Origin: Myxococcota bacterium
Lineage (GTDB): Bacteria; Myxococcota_A; UBA9042; PHBI01; JAWLBL01
NCBI GenBank assembly: GCA_041687695.1
Contig: JAWLBL010000003.1
Span: 279,660-343,659 of the forward strand
Direction: 5' to 3'
DNA: 64,000 nucleotides
In this document: positions 1 to 64,000 of the stretch, in pieces
Layout of the letters: every line of letters begins with the position of its first letter
Position numbering within the stretch: position 1 is the stretch's first letter
The notes under the pieces: generated by a model
The model's database searches: none
Seen by the model: the letters and a program-made list of their open reading frames with translations, nothing else
What the model was told of the DNA's origin: nothing
Made by a program: the position numbers and the translations under genes

Positions 1-1436
1 TGAAGCCGGCGGCGTGGGTCTTCCTCGCCGTCGTGGTCGTCTACTCCCTCGTGGCCTGGGATCGCCTCGCGAAGCCCTCGCCCCAGTTCCACTTCGTCGA
101 CCTCGCCGTCAGCATGATGCAGGGGCGGCTCGACACCGAGACGCCGCGCCAGCGGCCCAAGCCCGAAAAGCCCGACGATCCGCAGGGCTACCGGGCCGCC
201 ATCCAGCGCACGCTCGACGCGGGCGGCTGGAACGACTGGGCCGCCGTGCGCACGCTGACGCTCGCCGACGGGCAGGTCGTGCGCGGCCGCTTCCCGTGGG
301 CCGGCGACTCGGGCGAGCAGCGGCACATGTTCTATACGACCGACGGGCTGGCGATGAAGATCGTGGTCCCGGACGACCTGAAGAAGGGCTGCGACGGGCG
401 CGCCTGGGCGCCGTGTGACACGACGACGCACTACGTGTCGTTTCCCCCTTTCCCGGCCGTCGTCGTGCTGCCCCTCGCGGCGGTGTGGGGCTACGACGTC
501 AACGACGTCCTCGTGACCATCCTGTTCGGCGCGCTCAACGCCGTGCTGCTCTTCGCCTTCCTCGAGCTGCTCCGGCAGCGCGGCCACTCGACCCGCTCGC
601 CTGCCGACAACCTGTGGCTGACGGCGTTGTTCGCCTTCGGCACCGTCGCCTTCTTCTCCTCGGTGCGCGGCGAGGTCTGGTTCACCGCCCTCGTCTTCGG
701 CGTGACCTTCAACCTGCTGTACATGCTGGCCGCGCTCGACCTCAGACACCCCATCCTGGCCGGCTTGATGCTCGGGTTCGGGTTTGCCACGCGCACCCCC
801 ATCGCCTTCTGCGTCGCCTTCTTCGCCTGGCAGCTCTTCTTCCCGGGCAACCGCTGGGTGGCGGGGCGCTGGCCGGAGATCCTGAAGAAGGGCGCGATGT
901 TCGCCGCCCCCGTGCTGGCGGTCGGGATCGGCCTGATGCTCTTCAACCATGCCCGCTTCGACAGCGTCGGCGAGTTCGGCCACAGCTACCTGTCCGGCGG
1001 CGCCGCCGAGCGCATCCGCGACCATGGCATGTTCAGCACCCACTACCTCAACGGGAACCTGTCGGCGGCGCTGACCAACATGCCGCGCATCCTGCCCAGC
1101 GCGCCCTTCGTCCAGATCTCCAAGCACGGCCTGGGCCTGCTGGTGACCGTCCCGGTCCTGTTCCTGCTGTTCCGTCCGGCCGCGATGCCGCCCATCCGCC
1201 GCGCCTTCTGGCTGGCCGTCGCTTGCGCCGCCATCCCGGGCCTGCTCTACCAGAACAGCGGCTGGGTCCAGTTCAGCTACCGCTTCGCGCTCGACTACTT
1301 CCCCTACCTCATCGGCCTGCTCGCCCTGGGCGCCCGGCCGCTGACCTGGCGCGTCAAGGCCGTGATCCTGGTCGGCATCGCCATCAACCTGTTCGGCGCC
1401 ATCACCTTCAACCGCTTCGACCAGTTCTACTACTGA
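1..1436 (+). CDS. Polytopic membrane protein, probable GT-C-fold glycosyltransferase-like (5' end probably at or just outside the window edge)
   Basis: Frame is open from position 3 (KPAAWVFLAVVVVYS...). Many hydrophobic segments, a large N-terminal extracytoplasmic loop, and motifs YVSFPPFPA, RTPI, FNHARF and QFSYRFALD reminiscent of GT-C enzymes. Confidence 0.55.
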   Translation, partial: KPAAWVFLAVVVVYSLVAWDRLAKPSPQFHFVDLAVSMMQGRLDTETPRQRPKPEKPDDPQGYRAAIQRTLDAGGWNDWAAVRTLTLADGQVVRGRFPWAGDSGEQRHMFYTTDGLAMKIVVPDDLKKGCDGRAWAPCDTTTHYVSFPPFPAVVVLPLAAVWGYDVNDVLVTILFGALNAVLLFAFLELLRQRGHSTRSPADNLWLTALFAFGTVAFFSSVRGEVWFTALVFGVTFNLLYMLAALDLRHPILAGLMLGFGFATRTPIAFCVAFFAWQLFFPGNRWVAGRWPEILKKGAMFAAPVLAVGIGLMLFNHARFDSVGEFGHSYLSGGAAERIRDHGMFSTHYLNGNLSAALTNMPRILPSAPFVQISKHGLGLLVTVPVLFLLFRPAAMPPIRRAFWLAVACAAIPGLLYQNSGWVQFSYRFALDYFPYLIGLLALGARPLTWRVKAVILVGIAINLFGAITFNRFDQFYY

Positions 1437-1546
1437 GCGCCCGCGCGCCCGGCCGGCGAATCGATGATCCTGGTCACGACCCGCTGAATGCGGCGCGCGC
1501 TTCGTGTATAGTGCGCCCCACCTGAGCCACCGCGACGGGGGGGCGC

Positions 1547-3211
1547 ATGAAGCACACACGGTCCAGGGTTGGACGCTGGGGGGCGGCCGCGGCGTTGGTC
1601 TGCGCGTCCGTCTGGACGTCGGCCTGCGGGGGCGGCGCCGCGGCGCCGGCGAGCGACGACGCCAAGGTCACAGACGACGTCTACGCCGAGCTCGTTCCGG
1701 CCGCGCCGGTGCTCACCCGGCTGACGCAGGCGCAGTACCGCAACGCCGTCCGTGATCTCCTCGGGGACGATCTGGCGCTGCCGGCCACCCTCGAGCCCGA
1801 CGCCGCCGCGGACGGGCTGCTGGCCGCCGGCGCCGCCGTGACGACCGTCTCCCCGCGTGGCGCCGAGCTGTACGAGGAGGCCGCGCTGAGCCTGGCTCGC
1901 CAGGCCACCGAGACGCCCGAGCGGCGCGCGCGCGTCCTGCCGTGCGAGCCCACCGCCGAGTCGATGCCCTGCTTCGGCCAGTTCATCGCCGACGTGGGCC
2001 GTCGCGCCTGGCGCCGCCCGCTGACCTCGGACGAGATCGCCGCCTTCGAGCTGCTCGCCGGCGACGCGGCCCAGGCGTTCCCGGACGACCCGGTCGCGCC
2101 CTTCACCTGGGCGCTGGCGGGCCTCATGCAGTCCCCGCACTTCCTCTACCGCGTCGAGGCCGGCGAGCCGGACCCCGAGGCGCCCGGCGCCCGCCGCCTG
2201 AGCGCCTTCGAGCTGGCGACGCGCCTGGCCTTCTTCTTGTGGAACGCCCCGCCGGACGAGGCGCTGCTGGCGGCCGCCGAAGCCGGCGACCTCGACACCG
2301 CCGACGGCCTGGTCGCCCAGGTCGATCGCCTGCTGGCCGCCGACCGCGCGCGCGAGGGCGTCCGCAGCTTCGTCTCGGACTGGCTGCATCTGCACCAGCT
2401 GCCGGAGCTGAAGAAGGACCCCAACGTCTTCAAGCACTTCAGCCCGGATCTCGCCGCCGCCGCGCGCGAGGAGACCCTGCGCGTCGCCGAGCACATCGTC
2501 TTCGAGCGCGAGGGCGACCTGGGCGAGCTGTTCACGACCCGCACGACCTTCATCAACCGGCGCCTCGCCGCCATCTACGACATCCCGGCGCCCGTGCTCG
2601 AGGGCTTCGGCCAGACCGAGCTGCCCGCCGACGGCCCGCGCCGCGGCCTGCTGGGCCACGTCAGCTTCCTGGGGCTGCACTCGCACCCGACGTCGTCGTC
2701 GGCCACGCTGCGCGGCATCTTCCTGCGCGAGACGCTGCTGTGCGACATGGTCCCGGACCCGCCGTCGGACCTGAACACGGCCATCCCCGAGCCCTCGCCC
2801 GACGCGCCGACCCTGCGCGATCGCCTGCAGGTGCACCTCGAGGACCCGATGTGCGCGAGCTGCCACCGCCTGACCGATCCGGTGGGCCTCGGCTTCGAGC
2901 CGTTCGACGGAATGGGGCGCGTGCGCGCGACCGAGAACGGCGTGCCGATCGACCCGACCGGGGACCTCGACGGCGTCGCCTTCGCCGACCCGGCCGAGCT
3001 GGCCGCCGCCGTCGCCGCCAGCCCCAAGCTCACCGCCTGCTTCGTGAAGAAGATGTACACCTACGCCGTCGCGCGCCCGACCGAGCCCGGCGAGCAGGGG
3101 CAGCTGGCGGCGCTCACCGACGCCTTCGAGGCCGACGGGCGGCGCGTGCTGGGGCTGATGCGGGCCGTGGCGATCAGCGAAGGCTTCCGCCGCGTCGGGG
3201 AGGTGCAGTGA
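1547..3211 (+). CDS. DUF1587/DUF1595/DUF1592/DUF1588/DUF1585 multidomain lipoprotein with a c-type heme motif
   Basis: Lipobox WTSAC, RLTQAQYRNAVRDLLG, RRAWRRP, LQSPHFLYRVE-like segment, ELATRLAFFLW, SSATLRG and CASCH (CxxCH). Confidence 0.85.
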   Translation: MKHTRSRVGRWGAAAALVCASVWTSACGGGAAAPASDDAKVTDDVYAELVPAAPVLTRLTQAQYRNAVRDLLGDDLALPATLEPDAAADGLLAAGAAVTTVSPRGAELYEEAALSLARQATETPERRARVLPCEPTAESMPCFGQFIADVGRRAWRRPLTSDEIAAFELLAGDAAQAFPDDPVAPFTWALAGLMQSPHFLYRVEAGEPDPEAPGARRLSAFELATRLAFFLWNAPPDEALLAAAEAGDLDTADGLVAQVDRLLAADRAREGVRSFVSDWLHLHQLPELKKDPNVFKHFSPDLAAAAREETLRVAEHIVFEREGDLGELFTTRTTFINRRLAAIYDIPAPVLEGFGQTELPADGPRRGLLGHVSFLGLHSHPTSSSATLRGIFLRETLLCDMVPDPPSDLNTAIPEPSPDAPTLRDRLQVHLEDPMCASCHRLTDPVGLGFEPFDGMGRVRATENGVPIDPTGDLDGVAFADPAELAAAVAASPKLTACFVKKMYTYAVARPTEPGEQGQLAALTDAFEADGRRVLGLMRAVAISEGFRRVGEVQ

Positions 3212-4551
3212 TGGGACGCGGTACGCGCTTGACCCGCCGGACCCTGCTCAAGGGCCTGCTCGGCGGCTCGGTGGTGACGCTGGGGCTGCCGGCGCTCGAG
3301 CTCTTCTTCGACCCGACGCGGACCGCCCGCGCGCAGGGCGGGGGTGGCGACTCGGGCTTCCCGCGGCGCTTCGGCCTGTTCTTCTGGGGCAACGGCATCC
3401 TCCCCGAGCGCTGGGTGCCGACCGGCGAGGGCGACGCCTGGGCCCTGTCCGAGCAGCTGGCGCCGCTGGCCGGCCTCGAGGACGTCCTCACCATCGTCAG
3501 CGGCACCAAGCTGGGCGTCCCCAACACGTCGCCGCACTTCGCCGGCGCCGCGGGCATCCTCAGCGGCGCCCCGGTCGGGGACGCCTACGGCGAGAACACC
3601 TTCATCCTGCCCAGCATCGACCAGGTCGTCGCGGCCAAGCTGGGCGAGCTGACGCGGTTCCGCTCGCTCGAGTTCGGCGCCAACCCCGGCCCGGGCCTGA
3701 GCTTCAACGGCCCGAGCAGCCGCAACCCGCCCGAGAAGTCCCCGTTCGCGCTGTTCGAGCGCGTCTTCGGCGCCGGCTTCACCCTGCCGGGCGAGGAGCC
3801 CATCGTCGACCCCAGCCTGGGCCTTCGGCGCAGCATTCTGGACGCCGTCATGGGCGACATCGCCGGCCTGCAGCAGCGCGTGGGCGCCGCCGACCGCGAG
3901 CGCTTGGAGCAGCACTTCGAGGGCATCCGCGGGCTGGAGAAGCGCCTGGCCAAGCTCGAAGAGGACCCGCCGAACCTGGCCGCCTGCGCCCTGCCCACCG
4001 AGCCGCTCGCGGACTATCCCGACGTCGAGGGGCGGCCCAAGCTGCAGGAGAAGAACGCCGCCTTCGCCGAGATCGCCGCCTTTGCCCTGGCCTGTGACCA
4101 GACCCGCGTCTTCAGCAACTGGTTCACCTATCCGGTCAACAACACGCTGTTCGCGGGCGCGCCGTCGGGGCACCACCAGCTGACCCACGACGAGCCCGAC
4201 CCGCAGCCCGAGGTGCACAAGATCGTGCTGCAGTGCATCGAGGCGCTGGCGACGCAGATTAGAGCGCTGCGCGCGGTGCCCGAGGGCGACGGGACGCTGC
4301 TGGACCACATGGTCCTGCTGGGCACCAGCGACGTGTCGCTGGGCAAGACGCACTCGCTCGAGGAGTTCCCGCTGGTGCTGGCCGGCGGGTGCAGCGGGCG
4401 CCTGGTGACCGGCCATCACTACCGCTCGCCGTCCAGCGAGAACGCCAGCAAGGTCTTGCTGAGCGTCATCCGGGCGGTGGGCCTCGACGCCGCGTCCTAC
4501 GGGGATCAAGGCGGGCAGGCGACCGAGGGCCTGTCGGCCATCGAGGTGTAG
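3211..4551 (+). CDS. DUF1552 family protein with Tat signal
   Basis: ATG at 3211 overlaps the upstream TGA. TRRTLLKG twin-arginine signal, LGLPALE, SIDQVVA, ALACDQTRV, GHHQLTH and GTLLDH. Typical partner of DUF1592 proteins. Confidence 0.85.
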   Translation: MGRGTRLTRRTLLKGLLGGSVVTLGLPALELFFDPTRTARAQGGGGDSGFPRRFGLFFWGNGILPERWVPTGEGDAWALSEQLAPLAGLEDVLTIVSGTKLGVPNTSPHFAGAAGILSGAPVGDAYGENTFILPSIDQVVAAKLGELTRFRSLEFGANPGPGLSFNGPSSRNPPEKSPFALFERVFGAGFTLPGEEPIVDPSLGLRRSILDAVMGDIAGLQQRVGAADRERLEQHFEGIRGLEKRLAKLEEDPPNLAACALPTEPLADYPDVEGRPKLQEKNAAFAEIAAFALACDQTRVFSNWFTYPVNNTLFAGAPSGHHQLTHDEPDPQPEVHKIVLQCIEALATQIRALRAVPEGDGTLLDHMVLLGTSDVSLGKTHSLEEFPLVLAGGCSGRLVTGHHYRSPSSENASKVLLSVIRAVGLDAASYGDQGGQATEGLSAIEV

Positions 4552-4552
4552 C

Positions 4553-5488
4553 ATGCGAATCGCGAGCAAGACCCGAGCAGCGCTCGTCCTGGGCAGCGCG
4601 TTGGCGCTGGCGGCCTGCGAATCCGAGCCGACCGACGCCGTCACCGACGCCGGCCAGGACGTCGCCGCCGACCAGGACGAGGTCGCCGAGGCGGACATCG
4701 AGCCGGGGCCGCCGGCGCCGCGGGTGTTCGTCATCGACACCATGGGCTTCGCCACCGAGACCGAGCCGGGCGTGGCCAAGGGGTTCAACCTGGACGGCCA
4801 GGTCAGCGACGGGTCGGACCCGGAGACCTGCGGACACGGCGACTTCACGTCGCCCGAGGGCGAGCCCGGCGTCGACAACACGCTGGCGACCCTGGTGCCG
4901 CTGTTCGAGCTGACCGGCCTGGGCGCCGCCGAGGGCCTCATCCAGAGCACCATCGACGAGGGCGGCATCCTGCTGATGTGGCAGGTCGACGGCGTCGACG
5001 ACCCGGTGAACGACGACGCGGTCAGCGTGATGGTGCGGGCGGGCGAGGGCGTGCCGCTGCTGGGCACCGACGGCCTGCTGCTGGCCGGCCAGACCTTCGG
5101 GCTGCACCCCGACTCGCCGGACAGCCGCTCGGACGACGCGAGCATCGAGGACGGCGTGCTGTTCGCCGGCCCGTTCACGTTGCGGCTGCCGCTGGTCGTC
5201 TTCGGCGTCAGGTACGAGCTGACCTTCCACGACGCCTACCTGCGGGCGCGCTGGACCGAGGACGGGCGCCTGGTCGACGGCGTCCTGGGCGGGGCCGTGC
5301 CTTACGGCGACCTCATCAAGGTCGGCGAGCTGGCGGCGCAGGACGACGCGTCGGTGTTGCCGGCCATCGAGCTGGTCTTCGGCGGCGCGATGGACATGGC
5401 CCCGGACGACGAGGGCGTCTGCACGCGCCTGTCCGGGGCCTTCCAGTTCACGGCGGTGTCGGCGTTCCTGCTGGGGCAGCCCGAGTAG
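4553..5488 (+). CDS. Hypothetical lipoprotein
   Basis: Lipobox LALAAC, acidic linker, GFNLDG...CG..DF..P.G..GVDN motif; 1 nt after the DUF1552 stop. Confidence 0.75.
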   Translation: MRIASKTRAALVLGSALALAACESEPTDAVTDAGQDVAADQDEVAEADIEPGPPAPRVFVIDTMGFATETEPGVAKGFNLDGQVSDGSDPETCGHGDFTSPEGEPGVDNTLATLVPLFELTGLGAAEGLIQSTIDEGGILLMWQVDGVDDPVNDDAVSVMVRAGEGVPLLGTDGLLLAGQTFGLHPDSPDSRSDDASIEDGVLFAGPFTLRLPLVVFGVRYELTFHDAYLRARWTEDGRLVDGVLGGAVPYGDLIKVGELAAQDDASVLPAIELVFGGAMDMAPDDEGVCTRLSGAFQFTAVSAFLLGQPE

Positions 5489-5510
5489 CGGCCCCTGCGC
5501 TGGGCGGCCG

Positions 5511-6968
5511 TCAGCCCAGCGCGGCGATGGCGGCGCGGATGCGGGCCTGCACGCGCGCCTTGCCCAGGGTCTCCATCGTCTCGAACAGCGGCGGGGTGGC
5601 CGTGCGGCCGGTCACCGCGACGCGCACCGGCATGAAGAGATCGCGCACGTGCCAGCCCAGGGCCTCGCACTGCTGGCGCAGGGCCGCCTCGATGGCGTCC
5701 TTGGTCCAGGCGCGCAGGCCGTCGATGGTCTCGGCCGTGGCCTTCAGCGCCTTTTGCACCTCGGCCTTGTCCTTCTTCTTCTTGGGCAGCAGGGCCTCGG
5801 GGTCGAGCTGGAAGTCGTCGCCGAAGAAGAAGGCCGTCATCGGCACGAACTCGTCGAGCCTGCTGATGCGCTCTTTGACCAGCGGCGCCAGCTGCAAGAG
5901 ATACTCACGGTTGAGCAGCCAGCCTTGCAGACGGTCGACCAGCTGATCGTCGGTCAGCTCGCGCAGGTACAGGCCGTTGAGCCAGAACAGCTTGTCGAGG
6001 CCGAAGACCGGGCCGGCCAGGCTGATGCGGTCGAAGGTGAAGCTCTCGATCATCTCGTCGAGGGTGAACTTCTCGGCCTCGTTGGGCATCGACCAGCCCA
6101 TGCGGCCCAGGAAGTTCAGCATCGCCTCGGGCAGGACGCCCGCGCGCTGGTAGAACTCGAGGCTGACGGGGTTCTTGCGCTTGCTGATCTTGCTCTTGTC
6201 CTCGTTGCGCAGCAGCGGCATGTGCACGAAGACCGGCGGCTCCCAGCCGAAGGCCTGGTAGAGCAGCACGTGCTTGGGCGTCGACGGGATCCACTCCTCG
6301 GCCCGGATGACGTGCGTGATGTCCATCAGCTTGTCGTCGACGACGTTCGCCAGGTGATAGGTCGGGAACCCGTCGGACTTCAGCAGGATCTGGTCGTCCA
6401 GCTCGGCGTTGTCGATGGTGATCTCGCCGCGCAGCCCGTCGACGATGGTGGTCTTGCCCTCGGTCGGCATCTTCAGGCGCACCACGAAGGGCTGCCCCTC
6501 GGCCAGGCGCCGCTCGACCTCGTCCGGGCTGCAGTCGCGGAAGCGCCGGTCGTAGCCCAGCCGCTCGCCCTTGGCCTTCTGCTGCTCGCGCATCTGCTCG
6601 AGCTCCTCGGCCGTCGCGAAGCAGCGGTAGGCGTGGCCCGAGTCGATGAGCCGCTGCGCGTGCTCGCGGTACAGCTCGGTGCGCTCGCTCTGCCGATAGG
6701 GCGCGCACGGGCCGCCCACGTCCGGGCCCTCGTCCCAGGTCAGCCCCGCCCAGCGCAGGCTGCGGTAGATGGCCTCCTCGCTCTCGCGCGTCGAGCGGGT
6801 CTGGTCGGTGTCCTCGATGCGCAGGATGAACTGCCCGCCGTGCTTTTTGGCGAACACCATGTTGAACAGGCCGATGTAGGCGGTCCCGACGTGCGGGTCG
6901 CCGGTCGGGCTGGGGGCGATGCGGACGCGGACGGGGCGGTCGGTCGGGACGGGGATCTCGGCGGGCAT
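5511..6968 (-). CDS. gltX: Glutamate--tRNA ligase
   Basis: [14 protein letters not shown] (HIGH-like), [25 protein letters not shown] and KISKR (KMSKS-like). Confidence 0.95.
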
Positions 6969-7025
6969 GGTCGGGACCTATCGCGAGCGGGTCGGGGGTG
7001 GGGAAGGCGGGATGGCCGGGCGGCG

Positions 7026-7697
7026 TCAGGGCGTCGTCTGGGTCTCGAGGGCGGCGATGAGCGCGCCGCGGCGGCTGCAGCGGCAAGCTTCCGCGCGCAG
7101 GATGGCGCGAAAGTCGGCGACGGCCGCCTCGACCTCGTCGTTGATGATGACGTACTCGAAGAGGCGGCAGCGGCCGACCTCGTCGCGGGCGTTGGCCAGG
7201 CGCACGCGCACCTGCTCTTCGTCCTCGGTGCCGCGGCCGCGGAGGCGCCGCTCGAGCTCGTCGAGCGACGGCGGCAGCATGAAGACGGACACGGCCTCGG
7301 GGTAGGCGCGCAGCAGGTTCTCGGCGCCCTGCACGTCGACGTCGAACAGCACGTGGCGCCCGGCGGCGGTCAGGCGCTCGATCTCGGCGTGGCTGGTGCC
7401 GTAGCGGCGCGTGTGGACCCACGCCCACTCGGCGAAGGCGCCCTCGTCGACCATCTGCTGAAAGCGCGCGTCGTCCACGAACCAGTAGTCGACGCCGTCC
7501 TGCTCGTGCGGGCGCGGCGGGCGCGTCGTGTGGCTGACGCTGAAGGCCAGGCGCGGCTCGACCTCGAGCAGCCGCTTGGTCACGGTCGACTTGCCGGTGC
7601 CGCTGGGCGCGGTCAGGACGATCAGCAGGCCGCGAGCCTGCGGCGCCGGCCCGGTCGCGGGCGCGGCGTCGTCAGGCGATGTTCTGGACCTGCTCAC
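7026..7697 (-). CDS. gmk: Guanylate kinase
   Basis: APSGTGKST P-loop, SVSHTTRPPRPHEQDGVDY and ELERRLRGRGTE. Confidence 0.95.
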   Translation of the reverse strand: MSRSRTSPDDAAPATGPAPQARGLLIVLTAPSGTGKSTVTKRLLEVEPRLAFSVSHTTRPPRPHEQDGVDYWFVDDARFQQMVDEGAFAEWAWVHTRRYGTSHAEIERLTAAGRHVLFDVDVQGAENLLRAYPEAVSVFMLPPSLDELERRLRGRGTEDEEQVRVRLANARDEVGRCRLFEYVIINDEVEAAVADFRAILRAEACRCSRRGALIAALETQTTP

Positions 7698-8564
7698 GGA
7701 CCTTCTCCAGCTCGACCTTGGCGTCCACCACGCTCGAGGCCATGCCCGCGTCGCGGCACTTGGACCCGACCGTGTTGAACTCGCGCAGCAGCTCCTGGCT
7801 GAGGAAGTCCAGCCGCTTGCCCCGCTCGATGTCCTCGCCCTCGGTGCCCTCGATGAGGGCCTGGAAGCGGTCGAGGTGCGCCCGCGCGCGGACGATCTCC
7901 TCGGTCACGTCCGATCGGTCCGCGAAGGCCACCAGCTCGGTCGCGAGCCGCCCCGGGTCCAGCTCGAGCCCGGTCGCCTTCTGCGCGTCGGCCAGGCGCT
8001 GCTGCAGGCGCGCCTCGTAGGCGGCGTAGACCTTGGGCGCCGCCTCCTCGATGCTGGCCAGAAAGCCCCGCAGCGCCTGCAGACGCGCCAGCATGTCCGC
8101 CGCCAGGTGCCGCCCCTCGTCCAGGCGCATCCCGACCAGCTGGTCCAGCGCCTGCGCCAGCCCCTGCCGCAGCCCCTCGCTCAGCGCCTCGGGCGCGACC
8201 TGGTGCTCGGTCACCTGGATGAAGTCGCCGTGGCGCAGGACCAGCTCGAGCCCCGGGTCCGGCGCCTCGACCGCCCGCGCCAGCGCCTGCAGCGAGTCCA
8301 TCAGCTGCCGCGCCCCCTCGACGTCGACCGTCACCTCGCGCCGCCGCGCGCCCTCCGCCTCGCGGCTCACGTAGACGTCGATGGACCCGCGGCCCAGCCG
8401 CTCGCCGATGAGGCGCGTCGCCTCGGACTCGGCGTGCGCCAGCTCGCTCGGCGCCTTGAAGCGCACGTGCAGCCCGCGGTGGTTCACGCTGCGGACCTCG
8501 ACCCGGAAGGTCTGGTCCTCGGCGACGAAGGTGCCGGCGCCGTAGCCGGTCATGCTCATCAAGC

Positions 8565-8568
<4 letters not shown>
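7672..8568 (-). CDS. yicC: YicC/YloC family endoribonuclease
   Basis: SMTGYG, EVRSVNHR and GKRLDFLSQELLREFNTVGSK...EKVREQVQNI. Start overlaps the upstream stop (ATGA). Confidence 0.92.
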
Positions 8569-9499
<931 letters not shown>

Positions 9500-9503
<4 letters not shown>

Positions 9504-10900
9504 GCCCGGCCCCCTTCAGTCTCGGCGGCGACCTGGCCGGCCCAGCCCTCGAGGAGGCCCAGGTCGTCCATCAGGTCGAAGGCGACGTAGCGGTTGCGGA
9601 TGTGGCGGCAGACGATGAGCGTGTGCTCGAGGCGGCCGCGGTCCACGCCGATTTGACTGGCGCGCGTCGGGCAGCCGGCCTCTTCCAGGGCCTGCGTGAT
9701 GCGCTGCGAGGGCATCAGCACCTGTCGCAGCCGCCCGGTGATCTCGCCCCAGCGCGCCTTGACGTCGCTCAGCTCGGCCTCGAGCTCGGCGCCGTGCTTC
9801 TGCTTGCCGCGCAGCTGCTGCTTGATCTCCTCGCGTACCGGCGGGGTCATGCCGGGGTGCAGCACGTCCAGCGCCTCGATCCAGGCCGGCGTCGCGCGGC
9901 GGGCGGCCAGTCCCGAAGGGTCGATGGCCTCGGCGGGCAGGGCGACCAGCCGCTCGAACAGCAGCGCCGACAGGCGGGTCGCGATGCCGACCTGGGTGCC
10001 GTGTAGGGCCAACAGGTGCCCGCCCTGGCAGTGCTGCTCCATGTCCCAGTAGTGGCTGACCAGGTGCTCGCTGCCCGAGGCGGGCGCCGAGCTGCCGGCC
10101 ATGGCCATCGAGAAGCCGGAGAGCAGGATGCACTCCATCAAGATGGTCAGGCCCTCGGGCTGGCCCTCGCCGATGGCGTGGGCCGAGGCGAGCAGGCGCG
10201 GGAAGGCGGCGTCGAGCAGCTCGGCCGGCTCGTTCAGGTAGGGAACGTCGCGGACGAGCGAGCTGAGGACCCAGTCGGCGTTGCTGTAGGGCTTGCTGAG
10301 CAGATCGCCGAAGCCGGCCAGGGTCAGGTGCGTCGGCGCGGTGCGGTAGACGTCGACGTCGGCGAAGACGGCCTCGGGCTGCTGGGCGGACAGGGTGCGC
10401 TTGACGCCGCGCGACAGGACCGCCGCGATGTTCGACGTGTAGCCGTTCATGCTGGCGGCGGTCGGGACCACCTGATAGGGGCGGCCGACCTGGGTGCTGG
10501 CCGACTTCACGATGTCGTTGACCGTCCCGGCGCCGACGGCGATGGGGTTCAAGCGATCGCTGGCGGTCAGCAGCGTGCGGACGGCCTCGATGACGCCGTC
10601 CTCGCAGACCAGCTCGTCGTGGCCGTGCTGCGGCTCGAGGACGAGGCGGCGCGGGGCGCGGCCGGCGGCGCGCAGGGCGGCCTCGACGGTCTGGCCGGCG
10701 GCGGCGAAGGTGGGGCCGTCGCAGACGACGAGATCGGTCGCGCCGGCGTGGTGCTCGGTGACCCACTGGCCGAGGTCGCCGAGGATGCCGGTCCCGAGCG
10801 ACAGGTGGCGGGTGCGGCCCGGGGTGCCGGCGCGGCGGCCGGCCTCGGCGAGCTGGTGGAGCCGTTGGACGGTCGAGGTGGTCGAGTTCGGTGTGGTCAT
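9500..10900 (-). CDS. sn-glycerol-1-phosphate dehydrogenase-like protein (AraM/EgsA family)
   Basis: GAGTVNDIVK, VPTAASMNGYTS, GFGDLLSK, PASGSEHLVSH and LHGTQVG. Start placed at MTTPNS (10900). Confidence 0.8.
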
Positions 10901-10991
10901 ATCGGGGGCGCACCCTAGCGCGAGGTGGGGTTCGGGTCGAGGGTTATGCAGGGCCCGAGCCGGGTCCTTGCGGCCGGTGAGCAGCGGGCGA

Positions 10992-11020
10992 TTGCTTGAG
11001 GTCACGACCGTACGTAGAGT
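10992..11020 (+). promoter_or_regulatory. Putative sigma70 promoter of rel (TTGCTT-N17-TAGAGT), possibly giving a leaderless mRNA
   Basis: -35 at 10992-10997, -10 at 11015-11020, ATG at 11028, no SD sequence. Confidence 0.45.
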
Positions 11021-11027
11021 CATGGCC

Positions 11028-13244
11028 ATGATTGAGCTTCAAGCGGCACCGGCCCCCGCCGCCTCGACCGAGCCGACCGTCCGGGACATCCTGCAGCTGC
11101 TGCGGACCTACCACCCGCACGCGGACCTGAACCTGGTCCAGCGGGCGTTCGTGTTCGCCGAGCAGCACCACCGGCCGCAGCACCGCAAGAGCGGCGACCC
11201 GTACATCGGGCACCCGGTGGCGGTGGCGCACATCCTGTGTGGCATGAAGCTGGACGTGGCGTCGATCTGCGCGGCGCTGCTGCACGACACGGTCGAGGAC
11301 ACGCCGGCGACGCTGGACGACCTGAAGAACGTGTTCTCGGACGAGATCGCCGAGCTGGTCGACGGCGTGACCAAGCTGTCGAAGATCCGGTTCCGGTCGA
11401 GCGAGGAGAAGCAGGCCGAGAACTTCCGCAAGATGCTCATCGCGATGAGCCGGGACATCCGGGTCATCCTGGTCAAGCTGGCCGACCGCGTGCACAACAT
11501 GCGGACCCTGGGCCATCTGCCCGAGAAGAAGGCGGCGGGCATCGCGCGCGAGACGATGGACATCTTCGCGCCCCTGGCGAACCGGCTGGGGCTGGGCGCC
11601 ATCAAGATGGAGCTCGAGGACCTCTCGTTCCGCTACCTGCACCCCGAGGAGTTCGCCGAGCTGCGCGACAAGGTCGCCTCGCGGCTCAACGAGCGGCGCG
11701 ACTACATCGAGCGCGTGGTCGAGGATCTGCGCGGGACGCTCGAGGGCGAGGGCATCGAGGTCGAGGTCACCGGGCGCCCCAAGCACTTCTGGTCCATCCA
11801 CAGGAAGATGCAGAACCAGCGGGTCGCCTTCGAGAAGATCTACGACATCATGGCCTTCCGGGTCATCGTGGCCAAGCAGTCGCAGTGCTACCACGCGCTG
11901 GGCATCATCCACGAGCGCTGGCGGCCGGTGCCGGGGCGGTTCAAGGACTACATCGCGCTGCCCAAGCCGAACAAGTACCAGAGCCTGCACACGACGGTCA
12001 TCGGGCCCGAGGGGCAGCAGATCGAGGTGCAGATCCGGACCGAGGCCATGCACCGCGTGGCCGAGGGCGGCATCGCGGCGCACTGGCGCTACAAAGAGGG
12101 CAGCCGGCGCATCGAGCCCAAGGACGAAGAGCGCTTCGAGTGGCTCAAGCGCCTGATGGAGTGGCAGCAGGAGCTGGACGACCCCTCCGAGTTCCTCGAG
12201 TCGGTCAAGGTCGAGCTGTTCGCCGACGAGGTCTACACCTTCACGCCGCGCGGCGAGCTGAAGGTCCTGCCCCGCGGCTCGACCCCCATCGACTTCGCCT
12301 ACGCCATCCACTCCGAGGTGGGCAACACCTGCAGCGGCGCCATCGTCAACGGCTCCATCGTCCCGCTCAACACGCGCCTGCACAACGGCGACACGGTCGA
12401 GATCATCACGAGCCGCAACCAGCACCCCTCCAAGGACTGGCTGAAGTTCGTCCAGACCAACCGCGCCAGGAACCGCATCAAGGCCATCGTCCGCAAAGAG
12501 CAGCGCGAGCGCTCCATGGAGCTCGGCGAGCAGCTGCTCGACAAGGAGCTGCGCCGCTACTCGCGCTCCCTCGCCCGCGTCCGCAAGACGCCCGAGTTCA
12601 AGGAGTGCGCCACCCAGCACGGCTTCGACGACCCCGAGGAGCTCATCGTCCAGGTCGGCGCGGGTAACCTCACCGCCGAGACCATCGTCTCCTCCGTCCT
12701 GCCGCCCGACAAGACCGCCAAGCCCAAGCCGGTCCAGCCGGCGCCCGGCAACCCCATCACCCGCTTCATCCGTCGCGTCACCGGCGCCCCCTCCGGCGTC
12801 GTCGTCGACGGCCTCGACGGCGTCAAGCACACCATCGCCAAGTGCTGCTCGCCGGTCCCGGGCGAGCCCATCACCGGCTTCGTCACCCCCGGCCACGTCA
12901 TCTCGGTCCACCGCCGCGGCTGCCTAAACACCCTGGACATGGCGCCCGAGCGCCAGGTCGAGGTCCGCTGGGGCGAGGGCAACCAGGGCTATCCCGTCTG
13001 CCTGAGGGTCGTCACCGAGACCGGCGTCCCGGGCATCCTGACCCGGATGACCAAGGTCTTCAGCGATCTCCGCATCAACATCGACATGGCCAACTGCGCC
13101 GAGGCCACCGACGGCCGCGCCGTGAACGTCTTCCGCTTCCACGCCAAGCACCTGGACGAGCTCAACCAGGTCGTCCGGCGCCTGGGGGCCCTCAAGGGCG
13201 TCTTCACGGTGGAGCGTGTGAGGGACGAGGCGCAGGTTCACTAG
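11028..13244 (+). CDS. rel: Bifunctional (p)ppGpp synthetase/hydrolase (Rel/SpoT)
   Basis: Intact HD hydrolase motifs (RKSGDPYIGH, LHDTVED, ADRVHNMRT), synthetase RFKDY (RxKD) and YQSLHT, TGS domain (TPIDFAYAIH), CC zinc-finger region and C-terminal ACT domain. Alternative start at 11022. Confidence 0.95.
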   Translation: MIELQAAPAPAASTEPTVRDILQLLRTYHPHADLNLVQRAFVFAEQHHRPQHRKSGDPYIGHPVAVAHILCGMKLDVASICAALLHDTVEDTPATLDDLKNVFSDEIAELVDGVTKLSKIRFRSSEEKQAENFRKMLIAMSRDIRVILVKLADRVHNMRTLGHLPEKKAAGIARETMDIFAPLANRLGLGAIKMELEDLSFRYLHPEEFAELRDKVASRLNERRDYIERVVEDLRGTLEGEGIEVEVTGRPKHFWSIHRKMQNQRVAFEKIYDIMAFRVIVAKQSQCYHALGIIHERWRPVPGRFKDYIALPKPNKYQSLHTTVIGPEGQQIEVQIRTEAMHRVAEGGIAAHWRYKEGSRRIEPKDEERFEWLKRLMEWQQELDDPSEFLESVKVELFADEVYTFTPRGELKVLPRGSTPIDFAYAIHSEVGNTCSGAIVNGSIVPLNTRLHNGDTVEIITSRNQHPSKDWLKFVQTNRARNRIKAIVRKEQRERSMELGEQLLDKELRRYSRSLARVRKTPEFKECATQHGFDDPEELIVQVGAGNLTAETIVSSVLPPDKTAKPKPVQPAPGNPITRFIRRVTGAPSGVVVDGLDGVKHTIAKCCSPVPGEPITGFVTPGHVISVHRRGCLNTLDMAPERQVEVRWGEGNQGYPVCLRVVTETGVPGILTRMTKVFSDLRINIDMANCAEATDGRAVNVFRFHAKHLDELNQVVRRLGALKGVFTVERVRDEAQVH

Positions 13245-13331
13245 ACGGGCGGTGGCAGGGGTGGTCGGGAGGGGCAGACGCTCTGGCTTGGGGGGGTGGG
13301 TGTGGGGGGCGTGGGGGAGGTGGCCAAGGAT

Positions 13332-13504
13332 GCGGGACGCGGTTGAGGGAGAGTCGCGGTAGCCTCCGCTCCGGGCGGCCTCAAGGGCTTTGTCCCCCTT
13401 GGCCGGTCTGCACGGGGGGCGGCGGCGGGACGCGGGACGCGGTTGAGGGAGAGTCGCGGTAGCCTCCGCTCCGGGCGGCCTCAAGGGCTTTGTCCCCCTT
13501 GGCC
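13332..13504. repeat. 73-bp direct duplication with 100-bp period (partial extra copy of the hairpin element end)
   Basis: GCGGGACGCGGTTGAGGGAGAGTCGCGGTAGCCTCCGCT...TGTCCCCCTTGGCC occurs at 13332-13404 and 13432-13504. Confidence 0.9.
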
Positions 13505-13770
13505 CGCCCTGCGGGCGGTCCAATTCCTCGCGGACGACAAAGCCCTTGACCCCGCCCTCCGCTGCGGCTGGGCAGGCCAACATCGGCCCGGAACGGGGCG
13601 TTCCGGGCCGCGGAGCGTCCCGTCCGTCCGCGGGCGGTCGCTGGGCGCCAGGCGGGTCACTGGCGCGGACTTCGGCCGGCCTCACGCTCCAGCGGTCATC
13701 CGCACTCCCGATGAGAACTAAACGCATGGCTAATTAATCGTCCCGGGACGGAAACCAGAACCTGAGTTCG
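13453..13770 (-). repeat. ~320-bp composite repeat unit, copy 1 (inverted, most diverged)
   Basis: Reverse complement matches copies 2-4 at both ends: palindrome plus AT-rich site at 13715-13770, hairpins at 13461-13610. The middle is diverged. Confidence 0.85.
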
Positions 13771-13832
13771 GCTTTCCGCCCGGGACGACGAGCGCCGGGT
13801 CGGAGCCGGCCTCCGCGTCGCGTAATCGCACC

Positions 13833-14178
13833 GGGGCGGAAGCGCGAACCTGGATTCTGCTTTCCGTCCCGGGACGACGGCGGGCTGGTCGCCAGGTTTC
13901 CGCCCCGGGGCGGAAACGCGAACCTGGATTCTGCTTTCCGTCCCGGGACGACGGCGCGCCTGGTCGCCAGGTCACCGTCCCGGGGGCGGAAGCGCGAACC
14001 TGGATTCTGCTTTCCGTCCCGGGACGACGGCGGGCTGGTCGCCAGGTTTCCGCCCCGGGGCGGAAACGCGAACCTGGATTCTGCTTTCCGTCCCGGGACG
14101 ACGGCGCGCCTGGTCGCCAGGTCACCGTCCCGGGGGCGGAAACGCGAACCTGGATTCTGCTTTCCGTCCCGGGACGAC
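13833..14178. repeat. Tandem array of alternating 74- and 76-bp units (150-bp period) built from CCCGGG-centred palindromes
   Basis: CGCGAACCTGGATTCTGCTTTCCGTCCCGGGACGAC occurs 5 times. Perfect 20-bp palindrome TTTCCGCCCCGGGGCGGAAA at 13897 and 14047. Confidence 0.95.
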
Positions 14179-14470
14179 TAACTATGTGATCGTTTAATTC
14201 CGTCATGGATGGCTCCCGCTTCAGGCGCTCCGGCCCATCCTGCCGACCAGCGACCCCATCTCCGCACCGGCGATCTACCTTGCACCCAGGCCACGCAGCG
14301 CGACCGGGACGCGCAAGCGGCCCGGACGGCCCCCGTCCGGGCCGATGTTGGCCACCCAGCCGCAGCGGAGGCCGGGGTCAAGGGCTTTGTCGTCCGCGAG
14401 GAATTGGCCGGCCGCAGGTCGGCCAAGGGGGACAAAGCCCTTGAGGCCGGCCGGAGCGAAGGCTACCCGC
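14136..14470 (+). repeat. ~330-bp composite repeat unit, copy 2
   Basis: Palindrome, then GACTAACTA-N6-CGTTTAATTC, then CCTGCCGACCAGCGACCCCATCTCCGCACCGG, a small hairpin, and the 107-nt hairpin at 14358-14464. Confidence 0.9.
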
Positions 14471-14634
14471 TACCATCCCTGTCGCCCAAGGCCCGTTCTC
14501 TGTCCCGGGACGACGGCGCGCGCCTGGTCGCCAGGTCACCGTCCCGGGGCGGAAACGAGATCCAGCATTCCAGTTTCCGTCCCGGGACGACGCGCGCCGG
14601 GTCGAGCCGGCCCCTGTCGCGTTTCCGCCCCGAG

Positions 14635-14972
14635 GCGGAAACGCGAACCTGCATTCTGCTTTCCGTCCCGGGACGACTAACTATGCGCTCGTTTAATTCC
14701 TTGAGAGATGGCTCCCGCTCCAGACGCCCCGGCCCATCCTGCCGACCAGCGACCCCATCTCCGCACCGGCCACGCTGCTTGCACCCGTGGCCATGCAGCG
14801 CGACCGGGACGCGTAAGCGGCCCGGACGGCCCCGTCCGGGCCGATGTTAGCTTCCCAGCCGCAGCGGAGGACGGGGTCAAGGGCTTTGTCGTCCGCGAGG
14901 AATTGGCCGGCCGCAGGTCGGCCAAGGGGGACAAAGCCCTCGAGGCCGGCCGAAGCGGAGGCTAGCTGCGAC
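14635..14972 (+). repeat. ~330-bp composite repeat unit, copy 3
   Basis: Same order of motifs as copy 2; large hairpin at 14857-14963. Confidence 0.9.
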
Positions 14973-15060
14973 CCAACCCAATGCTAATGTCCGCGGGCGA
15001 CGCCGCGCCCGTTCGCCAGGTCTCCGCCCCGGGGCGGGGCGCCAGGTCTCCGCCCCGGGA

Positions 15061-15393
15061 CGGAAACGCGAACCTGAATTCTGCTTTCCGTCCCGGGACG
15101 ACTAACTACGCACCCGTTTAATTCTGCGCATGGGTCTCGCTCCTGTTGCTTCGGCTCACCCTGCCGACCAGCGACCCCATCTCCGCACCGGCCACGCTGC
15201 TTGCACCCGTGGCCATGCAGCGCGACCGGGACGCGCAAGCGGCCCGGACGGCCAGTCCGGGCCGATGTTGGCCACCCAGCCGCAGCGAAGGCCGGGGTCA
15301 AGGGCTTTGTCGTCCGCGAGGAATTGGCCGGCCGCAGGTCGGCCAAGGGGGACAAAGCCCTCGAGGCCGGCCGGAGCGAAGGCTACCCGCGAC
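15061..15393 (+). repeat. ~330-bp composite repeat unit, copy 4
   Basis: Same order of motifs as copy 2; large hairpin at 15278-15384. Confidence 0.9.
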
Positions 15394-15490
15394 CATCCTT
15401 GTCGCCCTGAAGGTGGAGCGTCGCCCCGGGGAGGGGGCCCGCGAACCGCAGCGCCCGAGACCGCTCATGTCGACCGCGCCACCCACAACC

Positions 15491-15533
15491 CACAAACACG
15501 AAAGCCCCACCTGGTCACCCAGGCGGGGCTCTC
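15491..15533 (-). terminator. Probable Rho-independent terminator of the glyQS-ppdK-lipoprotein gene run
   Basis: Minus strand reads GAGAGCCCCGCCTGG-GTGA-CCAGGTGGGGCTTTC followed by GTGTTTGT, 22 nt after the stop at 15555. Confidence 0.7.
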
Positions 15534-15554
15534 GCAGCTCGTCAGCGCCGCGAC

Positions 15555-17288
15555 TCAGTCGGCCTGGGCCGCCGCGTCCTCGTCGGCCGCCGCGTCCTCG
15601 GTCGCCGTGTCTTCGGTCGCCACGTCGTCGCCGGTCGTGGCGTCGTCGCCGGTCGTGGCGTCGTCGCCGGGGCCGGCGTCATCCATCACCTCGGGCTCGG
15701 GGCCGACGTCGGTGGTGACCGCGTCGTCCTCGACCACGTCGGTGGTCCCGGCGTCCTCGTCGGTCAGCTCGGGGTCGGGATCGGCGGGGCCGGCGTCCTC
15801 GATGAGGTCGGCGAGCGAGCGCGGGGCGATGCGGTACTGCTCGAAGTTGTAGCGGACGACGCCGATGATGGCGTCCCAGTGCTGGCCGACCTCCGGCTTG
15901 GTCAGGGCGGTCGTGCCCAGGATGGAGCGGTCCATCAGCAGGCCGCCGGTGAAGGTGACGTAGCCGTTGTTGTCCCAGGCATTGTTCGAGGCGACGGTCA
16001 GGTCGGTGACCTCGACCAGCATGCCCTCCCAGAGCTCGGCCTCGGCCGTCAGCTCGTCCTCGGTCAGCAGGACCGGGGTGGGCACGTCGGCCTCGCCGAT
16101 GGCCTGGATGCTGGTCGCCTTGACCTGGGTCATGCAGTAGAACTCGGTGTGGTCACCGGTCAGCTTGACGACCTGGCCCAGCTGGAAGTTCGTGTTCTTG
16201 CTCTTGTCGACGACGACGTTGATGCCGCTGTAGGGCTCCTGCGAGCCGTCGGCGATGTAGTAGCCGTGCAGGTTGGCCGCGGCGCTGAACTGGCCGACGG
16301 TGACCACGCCCTGGAGCTGGGCGCCCTTGGTGAAGTTCTGGATCTGCTGGACCGTGCAGTCCTTGCTCTCGGGGCTGCCCTGGATGGCGACGATGCCCGA
16401 GGCGGTCGGGTCCGCGTCGGTCGTGCCGCCGTCGGTCTCTTCGCCCGCGTCGGGGCCCGGGCCGCCGCCGACCAGGACCACGTCGTCGGCGCTGGGCGGG
16501 TTGAGGCGGTACTTGTCGAACGAGAAGGCCATGAACCCGGTCAGCTCGTAGGTCTTGCCGACCTCCATGCTGAGGAAGAAGTCGAACTGGTGCGCGACGA
16601 CGAAGCCGCCCTGCGTGAGGTAGGTCCCGCCGCCGGCCGCCTCGACGACCTTGTCGGTCGTGTGCAGGAACATGCCCTCGTAGGCCTCGCTGGCCACGTG
16701 CTGGGGCGCCACCGTCAGCGGGGCCGGGACCTCGGCCGTGCCGGTCTTGGTCCAGCCGTCGAGGTCGAGCTGCGTCTGGCAGTAGTACTCCTCGAGCTCG
16801 CCCTGCAGATCCATGACGTCGCCGGGCTGGAAGTCGGTCGCCTCGGAGCGCGGCACGACCACGGCCAAGCCCGAGAACAGCCCGCCGTCGGGGTCGGCGA
16901 CGTAGTAGCCGTCGAGCGCGGTGCCGGTGTCGCCCGAGGGCGTGTAGGCGTCGAACTTCGGGCTGACGACGACCACGCCCGACAGGCTGACGCTGTCGAG
17001 CACGGTGACGAAGTTGCTCGCCGTGCAGTCGACCTTCTCGGCCTCGAGCTGGGCGTACTTGACGGTGCCGACCGGCGCCTCGTAGCCGTCGGGCAGGGTC
17101 GGGGCGTCGCCCTCGTCCGTGTCCGTGAGCGTGCCGTCGGGGCCGCTGGTCTGGTCCCCGCCAGCGTCGGTCACCGTGGTGTCCTTGATGGCGTCGAAGT
17201 CTTTGACCGGGGTGTTCGTGCCGCTATCGGTGCAGGCGACGAGGAGGGCGCTCAGGGCGAGCGAGGAGGCGGCGCTTCGGAGGGTCAT
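15555..17288 (-). CDS. Lipoprotein with two tandem OB-fold-like modules (similar to the non-catalytic N-terminal region of ExeM/YhcR-type nucleases) and an acidic tail
   Basis: Start MTLRSAASS with lipobox LLVAC. Internal duplication GVV..GYY.AD....SG..VVV......FQ.G.V..L.G...E.YC.TQ....P.P....E..EGM. C-terminal DDATTG repeats. Confidence 0.7.
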   Translation of the reverse strand: MTLRSAASSLALSALLVACTDSGTNTPVKDFDAIKDTTVTDAGGDQTSGPDGTLTDTDEGDAPTLPDGYEAPVGTVKYAQLEAEKVDCTASNFVTVLDSVSLSGVVVVSPKFDAYTPSGDTGTALDGYYVADPDGGLFSGLAVVVPRSEATDFQPGDVMDLQGELEEYYCQTQLDLDGWTKTGTAEVPAPLTVAPQHVASEAYEGMFLHTTDKVVEAAGGGTYLTQGGFVVAHQFDFFLSMEVGKTYELTGFMAFSFDKYRLNPPSADDVVLVGGGPGPDAGEETDGGTTDADPTASGIVAIQGSPESKDCTVQQIQNFTKGAQLQGVVTVGQFSAAANLHGYYIADGSQEPYSGINVVVDKSKNTNFQLGQVVKLTGDHTEFYCMTQVKATSIQAIGEADVPTPVLLTEDELTAEAELWEGMLVEVTDLTVASNNAWDNNGYVTFTGGLLMDRSILGTTALTKPEVGQHWDAIIGVVRYNFEQYRIAPRSLADLIEDAGPADPDPELTDEDAGTTDVVEDDAVTTDVGPEPEVMDDAGPGDDATTGDDATTGDDVATEDTATEDAAADEDAAAQAD

Positions 17289-17310
17289 CGATGGCTCTTG
17301 GATCGGTGGG

Positions 17311-20300
17311 CTATTCGAAAGACGGTGTGAACGTGGCTCGCAGGCCGGTCGCGTCGAAGTCGAGCACGTTGACCCGGTTACCGGAAGTGTCCAATTGCAG
17401 CAACTGCCTTTCGAAGTCCAACGTCCCGAGGGTCGCCGCGATCCCCGTGCCGACCAGCCGAACGTCCGCCGGCTGCTCGGGGCCTGTGGTTTCGAAGGTC
17501 CACCGCGTGTCGCGCTGGGAAGGCGCGATGGTGACCTCGCCGTCATCCGTGATCTCGCAGCCGGGGAAGATCTCGGCCTCGAAGCTGAAGTTCTCGAAGC
17601 GGTCGTCGCCCTCGCCCAGGGCGTCCACGGCGTCGACCGTCAGCGCGGTGGTCGGGACCGGGCAGGCCGTGTAGGGCGCGGTCAGCGTCGACTCGGTGAT
17701 GCGGCCCTGGATGAGGGGCGAGGTGAACGCGAAGTTCGGGTCGCCGGGGGCGGCCGTGACGCAGGCCTCGGCGTCGGGATCCCAGCGGCGGCGGTGCAGG
17801 TAGCCCGAGCGCGAGCCGACCACCACCCAGGCGTCGGCGCCGCGCACCCCGTACAGCAGCCGGCGCGGCAGGTTGGCCGGCGTGAAGGCGTCGGTGGGGA
17901 TGAGGTTGTCGGGGCGGCCCAGGGTCAGCCGCAGCGCCTCGAGCGCGTCGCGGCAGGCCTGCAGGCTGACGCCGCTGGCGCGGATGGCGTCCTCGTCCAG
18001 GACGGGCTCGTTCGGGACCAGCCGGGCCGTGGCCGGGTCGACGGTCAGTCGGTCGAGGCCCACCGCCGTGATGCGCACCTCGACCTGGTTGACGGCGGCC
18101 GGTCGGACCACGCAGGCCTCGCCGTCGGCGGTCGTGATCTGCACGTCGCGCCGCAGCTCGGGCGCCAGCGTCTCGGGGGCCGCGGTCAGCACCAGCCAGT
18201 CGTTCTCTTGGACGCCGTGGGTGCAGAAGCGCTGGTTGGGCGCGAAGAACGTGGTGTCGTCCAGCATCCGGCCCAGGGCCGAGTCGGTCCCCGGCAGGAC
18301 CCCCTCGTAGGTGAGGGTCCAGGTCTCGGTCAGGACGCGCTCGAGGTCGGCGCGGTCGACGGTGTCGTCCTCGCCGGTCGGCGGGAAGAAGCCGAAGCGG
18401 CGGAACAGGTCCGGCAGCTCGCCGGTGGCCGTGGACAGGCGCTCTTCGAGCAGCGGGCCGGGGAAGGCGAAGCCCTCGGGCGGCGAGCCGCCGCGCAGCG
18501 TGACGTTGCGGCCGCGGAGCGTCAGGCGGGGGCGGCTGAGGCCGATGCGGCGCGCGGCCGGGTCGGTCACCCGGTCGGCGAAGCGGTGGAACGGGACGCC
18601 GCGGAAGACCGCACGGATGAGCTGGATGGCGCCGTCGAGGCGGGTGCCGAAGACGAACCAGGTGAAGTCGTCGCCCGGGGGCTGCCAGCACAGGCCCTGG
18701 TCGGTGCGGCCGGGCTCGCAGCCGGTCGGCGTGAAGGAGCCGTCGCCGAGGCCGAGCGGCAGCGCGGCCTGGTTGGTGCCGGGCTGGTCGGCGATGATGC
18801 GGGTCCAGAGCTGGCCGCGGACGCGGCTGGAGACGAGCGAGAGCAGGTTGGGCCCCGGCAGCTGCAGGTCGGTCACGCCCTGGAAGGCGAGCTGCGGCAA
18901 CGAGACGGCCTGCACGGCGGGCAGCGTGTCGACCGGCCCGGTCGGGGTGCCGTAGGGGACGAACGGGATGGCCGGGGCCGTGGCCTCGTGCAGCGGGACG
19001 TTGACGCGGGCGAAGCCTTCGCCGGCGCGCTCGAAGACGGCGATGCGGCGGCCGTTCTGGTCGAGCACGTAGACGAAGGTGCGGGCCTCGGCCAGCTCGG
19101 GGATGTCGGAGGTCGGCAGGGCCTCGGTCGCGACGACGGTCGGGATGAAGGGGCCGAAGGGACCGGGCTGCACCTCGAACAGGTCGCCGGCGCCGAAGCA
19201 GGCCGGGTCGTCGAGGTCGGTCAGGCCGTCGAGGTCGTTGTCGATGCCGTCGGCGCACTGGGGGACGGTCTCGCCGTCGGCGTCACCGGCGTCGCAGAGC
19301 GCGTCCTGGGAGTCGGTCCGCGCGTCGAGGTCGTTGTCGAGGCCGTCCTCGCACAGGTCGGCGCCACCGAAGAAGGCGGGGGGCTCGAGGGCGAGGTCGG
19401 CGTCCGCGCTGCGGCCGATGCCGCCCTCGTCGTCGTCGGCCGCGCCCCAGCAGCCGGGGTCGGCGCCGTCGGTGAGGCCGTCGCCGTCGTTGTCGAGCGT
19501 GTCGCTGCAGGCGGGCGCGATGCCGGCTTCGGCCAGCAGGGTGCCGTCGGGGGCCATGCGCGACAGGACCGGGCGGTCGACCCAGGTCACCAGCAGCTCG
19601 TCGCCGTCCGGGCCGGGCAGCGGGCGCAGGGCCTGGACGCGCGTCGGCGTGGGGATGCGCGTGAGCGGGGGCGCGGCGGGGTCGGCGGTCAGGTCGAAGG
19701 CCCACAGCTCGGGGCCGTTGGCCGAGGACACGTAGAGGGTGCCGGGGGCGTCGGTCGGGCCGAGGACGAGGGCGCCGGCGGGGAGGCCGGGCAGGTCGAA
19801 GCGGGTGGCCGACCAGTCGAAGAGACCCCGGTCGTTGTTGTCGAAGCCGTGGATGACGATGCGGGTGACCGCGCGCTCGCCGGCGGACACGACGTAGAAG
19901 GCGCTGGCGTCGGCGGCGCGCGCGATGGCGATCGGCGACTCGGCGACGGGGATGCCCGAGAAGCCCGGCACGAAGGCGCTGGCGTCGAGGACGCGGCGGG
20001 TGCCCGAGGCCGGGTTGAGCTGGATGACGACGACCTCGCTGGTGGCCTGGTTGACGACCAGGCCGAAGAGATCGCCCTGGGTGGTCGAGGTGCCCTGGGT
20101 CACCGGCGGGCAGCGGGTCGCGTCGTTGCGCGCCTCGGTGGTCTCGTCCAGCGGCGCGACGGGCAGGACCGTCTGACCCTCGCCCTCGCAGGCGTAGGCG
20201 AAGTCGACGGGGCGCGCGAAGGCCGAGGTGAGCGGAGGGATGGGCTCCTCGCAGCCGATCGCCAGCGCCGCGACGGCGGACGTGGTCAGGGCGAGGGCGA

Positions 20301-20322
20301 GGCGTCGCAACGGGCGCGTCAT
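17311..20322 (-). CDS. Large lipoprotein (~1000 aa) with a beta-rich N-terminus and three CxDxxDNDxDxxTDxxDxxC motifs
   Basis: Start MTRPLRRL overlaps the upstream stop; lipobox LAIGC. Motifs CSDTLDNDGDGLTDGADPGC, CEDGLDNDLDARTDSQDALC and CADGIDNDLDGLTDLDDPAC. Confidence 0.75.
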   Translation of the reverse strand: MTRPLRRLALALTTSAVAALAIGCEEPIPPLTSAFARPVDFAYACEGEGQTVLPVAPLDETTEARNDATRCPPVTQGTSTTQGDLFGLVVNQATSEVVVIQLNPASGTRRVLDASAFVPGFSGIPVAESPIAIARAADASAFYVVSAGERAVTRIVIHGFDNNDRGLFDWSATRFDLPGLPAGALVLGPTDAPGTLYVSSANGPELWAFDLTADPAAPPLTRIPTPTRVQALRPLPGPDGDELLVTWVDRPVLSRMAPDGTLLAEAGIAPACSDTLDNDGDGLTDGADPGCWGAADDDEGGIGRSADADLALEPPAFFGGADLCEDGLDNDLDARTDSQDALCDAGDADGETVPQCADGIDNDLDGLTDLDDPACFGAGDLFEVQPGPFGPFIPTVVATEALPTSDIPELAEARTFVYVLDQNGRRIAVFERAGEGFARVNVPLHEATAPAIPFVPYGTPTGPVDTLPAVQAVSLPQLAFQGVTDLQLPGPNLLSLVSSRVRGQLWTRIIADQPGTNQAALPLGLGDGSFTPTGCEPGRTDQGLCWQPPGDDFTWFVFGTRLDGAIQLIRAVFRGVPFHRFADRVTDPAARRIGLSRPRLTLRGRNVTLRGGSPPEGFAFPGPLLEERLSTATGELPDLFRRFGFFPPTGEDDTVDRADLERVLTETWTLTYEGVLPGTDSALGRMLDDTTFFAPNQRFCTHGVQENDWLVLTAAPETLAPELRRDVQITTADGEACVVRPAAVNQVEVRITAVGLDRLTVDPATARLVPNEPVLDEDAIRASGVSLQACRDALEALRLTLGRPDNLIPTDAFTPANLPRRLLYGVRGADAWVVVGSRSGYLHRRRWDPDAEACVTAAPGDPNFAFTSPLIQGRITESTLTAPYTACPVPTTALTVDAVDALGEGDDRFENFSFEAEIFPGCEITDDGEVTIAPSQRDTRWTFETTGPEQPADVRLVGTGIAATLGTLDFERQLLQLDTSGNRVNVLDFDATGLRATFTPSFE

Positions 20323-21607
20323 CGGATCTCCGCCACCTGCACGTGGAAGTAGGGCGAGTCGGGCTGCAGCTCGACGACGCCGACGGTCTGGCTGCGGAAG
20401 TTGGCGACGTACAGGCGGCGCAGCCCCAGCGCCTCGTTGTCCATCAGGGACATCCCGAAAGGCCCGTCGCCGGTGCGGATGATGTCGACGACCTGGCCGA
20501 GCGCCGGGTCGATGACCTCGATGCGCTCGCTGTCGAAGCAGCTGACGTAGACCAGCTCGGGCAGCGGCCCGAACGGCGGCGCGACGACGAGGCCGCCGGG
20601 GCGCACGCAGGTCGGGACCTTGGTCAGGACGGTGGCCTGCGGCTGGCCCTGCGCGCTCTGGCCGATGCCGAGGATGGCGACGCTGTTGGGCGCGCGGTAG
20701 GCGACGTACAGGCGCTGTCCGTCGTGGGAGACGGCCAGCTCGCGGCCGTGGTCGGTGCCCACCGGGGCCGGGATGGAGACCTGCCCGACCAGGCTGAGGA
20801 AGGGGTTGAGCGGGTTGGGGGTGCTGCCCTCGGCGGGCGGCGTGACCTGCAGGATCTGCAGCAGGTTGGTGTTCTTGGTCGAGGCGAAGATGCGGCCCGT
20901 GACGGGGCTCTCCGCGAAGCCGTACAGGCCGTCGGCCAGGTCCAGGTTGCCGACCAGCGCTGGGGTGCCGTCGTCGGCCAGGGCGAAGGTCGCGGTGTTG
21001 CCGTCGATCATGGCGGCGGTGAGGAGGAGGTCCGGGTCTCCCGGGAAGCGCCCCTGGCGGACCAGCACGCCGAAGGGGTCGGGTCCGACCCTGAGGACCG
21101 CGTCCTCGCCCAGGCTGTCGGTGACCTCGACGCGGTCGAGGGCCTGGGCCTCGGGGCAGATCAGGATGCCGCTGCTGGCGCGCTCGCCGCCCGGGCAGCT
21201 GACGGTCGGCTCGGCGGGGGTGCCCTCGATGGCGACGTGGTAGAGCGCGTCGTCTTCGCGGCTGGCGACGTAGCCGTGGACGGCGCTGCGGTCGCCGCCG
21301 CCGCGGGTGAGCAGCCCGAAGGGGCCCGGGAAGCCGCCGACCTGGAAGGCGGCGCTCGGGATGAACTGGTGGGTCACGGCGTCGATGGCCAGGACGGCGC
21401 CGCCCTCGAAGCGCAGGTCGAAGTTGCCGCTGGTGACCCAGACGACGCGGCCGTCCGGGTCGGCGGTGACGCTGACCGGGTAGGACAGGCGGTCGACGGG
21501 GTGGGGCGGCTCGGGGGTCTCGGCGGCGCAGCCGGCGGACAGGGCGAGGCCCGCGGCGGCGACGAGGCCGACCCGGGCGCGGCGCGAGCGGAGGAGCGTT
21601 CGGAGCG

Positions 21608-21611
<4 letters not shown>
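20319..21611 (-). CDS. YncE/YVTN-like beta-propeller lipoprotein
   Basis: TTG start overlapping the ppdK stop, lipobox LSAGC, repeated blades (DPDGRVVWVT, SHDGQRLYVA, LVYVSCF, RRLYVANF). Confidence 0.7.
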
Positions 21612-24270
<2,659 letters not shown>

Positions 24271-24274
<4 letters not shown>

Positions 24275-26334
24275 GTCGAGACCTTGTCGAACGCGGCGAG
24301 CCGGTGGAACAGGGCCGCGACGCGCTGCAGCAGGGCGAGCCGGCGCTCGCGCTCGGCCGGCACGTCGCTCATCACGAGCACCTCGTCGAAGAAGCGCTCG
24401 ATGGCCGGCTCGAGCGCCACGAGACGACCCACGGCCGCCTTGTATTCCCGCCGGTCCAGGGCCTCGGTCGCCGCGTCGCGCACCTGCGCGTAGGCCTCGA
24501 AGAGCTGCTGCTCGGCGGGCTCGCTCAGCGTCGCCGGGTCCAGCGCGTACTCGGCCTCGCCGCTGGCGATCTTGACGATGCGCTTGATGGACACGGCCAG
24601 CGCGTCCCAGTCGCTGGTCTGCTTCATCGCGGCCAGCGCCTCGAGGCGACCGCGCGCGTCGGCCGGGTCCTCGAAGCCGACGGACAGCGCCGCCTCGACC
24701 AGATCGGTCGGGTGGTCGGTCGCCAGGGCGGCCTTGAGGCGGCCGCGGAAGAACTCGAGCAGGCGCGCCTCGAGGTCGGGCCAGGCGACGTCGAGCTGCA
24801 GGCCCGCCGCCTGCACGTTGGCCCAGGCCAGGTCCAGGGCGCGGCGCAGCGGCACGGCGCCGCCGAGGTCCTCGAGGATGCGCAGCACGCCGAGCGCCTG
24901 GCGACGAAGGGCGTAGGGGTCGGCCGAGCCGCTGGGCTCGAGGCCCAGGGCGAAGCAGCCGACGACGCTGTCGAGGCGGTCGGCCAGCGCCACCGCGCGG
25001 CCGGCGGGGGTCTCGGGCAGCTGGTCGCCCGCGAAGCGCGGCAGGTAGTGCTCGAAGATGGCCTGGGCGACGGCCTCGGGCTCGCCCGACAGGCGGGCGT
25101 AGTCGCGGCCCATCTCGCCCTGCAGCTCGGGGAACTCGCCGACCATCTGGGTCGACAGGTCGGCCTTGGCCAGCAGGCCCGCGCGCCGGGCGGTGTCCGC
25201 GTCGCCGCCCAGCTCACCCGAGAGGGTCGCCGCCAGGCTGGCGATGCGCTGGGCCTTGTCGAGCATGGTGCCGAGGCCCTTCAAGAAGGTGCGCTCGGCC
25301 AGCTTGGGCACGAAGGCCTCGAGGGGCTTGCCGCGGTCCTCTTCGAAGAAGAAGCGCGCGTCGGCGAGGCGGGCGCGCAGGACGCGGCCGTTGCCGTGGA
25401 CCACGACGGCGGGGTCGGTCGGCACCGTCCCGCAGACCACCACGAAGTTCGGCAGCAGCTGGCCGTCGGGGCCGGCCACCGCGAAGTACTTCTGGTGCAC
25501 CTTCATCGAGGTCACGAGCACCTGCGAGGGGATGTCGAGGTAGTGCGGCTCGAAGCTGCCGAGCAGCGGGACGGGCCACTCGACGAGGTTGCTGACCTCG
25601 ACGAGCAGCGTCTCGTCCATCAGCACGCGCCCGCCGGGGGAGGCGGCGAGGGCCTCGGCCTCGCGGCGGATGAGGGCGCGGCGGGCGTCGGAGTCGGGCT
25701 CCACGTAGGCCCGGCGCAGGCCCTCGAGCCAGCTGGCCGAATCGTGGACCTCGAAGCGGGCCGGGGCAAGGAACCGGTGGCCGCGGGTGTGGTTGCCCGC
25801 CAGCAGGCCGGCGAAGGCGACCGGGACGATGTCGCCGCCGAACAGGGCCACGATCCAGTGGACCGGGCGGATGAAGGTCTCGCGCCGGCTGCCCCAGCGC
25901 ATCGCCTTGGGCCAGGTCAGGCCGGTGACCGCCTGCTCGAGGGCGTCCGCGAGCAGATCGCGCGCGCTCTGGCCCGGGATATCGACCGTGACCGCGAGGT
26001 ACTCGCCCTTGGGGGTCGAGACGCGCTCCAAGCGGTCGACGGGGACGCCGTTGCGCTCGGCGAAGGCGAGGGCGGCCTTGGTCGGCGACCCGTCCGGGCC
26101 GAAGGCGACCTTGGCCGGCGGCCCCACGCGCTCCTCGCGGCGGTCCTCTTGCCGTTCGGCGACCTTCACCGCCAGCGCGAGCCGGCGCGGCGTCGCCCAG
26201 GTCGTCAGGCCCTCGTGGGCGAGCCCCAGCGCGTCCAGCTTGGCGGCCAGCGTCCGGCCCAGCTCGTGGCGGGCGCCCTCGACGAGGCGCGCCGGGATCT
26301 CCTCGCAGCCCAGCTCGAAGAAGAGCTCCTTCAT
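24271..26334 (-). CDS. glyS: Glycine--tRNA ligase beta subunit
   Basis: [44 protein letters not shown] and [10 protein letters not shown]. Confidence 0.95.
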
Positions 26335-27230
26335 GCCCCGCCCTCCACGACCGCGCGGTCCTTGCACAGCGGGAAGCCCAGCTCGCGCCGCGAGGCGACG
26401 TAGGCCTCGGCGACGCCCTTGGCGAGCGCGCGCACCCGGAAGATGTACTTCTGCCGCTCGGCGACGCTGATGGCCCCGCGCGCGTCGAGCAGGTTGAAGG
26501 TGTGCGAGCACTTCATGCAGTAGTCGTAGGCCGGCAGGACCAGCCCCTTGTCGAGCAGGCGTTTGCACTCGCTCTCGTAGCGGCCGAACAGCTCCTGGTG
26601 GAACGGGACGTCGGCCTCCTCGAAGTTGAAGTGCGAGAACTCGACCTCGTCGCGGTGCTTGACCTCGCCGTAGGTCACGCCGGGCACCCAGACGAGATCG
26701 AAGATGCTCTCCTTGTTCTGGAGGTACATCGCGATGCGCTCGATGCCGTAGGTCAGCTCGGCGCTGACCACGTCCAGCTCGACCCCGCCCACCTGCTGGA
26801 AGTAGGTGAACTGCGTGATCTCCATGCCGTCGAGCCAGACCTCCCAGCCCAGCCCCCAGGCGCCCACCGTCGGCGACTCCCAGTTGTCCTCGACGAAGCG
26901 GATGTCGTGGTCGGCCGGGTTGATGCCCAGGCGCACCAGGCTCTGCAGGTACAGGTCCTGAATGTCCGGCGGGGACGGCTTCATGATGACCTGGAACTGG
27001 AAGTAGTGCTGGAGCCGGTTCGGGTTGTCGCCGTAGCGGCCGTCGGTCGGGCGGCGGCAGGGCTCGACGTAGGCCGTGTTCCACGGCTCGGGGCCGAGCG
27101 AGCGCAAGAAGGTCGCCGGGTTGAACGTGCCGGCGCCCTTCTCGGTGTCGTACGGCTGCAGGATGATGCAGCCCTGCTCGGCCCAGAAGCCCTGGAGGGT
27201 CAGGATGAGATCCTGGAAGGTCATGCTCAC
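26331..27230 (-). CDS. glyQ: Glycine--tRNA ligase alpha subunit
   Basis: [34 protein letters not shown] and [19 protein letters not shown]. Start is GTG 27230 or ATG 27224. Confidence 0.97.
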
Positions 27231-27324
27231 GCGGGGGCGTCCTTTGCGGGTGCTCTGCGGTTCCTCGGGGGCCGGGAGGCGAGGCGGGCGGCGGGGCGGC
27301 GGCAGGGGAGGAACGCGCCGGAGG

Positions 27325-27354
27325 TTGCTAACACCGCGTCGCAAACGGTGTCAA
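27325..27354 (-). promoter_or_regulatory. Putative sigma70 promoter of glyQS (TTGACA-N18-TAGCAA) overlapped by an inverted repeat TGACACCG-N9-CGGTGTTA
   Basis: Perfect TTGACA about 120 nt upstream of glyQ; the dyad spans the spacer. Confidence 0.5.
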
Positions 27355-27448
27355 CGAATGGAGAGGCAGGGCGGGCGCGCTGCGAGGGCGCGCCGCGGGC
27401 CCGTCCAGAGCGGGGACGCGGGGGGCGGGGCCGAGGGCGGAACGGGGG

Positions 27449-28066
27449 TCAGGCGCCCAGGGTGAAGAAGCCGGCCTGGATGAGCCAGAGGTAGCCGGCG
27501 ACGCGCACGACGCGCAGCAGCGACACGGCGATGAAGACCGAAAAGCGCATGTCCATGGCGCCGGCGGTCCAGCAGGCGATGGAGTAGGGCAGGGGCGTGA
27601 GGGCGGCGGCGGCGATGGCCCATGGCCCGTAGCGGCGCACGAGGCCGTGGATCTCGCTGCCCCGGCGGGCGAGGAGCTGCTGGAACCAGACGGTGCGCTG
27701 CAGCAGGCGGCCGATGAAGAAGCCGGTCGTGCCGCCGAGCAGGCTGCCCACGGTGCCCCAGAAGACCACGGTCCAGTAGGGCATGCCGCCGATGAGCCCG
27801 AACATGCTGAAGGCGTCGTTGGGCAGCGGGACCGTGAAGGCGTCCGGGATGAAAAAGCCCAGGGCCACGCCGGGGCCGCCCAGCACGGCGACGAACTGTC
27901 GGCCCAGGGCCTCGAGCGGCTCGCGGAACAGCCAGGCGAGCAGACCCAGGATGGTCATCAGGCCGAGGATGCCGAGCGCGGTCGTCCAGGCGAGCCGGCG
28001 CAGGTCGAGCGGGGCGGCCGCGGGGGCGCCGGACGGGGACTGGAGGTTGGCGGGCGGCAGCGTCAT
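27449..28066 (-). CDS. DedA/VTT (YqaA-like) membrane protein
   Basis: PLPND, GSLLGGTTGFFIGR, RRYGPWAI..AALTPLPY and RVVR. Confidence 0.8.
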   Translation of the reverse strand: MTLPPANLQSPSGAPAAAPLDLRRLAWTTALGILGLMTILGLLAWLFREPLEALGRQFVAVLGGPGVALGFFIPDAFTVPLPNDAFSMFGLIGGMPYWTVVFWGTVGSLLGGTTGFFIGRLLQRTVWFQQLLARRGSEIHGLVRRYGPWAIAAAALTPLPYSIACWTAGAMDMRFSVFIAVSLLRVVRVAGYLWLIQAGFFTLGA

Positions 28067-28229
28067 GGGCGCGGGCGACTCCAGCAGGGGGCGCTTCGAA
28101 GGGTAGGACCAGGCGACGGCGGCGGCTACGACGCGGGCCGACCGGGTCCCGCCCGGCGCGGCAGCGTAGGCGGGACGCCCGCCTCGGGACAAGGTGATCC
28201 GGACCCGATCAGGCGCGGCGCGGGGCGCG

Positions 28230-28736
28230 TCATTGGCACAGCTGGATCTCGGCGATGGATCGGATCTGCTGCAGACACAGGGCCTGCTCGCGGGTGAGCT
28301 GCAGGCACTGGGACATGCAGCGCTCTCCGAAGTCGTCGCCGGTCAGCTCGTCGATCAGGGCCTGCTCCTCGGGCGTGGGCGCGCCGCCGTCGTCGTCGAC
28401 GTGGCGCAGCGCGTCGAGGGCCTCGCGCTGGAAGGTGTCCTGCATCTGGCGGCAGGCGCCGCGGCACATGGGCTCGCTGGCCGGGCCGGCCGAGCAGCGG
28501 CCCGACAGGCACTGCAGGCCGGCCTCGCAGCCCTCGGCCGTGACGCAGGGGCGGCCGGGGCGCGAGCGGAGCGGACCGCACTGGGCGGCCTTGCAGACGA
28601 GGCCGCTCTGGCAGTCGCGGTCCTGCTTGCAGCGCTGACCTTCGGCGGCCGCGGGGGCCTGGGAGGCGCCGCAGGCGGTGACGCCGAGCGCGGTGAGGGC
28701 GAGGAGGGCGACGGCGGCGAGGGGGCGGACGTGCAT
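28230..28736 (-). CDS. Cysteine-rich hypothetical lipoprotein
   Basis: Lipobox VTAC; two Cx5Cx2GLxCx4C repeats. Confidence 0.7.
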   Translation of the reverse strand: MHVRPLAAVALLALTALGVTACGASQAPAAAEGQRCKQDRDCQSGLVCKAAQCGPLRSRPGRPCVTAEGCEAGLQCLSGRCSAGPASEPMCRGACRQMQDTFQREALDALRHVDDDGGAPTPEEQALIDELTGDDFGERCMSQCLQLTREQALCLQQIRSIAEIQLCQ

Positions 28737-28794
28737 CTGCGCGTCAGCAAAGCGGTTTGCCGCCCTGGGTGCAAGCGCATTGGGGAGGCGGCGG

Positions 28795-28833
28795 AACGAA
28801 AGAGGGCCGGCGCACCCGTGGGTGGACCGGCCC
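28795..28833 (-). terminator. Probable intrinsic terminator after sod
   Basis: Minus strand reads GGGCCGGTCCACC-CACG-GGTGCGCCGGCCC followed by TCTTTCGTT. Confidence 0.55.
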
Positions 28834-28893
28834 CGTCTCGCTGCGATGGGGTCAGCTCAGGCCTGACCCCTCGTCCGTCGTCGGCGCGAGCGG

Positions 28894-29493
<600 letters not shown>

Positions 29494-29626
29494 GGATCCT
29501 CTCCGTCGTCAGGTCGGTTCGGTTCGGTAGGTGTCCGATGAAGGCGGCGGGACTGTAGCAGCAGCCCCGGAGATGGCCAACAGGGCGGCGCGCAGGGGCG
29601 CCGCCCGCGTGGCGGTCGTCACCCGG

Positions 29627-30943
29627 TCAGGGGACGAGGTTGGGCAAAAACCACAGGCAGGCCATCGCGACCAGCGTCGGGATGATGGCGCCGGCGAGCA
29701 GGCCGAGGGGGCTGATGCCCTCGCTGCCGAAGCTGCCGCGCAGGATGCCGTAGCCGGCCGGGTTCGGGGCGTTCGCGATGACGGTCAGGCCGCCGCCGGC
29801 CACGGCGCCGGCGACCAGCGAGTACTTGGAGTCGTCGCTGAGGCCCTCGACGAGCGAGCCCAGGTAGGTGAGGGCGGCGTTGTCGGTGACGGCGGTGAGG
29901 CCGGTCGCGCCGATGAAGAGGGCCAGCGAGTCGAGCGAGGCGAGCAGGGGCTGCAGCCACCACTTCTGGAAGCCGCCGAGGACGACGAGGCCGCCGAGGA
30001 AGAAGCCGACCAGCAGGCCTTCCTTGAGCTTGAGCTGGTCCTGGTACTCGTTGGTCACGGTCGTGACGCCCAGGAAGAACAGGAAGATGCCCATGAAGAC
30101 GACGATGTGGTGGGCCGTGAGGACCACGAAGCCCATGAAGGCCAGGTGGATGACGATCAGCCACCACGGGGTGATGGCCTCCTTGCCCGGCTCGACGGGG
30201 GCGGCGAGGGGCTTTTCGTCGAAGGCGGTCAGCTCGCGGCGGAACAGCAGGGCGACGCCGATGGTGTTGATGAGCACGGCGAGGACGGACTTGTAGCCGA
30301 AGAACTCGAGCATGTGGGCGATGTCCCAGCCCCACTTGCCGGCGACCATCAGCACCGGCGGCGCCGCGAAGTGGGTGAGGGTGCCGCCGATGGAGATGTT
30401 GACGAAGAGGACGCCGATGGTGGCGTACATGAACCTCGTCGACATGCCGCGGTCGTAGTAGCGCTTCTTGAGGATGAGCGCCGTGACCGTCATGGCGGCC
30501 GGCTCGGTGATGAAGCTGCCGAGCAGGGGGCCGATGACGAGGGCCACGATGAAGAAGGACAGGCTGCGCGAGATGGGCAGCAGGTTGGCGACGGTGCCGA
30601 TGAGGGTCGAGGCGAAGGAGATGACGGGGCGCGTGGCGGCCATCACCATGATGGCGAAGACGAAGGCCGGCTCGGTGAAGTGGATGACGGCTTCGGGGTG
30701 GCGCCCTTCGAGGTAGGCGATGGCCTGGTCGCCGCCCTCGAGGAAGGTGAAGGCGATGAGGAAGATGCCGGCCCACAGGCCGAAGACGGCCTCGACCTCG
30801 CCGAGCAGGTGGAAGACGTTCTCGCCGATGGACCCCTCGGGGTACTTGTGGGCGAGGTGCTCGAAGCGCTTGACGCTGAAGGTGTGGAGGATGGCCAGTC
30901 CGAAGAGGACGGTGGCCAGGATTTCGACCGTGCTCGGCTGCAA
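29627..30943 (-). CDS. Putative Na+/H+ antiporter (DUF1504 family)
   Basis: TTG start with GGAGG SD. HLLGEVEAVFGLW, GSFITEPAAMT, NISIGGTLTHFAAPP, TDNAALTYL and GGGLTVIANAPNPAG. Confidence 0.8.
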   Translation of the reverse strand: MQPSTVEILATVLFGLAILHTFSVKRFEHLAHKYPEGSIGENVFHLLGEVEAVFGLWAGIFLIAFTFLEGGDQAIAYLEGRHPEAVIHFTEPAFVFAIMVMAATRPVISFASTLIGTVANLLPISRSLSFFIVALVIGPLLGSFITEPAAMTVTALILKKRYYDRGMSTRFMYATIGVLFVNISIGGTLTHFAAPPVLMVAGKWGWDIAHMLEFFGYKSVLAVLINTIGVALLFRRELTAFDEKPLAAPVEPGKEAITPWWLIVIHLAFMGFVVLTAHHIVVFMGIFLFFLGVTTVTNEYQDQLKLKEGLLVGFFLGGLVVLGGFQKWWLQPLLASLDSLALFIGATGLTAVTDNAALTYLGSLVEGLSDDSKYSLVAGAVAGGGLTVIANAPNPAGYGILRGSFGSEGISPLGLLAGAIIPTLVAMACLWFLPNLVP

Positions 30944-31145
30944 AGGAATCCTCCGTAGCGGGGGAAGGTCCGGGAAACGGTGGGGCTTTTCACGTAGCGG
31001 CGCGGCGCATGCTGGCATGGCGGGGGCTGCATGGCAACGTGAACCGGGACGGGGCCTTGAGGCGGGAAGCGGTCGGTGGTAGGCAGGCCGGCGGCGGCCC
31101 GGAGCGCATGGCGGCCATCCGGGAGGCGGAGGAGCGAGGCGCGAG

Positions 31146-32195
31146 ATGCACATCACGATGGTCAAAAAGCGCCTGGCGAGCGGCGAGGCGTGCCCCAAGT
31201 GCCTGCAGGCCGAGGAGGTGCTGCGCGGGCGCGGGCTGTGGGCGCGCATCGACGAGGTGGTGTGGGCCGAGGAGGGGCGCCCCGAGTCGCCGGGGATGGT
31301 CCTGGCGGCGCGGCACGGGGTCGAGCTGGCGCCGTTCTTCGTCGTGAGGGCGGACGACGGGACCGAGACGGTGCACGTCAGCACGATTCGCCTCATCAAG
31401 CTGGCGCTGCAGCAGGCCGCGACGCCGTTGTCGGGCGCGCCGGTGGAGGGGCTCGACGGCGAGGGGCTGGTGCGGGCCGAAGCCGAGCTGGCCGTGGCCG
31501 AGCCCATCGAGGTCGTGCGGTGGGCGCTCGAGCGGTTCGGGGCGGACTGCGCCATCGCGTTCTCGGGGGCCGAGGACGTCGTGCTCGTCGACCTGGCGGT
31601 CCGGACGGGGCTGCCGTTCGGCGTGTTCTGCCTGGACACCGGGCGGCTGCACCCCGAGACGTACCGGTACCTCGAGACGGTGCGCACCCACTACGGGATC
31701 GCGCTCGAGGTGCTGTCGCCCGAGCCGGCCGCGGTGCAGGATCTCGTGCGGCGCAAGGGGCTGTTCAGCTTCCTCGAGGACGGCCACGGCGAGTGCTGCG
31801 GCGTGCGCAAGGTGGCGCCGCTGAAGGCGCACCTGGCCGGCCAGCGGGCCTGGATGACCGGGCAGCGCCGCGACCAGAGCCCGACCCGCGCCGAGGTGCC
31901 GGTCGTGCAGGCCGACCCGGCGTTCCGCGGGCGCGGCGACGGGCCGCTGGTCAAGCTCAACCCGCTGGCCAACTGGACCTCGGAGCAGGTGTGGGCCTAC
32001 ATCCGCGGGCGTGAGGTGCCCTTCAACCCGCTGCACACGCGCGGCTTCAAGTCCATCGGCTGCGAGCCCTGCACGCGCGCGACCCACCCGGGCGAGCACG
32101 AGCGCGAGGGCCGCTGGTGGTGGGAGGAGGCCACCGTGCGCGAGTGCGGGCTGCACGTCGCCAAGGCCGCGCCGGCGACCGCCGAGCCGACCTGA
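31146..32195 (+). CDS. cysH: Adenylyl-sulfate (APS) reductase, CysH family, with a fused N-terminal CxxC domain
   Basis: [24 protein letters not shown] plus GCEPC ([4Fe-4S] ligands), GRWWWE and ECGLH. Extra ~90-aa N-terminal domain containing CPKC. Confidence 0.9.
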
Positions 32196-32313
32196 TGGGC
32201 GGCGGGCGGCCGGGCCCTCGGCCTTGGCCCGCGCGCCCGCGTCCCTATTAGATGTTGCTTCGTCCGGGGGCTTTGCGGTTTAACCGCGGCCCTCCGGCCA
32301 GCCAGGACACCCC

Positions 32314-34191
32314 ATGGAACAGCACGCGCACGACCTCGACCACGGCCAGCACGGCGCCCCCGACGACGCGGCGGGCGCCGACGCCGAGCTGCATCGCATC
32401 CGCCACAGCCTCGCGCACGTCATGGCGCAGGCGGTGCTCGAGCTCCGGCCCGGGTCGACCCTCGGCTTCGGGCCGCCGATCGCGGACGGCTTCTACTACG
32501 ACTTCATCCTCTCCGAGCCGCTGACCGAGGCGGACTTCCCGGAGATCGAAAAGCGCATGAAGCACCTCATCAAGCAGAACCACGCGTTCGAGCGCGAGGA
32601 GCTGCCGCGTGAGGAGGCCATGGCGCGCCTCGACGAGATGGGCGAGCCGTACAAGCGCGAGTACGCCGAGGAGCTGTTCGAGAAGAAGGGCCTGAGCACG
32701 CTCAGCTTCTATCGCACGGGCAAGTTCCTCGACATGTGCGACGGGCCGCACGTGCAGACCAGCCGGCAGATCCCGGCGGGCGCCTTCAAGCTGCGCAGCC
32801 TCGCGGGCGCCTACTGGCGGGGCGACAGCCGCAACGTGATGATGACCCGCATCTACGCCTGGGCCTTCCACACCAAGGAGGAGCTCGAGGCGCACGTGAA
32901 GGCCTACCACGAGGCCCTGGCGCGCGATCACAAGAAGCTCGGCAAGGAGCTGGACCTCTTCGTCATCGACGACACCATCGGCAAGGGCCTGCCGCTGTGG
33001 CTGCCGAACGGCACCGTCGTCCGCGACGAGCTCGAGAAGCTGATGCGCGAGCTGGAGTTCAAGGCGGGCTACGACCGGGTCGCGACGCCGCACCTGGCCA
33101 AGGTGGACCTGTACTACCAGACCGGCCACCTGCCGTACTACGCGCCGCACATGTACCCCATCATGGAGCTCAAGGAGACCCGCGAGACGGAAGGCGGCGT
33201 GGTCGAGGAGATCAAGGAGGCCTACTGCCTGCGGCCGATGAACTGCCCGCACCACCACAAGGTCTTCGCGGCGCGCATGCGGTCGTATCGCGACCTGCCG
33301 CTGCGTCTGGCGGAGTACGGGCAGGTCTATCGCTTCGAGGACTCGGGCGCGCTGTCGGGCCTGCTGCGCGTGCGCGGCATGTGCATGAACGACGCGCACA
33401 TCTACTGCACCGAGGACCAGATCAAGAGCGAGTTCCTGAAGGTGATGGACATGCACCGCGAGGTCTACGAGATCCTCGGGCTGTCCAACTACTACTTCCG
33501 GTTCTCGACCTGGGACCCCGAGGACCCCAAGGGCAAGGACAAGTACGTCAACAACCCCGAGGCCTGGGAGAAGACGCAGCGCCTGGTCTACGAGGCGATG
33601 GTCGAGAGCGGGCTGCCCTTCAAGGAGGGCAAGGGCGAGGCGGCCTTCTACGGGCCGAAGATCGACGTGCAGTTCAAGACGGTGACCGGACGCGAGGAGA
33701 CGGCCAGCACCAACCAGCTGGACTTCGCGGTCCCCGAGCGCCTGGACCTGCGCTACACGGGTCCGGACAACAAGGAGCACCGGCCCTACATCATCCACCG
33801 GGCGCCGCTGGGGACCCACGAGCGCTTCGTGGCCTTCCTCATCGAGCACTACGGCGGCGCGTTCCCGACCTGGCTCGCGCCCGTGCAGGTGCGCTTCGTC
33901 ACGGTGGGCGAGCGCTTCAACGAGCACGCCGAGAAGCTCTGCGCCGAGCTGCGGGGCGCCCCCGGTGCCATGGTCCGCGCCGAGGTCGACGAGTCGGCCG
34001 ACACGATGGGCAAGAAGATCCGCAACGCGGTGACCCGCAAGATCCCGAACATCGCCGTCATCGGCGAGCGCGAGCAGGCCGAGGGGACCGTCACCTGGCG
34101 ACGCTACGGCCGGCAGGACCAGGAGACGGTGCCGTTCGCCGAGTTCAAGGCGCGCGTGCTCGAGGCCATCGCCACGCGGAGCCGTAGCTGA
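32314..34191 (+). CDS. thrS: Threonine--tRNA ligase
   Basis: RHSLAHVMAQAV and CDGPH (editing domain), RDHKKLG, LRPMNCPHH, GLLRVRG, GEAAFYGPKID and FPTWLAPVQV. Confidence 0.97.
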   Translation: MEQHAHDLDHGQHGAPDDAAGADAELHRIRHSLAHVMAQAVLELRPGSTLGFGPPIADGFYYDFILSEPLTEADFPEIEKRMKHLIKQNHAFEREELPREEAMARLDEMGEPYKREYAEELFEKKGLSTLSFYRTGKFLDMCDGPHVQTSRQIPAGAFKLRSLAGAYWRGDSRNVMMTRIYAWAFHTKEELEAHVKAYHEALARDHKKLGKELDLFVIDDTIGKGLPLWLPNGTVVRDELEKLMRELEFKAGYDRVATPHLAKVDLYYQTGHLPYYAPHMYPIMELKETRETEGGVVEEIKEAYCLRPMNCPHHHKVFAARMRSYRDLPLRLAEYGQVYRFEDSGALSGLLRVRGMCMNDAHIYCTEDQIKSEFLKVMDMHREVYEILGLSNYYFRFSTWDPEDPKGKDKYVNNPEAWEKTQRLVYEAMVESGLPFKEGKGEAAFYGPKIDVQFKTVTGREETASTNQLDFAVPERLDLRYTGPDNKEHRPYIIHRAPLGTHERFVAFLIEHYGGAFPTWLAPVQVRFVTVGERFNEHAEKLCAELRGAPGAMVRAEVDESADTMGKKIRNAVTRKIPNIAVIGEREQAEGTVTWRRYGRQDQETVPFAEFKARVLEAIATRSRS

Positions 34192-34193
34192 CG

Positions 34194-35252
34194 ATGACTG
34201 GCCCGGGGCTGACCTCGGGCCTCGCGTCGTCCGCCCGCCAAGGGAGGTCGGCGCCGCTCGTCGTGGCGGCGCTGGCCGCGCTGCTCGTCTGCGGGTCGGC
34301 CATCTCGTGGCTGATGGCGGGCGACGGGGCGCGTCCGGCCGCCCACCTGACGCTCGGGCTGGTCGCTGGGCTGGCCGGCGTGCTCGCGGGCGCCCGCTGG
34401 TCGGTGCAGGCCCTGGTCGCGCCGGTGGCCCTGGCGGCGCTGGTGTTGACCGCGCTGCTGTTCGGCACCGCGCTGGGGAGCCCCGAGCTGGGCGCCTACC
34501 GCACGGTGCAGCTGGGGCTCCCGGTGCAGCCGGCGCCCTTCTGGGTGCTGGCGGCCCAGCTGGCGGCCGTGGCGGCGGCCGGGGGCGATCGACGCGCGCG
34601 CGGCTGGCTGGCGGTCGCGCTGGCGGGCTGCCTGGCCAGCGCCTGGGCGATGCGCGAGCTGTCGGTCGTGCCCCAGACCGCCGCCGCCCTGGTCGCCATC
34701 ACCTTCAGCGTGGGCCGGTACGGGCTCGTGCTGGTGACCCTGGCCGTCACGGGCCTGGTGGTCGCGCTCAGCGCCGGCCTGCCCTACGTCAAGCGGCGCT
34801 GGGTCGGCTGGCTGGACCCCGACGGCCACGCCCGCGGTGCCGGCTGGGACTACCAGGCGCTGCGCCGGACCGTCCAGGGCAGCCGCTGGCTGGGCCCCGC
34901 CGAGGCGCCGCTGCCGCGCGTCTCCTCGCCCTTCGCCGACTACTGGTTGGCGTCGGCCATGTGGCGCCTGGGGCGGCTGCCCGTGCTGGGCTGGACGCTG
35001 GGGCTGGCGGCGACCCTGGTCGCGGCGGGCGCGCCGACGCTGCGCGGCCCTGCCGGGCCCGGCGTGTTGCTGACCCGCGCCGTGGCGGCCGGGATGCTGG
35101 CCTCGCTGGCCATCCACGTCGCCTACAACGTGGGCCTGATGCCCGTGACCGCCGTCGACCCGCCGCTGGCCGGCCCCGGCGGCGCCTCGGTGGCCCTGCA
35201 GCTCTTCGCCCTGTGCTTCGGGCTCAGCCACCGCGGCGAGGCGGCGCGCTGA
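34194..35252 (+). CDS. Divergent FtsW/RodA/SpoVE (SEDS) family membrane protein
   Basis: About 10 TM segments; VQP, PYVKRRW..WLDP..G.DYQ, FADY and NVGLMPVTAVDPPLAGPGGAS resemble SEDS motifs. Confidence 0.6.
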   Translation: MTGPGLTSGLASSARQGRSAPLVVAALAALLVCGSAISWLMAGDGARPAAHLTLGLVAGLAGVLAGARWSVQALVAPVALAALVLTALLFGTALGSPELGAYRTVQLGLPVQPAPFWVLAAQLAAVAAAGGDRRARGWLAVALAGCLASAWAMRELSVVPQTAAALVAITFSVGRYGLVLVTLAVTGLVVALSAGLPYVKRRWVGWLDPDGHARGAGWDYQALRRTVQGSRWLGPAEAPLPRVSSPFADYWLASAMWRLGRLPVLGWTLGLAATLVAAGAPTLRGPAGPGVLLTRAVAAGMLASLAIHVAYNVGLMPVTAVDPPLAGPGGASVALQLFALCFGLSHRGEAAR

Positions 35253-35258
35253 CGAGGC

Positions 35259-35681
35259 TCAGGGCCGCTGGGCGAGATCCCGGGCGCGCTTGCGGTTCTC
35301 GCTGCGGGCGACGTCGATGGCGTCGAAGATCTGCAGCGGCCAGAAGAGCATCGCCAGGAACACGGTCGGCAGCGACAGCATGGTCACGATGAGCCAGCCG
35401 ATGCCGCGGGCCGAGCGGCCGGCGTAGATCTGGCCGGCGCCCGGGATGACCATGCTGAGCAGCCCCGCCACGGCCGGCGAGTGGGGGGGCTCGACGACGA
35501 TGACCGCGGGCGGGGACTTCGGCGCGGACGCCCGGTCGACCAGCTCGCGCTCGAGGTTGGCGGCGCACACGTCGCAGTAGTTGCGGCCGAACATCTTGTT
35601 GCGGCAGCTCGGGCACACGCCGCCGCCGCAGGCGCAGCAGGCCGCGACGGCCGGGAGATCGAGGTGGACGGCGCAGTTCAT
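35259..35681 (-). CDS. B-box-type zinc finger protein with a TM2-like membrane domain
   Basis: CAVH-x7-CCAC-x4-CPSC-x9-CDVC; AGLLSMVIPGAGQIYAG. Confidence 0.75.
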   Translation of the reverse strand: MNCAVHLDLPAVAACCACGGGVCPSCRNKMFGRNYCDVCAANLERELVDRASAPKSPPAVIVVEPPHSPAVAGLLSMVIPGAGQIYAGRSARGIGWLIVTMLSLPTVFLAMLFWPLQIFDAIDVARSENRKRARDLAQRP

Positions 35682-36226
35682 GGGTCACCTCGGCGGTAGA
35701 CGACCGGGCCGTCGAGGCGCTCCCAGTCGGGGACGAGCAGCTCGCGGGCGGCGAGCCAGCCGAGGACCTGCTCGGCCTCGTCGGGGTGGAGGGCGAAGTC
35801 GCGCACGAGGTCGGCGTGGGTCACGGCCGGGGCTCGGAGCGCGCGGAAGACGCCCAGGGCGCGGGCCTCGAGGCGCTGGCGACGGTGGCGGCGCCAGACG
35901 CTGCGCCCATGGATCATGGCAGCGAGGACGAGGACACCCGCGGCGAGCGACCCAAGCGGCGGTCCGACGACCGCCATGCTCACAGCGCACAAGTACAGCC
36001 CAAGAGGGCCAGCGAGCGCGGCGATGGAAGGTCTGCTGGGCAAGTCGGGCAAGCTGTGTGTCGGCTGTGGCCCAGGGAGGGCCGCCGGCGCCGTGAGGGC
36101 GCAGGTGCGGCAGGCGAAGCGGCCGCCCTCGGGCGCGAGGACCCGGCAGTCGGCGCACACGAACCGCCCGCAGCGTGTGCAGGCGCCCAGGGCGGGGCGG
36201 CTCGGGTGGGTCTCGCAGGCGGACAT
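35678..36226 (-). CDS. B-box-type zinc finger membrane protein
   Basis: Start MSACETHP; CTRCGRFVCADC...CRTC, two TM segments, and a C-terminal region resembling a winged helix. Confidence 0.7.
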   Translation of the reverse strand: MSACETHPSRPALGACTRCGRFVCADCRVLAPEGGRFACRTCALTAPAALPGPQPTHSLPDLPSRPSIAALAGPLGLYLCAVSMAVVGPPLGSLAAGVLVLAAMIHGRSVWRRHRRQRLEARALGVFRALRAPAVTHADLVRDFALHPDEAEQVLGWLAARELLVPDWERLDGPVVYRRGDP

Positions 36227-36285
36227 GACGGCCTCGCTGGTTCGGCGGACCCAACGCGGGGCCGGGTCCGCCGCTTCCCAGCCTA

Positions 36286-37683
<1,398 letters not shown>

Positions 37684-37953
37684 GGAGCTCTCCTGGAGTC
37701 GGTTCTAGGGCGTACGGGCGCGAACGCAGCGGGCTAGGCCGACCGGCGGATGTCCGGTTGATGCAAGACGCCTATCTGGAACCACATGGTGGCGCGGACG
37801 ATCGCAGAATCGCGGGTGGTTGTGAAGGGCTCGGATGCGACGATCCGAGGTGGGTTCCAACCCGCGGACGCCCCTGCCATTCCGCCGGCCACAGTGGACC
37901 GCGCCCGCCGGCTCTGCTTGTATCGCGCCCACCCCGCCGACCCGGAGCCGCCC

Positions 37954-38757
37954 ATGTCCGAACCCATCGCCCTGACCTTCGAGGGCCACGTCGCCACCGC
38001 CGCCCTGACCCGCCCCACCATGGACCCCGCCTTCTTCGACGCGCTCGAGAAGCTGCCGGCGCGCCTCGCCGAGCTCGACGACCTGCGCGCGGTCGTGCTC
38101 CACGGCCCCGACAAGGCCTTCAGCTACGGGCTCGACCTGCCCGCGACCTTCAAGGCCCACGGGCGCCTGTTCTCGGGGGGCGGCCTGGCCGCCGAGCGCA
38201 CCGAGCTGCTGGCGCTCATCCGCCGCTGGCAGGCCGCCTTCACGGCCATGGCCCAGCTGCCCGTGCCGACCATCGCCGCGCTGCACGGCTGGTGCATCGG
38301 CGGCGGCCTGGATCTCGCCAGCGCCTGCGACGTGCGCCTCGCCAGCCGCGACGCGAAGATCTCGCTGCGCGAGACGAAGATCGCCATCGTCGCCGACCTG
38401 GGGAGCCTGCAGCGCCTGCCCGCCCTCATCGGCCAGGGCCACACGCGCGAGCTGGCGTTCACCGGCAAGACCATCGACGCCCAGCGCGCCCACGCCATCG
38501 GCCTGGTCAACGACCTCTTCGACGACCGCGAGGCCGTCGTGGCCGCCGCCCACGCCATGGCCCGCGAGATCGCCGCCAACCCGCCGCTGACCGTCCGCGG
38601 CGTCAAGGACGTCCTGGACTTCGGCCTCGGGCGCCGCCCCGAGGACGGCCTGTCCTACGTCGCCGCCTGGAACAGCGCCTTTCTGGCCTCCGAGGACCTG
38701 GCCGAGGCCGTCTCGGCCTTCATGGCGCGCCGCGAGCCGGTCTTCAAGGGGCGCTGA
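37954..38757 (+). CDS. Enoyl-CoA hydratase/isomerase (delta3,5-delta2,4-dienoyl-CoA isomerase-like)
   Basis: FSYGLDL, GWCIGGGLDLASACDVR, ADLGSLQRLP and ELAFTG. Confidence 0.9.
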   Translation: MSEPIALTFEGHVATAALTRPTMDPAFFDALEKLPARLAELDDLRAVVLHGPDKAFSYGLDLPATFKAHGRLFSGGGLAAERTELLALIRRWQAAFTAMAQLPVPTIAALHGWCIGGGLDLASACDVRLASRDAKISLRETKIAIVADLGSLQRLPALIGQGHTRELAFTGKTIDAQRAHAIGLVNDLFDDREAVVAAAHAMAREIAANPPLTVRGVKDVLDFGLGRRPEDGLSYVAAWNSAFLASEDLAEAVSAFMARREPVFKGR

Positions 38758-38824
38758 GGGCCCTGAAGCGTCCTGGCGCAGCGGCACCTTGACCCAGAGG
38801 CCTCCTCGGCGCTCTACTAGGGGC

Positions 38825-39448
38825 ATGAGCAGCACCCGAATCTACCGTAGTCTGCGCACGCTGGTGATCGCCGGCGGGCTGACCGTGGCTCCCCTCGCGC
38901 TGGCCGCCCCCGAGGCGCCGGTCGCCGCCGCGCCGGCGGTGTGCGAGGGCCTCGATCTGGTCCAGGCCCTGTCGGGGCTGACCTCGGGTCCGAACGTGCG
39001 GGTCGAGCGGCGGGCCGACGCCCTCGAGCTGGTCGACGTCCGCTCGGGGCAGGCGCTGGTGGTGGCCCACTGCGGCGGGCTGACGCTGGCCGGCCCCGAG
39101 GTCGTGCAGCGGCCCGAGCCGGGGCAGCCGACGCGCGCGCTCGAGACGCGCAAGGCCTCGGGCGAGCGGGCCTGGACCCACGTGGCCAGCGCGCGCGGCG
39201 CCCGCGTCACGGTGATCGAGCCCGGCGAGGTGAACGCGACCGGGCTGCACGTCGTGGCCTTCGACTCGGGCGACGTGCACGTCACCGACGGGCGGGGTCT
39301 CGTGATGTTCGCGACGGCGACCCTGGCCGACGGCACCTACGTCGAGCGCCAGCACGCCGCGTACGGCTGCGGCTGCGAGCGGCGCACGGCCCCCGACGGG
39401 GCGGTCACCGAGGCCCCGCTGCCGACGCCGGCCCGCGCCGCTCGATAG
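38825..39448 (+). CDS. Hypothetical secreted protein
   Basis: Signal peptide-like N-terminus (LVIAGGLTVAPLALA); C-terminal YGCGCER. Confidence 0.6.
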   Translation: MSSTRIYRSLRTLVIAGGLTVAPLALAAPEAPVAAAPAVCEGLDLVQALSGLTSGPNVRVERRADALELVDVRSGQALVVAHCGGLTLAGPEVVQRPEPGQPTRALETRKASGERAWTHVASARGARVTVIEPGEVNATGLHVVAFDSGDVHVTDGRGLVMFATATLADGTYVERQHAAYGCGCERRTAPDGAVTEAPLPTPARAAR

Positions 39449-39563
39449 ACGATTCGCTAGACGCCTGGCCCTTTCGCGTCGCCGCCCGGGCGAGTAAGCT
39501 CCGCGCCTCTCCACCACCCGACCCTCGCCGGCGCGCGGCGCCCGAGGCTGTGAAGGACGGCGC

Positions 39564-41312
39564 ATGACCCCCGATCGCGACGATCTGCTGGCCCGCGCGC
39601 GGGCCTGGCTGACCGAGGACTTCGACGTCGAGACCCGGCGCGAGCTCGAGCAGCTCATCGACGCCGACGACTTCGCGTCGCTGGCCGAGCGCTTCGCCGG
39701 GCCGCTCGAGTTCGGCACCGCCGGGCTGCGTGGGCTGGTCGGGGCGGGCCCCGGGCGCATGAACGCCGTGGTGGTGGCGCGCGCGACGGCGGGGCTGGCG
39801 CAGCAGATCAAGGAGACCCTGCCCGACGCGGCCGAGCGCGGGGTGGTCATCGCGCGCGACGGCCGGCGCATGTCGCCCGAGCTGGCGCGGATCGCGGCCG
39901 AGATCCTGGCCGGGCACGGCGTGAAGGTGCTGTGGTTCGAGGCGCCGGTGCCGACGCCGGTGGCGGCGTTTGCGGGCAAGCATCTGAACGCGGCGGCCAT
40001 CGCGGTGGTGACGGCCAGCCACAACCCGCCGGAGTACAACGGCTTCAAGGTCTATGGCGACAGCGGCCACCAGATCGTGCCGCCCCAGGACGAGCGCATC
40101 CGTGCGATCGCCGACGGCGTGGCGTCGGCGCGCGAGCTGCCGCGGCGCGACTTCGACGACGCGGTGCGCGGGGGCCTCGTGCAGGTCCTGGGCGACGAGC
40201 TGGAGGAGGCGTACCTGAAGGCGCTGGACGACCAGTGCCTGGGCAGCGTGCCGCCGCCGGCACAGGTGACCGCGGTGCATACGGCGCTGCACGGCGTCGG
40301 GGACCGGTGGATCCACCGGGCGCTGACGCGGCGCGGGTTCACGGACGTGCACCGGGTCGCGGCGCAGGCCGAGCCGAACGCGGCGTTCCCGACCGTGCGC
40401 TTCCCGAACCCCGAGGAGGCGGGCGCGCTGGATCTTGCGACCGAGGAGGCGCGGGCGCGCGGGGCCGAGCTGATCCTGGCCAACGACCCGGACGCCGACC
40501 GGCTGTGCGTGGCGGTGGCGGACGCGGCGTCGAGCGACGGGTTCCGCGTGCTGACGGGCAACCAGCTGGGCATCCTGCTGGCGGACTGGCTGCTGGGCGA
40601 GCGGCAGCGGCAGGGCAAGCTGCCGGACAAGCCGCTGGTGGTGACGACCATCGTCTCGACGTCGATGCTCGAGCGGGTGGCGGCGGCGTACGGCGCGCGG
40701 TGCGACGAGGTGCTGACCGGCTTCAAGTGGCTGTGGAAGAAGGCGCTGGAGCTCGAGCCCCAGGGGTACACGTGGGTGTTCGGGTTCGAGGAGGCGCTGG
40801 GGTACTGCGTGGGGCCGGCGGTGCGCGACAAGGACGGCGTCAGCGCGGCGCAGGTGGCGCTCGAGCTGGCGGCGGCGCTCAAGGCGCAGGGCAAGACGCT
40901 GCTCGACCGGCTCGAGGAGCTGACGCGTCAGCACGGCGTGTACGCGACCAGCCAGGTGTCGACGACGCTGCCGGGGATCGAGGGCGCGGCGCGCATCCAG
41001 CAGGTGATGAAGCAGCTGCGGGCCGGCCCGCCCGGCGCCATCGCCGGCAGCCGGGTGACGCGGGCGCGGGATCTGATGGACGCGGCGCAGACGGGCGGGC
41101 TGCCCAGGAGCAACGTCCTGACCTGGTGGCTCGAGGACGACAGCCGGGTCATCTTCCGGCCGAGCGGGACCGAGCCGAAGCTCAAGGCGTACCTCGAGGT
41201 GCGGCAGGAGGTCGGGGCGGGCGCGGGCGCGCTGGCCGACGCCGAGCGGCGGGCGCGGGCGCGGCTGGGCGAGCTGGAGGCGTGGGTGCGGCAGGTCGTC
41301 GCCCCGGGGTGA
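39564..41312 (+). CDS. Phosphoglucomutase/phosphomannomutase
   Basis: LEFGTAGLRG, TASHNP, DPDADR, FEEALG and RPSGTEPKLKAY. Confidence 0.93.
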   Translation: MTPDRDDLLARARAWLTEDFDVETRRELEQLIDADDFASLAERFAGPLEFGTAGLRGLVGAGPGRMNAVVVARATAGLAQQIKETLPDAAERGVVIARDGRRMSPELARIAAEILAGHGVKVLWFEAPVPTPVAAFAGKHLNAAAIAVVTASHNPPEYNGFKVYGDSGHQIVPPQDERIRAIADGVASARELPRRDFDDAVRGGLVQVLGDELEEAYLKALDDQCLGSVPPPAQVTAVHTALHGVGDRWIHRALTRRGFTDVHRVAAQAEPNAAFPTVRFPNPEEAGALDLATEEARARGAELILANDPDADRLCVAVADAASSDGFRVLTGNQLGILLADWLLGERQRQGKLPDKPLVVTTIVSTSMLERVAAAYGARCDEVLTGFKWLWKKALELEPQGYTWVFGFEEALGYCVGPAVRDKDGVSAAQVALELAAALKAQGKTLLDRLEELTRQHGVYATSQVSTTLPGIEGAARIQQVMKQLRAGPPGAIAGSRVTRARDLMDAAQTGGLPRSNVLTWWLEDDSRVIFRPSGTEPKLKAYLEVRQEVGAGAGALADAERRARARLGELEAWVRQVVAPG

Positions 41313-41369
41313 CGCGCCGTCGGGCTTCGTGCTAGCAATCGCGTCGTCCCCTATTGGCAGCAGGAGCGC

Positions 41370-41810
41370 GTGATGGACGAGGGATCGGCGGCGGTGATGA
41401 CCGAGTACGTGCTCGAGGAAAAGCGCCTGCGCGCCAAGCTGGGCGTCCTCGAGCAGCAGCTGGTCGAGCCCGAGGCGCGGCTGGAAAAAGCCAAGGCGAT
41501 CCTGCTCAAGGCCAAGGCGGCCTACGAGCAGGCGCTGGAGGTGGTCAAGCCGCTGCGATCGGACAAGACGCTGCTCGAGGGCGAGCTGCAGCTGCTCGAG
41601 GAGAAGAAGCAGAAGCTGCGCATGGAGATGCGCATGCAGGAGGCGGGGCAGATCCGGCCGGGCACCAGCGAGTTCGTCGAGCAGATGAGCCAGCTGGTCG
41701 GCAGCCCCGAGGAGCTGGCCCTGCGCAAGGCGACCAAGGACGCCGAGGCCGACGAGGCGCTGGCGCGGCTCAAGGGCAAGATGAACGGCGGCAAGGACGG
41801 CGCGCAGTAG
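41370..41810 (+). CDS. Coiled-coil protein with a PspA-like C-terminal tail
   Basis: Heptad pattern throughout; ends ADEALARLKGKM. GTG start with AGGAG SD. Confidence 0.6.
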   Translation: MMDEGSAAVMTEYVLEEKRLRAKLGVLEQQLVEPEARLEKAKAILLKAKAAYEQALEVVKPLRSDKTLLEGELQLLEEKKQKLRMEMRMQEAGQIRPGTSEFVEQMSQLVGSPEELALRKATKDAEADEALARLKGKMNGGKDGAQ

Positions 41811-41877
41811 CGCGGGCGTCGGGCCTTGGGCCGCCGGCCGTTGGCGCCGGCGACCGCGGGGTCTATGATGGGTCGCG

Positions 41878-42657
41878 ATGACCGTCGTGGACCTCACCGA
41901 GCGGCTCAACCTGGGGCGCGTGGCGGCCAACCGGCTGATGCGCTCCATCTCGCGCGTGCCCGACCCGCGGCAGTGGCCGCCGCTGGTGCGCGAGCTGTGC
42001 GAGACCTTCGACCCCGACGAGCTGGCCGAGGCGCTGTACGGGCTGGTGTTCGAGGCGGTGGCCGGCGACAGCCGCGCGGGGTGGCTGGCGACGGCGCAGC
42101 TGCTGTGCGGGGACGGGCTGCCCTACGCGACGGCGCAGGCGATCTATCGGGCGGCCGTCGAGCGCGAGCTGACGGTCGTCAGGATGATCCTGCTGGCGGG
42201 CGAGCAGGCGCACCGGACGGCCCACGAGCGCGAGTTCCGGCCGGACGACCTGCTGGGCAGCCTGACCCTGGGCGAGCGCAAGGCGATGGCGCGGCGGCGG
42301 GACCCCGAGCTGCTGGACCGGCTGGTCGGCGACGGCGACCCGGCGGTCATCGACATCCTGCTGGGCAACCCGCGGACGACCGAGGCGCAGGTGGTGCGGC
42401 TGGCGTCGCGGCGGCCGAACCGGGCCCGGGTCCTGGCGCAGGTCGGGCGTGCCCATGGCGGCAAGTGGCTGGCCCAGTCGGCGGTGCAGCGGGCGCTGGT
42501 CCTCAACCCCTACGCGCCGGTGAAGATGGCGGTGGCGCTGGCGCCGCTGTTGCCGCGGCAGGCCCTGCGCGAGGTGAAGACCGCCAGCGGGCTGAACCCG
42601 CTGGTGACCGGCCTCGCCGGCGAGCTGCTGGCGCTGGGCGAGCGGGCCGCCGGGTAG
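41878..42657 (+). CDS. Conserved hypothetical helical-repeat protein
   Basis: LTLGERKAMARR, LLGNPRTTEAQV and ALVLNPYAP repeats; typical coding codon bias. Confidence 0.65.
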   Translation: MTVVDLTERLNLGRVAANRLMRSISRVPDPRQWPPLVRELCETFDPDELAEALYGLVFEAVAGDSRAGWLATAQLLCGDGLPYATAQAIYRAAVERELTVVRMILLAGEQAHRTAHEREFRPDDLLGSLTLGERKAMARRRDPELLDRLVGDGDPAVIDILLGNPRTTEAQVVRLASRRPNRARVLAQVGRAHGGKWLAQSAVQRALVLNPYAPVKMAVALAPLLPRQALREVKTASGLNPLVTGLAGELLALGERAAG

Positions 42658-42660
42658 CGC

Positions 42661-44343
42661 CTACTCGAAGCAGGCCGGGTCGGCGGCGTCGTGGAAGCGG
42701 ACGATGAGGCCGTGGGTGGGCGAGAAGCTGGTGCCGTTGTCGCCGCCCACGATGAGGCCCGAGTCGCAGGCGGTGTTGGGGCGCCAGTCGACCGAGTGGA
42801 GGTACTGGCTGCCCGAGTTGCCGAACCAGGGGGCCTTGTCGAAGGCGGGGATGGACTGGTCGACGAAGGCGCCCGTGTCCAGGTTGGGGAGCCAGCCGCC
42901 GCGGTACTCGACGACGCTGGCGTAGTCGACGATGGCCTTGCCGACGATGAGGGCGCGGGTGCCGTCGGGCTTCCAGCCGATGCCCTGGGGGCCCATGCCG
43001 GTGGGCAGCGGGAGCGTGGCCATGGTCCAGGCGCCGTCGAACACGTAGACCTTGTTGGACGACCAGCCCGAGACGAAGCCGAACTGGCCGTCCGGGCGCC
43101 AGGCGGCGAAGCCGGCGTTGCCGAAGCCGGGGCTCCAGTTGTTGCCGATGGGTTGCGTGGTGCCGACCAGCCAGGTCTTGGAGCCGGCGCCGTTGAGGCC
43201 TTCGGCGGTGACCACGCCGGGCGCGCCGTAGATGGCGGGATCGAGCCACATCAGATCGATGAGGCCTGCGTTGGCGACGCCCGCGACGACCGGGGCGAGG
43301 CCGGTGTCCGGGTGCCAGGGGTAGAGGTAGGTGATGTAGCCGGCGCCGGGCTTGGCCCAGGTGCCGATGATGGCCGCGCTGGTGCCGGGCTGGACGACGA
43401 CGGTGACCGGGGTGCCGTTGGTCAGGGTCTCGCGCTCGGTGAAGACCAGGGCGCCCTCGAGGTCGAGGGCGGCGCTCCAGAGGCGGCCCTTGCCGTCCTT
43501 GTGGGTGCCGACGAGGAGGAAGAGGCCGTCGGGGGTGACGTCGAGGTCGGCGAGGGTGTGTCCGGCCAGGTCGGAGAGGAGGGCGACGGCGCCCGTGGCG
43601 GCCTCGTAGCGCAGGATCTGGCCGCCCTTGCCCAGGATGAGGGCGAAGTCGCCCGAGGGGTGCCAGCGGACGCGGTGGAGGTCGTCGAGGACGAGGAGCT
43701 GGTTGACCTTGGTGTACAGGAGGACGCCGGGGTCGTAGGGGTCGGGCTCGGGGCCGGTGTCGGGTTCGGTGGCCGTGTCGGGGACCGTGGCGGTGTCCGG
43801 TTCCGTGGCCGTGTCGGTGGCCGAGTCGGGGACCGTGGCGGTGTCCGTGGCCGTGTCGGGTTCGGTGGCCGTGTCGGGGACCGTGGCGGTGTCCGGTTCC
43901 GTGGCCGTATCGGGGGCCGAGGCCGTGTCGGGCTCGGCCACGGCGTCGGCCACGGCCACGGCGTCGGGCTCGGCCACGGCGTCGGCCATGGCCACCGAGT
44001 CGGGGACCGAGGACGAGTCGGGCTCGCGGGTGTCGGGTTCGGAGGGCAGGTCGGGGGTCTTGGTGGTGTCCTGAGGGCCCGGGTCGGGGGCGACGTCGGC
44101 GGGGACGTCGGTGGTCAGCGTGTCCTCGAAGGTCAGCGGGACGCAGCGGCCGCCGTGGCAAGGGGCGCCGGGCGGGCAGGCCTGCTCTTGCTCGAAGACG
44201 GCGGCGGGCGTGCAGACCATGACGCGGTCACCGTCGCAGACGCGGGCGCCGCGGGCGCAGGGGCCGTCGGTCGTGGCCGGGTCGTCGCCGCAGGCGAGCA
44301 GGGCGGCGGCCAGGGACAGGCTCAACAGGCTTCGGGCGGACAT
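42661..44343 (-). CDS. Lipoprotein with a Cys-rich N-terminus, PDTATx linker and WD40-like beta-propeller
   Basis: Lipobox LLAC; blades WHPSGDFALI, WRPDGQFG, WKPDGTRALI and VDWRP. Confidence 0.75.
   Translation of the reverse strand: MSARSLLSLSLAAALLACGDDPATTDGPCARGARVCDGDRVMVCTPAAVFEQEQACPPGAPCHGGRCVPLTFEDTLTTDVPADVAPDPGPQDTTKTPDLPSEPDTREPDSSSVPDSVAMADAVAEPDAVAVADAVAEPDTASAPDTATEPDTATVPDTATEPDTATDTATVPDSATDTATEPDTATVPDTATEPDTGPEPDPYDPGVLLYTKVNQLLVLDDLHRVRWHPSGDFALILGKGGQILRYEAATGAVALLSDLAGHTLADLDVTPDGLFLLVGTHKDGKGRLWSAALDLEGALVFTERETLTNGTPVTVVVQPGTSAAIIGTWAKPGAGYITYLYPWHPDTGLAPVVAGVANAGLIDLMWLDPAIYGAPGVVTAEGLNGAGSKTWLVGTTQPIGNNWSPGFGNAGFAAWRPDGQFGFVSGWSSNKVYVFDGAWTMATLPLPTGMGPQGIGWKPDGTRALIVGKAIVDYASVVEYRGGWLPNLDTGAFVDQSIPAFDKAPWFGNSGSQYLHSVDWRPNTACDSGLIVGGDNGTSFSPTHGLIVRFHDAADPACFE
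43750..44010 (-). repeat. Intragenic ~18-bp tandem repeat encoding a (P)DTAT(E/V) linker
   Basis: Repeated GGCCGTGTC / GGGGACCGTGGCGGTGTCC units. Confidence 0.8.
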
Positions 44344-44409
44344 ACCGGACCTCGCGGTGGGGCGAGGCCAGTCTTTATCACGCGGGCGTCAGGGCGTCGC
44401 GCGGAGTCC

Positions 44410-45219
44410 TCACCAGCGCAGCGCTTCGGGTACGCCAGCGAAGAGATCGAGGAGGCGTCGGTGCGATTCCCATTGGCGCTGCATCTCTCGAAAGACCGAA
44501 GGGTGCTGCTTGCCGAGGAGCCCCGTCCTCTTGGCGGCGAGGGCCTGCGGGGAGGCGCCGTTATCCCGTGCGTCCCGGTAGGCGACGAGAGCGTTGCAAT
44601 AGTCCTCGAAGGCTTCGCGTCTCGCGCGAGGGAGAACGTCTCGGGTGTTCAGGCGTAGGACGTCGATCGTGTATTTCGCCCGAGCATGCTGGCGCGTTCC
44701 GGGCACCGCCAACGGAACGAAGCGGAACGTTCCCTGCAGATCGAGGATCATGAACTCCATCGGGTCATCGCGTCTGGGATCGATCAGGACCTCGTCACCA
44801 GCGAGGGGAGGGACCACGGGGTCGTCGCGGCGCCGAGAGACCTCGACCGGGTCGACCCGGCCCTCGGGAAAGACGGCGAACTGGTTGCTCTTGGGACCGT
44901 TGCAGGGGCCGCAGGCGTAGAGATAGTTCGTCCACGCGAAGACGGCCTCTGGATACAGGTCCTTGGGCCGGATGTGTTCCACCTCGTCGGCCATGCTGTC
45001 TTCGCAGTAGCCGCAGCGACGGGCCCCGGCGCACATGCGATCGAGCGTGGCCTTCACGTCTCGAAAGGCCGCATTCCGCGAAGTGTTCTTGCTCTTGAAC
45101 TCAGCTTTGGCCGAGGCCACGCGCGCCGGGTAGGCGCCGGCGGCATCGACCGTGGTCTGGTATGCGCTCAGCGACTGCAGGGTCGTGGCGTTCGGCGAGA
45201 GATTGAGGAGGCGGATCAT
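44410..45219 (-). CDS. HNH endonuclease (PtuB/TIGR02646-like)
   Basis: RCGYCE, EVEHIRPK and YPEAVFAWTNYLYACGPCNGPK. ATGA overlap with the ATPase. Confidence 0.85.
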   Translation of the reverse strand: MIRLLNLSPNATTLQSLSAYQTTVDAAGAYPARVASAKAEFKSKNTSRNAAFRDVKATLDRMCAGARRCGYCEDSMADEVEHIRPKDLYPEAVFAWTNYLYACGPCNGPKSNQFAVFPEGRVDPVEVSRRRDDPVVPPLAGDEVLIDPRRDDPMEFMILDLQGTFRFVPLAVPGTRQHARAKYTIDVLRLNTRDVLPRARREAFEDYCNALVAYRDARDNGASPQALAAKRTGLLGKQHPSVFREMQRQWESHRRLLDLFAGVPEALRW

Positions 45220-46487
45220 TCCTTGGCTGCGTCCGTCGGCAACATGCGCTTGAGCGCCTCGCGTCGCTCCTCCTCGTCGGGTCGGAGTGAGCTCGATAGC
45301 GCGCGGGCATTGAGCCCCGCCAGCTCGTCGAGGAGCTCGTTGGCTTGGTCGGAGCGCGTCACCCCAGGGCCGAAGACGCCCGTGCCGTAGGCGTCGAGGA
45401 CGTTGCCATACAGGAGGCGCTGCAGCGCCAGGCCCGTCACCATCTCACCCTGGTCCTCGCTGGCGGACGCACCCGGCCGCGGGAGTCGGAACACCGTCCC
45501 GTGCTCGGCCGCGTGACACACGAGCGGGCTGTGGGTCGACACGATGAACTGGACGTTGGGGAAGTGGCGGCGGAACCAGAAGCCGATGGTGCGCTGCCAC
45601 GTCGGGTGCAAGTGGGCGTCGATCTCGTCGATGAGCACCACACCCGATCGGAGCACCCGCTCGGCATCGTCCGAGAACAGGCCGGTCGGTCCGAAGGTCA
45701 GGGCCATCTGTCGAATGAGTTCGAAGGTCATGCTCAAGATGGAGCGGTAGCCATCGGACAACGCCTCGACGGGGAGGGGGATCCCATCGGCGTCTTCGAA
45801 CTCGACCCCCTTGGACGAGATCTCGACCAGCTTCACGCCATGGGGGAGAAACTCTGGCTGGTTGATGAAAGCTCGGAATGGCTCCAGCAGGTCACCGATC
45901 GGATCGTTCTCTAGGGCCTTGAACTTGAGCTCCTTGAGCCAGGCCAGCGCCTCGGTCAAGGCGACCGACTCGCCGAACACGGACAGGTGACGGGCCAACT
46001 TCGGCTGGCTGTAGAACAGCTTCTCGAAGTCCTTGTCGCCACCGGTGAAGCGCCGAAAGGGTCCGTACGACGCGCAGAACCAGCCGCTGCCATTGCCCCA
46101 GACGTGGCGGTCGGGGCTGCCGATGTCCGCGGAGGCGGCGAGCTGGACGCCGCCCTGGCGCTCGAAGGTGACACCCGTCTGCAGCGCCGAGGCGCGGGGT
46201 GTCGTGCCTGAACCGCTGAAGCCGTCATCGGTCTCGGTGCGCTGGAGCCCGACGCGAATCTCCCCCCGTTCCGTGCCGGCCCGCAGCCACTCCGCCCAGC
46301 TCTGACGAAGCCCCAGCGCGTCGCGCGGACCGATGAGGGCCAGGGCGATGCTCCTGAGGAAGGTGCTCTTGCCGGCTCCGTTGTCCCCGAGGATGACGTG
46401 CCAGCCCGGGCCTGCATCGGCTCCCGGCGTCCAGGTCAGCTCGGGGATCGAGCGTACGTTCCGAAGCGTGGCACGTGTCAGGAACAT
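45216..46487 (-). CDS. ABC-type (AAA_21) ATPase, PtuA-like
   Basis: Walker A GDNGAGKST, signature LSDGYRS, Walker B VLIDEIDAHLHPTWQ, H-loop STHSP. Confidence 0.88.
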   Translation of the reverse strand: MFLTRATLRNVRSIPELTWTPGADAGPGWHVILGDNGAGKSTFLRSIALALIGPRDALGLRQSWAEWLRAGTERGEIRVGLQRTETDDGFSGSGTTPRASALQTGVTFERQGGVQLAASADIGSPDRHVWGNGSGWFCASYGPFRRFTGGDKDFEKLFYSQPKLARHLSVFGESVALTEALAWLKELKFKALENDPIGDLLEPFRAFINQPEFLPHGVKLVEISSKGVEFEDADGIPLPVEALSDGYRSILSMTFELIRQMALTFGPTGLFSDDAERVLRSGVVLIDEIDAHLHPTWQRTIGFWFRRHFPNVQFIVSTHSPLVCHAAEHGTVFRLPRPGASASEDQGEMVTGLALQRLLYGNVLDAYGTGVFGPGVTRSDQANELLDELAGLNARALSSSLRPDEEERREALKRMLPTDAAKE

Positions 46488-46524
46488 GGGAGCGTCTCGG
46501 GGCTGAGGTGCGTCAGGTGAAGCG

Positions 46525-47211
46525 TCAGGGCGTCGCGCTGAGCTTGCCGACGTGGCGGATGTCCTTGCCCTGGACCATGTAGACGACCTGCTCGGCCAGG
46601 TTGGTCGCGTGGTCGCCGATGCGCTCGAGGAACTTGGCGACCGACTGGATGTGGATGGCGCGCTCGATGGCCGTGGGGTCGCGCAGCATCAGGGCGAGGA
46701 GATCGCGGAAGACGACGCGGTACAGCTCGTCGACCGGGTCGTCGCGCTCGATGACCTGGCGGGCCTTGACGGGGTCGGAGGCCACGAAGGCGTCGATGGC
46801 GTCGCGCACCATGGACTGCGCCAGCTCGGCCATCCGGGGGATGTCCTCGTAGGGCTTGAGCTGCGGCTCGGCGTTCAGGTCGACGGCGCGCTCGCAGATG
46901 TTCACGGCGAGGTCGCCGATGCGCTCGAGGTCCGTCACCATCTTCAGGGCGAGCGTGATGAAGCGGAGGTCCGAGCCCATCGGCTGGCGCTTGGCGAGGA
47001 TGAGCAGGCACAGCTCGTCGGTCTCGACCTCGCTGGTGTTGACCTCGCGGTCGGCCTGGATGGTGGCCCGGGCGAGCTCGCTGTCGCGCTCGACCAGCGC
47101 CCGCACGGCGTTGCGGATCATCTCCTCGACGCGGGCGGCCATCATCAGGATGCGCTCGCGCAGGAGGTGGAGCTCGCTCTCGAACTCGCGATCGGTGTGT
47201 CGTTTCGTCAT
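46525..47211 (-). CDS. phoU: Phosphate signalling protein PhoU
   Basis: QPMGSDLR, DLERIGDLAVNI and LERIGDHATNLAE. Confidence 0.95.
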   Translation of the reverse strand: MTKRHTDREFESELHLLRERILMMAARVEEMIRNAVRALVERDSELARATIQADREVNTSEVETDELCLLILAKRQPMGSDLRFITLALKMVTDLERIGDLAVNICERAVDLNAEPQLKPYEDIPRMAELAQSMVRDAIDAFVASDPVKARQVIERDDPVDELYRVVFRDLLALMLRDPTAIERAIHIQSVAKFLERIGDHATNLAEQVVYMVQGKDIRHVGKLSATP

Positions 47212-47232
47212 GCGCCCCTCGTGGCACCGAAT

Positions 47233-47248
47233 GTTACCGCGAGATGAA
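47233..47248 (-). promoter_or_regulatory. Degenerate Pho box upstream of phoU (TTCAT-N6-GTAAC)
   Basis: Two GTCAC-like pentamers 11 bp apart. Confidence 0.4.
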
Positions 47249-47302
47249 GCCGTGGTCTCGATTTCGAGCGCCCGGAGGCGCGCCGTGCGGCCGGAGCGCG
47301 CG

Positions 47303-48082
47303 TCACCCGAACTTGCCGGTGATGTACTCCTCGGTGCGCGAGTCGCTCGGGCCCGTGAAGATCTGGTCGGTCGTGCCGTACTCGATGAGGTCGCCCATCA
47401 GGAAGAAGGCCGTCCGGTCCGACACACGCGCCGCCTGCTGCATCGAGTGGGTCACGATGACGATGGTGACCTGCTCGCGCAGGACGTGGATGAGGTCCTC
47501 GATGCGCGCGGTGGCGATGGGGTCGAGGGCCGAGCAGGGCTCGTCCATCAGCAGCACCTGCGGCTCGACCGCCAGCGAGCGCGCGATGCACAAGCGTTGC
47601 TGCTGGCCGCCCGACAGGCTGCCGCCCGGCGCGTCGAGGCGGTCCTTCACCTCGTCCCACAGGGCCGCGCGGGTCAGCGCCCGCTCGCACACGTCGGCGG
47701 ACGTCGCCTTGTCGAGGGTGCGCGTGAGCTTGAGCCCGCTGAGGACGTTGTCGCGGATGGACATGGTCGGGAAGGGGTTCGGCTTCTGGAAGACCATGCC
47801 CACGCGGCGGCGCAGCAGCACCGGGTCGACGTGCTTGCCGTAGATGTCCTCGCCGTCGAGGGTCACGCGGCCGGTGACGCGCGCCGTCGCGATGAGCTCG
47901 TGCATGCGGTTGAGCGTGCGGATGAACGTCGACTTGCCGCAGCCCGAGGGGCCGATGATGGCGGTGACGCGGCGAGCGGGGATGTCGAGGGAGATGCCCT
48001 TCAAGACCTGGTGGGTCCCGAACCAGGCCTGAAGATCGGTGACGCTGATCTTGCTGACGGTCGGCGTGTCGCGGTGGGGCAA
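47303..48082 (-). CDS. pstB: Phosphate ABC transporter ATPase
   Basis: TTG start with [38 protein letters not shown] and YITGKFG. Confidence 0.95.
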
Positions 48083-48093
48083 CGCGGGGCCTC

Positions 48094-48954
48094 CTAGACG
48101 TGGATGCGGCGCTGCAGCCGGTTTCGAAGGAAGACCGCGAGGCCGTTGAGGATGAGCAACGTCGTGAGCAGGACGACGATGCCCGCGGCGGCGGCGGTGG
48201 TGAAGCCGGCCTGGGGGCGCGAGACCCAGTTGAAGATCTGGATGGGCAGCGCGGTGAAGGGCTCGAGCGGGCCCTCGGGGAGGAAGGCCATGTAGGTGAG
48301 GGCGCCGATGACGATGAGCGGGGCCGTCTCGCCGATGGCGCGGGAGATGGCGAGGATGGAGCCGGTCATGATGCCCGGGGCGGCCATCGGCAGCACGACG
48401 TGGCGGATGGTCTGCCAGCGGGTGGCGCCCAGGGCGTAGCTGCCCTCGCGCAGGAGCCCCGGGACCGTGCGCAGGGCCTCGCGGGTGGCGGTGATGATGA
48501 CCGGCAGGATGAGCAGGGCCAGGGTCAGCGCGCCGGCGAGCAGGCTGCGGCCGAGGCCGAGGGTGCGGACGAAGACGGCGAGGCCGAGCAGGCCGTAGAT
48601 GATGGACGGGACGCCGGCGAGGTTGGCGATGTTGAGCTCGACGAGGCGGCTGAAGCGGCCGCGGCCGCCGTACTCCTCGAGGTAGACGGCGGCGCCGACG
48701 CCGAGGGGGACGGCGAACAGGGCGGTGAGGCCGATGAGGTAGACGCTGCCGACCAGGGCCGGGAAGACGCCGGCGGACGAGGCGCGGCGCGACGGGAAGC
48801 TGGTCAGGAAGTCGGGCCCGAGGCGCGGCAGGGCGTCGATGACGACGTCCGCGACCAGCCAGACCAGGGTGGCGAGCGGGAGCAGGATGGCGGCGAGGCA
48901 CAGGCCGACGAACAGGCGCTCGGCGCGGCGCTCCCAGCGGCGGGTGGCTTGCAT
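48094..48954 (-). CDS. pstA: Phosphate ABC transporter permease
   Basis: [30 protein letters not shown] and RAIGETAPL. Confidence 0.93.
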
Positions 48955-48956
48955 GG

Positions 48957-49919
48957 TCAGGCCTCGCGGCGCCGCCCGATGAGGCGGATGCTGATGGCGT
49001 TGAGGGCCAGGGTCATGACGAACAGGGCGGCGGCGACCGCGAAGATGGTGCGGTACTCGAGGGTGCCGGCGGGGGTGTCGCCCATGGAGACCTGGACGAT
49101 GTAGGCGGTCATGGTCTCGATGGGGACGCGCGGGTCGAGGGTGAGGTTGGGCTGCTGGCCGGCGGCGATGGCGACGATCATCGTCTCGCCGATGGCGCGG
49201 CCGATGGCGAGGGTGAGCGCCGCGGTGATGCCGGAGCGGGCGGCCGGGACGACGACGCGGAAGATGGTCGGCAGGCGGCCGGCGCCCAGGGCGTAGGCGC
49301 CCTCGCGCAGGCTCTGCGGGACGGCGTAGAGGGCGTCCTCGCTGAGGCTGGAGATCATGGGGATGATCATGATGCCCATGACGATGCCCGGGCTGAGGGC
49401 GTTGAAGCTGGCGAGATCCGGGACGACGGTCTGCAGCATGGGCGTGACGACGATCAGGGCGAAGTAGCCGTAGACGACGGTCGGGATGCCCGCCAGGACC
49501 TCGAGCATGGGCTTCAAGACGCGGCGGACGCGCGCCGGGGCGAACTCGCTCATGTAGATGGCGGCGAGCAGGCCGAAGGGCAGGGCGACGGCGATGGCGA
49601 TGGCGCTGGTGAGCAGGGTGGCGCCCAGCAGCGGCCAGATGCCGAAGTGCTTGTCGGCGAAGAGCGGCGTCCACTGGGTGTCGCCCAGGAAGTCGGTCAG
49701 CGGCACCTCGTCGAAGAAGCGCCAGGTCTCGACGGCGAGGACGCCGAGGATGCCGGCCGTGGTCAGCAGCGTCAGGGCGCCGCTGCCGGCCAGGGCCCAC
49801 TCGATGACGCGCTCGCGCAGCGGAGCCGAGCGCGCGGGGCGCGGCGCCGGGGTGGGGGCGGCGTCGTCGTCGGGGGCGGCGGCCACGTGGGGGAGCTCCT
49901 CCGAGGCGTGGATGTCCAT
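48957..49919 (-). CDS. pstC: Phosphate ABC transporter permease
   Basis: [21 protein letters not shown] and RAIGETMIV. Confidence 0.93.
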
Positions 49920-49934
49920 GGTTGAGATCGCCTG

Positions 49935-50936
<1,002 letters not shown>

Positions 50937-50996
50937 GTGAGCCTCTGTGGAAGGCCCCCGAGGGGGCGAGCGTCGCGCGGACCCTAGGTCCGTCGT

Positions 50997-51012
50997 GTGA
51001 CGCGAAGGTGAC
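50997..51012 (-). promoter_or_regulatory. Putative Pho box upstream of pstS
   Basis: Minus strand CTGTCAC-CTTC-GCGTCAC (11-bp period), followed 10 nt later by a -10-like TAGGGT. Confidence 0.7.
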
Positions 51013-51053
51013 AGCCAAGCCACATCACCGGGGCGGCCGGCAGGAAGGACACG

Positions 51054-52220
51054 TCAGAAGGACACTTGGAGCTGGCTGCGCACGATGAAGTCGGTGCGAT
51101 CGGTGACGGCGTCGCCGTCGAGGTCGTGGTAGGCCGCGAGCCCGCCGTCGGTCTGCAGCTTCAGCGCGTGCTCGCGCCAGTACACGCTCATCCCGACCAC
51201 GGCCTCGTGGTCCCAGTCCTCGCCGTCCTGGCGCTCGACGTAGGCGTAGCGCACGGCCGGCTGGTAGCGGTCGGCGAAGACGTAACCCGCCTGCGCGTGG
51301 AACCCCCAGGCGTCCAGGGCCCGCTGACCGAACTCCTCGCCCTCCTGGCGGCTGGTCACGTACAGGCCGCCCGTGGTCGAAAAGCCCGACGCCTTGAGGA
51401 TCCAGTCGAGCTGGCCCGAGACGGCGCCGCGGTCGTCGTCGTCCGCGTCGAGCATCGCGAGGCCGCTGACCGCGACGGCGTAGCGCAGCGGCCCGCCCTC
51501 GAGGTCGGCCTCGGAGTAGCCCTTGATGCCGCCGTGGTTGAAGCCCAGGCGCGCGACCAGGGCCGGCTCCATCAGGCGCGGTGTGTTCGAGAACGACGGC
51601 TTGACGATCTCGCCCGTGCCCTCGTCGGGGTCGACGACGACGTCCGCGGTCAGGCGAGCGCCGTCGGGCTTCATGCCGTTGAAGACGCCGAACGCCCACT
51701 CGAAGGTGGGCGAGCGCTCGTAGCCGTTGTGGAGCATCAGGCCGATGTCGCGGCCGGTCGGGAAGAGCTTGTCGGTGATGGAGCGCTCGACCAGGGCCAG
51801 GCGCGAGCTGGAGATGATCTGCTGGCGCGAGAAGGGGCGCTTGTACTGGCCGACGCGGAGCCGGACGTCCGGCTCGAAGGCGTACTCGACGAAGCCGTCC
51901 TTGAGCGTGAAGAAGCCGCGGGCGACGTCGAGCTCGAACTCGTAGGTGAGGTCCTTGCCGAAGGCGTTGCCCGCTAGCGTCAGGCGACCGCGGGTCAGGG
52001 AGAACTGCGAGGCGGTCGAGGTCTCGTCGCCGCCCTCGTCCTCGATGCCGAGGGTCCAGCGCAGTTCGAAGCGCGGCTGGATGCGGAGGGAGAAGTCGCC
52101 GGCCGCGTCGCGGATGAAGAAGCCGCGATCGTAGCCGGCGGTCTGGGCGGCGGCGGGGGCGGCGGACAGGGGCAGCGTGAGCAGGGCCGCGGCGAGGGGG
52201 AGGAGTGTGAGCGCGCGCAT
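51054..52220 (-). CDS. Phosphate-selective porin (OprO/OprP family)
   Basis: Signal peptide, GQYKRPFS, VERSI, GRDIGL, C-terminal Phe; lies inside the pst/pho cluster. Confidence 0.8.
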   Translation of the reverse strand: MRALTLLPLAAALLTLPLSAAPAAAQTAGYDRGFFIRDAAGDFSLRIQPRFELRWTLGIEDEGGDETSTASQFSLTRGRLTLAGNAFGKDLTYEFELDVARGFFTLKDGFVEYAFEPDVRLRVGQYKRPFSRQQIISSSRLALVERSITDKLFPTGRDIGLMLHNGYERSPTFEWAFGVFNGMKPDGARLTADVVVDPDEGTGEIVKPSFSNTPRLMEPALVARLGFNHGGIKGYSEADLEGGPLRYAVAVSGLAMLDADDDDRGAVSGQLDWILKASGFSTTGGLYVTSRQEGEEFGQRALDAWGFHAQAGYVFADRYQPAVRYAYVERQDGEDWDHEAVVGMSVYWREHALKLQTDGGLAAYHDLDGDAVTDRTDFIVRSQLQVSF

Positions 52221-52295
52221 GGGCCTCGTCCTGGGAGGGGGGGGACGCGCGGGGGGCGCGTCGTCCGGTGACGAGCGGCGTTGTAGGCGGGCTTT

Positions 52296-52381
52296 GTGAC
52301 GGGGCGGTGACGCCGGTGAAGCGGCTATGAAAAAGGTGGCGAGAGGGCGGCGTCGGTGACGGGGGCGTGAAGGTCGGTGAC
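52296..52381 (-). promoter_or_regulatory. Cluster of Pho-box pentamers upstream of the porin gene, overlapping the phoR 3' end
   Basis: Seven (G/T)TCA(C/T) pentamers at + strand positions 52296, 52307, 52316, 52327, 52356, 52367 and 52377; three pairs are exactly 11 bp apart. Confidence 0.65.
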
Positions 52382-53836
52382 GGGCGCGGAGGGCAGGGCG
52401 ACCCAGAAGCGCGAGCCGTGGGGGGTGACCGCCTCGACGCCGACCTCGCCGTCCATGGCCTCGGCGAGGTGCTTGACGATGGCGAGCCCGAGGCCGGTGC
52501 CGCCTGTCTCGTGGGACGCGCCGCCGGCGCGCGCGCGGCCGTCGTCGACGCGGTAGAAGCGCTCGAAGATGCGGGGGCGGTGGCGCGGGTCGAGGCCCGG
52601 GCCGTCGTCGACGACGTCGATGCGGACGAGGGGGGCGGCGTCCGGCGCGTCGGCGGGGGCGGCGCGGTGGGCGGCGATGACGACGTGGCCGCCGGCGGGG
52701 GTGTACTTGAGGGCGTTGGCGACGAGGTTGGTCAGGATCTGATCGAGGGCCTGCGGGTCGGCCATGGCCCGCAGGTCGGCCGGGACGTCGATGGCGACCT
52801 GGATGTGCTTGTCCTCGGCCAGGCTGCCCAGGGCGGAGGCGGTGCGCAGGGCGGCGCGGCGGAGATCGATGGCGACCGGGGCGATGGCGTACTTGCCGGC
52901 CTCGAGGCGGGAGATGTCGAGCAGGCCGCCGATGAGGCGGGTCAGGCGCTCGGCGTTGCGGTGGATGCCGTCGACGAAGCGGCGGGCGGAGCCGGGGTCG
53001 TCCAGGGCGCCGTCGAGCAGGGTCTCGGCGTTGGCGCGGACGATGCTGACGGGGGTGCGCAGCTCGTGGGAGACGTTGGCGACGAAGTCGCGGCGGATGC
53101 GCTCGAGGCGGCGGATCTCGGTGACGTCGTACAGGACCAGGATGCAGCCGCGGCCCGACGACAGGGGCGCGGCGTGGGCCAGGACGCGGCGCGGCGCGGG
53201 GCGGCCGGGGAGGTCGAGCTCGGCCGAGGCGGTCTGGCCGTCGAGCGCGCGATCGGCGAGCTGTTGCAGGCCCGGGACGCGCGCGAGCTCGAGCAGGGTG
53301 CGGCCGACGGCCTCGCCGCGCAGGCGCAGCCAGTCGACGGCGGTGCGGTTGACGAGCGTGGCCTGGCAGCCGGCGTCCAGCGCGATGACGGCCTCGCGCA
53401 TGCTCTCGAGCACGGCCTGGAAGCGGTCGCGCTCGGCGGCCAGGGTCGAGACGACCCCCTCGAGGGCGTCGGCCAGGCGGTTGAACGAGCCGGCGAGGCC
53501 GCCCAGCTCGTCGCCCGTGTGGACCGACAGGCGCCCGGCGCGCTCGCCGGCCGCCACGGCGCGGGCCTTGTCGACGAGATCGCGCACGGTGCGGGCCATC
53601 AGGTGGGCCGCGAGCCCGCTCATGAAGAGCGCCAGCAGGACGCCGATGCCGGCGCCGACGAAGATCGCGACGCGCAGCGGGCCCATGGCGGCCTCGACGT
53701 CGCCGGTGCGGCCGGCGGCGCGCACGATGTCGCGCAGCTCGGTCTCGAGGTAGACCGCCGTCGCGAGGGCCGCGACGACGACGAGGGCGACCGAGACGGC
53801 GAAGAGCTTGCCGCGGATGCCGAGGCGGACGTTCAG
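52325..53836 (-). CDS. phoR: Phosphate regulon sensor histidine kinase (2 TM, HAMP, PAS, HisKA, HATPase)
   Basis: RRDFVANVSHELRTP, NLVANALKY, RIFERFYRVD and GTGLGLAIVKH. The frame extends upstream through TM1 to a CTG overlapping the phoB stop. Confidence 0.88.
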   Translation of the reverse strand: MNVRLGIRGKLFAVSVALVVVAALATAVYLETELRDIVRAAGRTGDVEAAMGPLRVAIFVGAGIGVLLALFMSGLAAHLMARTVRDLVDKARAVAAGERAGRLSVHTGDELGGLAGSFNRLADALEGVVSTLAAERDRFQAVLESMREAVIALDAGCQATLVNRTAVDWLRLRGEAVGRTLLELARVPGLQQLADRALDGQTASAELDLPGRPAPRRVLAHAAPLSSGRGCILVLYDVTEIRRLERIRRDFVANVSHELRTPVSIVRANAETLLDGALDDPGSARRFVDGIHRNAERLTRLIGGLLDISRLEAGKYAIAPVAIDLRRAALRTASALGSLAEDKHIQVAIDVPADLRAMADPQALDQILTNLVANALKYTPAGGHVVIAAHRAAPADAPDAAPLVRIDVVDDGPGLDPRHRPRIFERFYRVDDGRARAGGASHETGGTGLGLAIVKHLAEAMDGEVGVEAVTPHGSRFWVALPSAPVTDLHAPVTDAALSPPFS

Positions 53837-54552
53837 GGCGCGGTCTCCTCGTCGGGGCGCGCGCGGAAGCGGTAGCCGACCCCGCGGATGGTCTCGATGT
53901 AGTGGCCGGCCTCGCCGAGCTTCTCGCGCAGGCGCTTGACGTGCGTGTCGACCGTGCGGGTCGTGACGTCGGCGTGGATGCTCCAGACGTCGTTGAGCAG
54001 CGCGTCGCGCGACTGCACGCGGCCCTTGCGCTCGATGAAGGTGGCGAGCAGGCGGAACTCGAGGGCGGTCAGCCGGACCTCTTCGTCGTCGACCCAGGCG
54101 CGGTGGGCCGGCGGGTCCAGGCGCACCCGGCCGAAGACGACCTCGTCCTCGCGGGCGGTCTCGGCGCGCGGCGCGTCGGGGGCGTTGCGGCGCAAGAGCG
54201 CGCGGATGCGCAGGAGCAGCTCGCGGACGCTGAAGGGCTTGGTCACGTAGTCGTCGGCGCCGAGTTCGAAGCCGACGACGCGGTCGATCTCGTCGCCGCG
54301 GGCGGTCAGCATCAGGACCAGGACGCCGCGCGTGCGATCGTCCTGGCGCAGGCGCCGGCAGACCTCGGTGCCCGACAGATCGGGGAGCATCAGGTCGAGC
54401 ACGACCAGGTCGGGCGGCGTCTCACGGGCCAGGGCCAGCGCCTGCTGGCCGGTGTCGGCCACCTGCGTCTCGTAGCCCTCGCGGCGCAGGTTGTACTCGA
54501 GGGTGCCGGTGATGTCGGGCTCGTCGTCGACGAGCAGAATTCGCGCGGTCAT
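53833..54552 (-). CDS. phoB: OmpR/PhoB family response regulator
   Basis: LVDDE, LDLMLP, GADDYVTKPFS, RTVDTHVKRLREKL and TIRGVGY; in the pho cluster. Confidence 0.9.
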   Translation of the reverse strand: MTARILLVDDEPDITGTLEYNLRREGYETQVADTGQQALALARETPPDLVVLDLMLPDLSGTEVCRRLRQDDRTRGVLVLMLTARGDEIDRVVGFELGADDYVTKPFSVRELLLRIRALLRRNAPDAPRAETAREDEVVFGRVRLDPPAHRAWVDDEEVRLTALEFRLLATFIERKGRVQSRDALLNDVWSIHADVTTRTVDTHVKRLREKLGEAGHYIETIRGVGYRFRARPDEETAP

Positions 54553-54611
54553 GACGGCTCTCCGGAGGCAGCGAGCGGGTGCGCTCGCGCCGTCCCCCTA
54601 CTCTCGCCCGC

Positions 54612-54627
54612 GTGACAACAGCGTGAC
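54612..54627 (-). promoter_or_regulatory. Putative Pho box upstream of phoB (autoregulation)
   Basis: Minus strand GTCAC-GCTGTT-GTCAC. Confidence 0.65.
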
Positions 54628-54653
54628 GGGGCCGAAACTTTCTGGGCGGCCCC

Positions 54654-55157
54654 TCAGGGCGTGTCGGGACGCAGCAGCTTCACGAGCCTCCAGCCGCCGA
54701 GGTCCGTCAGCGCGTCGCCCCAGTCCGTCGGCGGGTGCTCGAGCAGGACGGCGTTGGCGGGGGTCATGCCGATCACCTCGCCGCTGAGCGCCGACGCCAT
54801 CTGCTCCCAGCCGGGGTTGTGCCCGAGGACCAGCGCGATGCGCGCGTTCGCGGCCAGCGCGGGCAGCGTCGCGCGCACCTCGGCGAGCCCGGCGTGGTAC
54901 AGCAGGCCGGTGAAGCGGGGCTGGACGGCGGCGCCGAGGGCCGGCGCGAGGGCCTCCCAGGTCTCGCGCGTGCGGAGGGCGTCGCTGGAGACGACGACGT
55001 CCGGAACCCAGCCGAGGGCGCGCAGCCGCTGGCCGACGGTCGGGGCGTCGACGCGGCCGCGGGCGCTGAGCGGGCGGTCGTGGTCGTCGGTGTCGGCCGG
55101 CCAGGCGCTCTTGGCGTGGCGGAGGACGATGAGACGCAAGGGCGCGGTCTGGCTCAT
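54654..55157 (-). CDS. sixA: SixA-like phosphohistidine phosphatase
   Basis: LRHAKSAW, DHDRPLSARG, SSDALRTRET and LGHNPG. Confidence 0.85.
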   Translation of the reverse strand: MSQTAPLRLIVLRHAKSAWPADTDDHDRPLSARGRVDAPTVGQRLRALGWVPDVVVSSDALRTRETWEALAPALGAAVQPRFTGLLYHAGLAEVRATLPALAANARIALVLGHNPGWEQMASALSGEVIGMTPANAVLLEHPPTDWGDALTDLGGWRLVKLLRPDTP

Positions 55158-55203
55158 GCGGGCGGGCTCGTGGGCGGTCGGCGTGGCGCGTGCGCCGGGG
55201 AGT

Positions 55204-57285
55204 CTAACGCAACCAAGGGCCGATGAGGGACCATAGACCGAGGTGCGAGAAGTCGGTCTTGACCAGGTAGCCGTCGGCGCCGGCCGCCAGGGCGCGCTCG
55301 CGGTCGCGGTCGCGGCCGCGCATCGACACGACCAGGATGGGCACGCGCCGGCCGCCCTGGTCCGCCTGCGTCGCGCGCGCGGCGCGGATGAAGGCGAGGC
55401 CGTCCATGTGGGGCATCTCGATGTCGGTCAGGACGAGGTCCACGTCGTCGGAGCGGCGGAGGCGGTCGAGGGCCTCGGCGCCGTCGGCGGCCTCGATGAC
55501 GCGGGCGCCGTGGGCGCGCAGGCTGTCGGCGACGAGATCGCGGACGACCGGCGAGTCGTCGGCGACCAGGACGGTGGGCAGGCGCGCCGGGGCTGAGGGG
55601 GGAGGGGCGGCAGGGGCGTAGGCCAGGGCGACGAGGGCGCGGACCTCGAGGGCGAGGGCGAGGCCGCCGTCGTCCTGGGGGACGACGCCGCGGACCAGCG
55701 GGTGGGCGGCGAAGACGGGGTGGCCGCTCTTGGTGAGCATGGCGCGCTCGACGTGGCCGGTGGTGCCCGCCAGGGCGGCGCGGCGCCCGCCGCTGTCGAC
55801 GACGACGAGGCGCGGCGGGCCGCCGTCGGCGCTCGCGCGGGCGGACGTGGGGACGTCGAGGGCCGTCGGCAGGTCGAGGACGGGGACGAGCGCGCCCTCG
55901 TAGGCGATGGCGCGCGTGGCCGCGGCGTCGGGCGGGGCGGGGACGAGGGAGAGGACCGACATGGCGCGGAGGGCGTAGCGTTCGGGGCCGACGTCGAAGA
56001 GCAGGAGCGGGGTGACGGCGAGGTGGATGGGGGCGCGGATGGTGAAGGTCGCGCCTACGCCCGGGGTCGAGGCGACGGTCAGGTCGCCGCCGATCGCCTC
56101 GAGGCCGGCCAGGGCGGCGTCGAGGCCCAGGCCGCGGCCGGAGGTGGGCGTCACGGCGCCGCGGGTGGACAGGCCGGGGGCGAACAGCAGGCGCAGGGTG
56201 GCGGCTTCGTCGAGGGTGGCGGCCTCGGCGGCGGGGACGAGCCCGCGTTCGAGCGCGCGGCGGCGGACGGCGGCGAGGTCCACGCCGGCGCCGTCGTCGG
56301 TGACCGAGAGCTCGAGCGTGTCGGCCGACAGGCGCGCGCTCAAGGTGACGAGGCCCTCGGGCGGCTTGCCGCGGGCCCGGCGGACGTCCGGGGGCTCGAC
56401 GCCGTGGTCGACGGCGTTGCGGACGAGGTGCAGGAGCGGCTCGGCCAGCGCGTCGGCGACGGCGCGGTCGACCTCGAGGGCGTGGCCGTGGACCTCGAGG
56501 CGAAGCTGGCGGCCCAGGGCGCGGGCCAGGTCTCGGGCCTCGCGGGGCCAGGGGTCGAGGAGGGCGGAGAGCGGGACCAGGCGCAGGCCGCGGCTGGCGG
56601 CGTCCAGCTCGGCGGCGAGGCGGTCGATCTGGCGGTCGTCGGCGCGCAGGCGGGCCTCGAGGCCGGAGAGGGCGTCGACCAGCGCGCCGAGGGCGGCGGC
56701 GGGGCCGTCGGCGGGCCCGGCGCCGGCCGAGGAGCGGGCGGGCAGGGCGGCGGCGGCGCGGTCGCGGGCGGCGCGCAGCTCGGTGGCGGAGCGGGCGACG
56801 CGGGCGCGGACGAGCAGGAGGTCGCCGAGGAGGTCGCGCAGGCGGTCGACCTGCGCGGCCGAGACGCGGACGGCGGGGCGGGCGCGCGGGGGCGGGTCGG
56901 CAGGGGTGGCGGGGGCGCCGGGCGCGGCGTGGGCGGCGCGGCCCAGGAAGGCGTCGGCGTCGGGGGCCGGGGCGTCGGCGGGGCGTTGCAGGAGGGCGCC
57001 GAGGAGATCGAGCCCGCGCAGGACGTGGTCGGCGGCGGGGCCGCGCAGGGGCGGCGGGGCGGCCGAGGCGAAGGGGGCGAGGGCGTCCTCGAGGGCGTGC
57101 GCGACGTCGGCCATGGCCGCGTAGCCCATCAGGCGGGCCTCGCCCTTGAGGGTGTGGAGCTCGCGGGCGAGGTCGCGCAGGGCGCCCTGCGGAGCGCGGC
57201 CGGCGGTGACCTGCACCCAGGCGGTCGTCATGCGGACGAGCCGCTCGTCCGCGAGGGCGAGGAAGGTCTCGAGGCGTGTGGCCAT
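55204..57285 (-). CDS. cheA: CheA-like hybrid kinase (Hpt, dimerisation, HATPase, CheW, REC)
   Basis: ELHTLKGEARLMG, PLLHLVRNAVDHGVE, DDGAG, SGRGLGL and a C-terminal receiver (ADDS, LTDIEMP). Confidence 0.9.
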   Translation of the reverse strand: MATRLETFLALADERLVRMTTAWVQVTAGRAPQGALRDLARELHTLKGEARLMGYAAMADVAHALEDALAPFASAAPPPLRGPAADHVLRGLDLLGALLQRPADAPAPDADAFLGRAAHAAPGAPATPADPPPRARPAVRVSAAQVDRLRDLLGDLLLVRARVARSATELRAARDRAAAALPARSSAGAGPADGPAAALGALVDALSGLEARLRADDRQIDRLAAELDAASRGLRLVPLSALLDPWPREARDLARALGRQLRLEVHGHALEVDRAVADALAEPLLHLVRNAVDHGVEPPDVRRARGKPPEGLVTLSARLSADTLELSVTDDGAGVDLAAVRRRALERGLVPAAEAATLDEAATLRLLFAPGLSTRGAVTPTSGRGLGLDAALAGLEAIGGDLTVASTPGVGATFTIRAPIHLAVTPLLLFDVGPERYALRAMSVLSLVPAPPDAAATRAIAYEGALVPVLDLPTALDVPTSARASADGGPPRLVVVDSGGRRAALAGTTGHVERAMLTKSGHPVFAAHPLVRGVVPQDDGGLALALEVRALVALAYAPAAPPPSAPARLPTVLVADDSPVVRDLVADSLRAHGARVIEAADGAEALDRLRRSDDVDLVLTDIEMPHMDGLAFIRAARATQADQGGRRVPILVVSMRGRDRDRERALAAGADGYLVKTDFSHLGLWSLIGPWLR

Positions 57286-57294
57286 CGCGCGCCC

Positions 57295-58668
57295 TCAGCC
57301 GCCGGCGGCGCGGGCGTCGTCGCCGGGGCGCTCGGGCGCCGGGGGGCGGCGGCTGTTGCGGCGGCCGAGCCGGACGACCGCCGCGTCGCGGGGCGACGGG
57401 GTGATGAGCGCCGACAGCTCGGCGGCGAGGCGCGCGAGGCCGTCGGCCGACCGCGAGGTCGCCTTGATGTCGGTCATCGCCTGGCCGAGCAGCTCCTTCA
57501 TCTCGTCCATGCTGCGGCTGACCTGCTCGGTGGCGGCGCGCTGCTGCTGGGTCACGGTCGCGATGTCGCGCGCCGACCGCGTCGTCTCGGCGCTCGAGGC
57601 CTTGCCGTCGTGGCTGGCCCGCACCGCCTCGACGGACGACTCGCGCACCTCCTTCATCAGGGCGCGGATGCCGTCGACCGACTCGACGACGTGCTCGGAC
57701 AGGCGCCGCATCTCCTTGGCGACCAGGGTGAAGCCCTGGCCGGCCTCGCCCGCCTTGGAGCCTTCGAGGGCGGCGTTGAGCGCCAACAGGTCGGTGCGGT
57801 CGGCGACCTGCATGATGCTCGCGAGCAGCTCGGCGACACGCTCGGCGTACCGGTTGAGTTCGCCGATGCGGTCGGCGACCTCCTCGGCGCCGGCCAGGGT
57901 GGACTCGGCGTGCTCGAGGACGGTGCCGGCGCTGTCGGCGATGCGCTGGGCGGCGCTGAGCAGCACGTCCATGACGCGGCGCGTCTCCTCGACGGCGGCG
58001 GCCTCGCGGGCGGCGGCGGCCTCGCGGGCGCGGGCGGCGGCGAGCAGCGCGCGCGAGGTGGCCGAGAGCTGGCGCGACGTCTCGCGCAGCGGGCGGGCGA
58101 GGCTGGCGCTGAGCAGCCAGGCGAGGGCGACGCCGCCGGCCATGATGACCAGGCTGACGACGAGGGCGAGGCGGGCGCTGGCGCGGCGCTCGGCGAGGAT
58201 GAAGGCGCGCGAGAAGCCGCCGACCAGGGTGCCCACGAGCGCGCCGTCGCCGGGCGCGCGGATGGGGACCGCCACGTGCAGGTGGTCGGGCGTGGCGAGC
58301 GCGGTGCGGGTCGGGACGAGCCGGCGCAGCGAGTCGGCCTCGGGGACGGGCGGGCCGGAGGTGCGGCGGAGGGCGACCTCGCCGCTGGGGCCGATGACGG
58401 TCAGGTAGATCAGCTCGGGGTCGCCCTGGACGGCCGCCGCGAACGCGCGCCGGAGGTCTGCCAGGTCGCTCGGGCCCTGGCCGACGACCGGCCCGGCGTG
58501 GTCGGCCAGGGTGGTGAGCCAGCTGAAGGCGCGCTGCTCGAGCGCCGCGTCGGCGACGGCCTCCTGGCGCGCCGGGACGAACACCGCGAAGAAGGTGGCG
58601 ATGCACGCGATCGGCACCGCGATCGCCGCGATGACCCGGGTCTGCAGGCCGAGGCGCGTCAGCGTCAT
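57295..58668 (-). CDS. Methyl-accepting chemotaxis protein with a short cytoplasmic domain
   Basis: Two TM segments; hairpin tip DRTDLLALNAALEGSKAGEAGQGFTLVAKEMRRL. Confidence 0.88.
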   Translation of the reverse strand: MTLTRLGLQTRVIAAIAVPIACIATFFAVFVPARQEAVADAALEQRAFSWLTTLADHAGPVVGQGPSDLADLRRAFAAAVQGDPELIYLTVIGPSGEVALRRTSGPPVPEADSLRRLVPTRTALATPDHLHVAVPIRAPGDGALVGTLVGGFSRAFILAERRASARLALVVSLVIMAGGVALAWLLSASLARPLRETSRQLSATSRALLAAARAREAAAAREAAAVEETRRVMDVLLSAAQRIADSAGTVLEHAESTLAGAEEVADRIGELNRYAERVAELLASIMQVADRTDLLALNAALEGSKAGEAGQGFTLVAKEMRRLSEHVVESVDGIRALMKEVRESSVEAVRASHDGKASSAETTRSARDIATVTQQQRAATEQVSRSMDEMKELLGQAMTDIKATSRSADGLARLAAELSALITPSPRDAAVVRLGRRNSRRPPAPERPGDDARAAGG

Positions 58669-58726
58669 GGCGACCGGTATCCCACGCCGCCCGCGACAAC
58701 GCCAGTCAGGGCCAGCCAGGGGCCGG

Positions 58727-59197
58727 TCAGGGCCCGGCCGCCACCGCCCGCAACACCGCCTGCGCGAGCGCCTCCGGGTCGACCACCCGCGCCGCCCGCC
58801 CCCGCCAGCTCACCTCGCCGCGCGTCCAGTCCGGGCCCCGGTCCCCCGCCGCCGCCGCCGCCACCGCCTCGACCTCGACCACTCCGACCGCCTCGTCCGC
58901 GACCAGGGCCACCTCGCCCTCCGCCCCGCCCACCACGACCAGCCGCGGCAACATGGCCCCGGGCGTCGCCGCCTCCTCCTCACCCAGCAGCCGCTGCGCC
59001 GACACCACCGGCAGCGGCCGCCCCTCGATCACCGTCAGCCCGACCAGCCACGCCGGCGACCTGGGCGCCCGCGCCACCGCCCCCAGCGTGACGACCTGCC
59101 GCACCGCCGCCGCCGGCACCGCCAGCCAATGCCCTCCGGCGCGCAGCACCACATGCTCGCCGCCCGCCCGGTCCGCGCCCCGTTCCGCCGCTCCCAT
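58727..59197 (-). CDS. cheW: CheW adaptor
   Basis: AVPAAAVRQVV, PRSPAWLVGL...GRPLPVV and ALVADEAVGV. Start uncertain (59197, 59209 or 59239). Confidence 0.8.
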   Translation of the reverse strand: MGAAERGADRAGGEHVVLRAGGHWLAVPAAAVRQVVTLGAVARAPRSPAWLVGLTVIEGRPLPVVSAQRLLGEEEAATPGAMLPRLVVVGGAEGEVALVADEAVGVVEVEAVAAAAAGDRGPDWTRGEVSWRGRAARVVDPEALAQAVLRAVAAGP

Positions 59198-59303
59198 GCC
59201 ATCCCGCATAGCCCAACCCCGCGTACCGAAACAAGTCACGCGTCACCGCCGCGCCTCGATGCCCCTTGCTGGCGCGCCCCCACCCCGCCTAGGATGGCCC
59301 CGC

Positions 59304-61106
59304 ATGGCCCGTCAGGCGACCATCTACCCCTACGAGCTGCTCGACCTCCTCGAGGAGCTCCAACGCGTCCGCTTCAGCGGCACGCTCACCCTCCACGCGG
59401 GCGGCGCGACCACGCTGTACGTCAACGCGGGCACGGTGCGCTACGCCCGCACGACCCGCGTCATGGGCGCCTTCCCGGCCTACCTCCTGTACCAGCGCGT
59501 CTTCTCGCGCGACCTCCTCAAGCGCGCGCTCGCCGCCTGCACCGACGAGGGCCTGACCCTCGAGCGCTACCTCATGCGCGAGCGCGTCCTCAGCCCCGAG
59601 GACCTGCGCCACCTCAAGTGCGATCTGGCCCGCGACATCTTCGCCCACGCCCTGTGCGCCTCGGGCACCGTCGAGATCCAGCCCGTGACGCGCCTGTCGT
59701 CCGAGTACAAGCAGCCGGTCCTCGACCCCTACGAGGCGCTCTTCACCTGCGCCGCCGAGCACCCCGCGCGGCCGGTCATCGCCGCCGCCTTCGAGGGCTG
59801 CGGCCACCGCCGGCTCGCCCGCGGCCCCGAGACCTTCGCGCTGCTGCCCAGCTTCCGCGCCGTCTTCGGCCGCAGCCCCGTCCTGGCGCTGCTCGGCGAC
59901 GCGCCGACCGTCGACGCCGTGTTCGAGGCGCTGGCCGACGAGGACGCGCGCGAGGACGACGGACTGACCCCGGCCGACGTGCAGGCCCAGCTGTTCGCCC
60001 TGCTGCGCGCCGGGATGGCCAACCTGGACGGCGACCCGCCGCGCCGCGCCGTCCTGCGCCCGCGCCCGGAGCCCGAGGCCGCCGAGCGAGAGCCGGCGCC
60101 CGCCGCGGTCCCGGCCGCCGCCGACGACGACGATCCCGAGCTCCTCTGGCGCTCCCGCACCCCGACCCGCCCCGGCGTCCCCGTGCGCGCGTGTGGCGAC
60201 GAGGCGCTGCTGGCGCGGTCCCCCGGGCTGCCCGCGTCGCCCCCGCGCCCCTCCCTCGAGCCGGCCGCCTCGCCGGTCGCCCGCGCCACGGCCTTCGCCG
60301 CGCACGCCGAGCGCACGCCCACCGGCGGCGACGTCGGCCTGCGCGACATCCTGGTGGGCGAGAGCCTCATCGCGACCGCCGACCAGGCGCAGCAGCAGGA
60401 CCGCCACGCCTTCTTCGGGCTGCGGCCGGACGCGCCGCTCAGCGCGCTGCGGGCCGCCTATCGGCGCGCGTGGAGCCAGTACGCGGCGGAGCGCTTCGAG
60501 GGCTTCGCGCTGTCGACCGAGGCGGCGGCCGCGCTGGTGCGCGTGCAGGAGCACATCGAGCGGGCGTACGACACGCTGACCGACCCGGCGCTGCGAGTCG
60601 AGCACGACCGCGTCTGGGACGTCCACGGGCCGGACGCCGCGGCGATCGAGGCCATGTTCGAGGCCGAGGCGTGCTTCGAGGAGGGCCGGGCGCGGCTCGA
60701 GGCGCGCGAGGCGCCGGAGGCCGTGGCGCTGCTGGGGCGGGCGGCGGCGCTGTGCCTCGCCGAGCCCGAGTATCCGGCGTGGCAGGCGTGGGCGCTGGTG
60801 TGCGCGAGCCTGTGGCGCCAGGAGGTGCCCGACGCGCCGGCCGACCCGCACGTGCTGCTCGAGCGGGCGCTGGCCCTCGACGGCGAGCTGCCGTCGGCGT
60901 GGATGTTCATCGCGCGCATCGCCGAGCTGGCCGGGGACGGCGAGGCGGCGGCGCGCGCGTGGCGCCGGGTGGTCGCCGCGGAGCCCGGGCACCCCGAGGC
61001 GACCGAGGCCCTGGGCCGGCTGGGGGCGGGCGGCGCCGCGACGCCCGACGACGAGCCGGCGACCCTGGTCGACCGCCTGGACCGGATCCTGGACCCGGTC
61101 CGCTGA
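59304..61106 (+). CDS. DUF4388-like N-terminal domain plus degenerate J-like domain plus TPR
   Basis: LQRVRFSGTLTL...LYVNAG; FFGL...LRAAYRR...IERAYDTLTDP..R.EHD; C-terminal TPRs. Confidence 0.7.
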   Translation: MARQATIYPYELLDLLEELQRVRFSGTLTLHAGGATTLYVNAGTVRYARTTRVMGAFPAYLLYQRVFSRDLLKRALAACTDEGLTLERYLMRERVLSPEDLRHLKCDLARDIFAHALCASGTVEIQPVTRLSSEYKQPVLDPYEALFTCAAEHPARPVIAAAFEGCGHRRLARGPETFALLPSFRAVFGRSPVLALLGDAPTVDAVFEALADEDAREDDGLTPADVQAQLFALLRAGMANLDGDPPRRAVLRPRPEPEAAEREPAPAAVPAAADDDDPELLWRSRTPTRPGVPVRACGDEALLARSPGLPASPPRPSLEPAASPVARATAFAAHAERTPTGGDVGLRDILVGESLIATADQAQQQDRHAFFGLRPDAPLSALRAAYRRAWSQYAAERFEGFALSTEAAAALVRVQEHIERAYDTLTDPALRVEHDRVWDVHGPDAAAIEAMFEAEACFEEGRARLEAREAPEAVALLGRAAALCLAEPEYPAWQAWALVCASLWRQEVPDAPADPHVLLERALALDGELPSAWMFIARIAELAGDGEAAARAWRRVVAAEPGHPEATEALGRLGAGGAATPDDEPATLVDRLDRILDPVR

Positions 61107-61109
61107 GCC

Positions 61110-61559
61110 TCACCGGCGCGGGCCTTCGAGGCGCTCGGGCGCGATGACGACCGCCTCGGACGCGTCCGGGTGGACGAAGTCCGCGATGACGCGGTGGGTG
61201 ACCTGGTTCAGCCAGCCGCGCAGCGTCTCGGACAGCTCGCGGTACTCGGGCCACAGCACCTCGTCGACGAAGCGCTTGGAGACCCGCACCATGACCGTGT
61301 TGAACTGCTGCGCCTTGTAGCGATAGGGCTCGAGTCCATAGCGGCGCAGCAGCGCCAGGAACAGCTTCCGATCCCACTCGTCGATGAGCGAGAAGCTGTA
61401 TTCGACCGGCGGGTCCTCGCGCTCGAGCTGACGCAGGCGATGGAGCACCCGGGCGCGCGCCTCGGCGGCGGCCTCCTGCTCTCCGCGGGTCGCGGCGCCG
61501 GACAGCAGGGCCTGGATGCGCGCGAGCTTGTCGCGCAGTTTGGCGGCGTCGATGCCCAT
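61110..61559 (-). CDS. Conserved hypothetical protein (DUF2786-like N-terminus)
   Basis: LRDKLARIQALLSGAATRGEQEAA and LFLALLRRYGLEPYRY...FVDEVLWPEY. Confidence 0.7.
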   Translation of the reverse strand: MGIDAAKLRDKLARIQALLSGAATRGEQEAAAEARARVLHRLRQLEREDPPVEYSFSLIDEWDRKLFLALLRRYGLEPYRYKAQQFNTVMVRVSKRFVDEVLWPEYRELSETLRGWLNQVTHRVIADFVHPDASEAVVIAPERLEGPRR

Positions 61560-61743
61560 GACGCCACCATGCCCGCAGGCCCGATCGCGCGCAACGGCCC
61601 CGCGTAACCCGCTGCAAGCCTCGACGCGTGGACCTCGCCGCGGCCCCTGCGTTAACCTGGCCGAATCAGGACGGCCACGGTCCGATTGGGGAGCAACGGA
61701 TCGCGCGCCCCCGTCTGGGACCCTCGTCGAAGGACACGAAGCC

Positions 61744-64000
<2,257 letters not shown>

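Follow-up and report, generated by a model that had tools for sequence, protein, structure and literature searches.

Several described systems share features with the locus analysed here. The closest are the 13E12/DUF222-HNH repeats, described in 1999 (as cited in PMC10589994), which in Mycobacterium tuberculosis (REP13E12) are multicopy dispersed genes with a C-terminal HNH domain. As far as the accessible parts of the reports go, M. tuberculosis LexA binds six of the 13E12 genes (PMC3381160), and 13E12 genes lie at recombination breakpoints (PMC13157036). The openly readable literature yielded no paper on how these repeats multiply. The REPIN-RAYT systems and TIRtrons, in the part of Di Nocera 2013 available to us (PMC3733652), combine a gene enclosed by inverted, hairpin-rich ends with non-autonomous copies, a GTAG terminus, slow, diverged copies and no target-site duplication; their enclosed enzyme is a Y1/HUH tyrosine transposase. 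MITEs have no coding capacity, share terminal inverted repeats with an autonomous partner, and have empty sites. Two groups of DNA-binding proteins are also relevant: ParB-family proteins, which form dimers on 16-bp palindromes, and free-standing HNH homing endonucleases, which associate an HNH domain with a separate DNA-binding module and are predicted to spread via host repair. The locus described below is very probably a gene-less member of a multicopy family of HNH-nuclease elements, found at about 25 scattered loci of a single genome.

The locus lies in a stretch of 64,000 nucleotides, hereafter the window (G000:C3:279660-343659), which belongs to a 7.97-Mb assembly with 73% GC. A 2.1-kb repeat cluster separates rel (RelA/SpoT) from a convergent gene that weakly matches ExeM/NucH nucleases (81 bits, for a cut-off of 300). 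The initial annotation had described four units of about 330 bp, the first inverted around a palindrome array, with no credible coding sequence between the two genes. Both points were borne out. The units measure 328 to 341 bp and are 80 to 92% alike (80 to 86% for copy 1 against the others, 91 to 92% among copies 2 to 4); they are placed around an array of CCCGGG-centred palindromes, and the inverted arms, 13514-13572 and 14355-14413, are 95% complementary. None of the five ORFs overlapping the repeat region had a Pfam match. Each unit contains, in order, a core palindrome, one AT-rich site (starting at 13716, 14179, 14678 and 15103), a linker, a small hairpin, and a long hairpin with GGCTAC at its end. 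The outer 165 bp of the unit were named 'END'. The features are as follows, in window coordinates.

13238 to 15672, no strand: interval of 2,435 nt in the window, against 224 nt in a relative's contigs (empty site)
13328 to 13427, no strand: 100-bp tandem duplication of the outer left flank and the outer third of END1 (99% over 77 nt)
13358 to 13411: partial fifth END, a partial outer copy inside the 100-bp tandem duplication
13458 to 13622, plus strand: END1, a long hairpin starting with GTAG and a small hairpin; left terminal inverted repeat, with covariation
13623 to 13715, plus strand: linker of unit 1, poorly conserved
13716 to 13736, minus strand: AT-rich site of unit 1, TAAYTA-N6-CGTTTARTT
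13737 to 14178, no strand: central array of CGYCCCGGGRCG cores, 36 to 39 bp apart, including an exact 150-bp duplication
14179 to 14199, plus strand: AT-rich site of unit 2
14305 to 14467, minus strand: END2, with its GTAG terminus on the minus strand, then about 25 bp resembling the true right flank
14468 to 14964, no strand: first re-duplication, 499 bp, with a flank remnant, a short array, an AT-rich site (14678-14698), a linker and END3
14965 to 15387, no strand: second re-duplication, 421 bp, with a short degenerate array, an AT-rich site (15103-15123), a linker and END4, which is the outer right terminus

In the central array, CCCGGG centres recur every 36 to 39 bp, the exact duplication joins 13833-13982 to 13983-14132, and alternate spacers carry GAAC-N4-RTTC.

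The unit is not unique, as a genome-wide search for copies made clear: END gave 48 matches, 43 of them at least 95 bp long. Among these 43 ENDs, 26 are located by an HNH ORF, eight in three gene-less loci, and eight at contig ends, while one is solo. Outward-facing pairs of ENDs, 2 to 3 kb apart, enclose one ORF of about 390 codons with a C-terminal HNH motif, and the element order is END, AT-rich site, palindrome array, leader and gene. Upstream of the HNH genes that were listed, a conserved leader is accompanied by a tandem array of CGYCCCGGGRCG of variable length, usually by an AT-rich site, and by END. Of the 22 near-full HNH genes, 19 have an upstream END, and the remaining three run into contig ends. 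A downstream END was found for seven of the 22 and is lacking for at least 14, which counts against the explanation we favour. Of the 12-bp core, 323 copies fall within the 117 kb that surround elements and 29 in the other 7.86 Mb, an enrichment of about 750-fold that excludes chance; the core lies at most 60 nt from the stop codon of 19 of 22 HNH ORFs (background 1.2%), and 21 of 22 contain it internally. A looser pattern of the AT-rich site gave 15 matches at elements and none in the remaining genome. No signal of genome-wide CCCGGG avoidance was seen (observed/expected 0.92).

In this context, the window locus is an HNH element minus its leader and gene, with the right end re-duplicated twice. 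The central array occupies the place that leader and gene hold in full elements, and no remnant of either was found in the window beyond the core itself. The earlier proposal of a non-autonomous element with a fixed grammar, whose protein partner is encoded elsewhere, agrees with these data: END, AT-rich site and array recur at HNH loci, and the same ends surround 22 intact HNH genes.

The termini of END are sharp, and the flanks unrelated. Of 23 aligned copies, 22 begin with GTAG or are trimmed at GTAG. No consistent target-site duplication was detected at eight two-ended loci (0 to 5 nt, at varying offsets), and 40 of 42 flanks were C-rich on the outward strand. Of seven END pairs from single elements, only two were mutual best matches. 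This leaves unsupported the idea that both ENDs are regenerated from one template at insertion, and it counts against the explanation we favour. Other small hairpins sit inserted within elements. Like MITEs, the window locus has terminal inverted repeats and no ORF of its own, and has its ends in common with an autonomous partner. It differs from them in that the partner has no DDE transposase, there is no consistent target-site duplication, and the internal arrays vary in length.

The sharp GTAG terminus, a covarying hairpin (see below) and the lack of target-site duplication all recall REP sequences. On that reading, a RAYT-type Y1 transposase would act in trans on END, itself a large REP/REPIN with a GTAG tag; the HNH cassette and the arrays would be passengers, and the window locus a REPIN-like doublet. 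The genome has 11 Y1 genes, and small hairpins inserted inside elements would also fit. We consider this unlikely. Neither the unit nor the core was found at any of the 11 Y1 genes (best match 17 bp, E 0.008), although several are near contig ends with flanks partly missing. The RAYT partner is disfavoured for this reason. Nor are the other enzymes that the initial annotation suggested looking for, IS200 or tyrosine recombinase, supported as the partner: 26 of the 43 ENDs adjoin an HNH gene. REP/REPIN-RAYT systems have many stand-alone copies independent of the enzyme; here a single END of the 43 stands alone at a distance from contig ends. Another genome, G011, has an unrelated inverted repeat that is likewise confined to the vicinity of the HNH gene (all 17 long matches, with 40 of 191 candidates scored). 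END shares the tag that REPs carry at the end of a palindrome (GTAG, or in other cases CGTC), but REPs are 20 to 40 bp long, compared to 165 bp for END, and the term 'HNH' occurs 0 times in the available text (PMC3733652). Further differences are that the enclosed enzyme is an HNH protein, that its gene is multicopy and gene-less forms few, and that the unit is 330 bp long with arrays of predicted binding sites.

The stems of END covary. With 23 of the 43 ENDs aligned, 11 of the 31 pairs tested show changes on both sides, a number reached by 0 of 500 shuffles, which leave relatedness in, and compared to 0 to 3 in slid controls; the structure was derived from the same alignment. Such compensatory changes, together with the resemblance of the partner's HNH domain to those of IscB and Cas9, might point to a structured non-coding RNA, for example a guide scaffold like the omega RNA of IscB, with the arrays as guide-like repeats. 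This is very improbable. No Rfam family matched at gathering score anywhere in the window, as the check proposed at the outset allowed us to verify, and eight element loci gave only two chance-level matches, both in G011. The IscB model NF040563 covered only the HNH part and scored about 30 bits, for a cut-off of 175, so that the RuvC plus HNH protein with omega/HEARO RNA that characterizes OMEGA IscB/HEARO was not encountered. ENDs occur as inverted pairs, and a scan that is weak for this organism found no sigma-70-like promoter or terminator in the locus. The spacers are tandem duplicates and not unique, in contrast to a CRISPR-type array, and no CRISPR repeat family reached gathering score.

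The partner is a distant 13E12/DUF222-HNH protein of about 390 amino acids, with 22 intact copies in the genome; those compared with the copy P0001 are 54 to 89% identical to it. The reading frame stays open through the HNH motif in all 22, one of which lacks its 5' end. The median dN/dS was 0.34 over 231 pairs, and the minimum dS 0.16: the genes are under selection and have not been recently copied. This absence of near-identical copies means that there is no sign of recent movement, which weighs against our explanation. Among 97 homologs, Pfam HNH models matched 64, and DUF222 (PF02720) matched only seven, weakly (E up to 0.01, best 3e-4), a difference from 13E12; for the partner protein, Pfam and NCBIfam gave HNH-type matches only. 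The N-terminal domain is nevertheless probably homologous to that of 13E12, as the family profile aligned with a classical DUF222-HNH gene of the same genome (hhalign 97.7%, E 2e-12, 113 columns). A PDB sequence search with the partner protein gave weak HNH matches only, and no match was found in plasmids and phages. One homolog is named from Polyangiaceae, and the nearest Atlas clusters are commonest in Myxococcota, so that the source genome probably belongs to this phylum. The N-terminal domain retrieved 20,092 cluster representatives at E up to 0.001; its family is therefore very large.

An AlphaFold model of the partner (pLDDT 85) shows three parts, at residues 26-137, 191-249 and 274-354. 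The third is the HNH domain, which superposes on a phage HNH nuclease with Z 8.0 (78 residues, rmsd 5.9). The middle part, a strand and two helices, matches a plasmid ParB domain that we take to be a ribbon-helix-helix (Z 4.7). The N-terminal part folded alone reached pLDDT 94, and from about residue 26 it matched a helical domain whose top four VIA matches were KorB, ParB on parS, KorB and Spo0J, with Z 6.9 to 6.0, the next unrelated match being at 5.6 (KorB, Z 6.9, rmsd 3.7, 97 aligned; ParB, 6.9, 4.8, 101; Spo0J, 6.0, 2.9, 91). The top nine Foldseek rows were all of the ParB family (Noc or ParB), with non-significant E values of 0.75 or worse. The scores are middling and the matches agree, and we predict a ParB/KorB-like, palindrome-binding domain. 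The initial annotation had also pointed to 'ParB-like genes'. It was partly right, as regards this predicted DNA-binding domain; the partner itself is an HNH protein, in which no Pfam match to the ParB CTPase (ParBc) domain was found. The system would resemble ParB, KorB and Noc with their parS, OB or NBS sites in having a similar helical domain and 16- to 18-bp palindromes that differ by lineage; it differs from them in the missing CTPase domain, in the fused HNH nuclease, and in sites that travel with the gene.

The array unit tracks the protein clade: CCGCCCC half-sites number 0 to 3 at seven clade-B loci and 6 to 37 at 15 clade-A loci, where the split comes from the protein tree and C1_169789, C3_114763 and C31_101983 were assigned from translations. 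Shared descent alone could give the same pattern.

Three gene-less loci were found on three contigs: the window locus, C7:201564-202477 and C27:85545-86550. All three carry a spacer palindrome, GAAY-N4-RTTC, beside the cores (14 occurrences), a motif that all 22 gene loci lack. The sharing suggests a non-autonomous lineage whose spread followed the loss of its gene. An empty site was also identified. In a relative about 92% identical over rel, represented in three public runs from two studies (X1, X2 and X3; probably one species sampled three times), a single contig in each run matches the window up to 13237 and again from 15673, the two parts being separated by 224 nt. Within the element, no bin of run X1 had the depth expected from an END on that contig. 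For a sequence present at about 25 loci, insertion between rel and its neighbour is the simpler reading, and a likely one; on the opposite side, this is the one empty site found, and a single relative is too few to tell insertion from loss.

As recent copies are lacking, a domesticated, immobile system has to be weighed against insertion. The arrays would then be operators or parS-like loading sites of a domesticated, SOS-linked DNA-binding nuclease, old copies would change only by host recombination and slippage, and the window locus would be an inert deletion relic. Purifying selection is in keeping with this, as are the operator-like position of the core inside the gene and just upstream of the leader, the predicted ParB-like fold, and the LexA binding and recombination breakpoints reported for the M. 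tuberculosis genes. We regard it as a rather unlikely alternative. It does not account well for the empty site in the relative, nor for sharp END termini with unrelated flanks, and the derived spacer shared by the three gene-less loci, each on its own contig, is easier to reconcile with gene loss followed by spread than with separate deletions.

The repeated right end of the window locus has a local origin: ENDs 2 to 4 are each other's closest ENDs in the genome, and the 499- and 421-bp copies therefore arose in place. In both re-duplications, a short stretch beyond END is joined to a core or degenerate core. Six partial outer END copies were found at five loci; their starts fall at positions 102 to 138 of END (164 bp), within the top of the long hairpin or next to it. 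An assembly artefact could be suspected here, given that the 150-bp duplication is 100% identical, that arrays often break contigs (eight of 43 ENDs are at contig ends), and that no public run containing the source strain was found. The four units, however, differ by 8 to 20%, each with its own variants, no N is present across the repeat region, and similar tandem copies exist at C47, C9, C13, C33 and C2. It is thus extremely unlikely that the structure is artefactual; an error, if any, would concern the number of array units.

The leaders of the HNH genes contain a candidate SOS signal. In 21 of 22 leaders, a box close to CTGAAC-N4-GTCCAG precedes a -10-like motif at a distance of exactly 28 nt. 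Allowing up to two mismatches to the Myxococcus xanthus LexA box, taken as reference from the accessible part of PMC9705874, 20 matches fell in leaders, compared to 49 elsewhere in the genome. The box is found in its perfect symmetric form ahead of dnaE2 and of a PA0069 radical SAM gene; the classical DUF222 gene has a near form in front of it. Judging from motif and position, the HNH gene may be under LexA control, as is reported in M. tuberculosis for 13E12 genes that LexA binds. The leader was also considered as a structured RNA and rejected: at 23 loci, with a pattern that excluded the source genome's own leaders, it folds no better than shuffles (z -0.9 to 1.5).

Among 30 relatives, none of the same family as the source, END DNA was absent, and an exact 23-mer of END had no match in metagenome contigs or in genome contigs, collections from which near genomes may be missing. 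The partner protein, by comparison, had matches in 11 of the 30, strong in five, and in at least seven of 150 further genomes of the phylum (E up to 1e-30). The design recurs with other sequences in G011, a genome from another family, where eight of nine homologous genes lie between copies of another inverted repeat, hairpin-rich and 220 to 260 bp long. The elements of this genome carry a different palindrome, CCCCGGGG; as ACAGTCCCCGGGGACTGT, this palindrome occurs 35 times, 29 of them at genes, and its reversed control 0 times. Two observations in G011 go against the explanation we favour: the palindrome/AT-rich/hairpin module points inward, compared to outward in the source genome, and no LexA-like box was seen at the matching place in the leaders. 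CCGG-centred palindromes with other arms were found at five of six G058 loci, two of four G082 loci and one locus each in G015 and G022, and none was convincing in G020 or near the homologs of G044, G070, G089 and G144; these last four likewise speak against that explanation. From these comparisons, the constant parts are the gene, the leader and often the palindrome, END being a lineage-specific addition.

On balance, we favour the view that the window locus is a gene-less family member that was inserted with nuclease supplied from another copy. Movement in trans by the HNH protein is the rather likely route; the nick-and-copy chemistry outlined here is more tentative. DNA damage would lift LexA off the box in the leader of a gene copy. 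A dimer of the protein would then bind 12- to 18-bp palindromes through its predicted ParB/KorB-like domain, with the middle part predicted as a ribbon-helix-helix. The HNH domain may nick beside the array, at the AT-rich site or at an extruded hairpin, and repair synthesis by the host, starting at the nick, would place a copy of the element elsewhere, leaving no target-site duplication; repeated nicking and template slippage could give tandem re-duplications. Loss of leader and gene between upstream and downstream arrays would leave END-array-END with every cis site kept. The form seen at the window locus would be the product of such a loss, later moved in trans and then re-duplicated. A point against this scheme is that HNH domains cut DNA but do not join it, and that no known strand-transfer domain was found in the partner protein. 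The proposed elements resemble homing endonucleases in the association of HNH and DNA-binding modules; they differ in that homing occurs between alleles of one locus and destroys the site, whereas many site copies are carried here, at about 25 unrelated loci.

The protein family was known, though unexplained as far as literature searches show, and so were MITEs and REPINs in principle. The locus adds a gene-less subfamily, an empty site, a predicted ParB-like domain and a putative LexA box. Flanking palindrome arrays, hairpin inverted ends and gene-less derivatives such as the window locus, which has no gene, are absent from the accessible descriptions of 13E12, and we found no description of the END/array/HNH architecture or of a gene-less derivative in the openly readable literature. 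It is conceivable, although somewhat doubtful, that 13E12/DUF222-type HNH genes in general are widespread SOS-triggered transposable elements, whose enzyme is a ParB-like domain fused to an HNH nickase, with their own parS-like arrays, nick-primed copying by host repair without a known transposase, and gene-less parasites that include the window locus. Spread driven by such a nuclease would be a new route for a gene family of this kind. The locus defines a minimal, gene-free cis element, made of END, AT-rich site and palindrome array, with a matching empty site, so that palindrome binding and movement of the mini-element become directly testable. If the nuclease does bind the palindromes and move the mini-element, this would represent a new transposition chemistry, and a compact site-specific nickase with natural specificity variants.

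In 21 of the 22 HNH-gene leaders of the source genome (G000), the distance between a -35-like motif, TTGAC, and an extended -10-like motif, GTG.TA, was 170-171 nt, and in 23 of 24 HNH-gene loci from nine other genomes it was 167-184 nt, the range searched being 160-240 nt. The spacer between the two motifs was not conserved from genome to genome and had no RNA fold. Judged from the motifs, the layout of these leaders looks like that of a promoter split in two.

Leaders with a widely spaced -35-like/-10-like pair
L002:1270-1450
L029, L043 and L045, further examples

The core palindrome was also found within the coding sequence of the HNH ORFs of G000 (n = 22), mostly near nt 445 in clade A and near nt 505 in clade B, where it falls in the linker that follows the N-terminal domain. 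Spacing in most G000 arrays was 24-32 bp, compared with a period of 74-75 bp, or about seven helical turns, for the window array (13822-14178); this longer period was shared by arrays of G011, a genome of another family (L070, at the end of G011:C5).

Palindromes were also encountered away from HNH genes. At L081:975-1300 (G000:C9, about 212270-212600), a small separate array, with neither END (the hairpin terminus of the elements) nor an HNH gene, alternates GTCCCGGGAC palindromes with a perfect LexA-like box at a period of 86 bp; downstream of it lies what appeared by eye to be a toxin-antitoxin pair. Solo sites, consisting of a short hairpin, a palindrome and an AT-rich repeat, were seen in G011 at L071:587-640 and in L072, in both cases without the G011 inverted repeat or an HNH gene. 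L072 contains a pair of these sites, both pointing the same way, with about 470 bp between them. These solo sites could be footprints or targets.

A terminator-like hairpin separates the window's element from the convergent gene, and probably belongs to the original intergenic region. Four Y1 tyrosine transposase genes of G000 have flanking inverted repeats of their own, unrelated to END, and are likely to represent separate REPtron/TIRtron elements.

Hairpin and Y1 genes
Window 15500-15535, terminator-like hairpin
G000 C26:55485, Y1 gene
G000 C22:44011, Y1 gene
G000 C59:3211, Y1 gene
G000 C59:6124, Y1 gene

Some of the elements appear to attract other repeats, since they carry insertions of unrelated small hairpin repeats, located either within their own small hairpin or within their array.

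Elements with inserted hairpin repeats (G000)
C1:454999
C2:134032
C3:116300
Also on C8, C9, C12, C22 and C46

Finally, 6 of the 97 aligned homologs of the HNH protein (alignment A1) matched a RuvA C-terminal domain at their C-terminus (best E-value 8e-10), a similarity that raises the possibility of a link between these proteins and junction branch migration.
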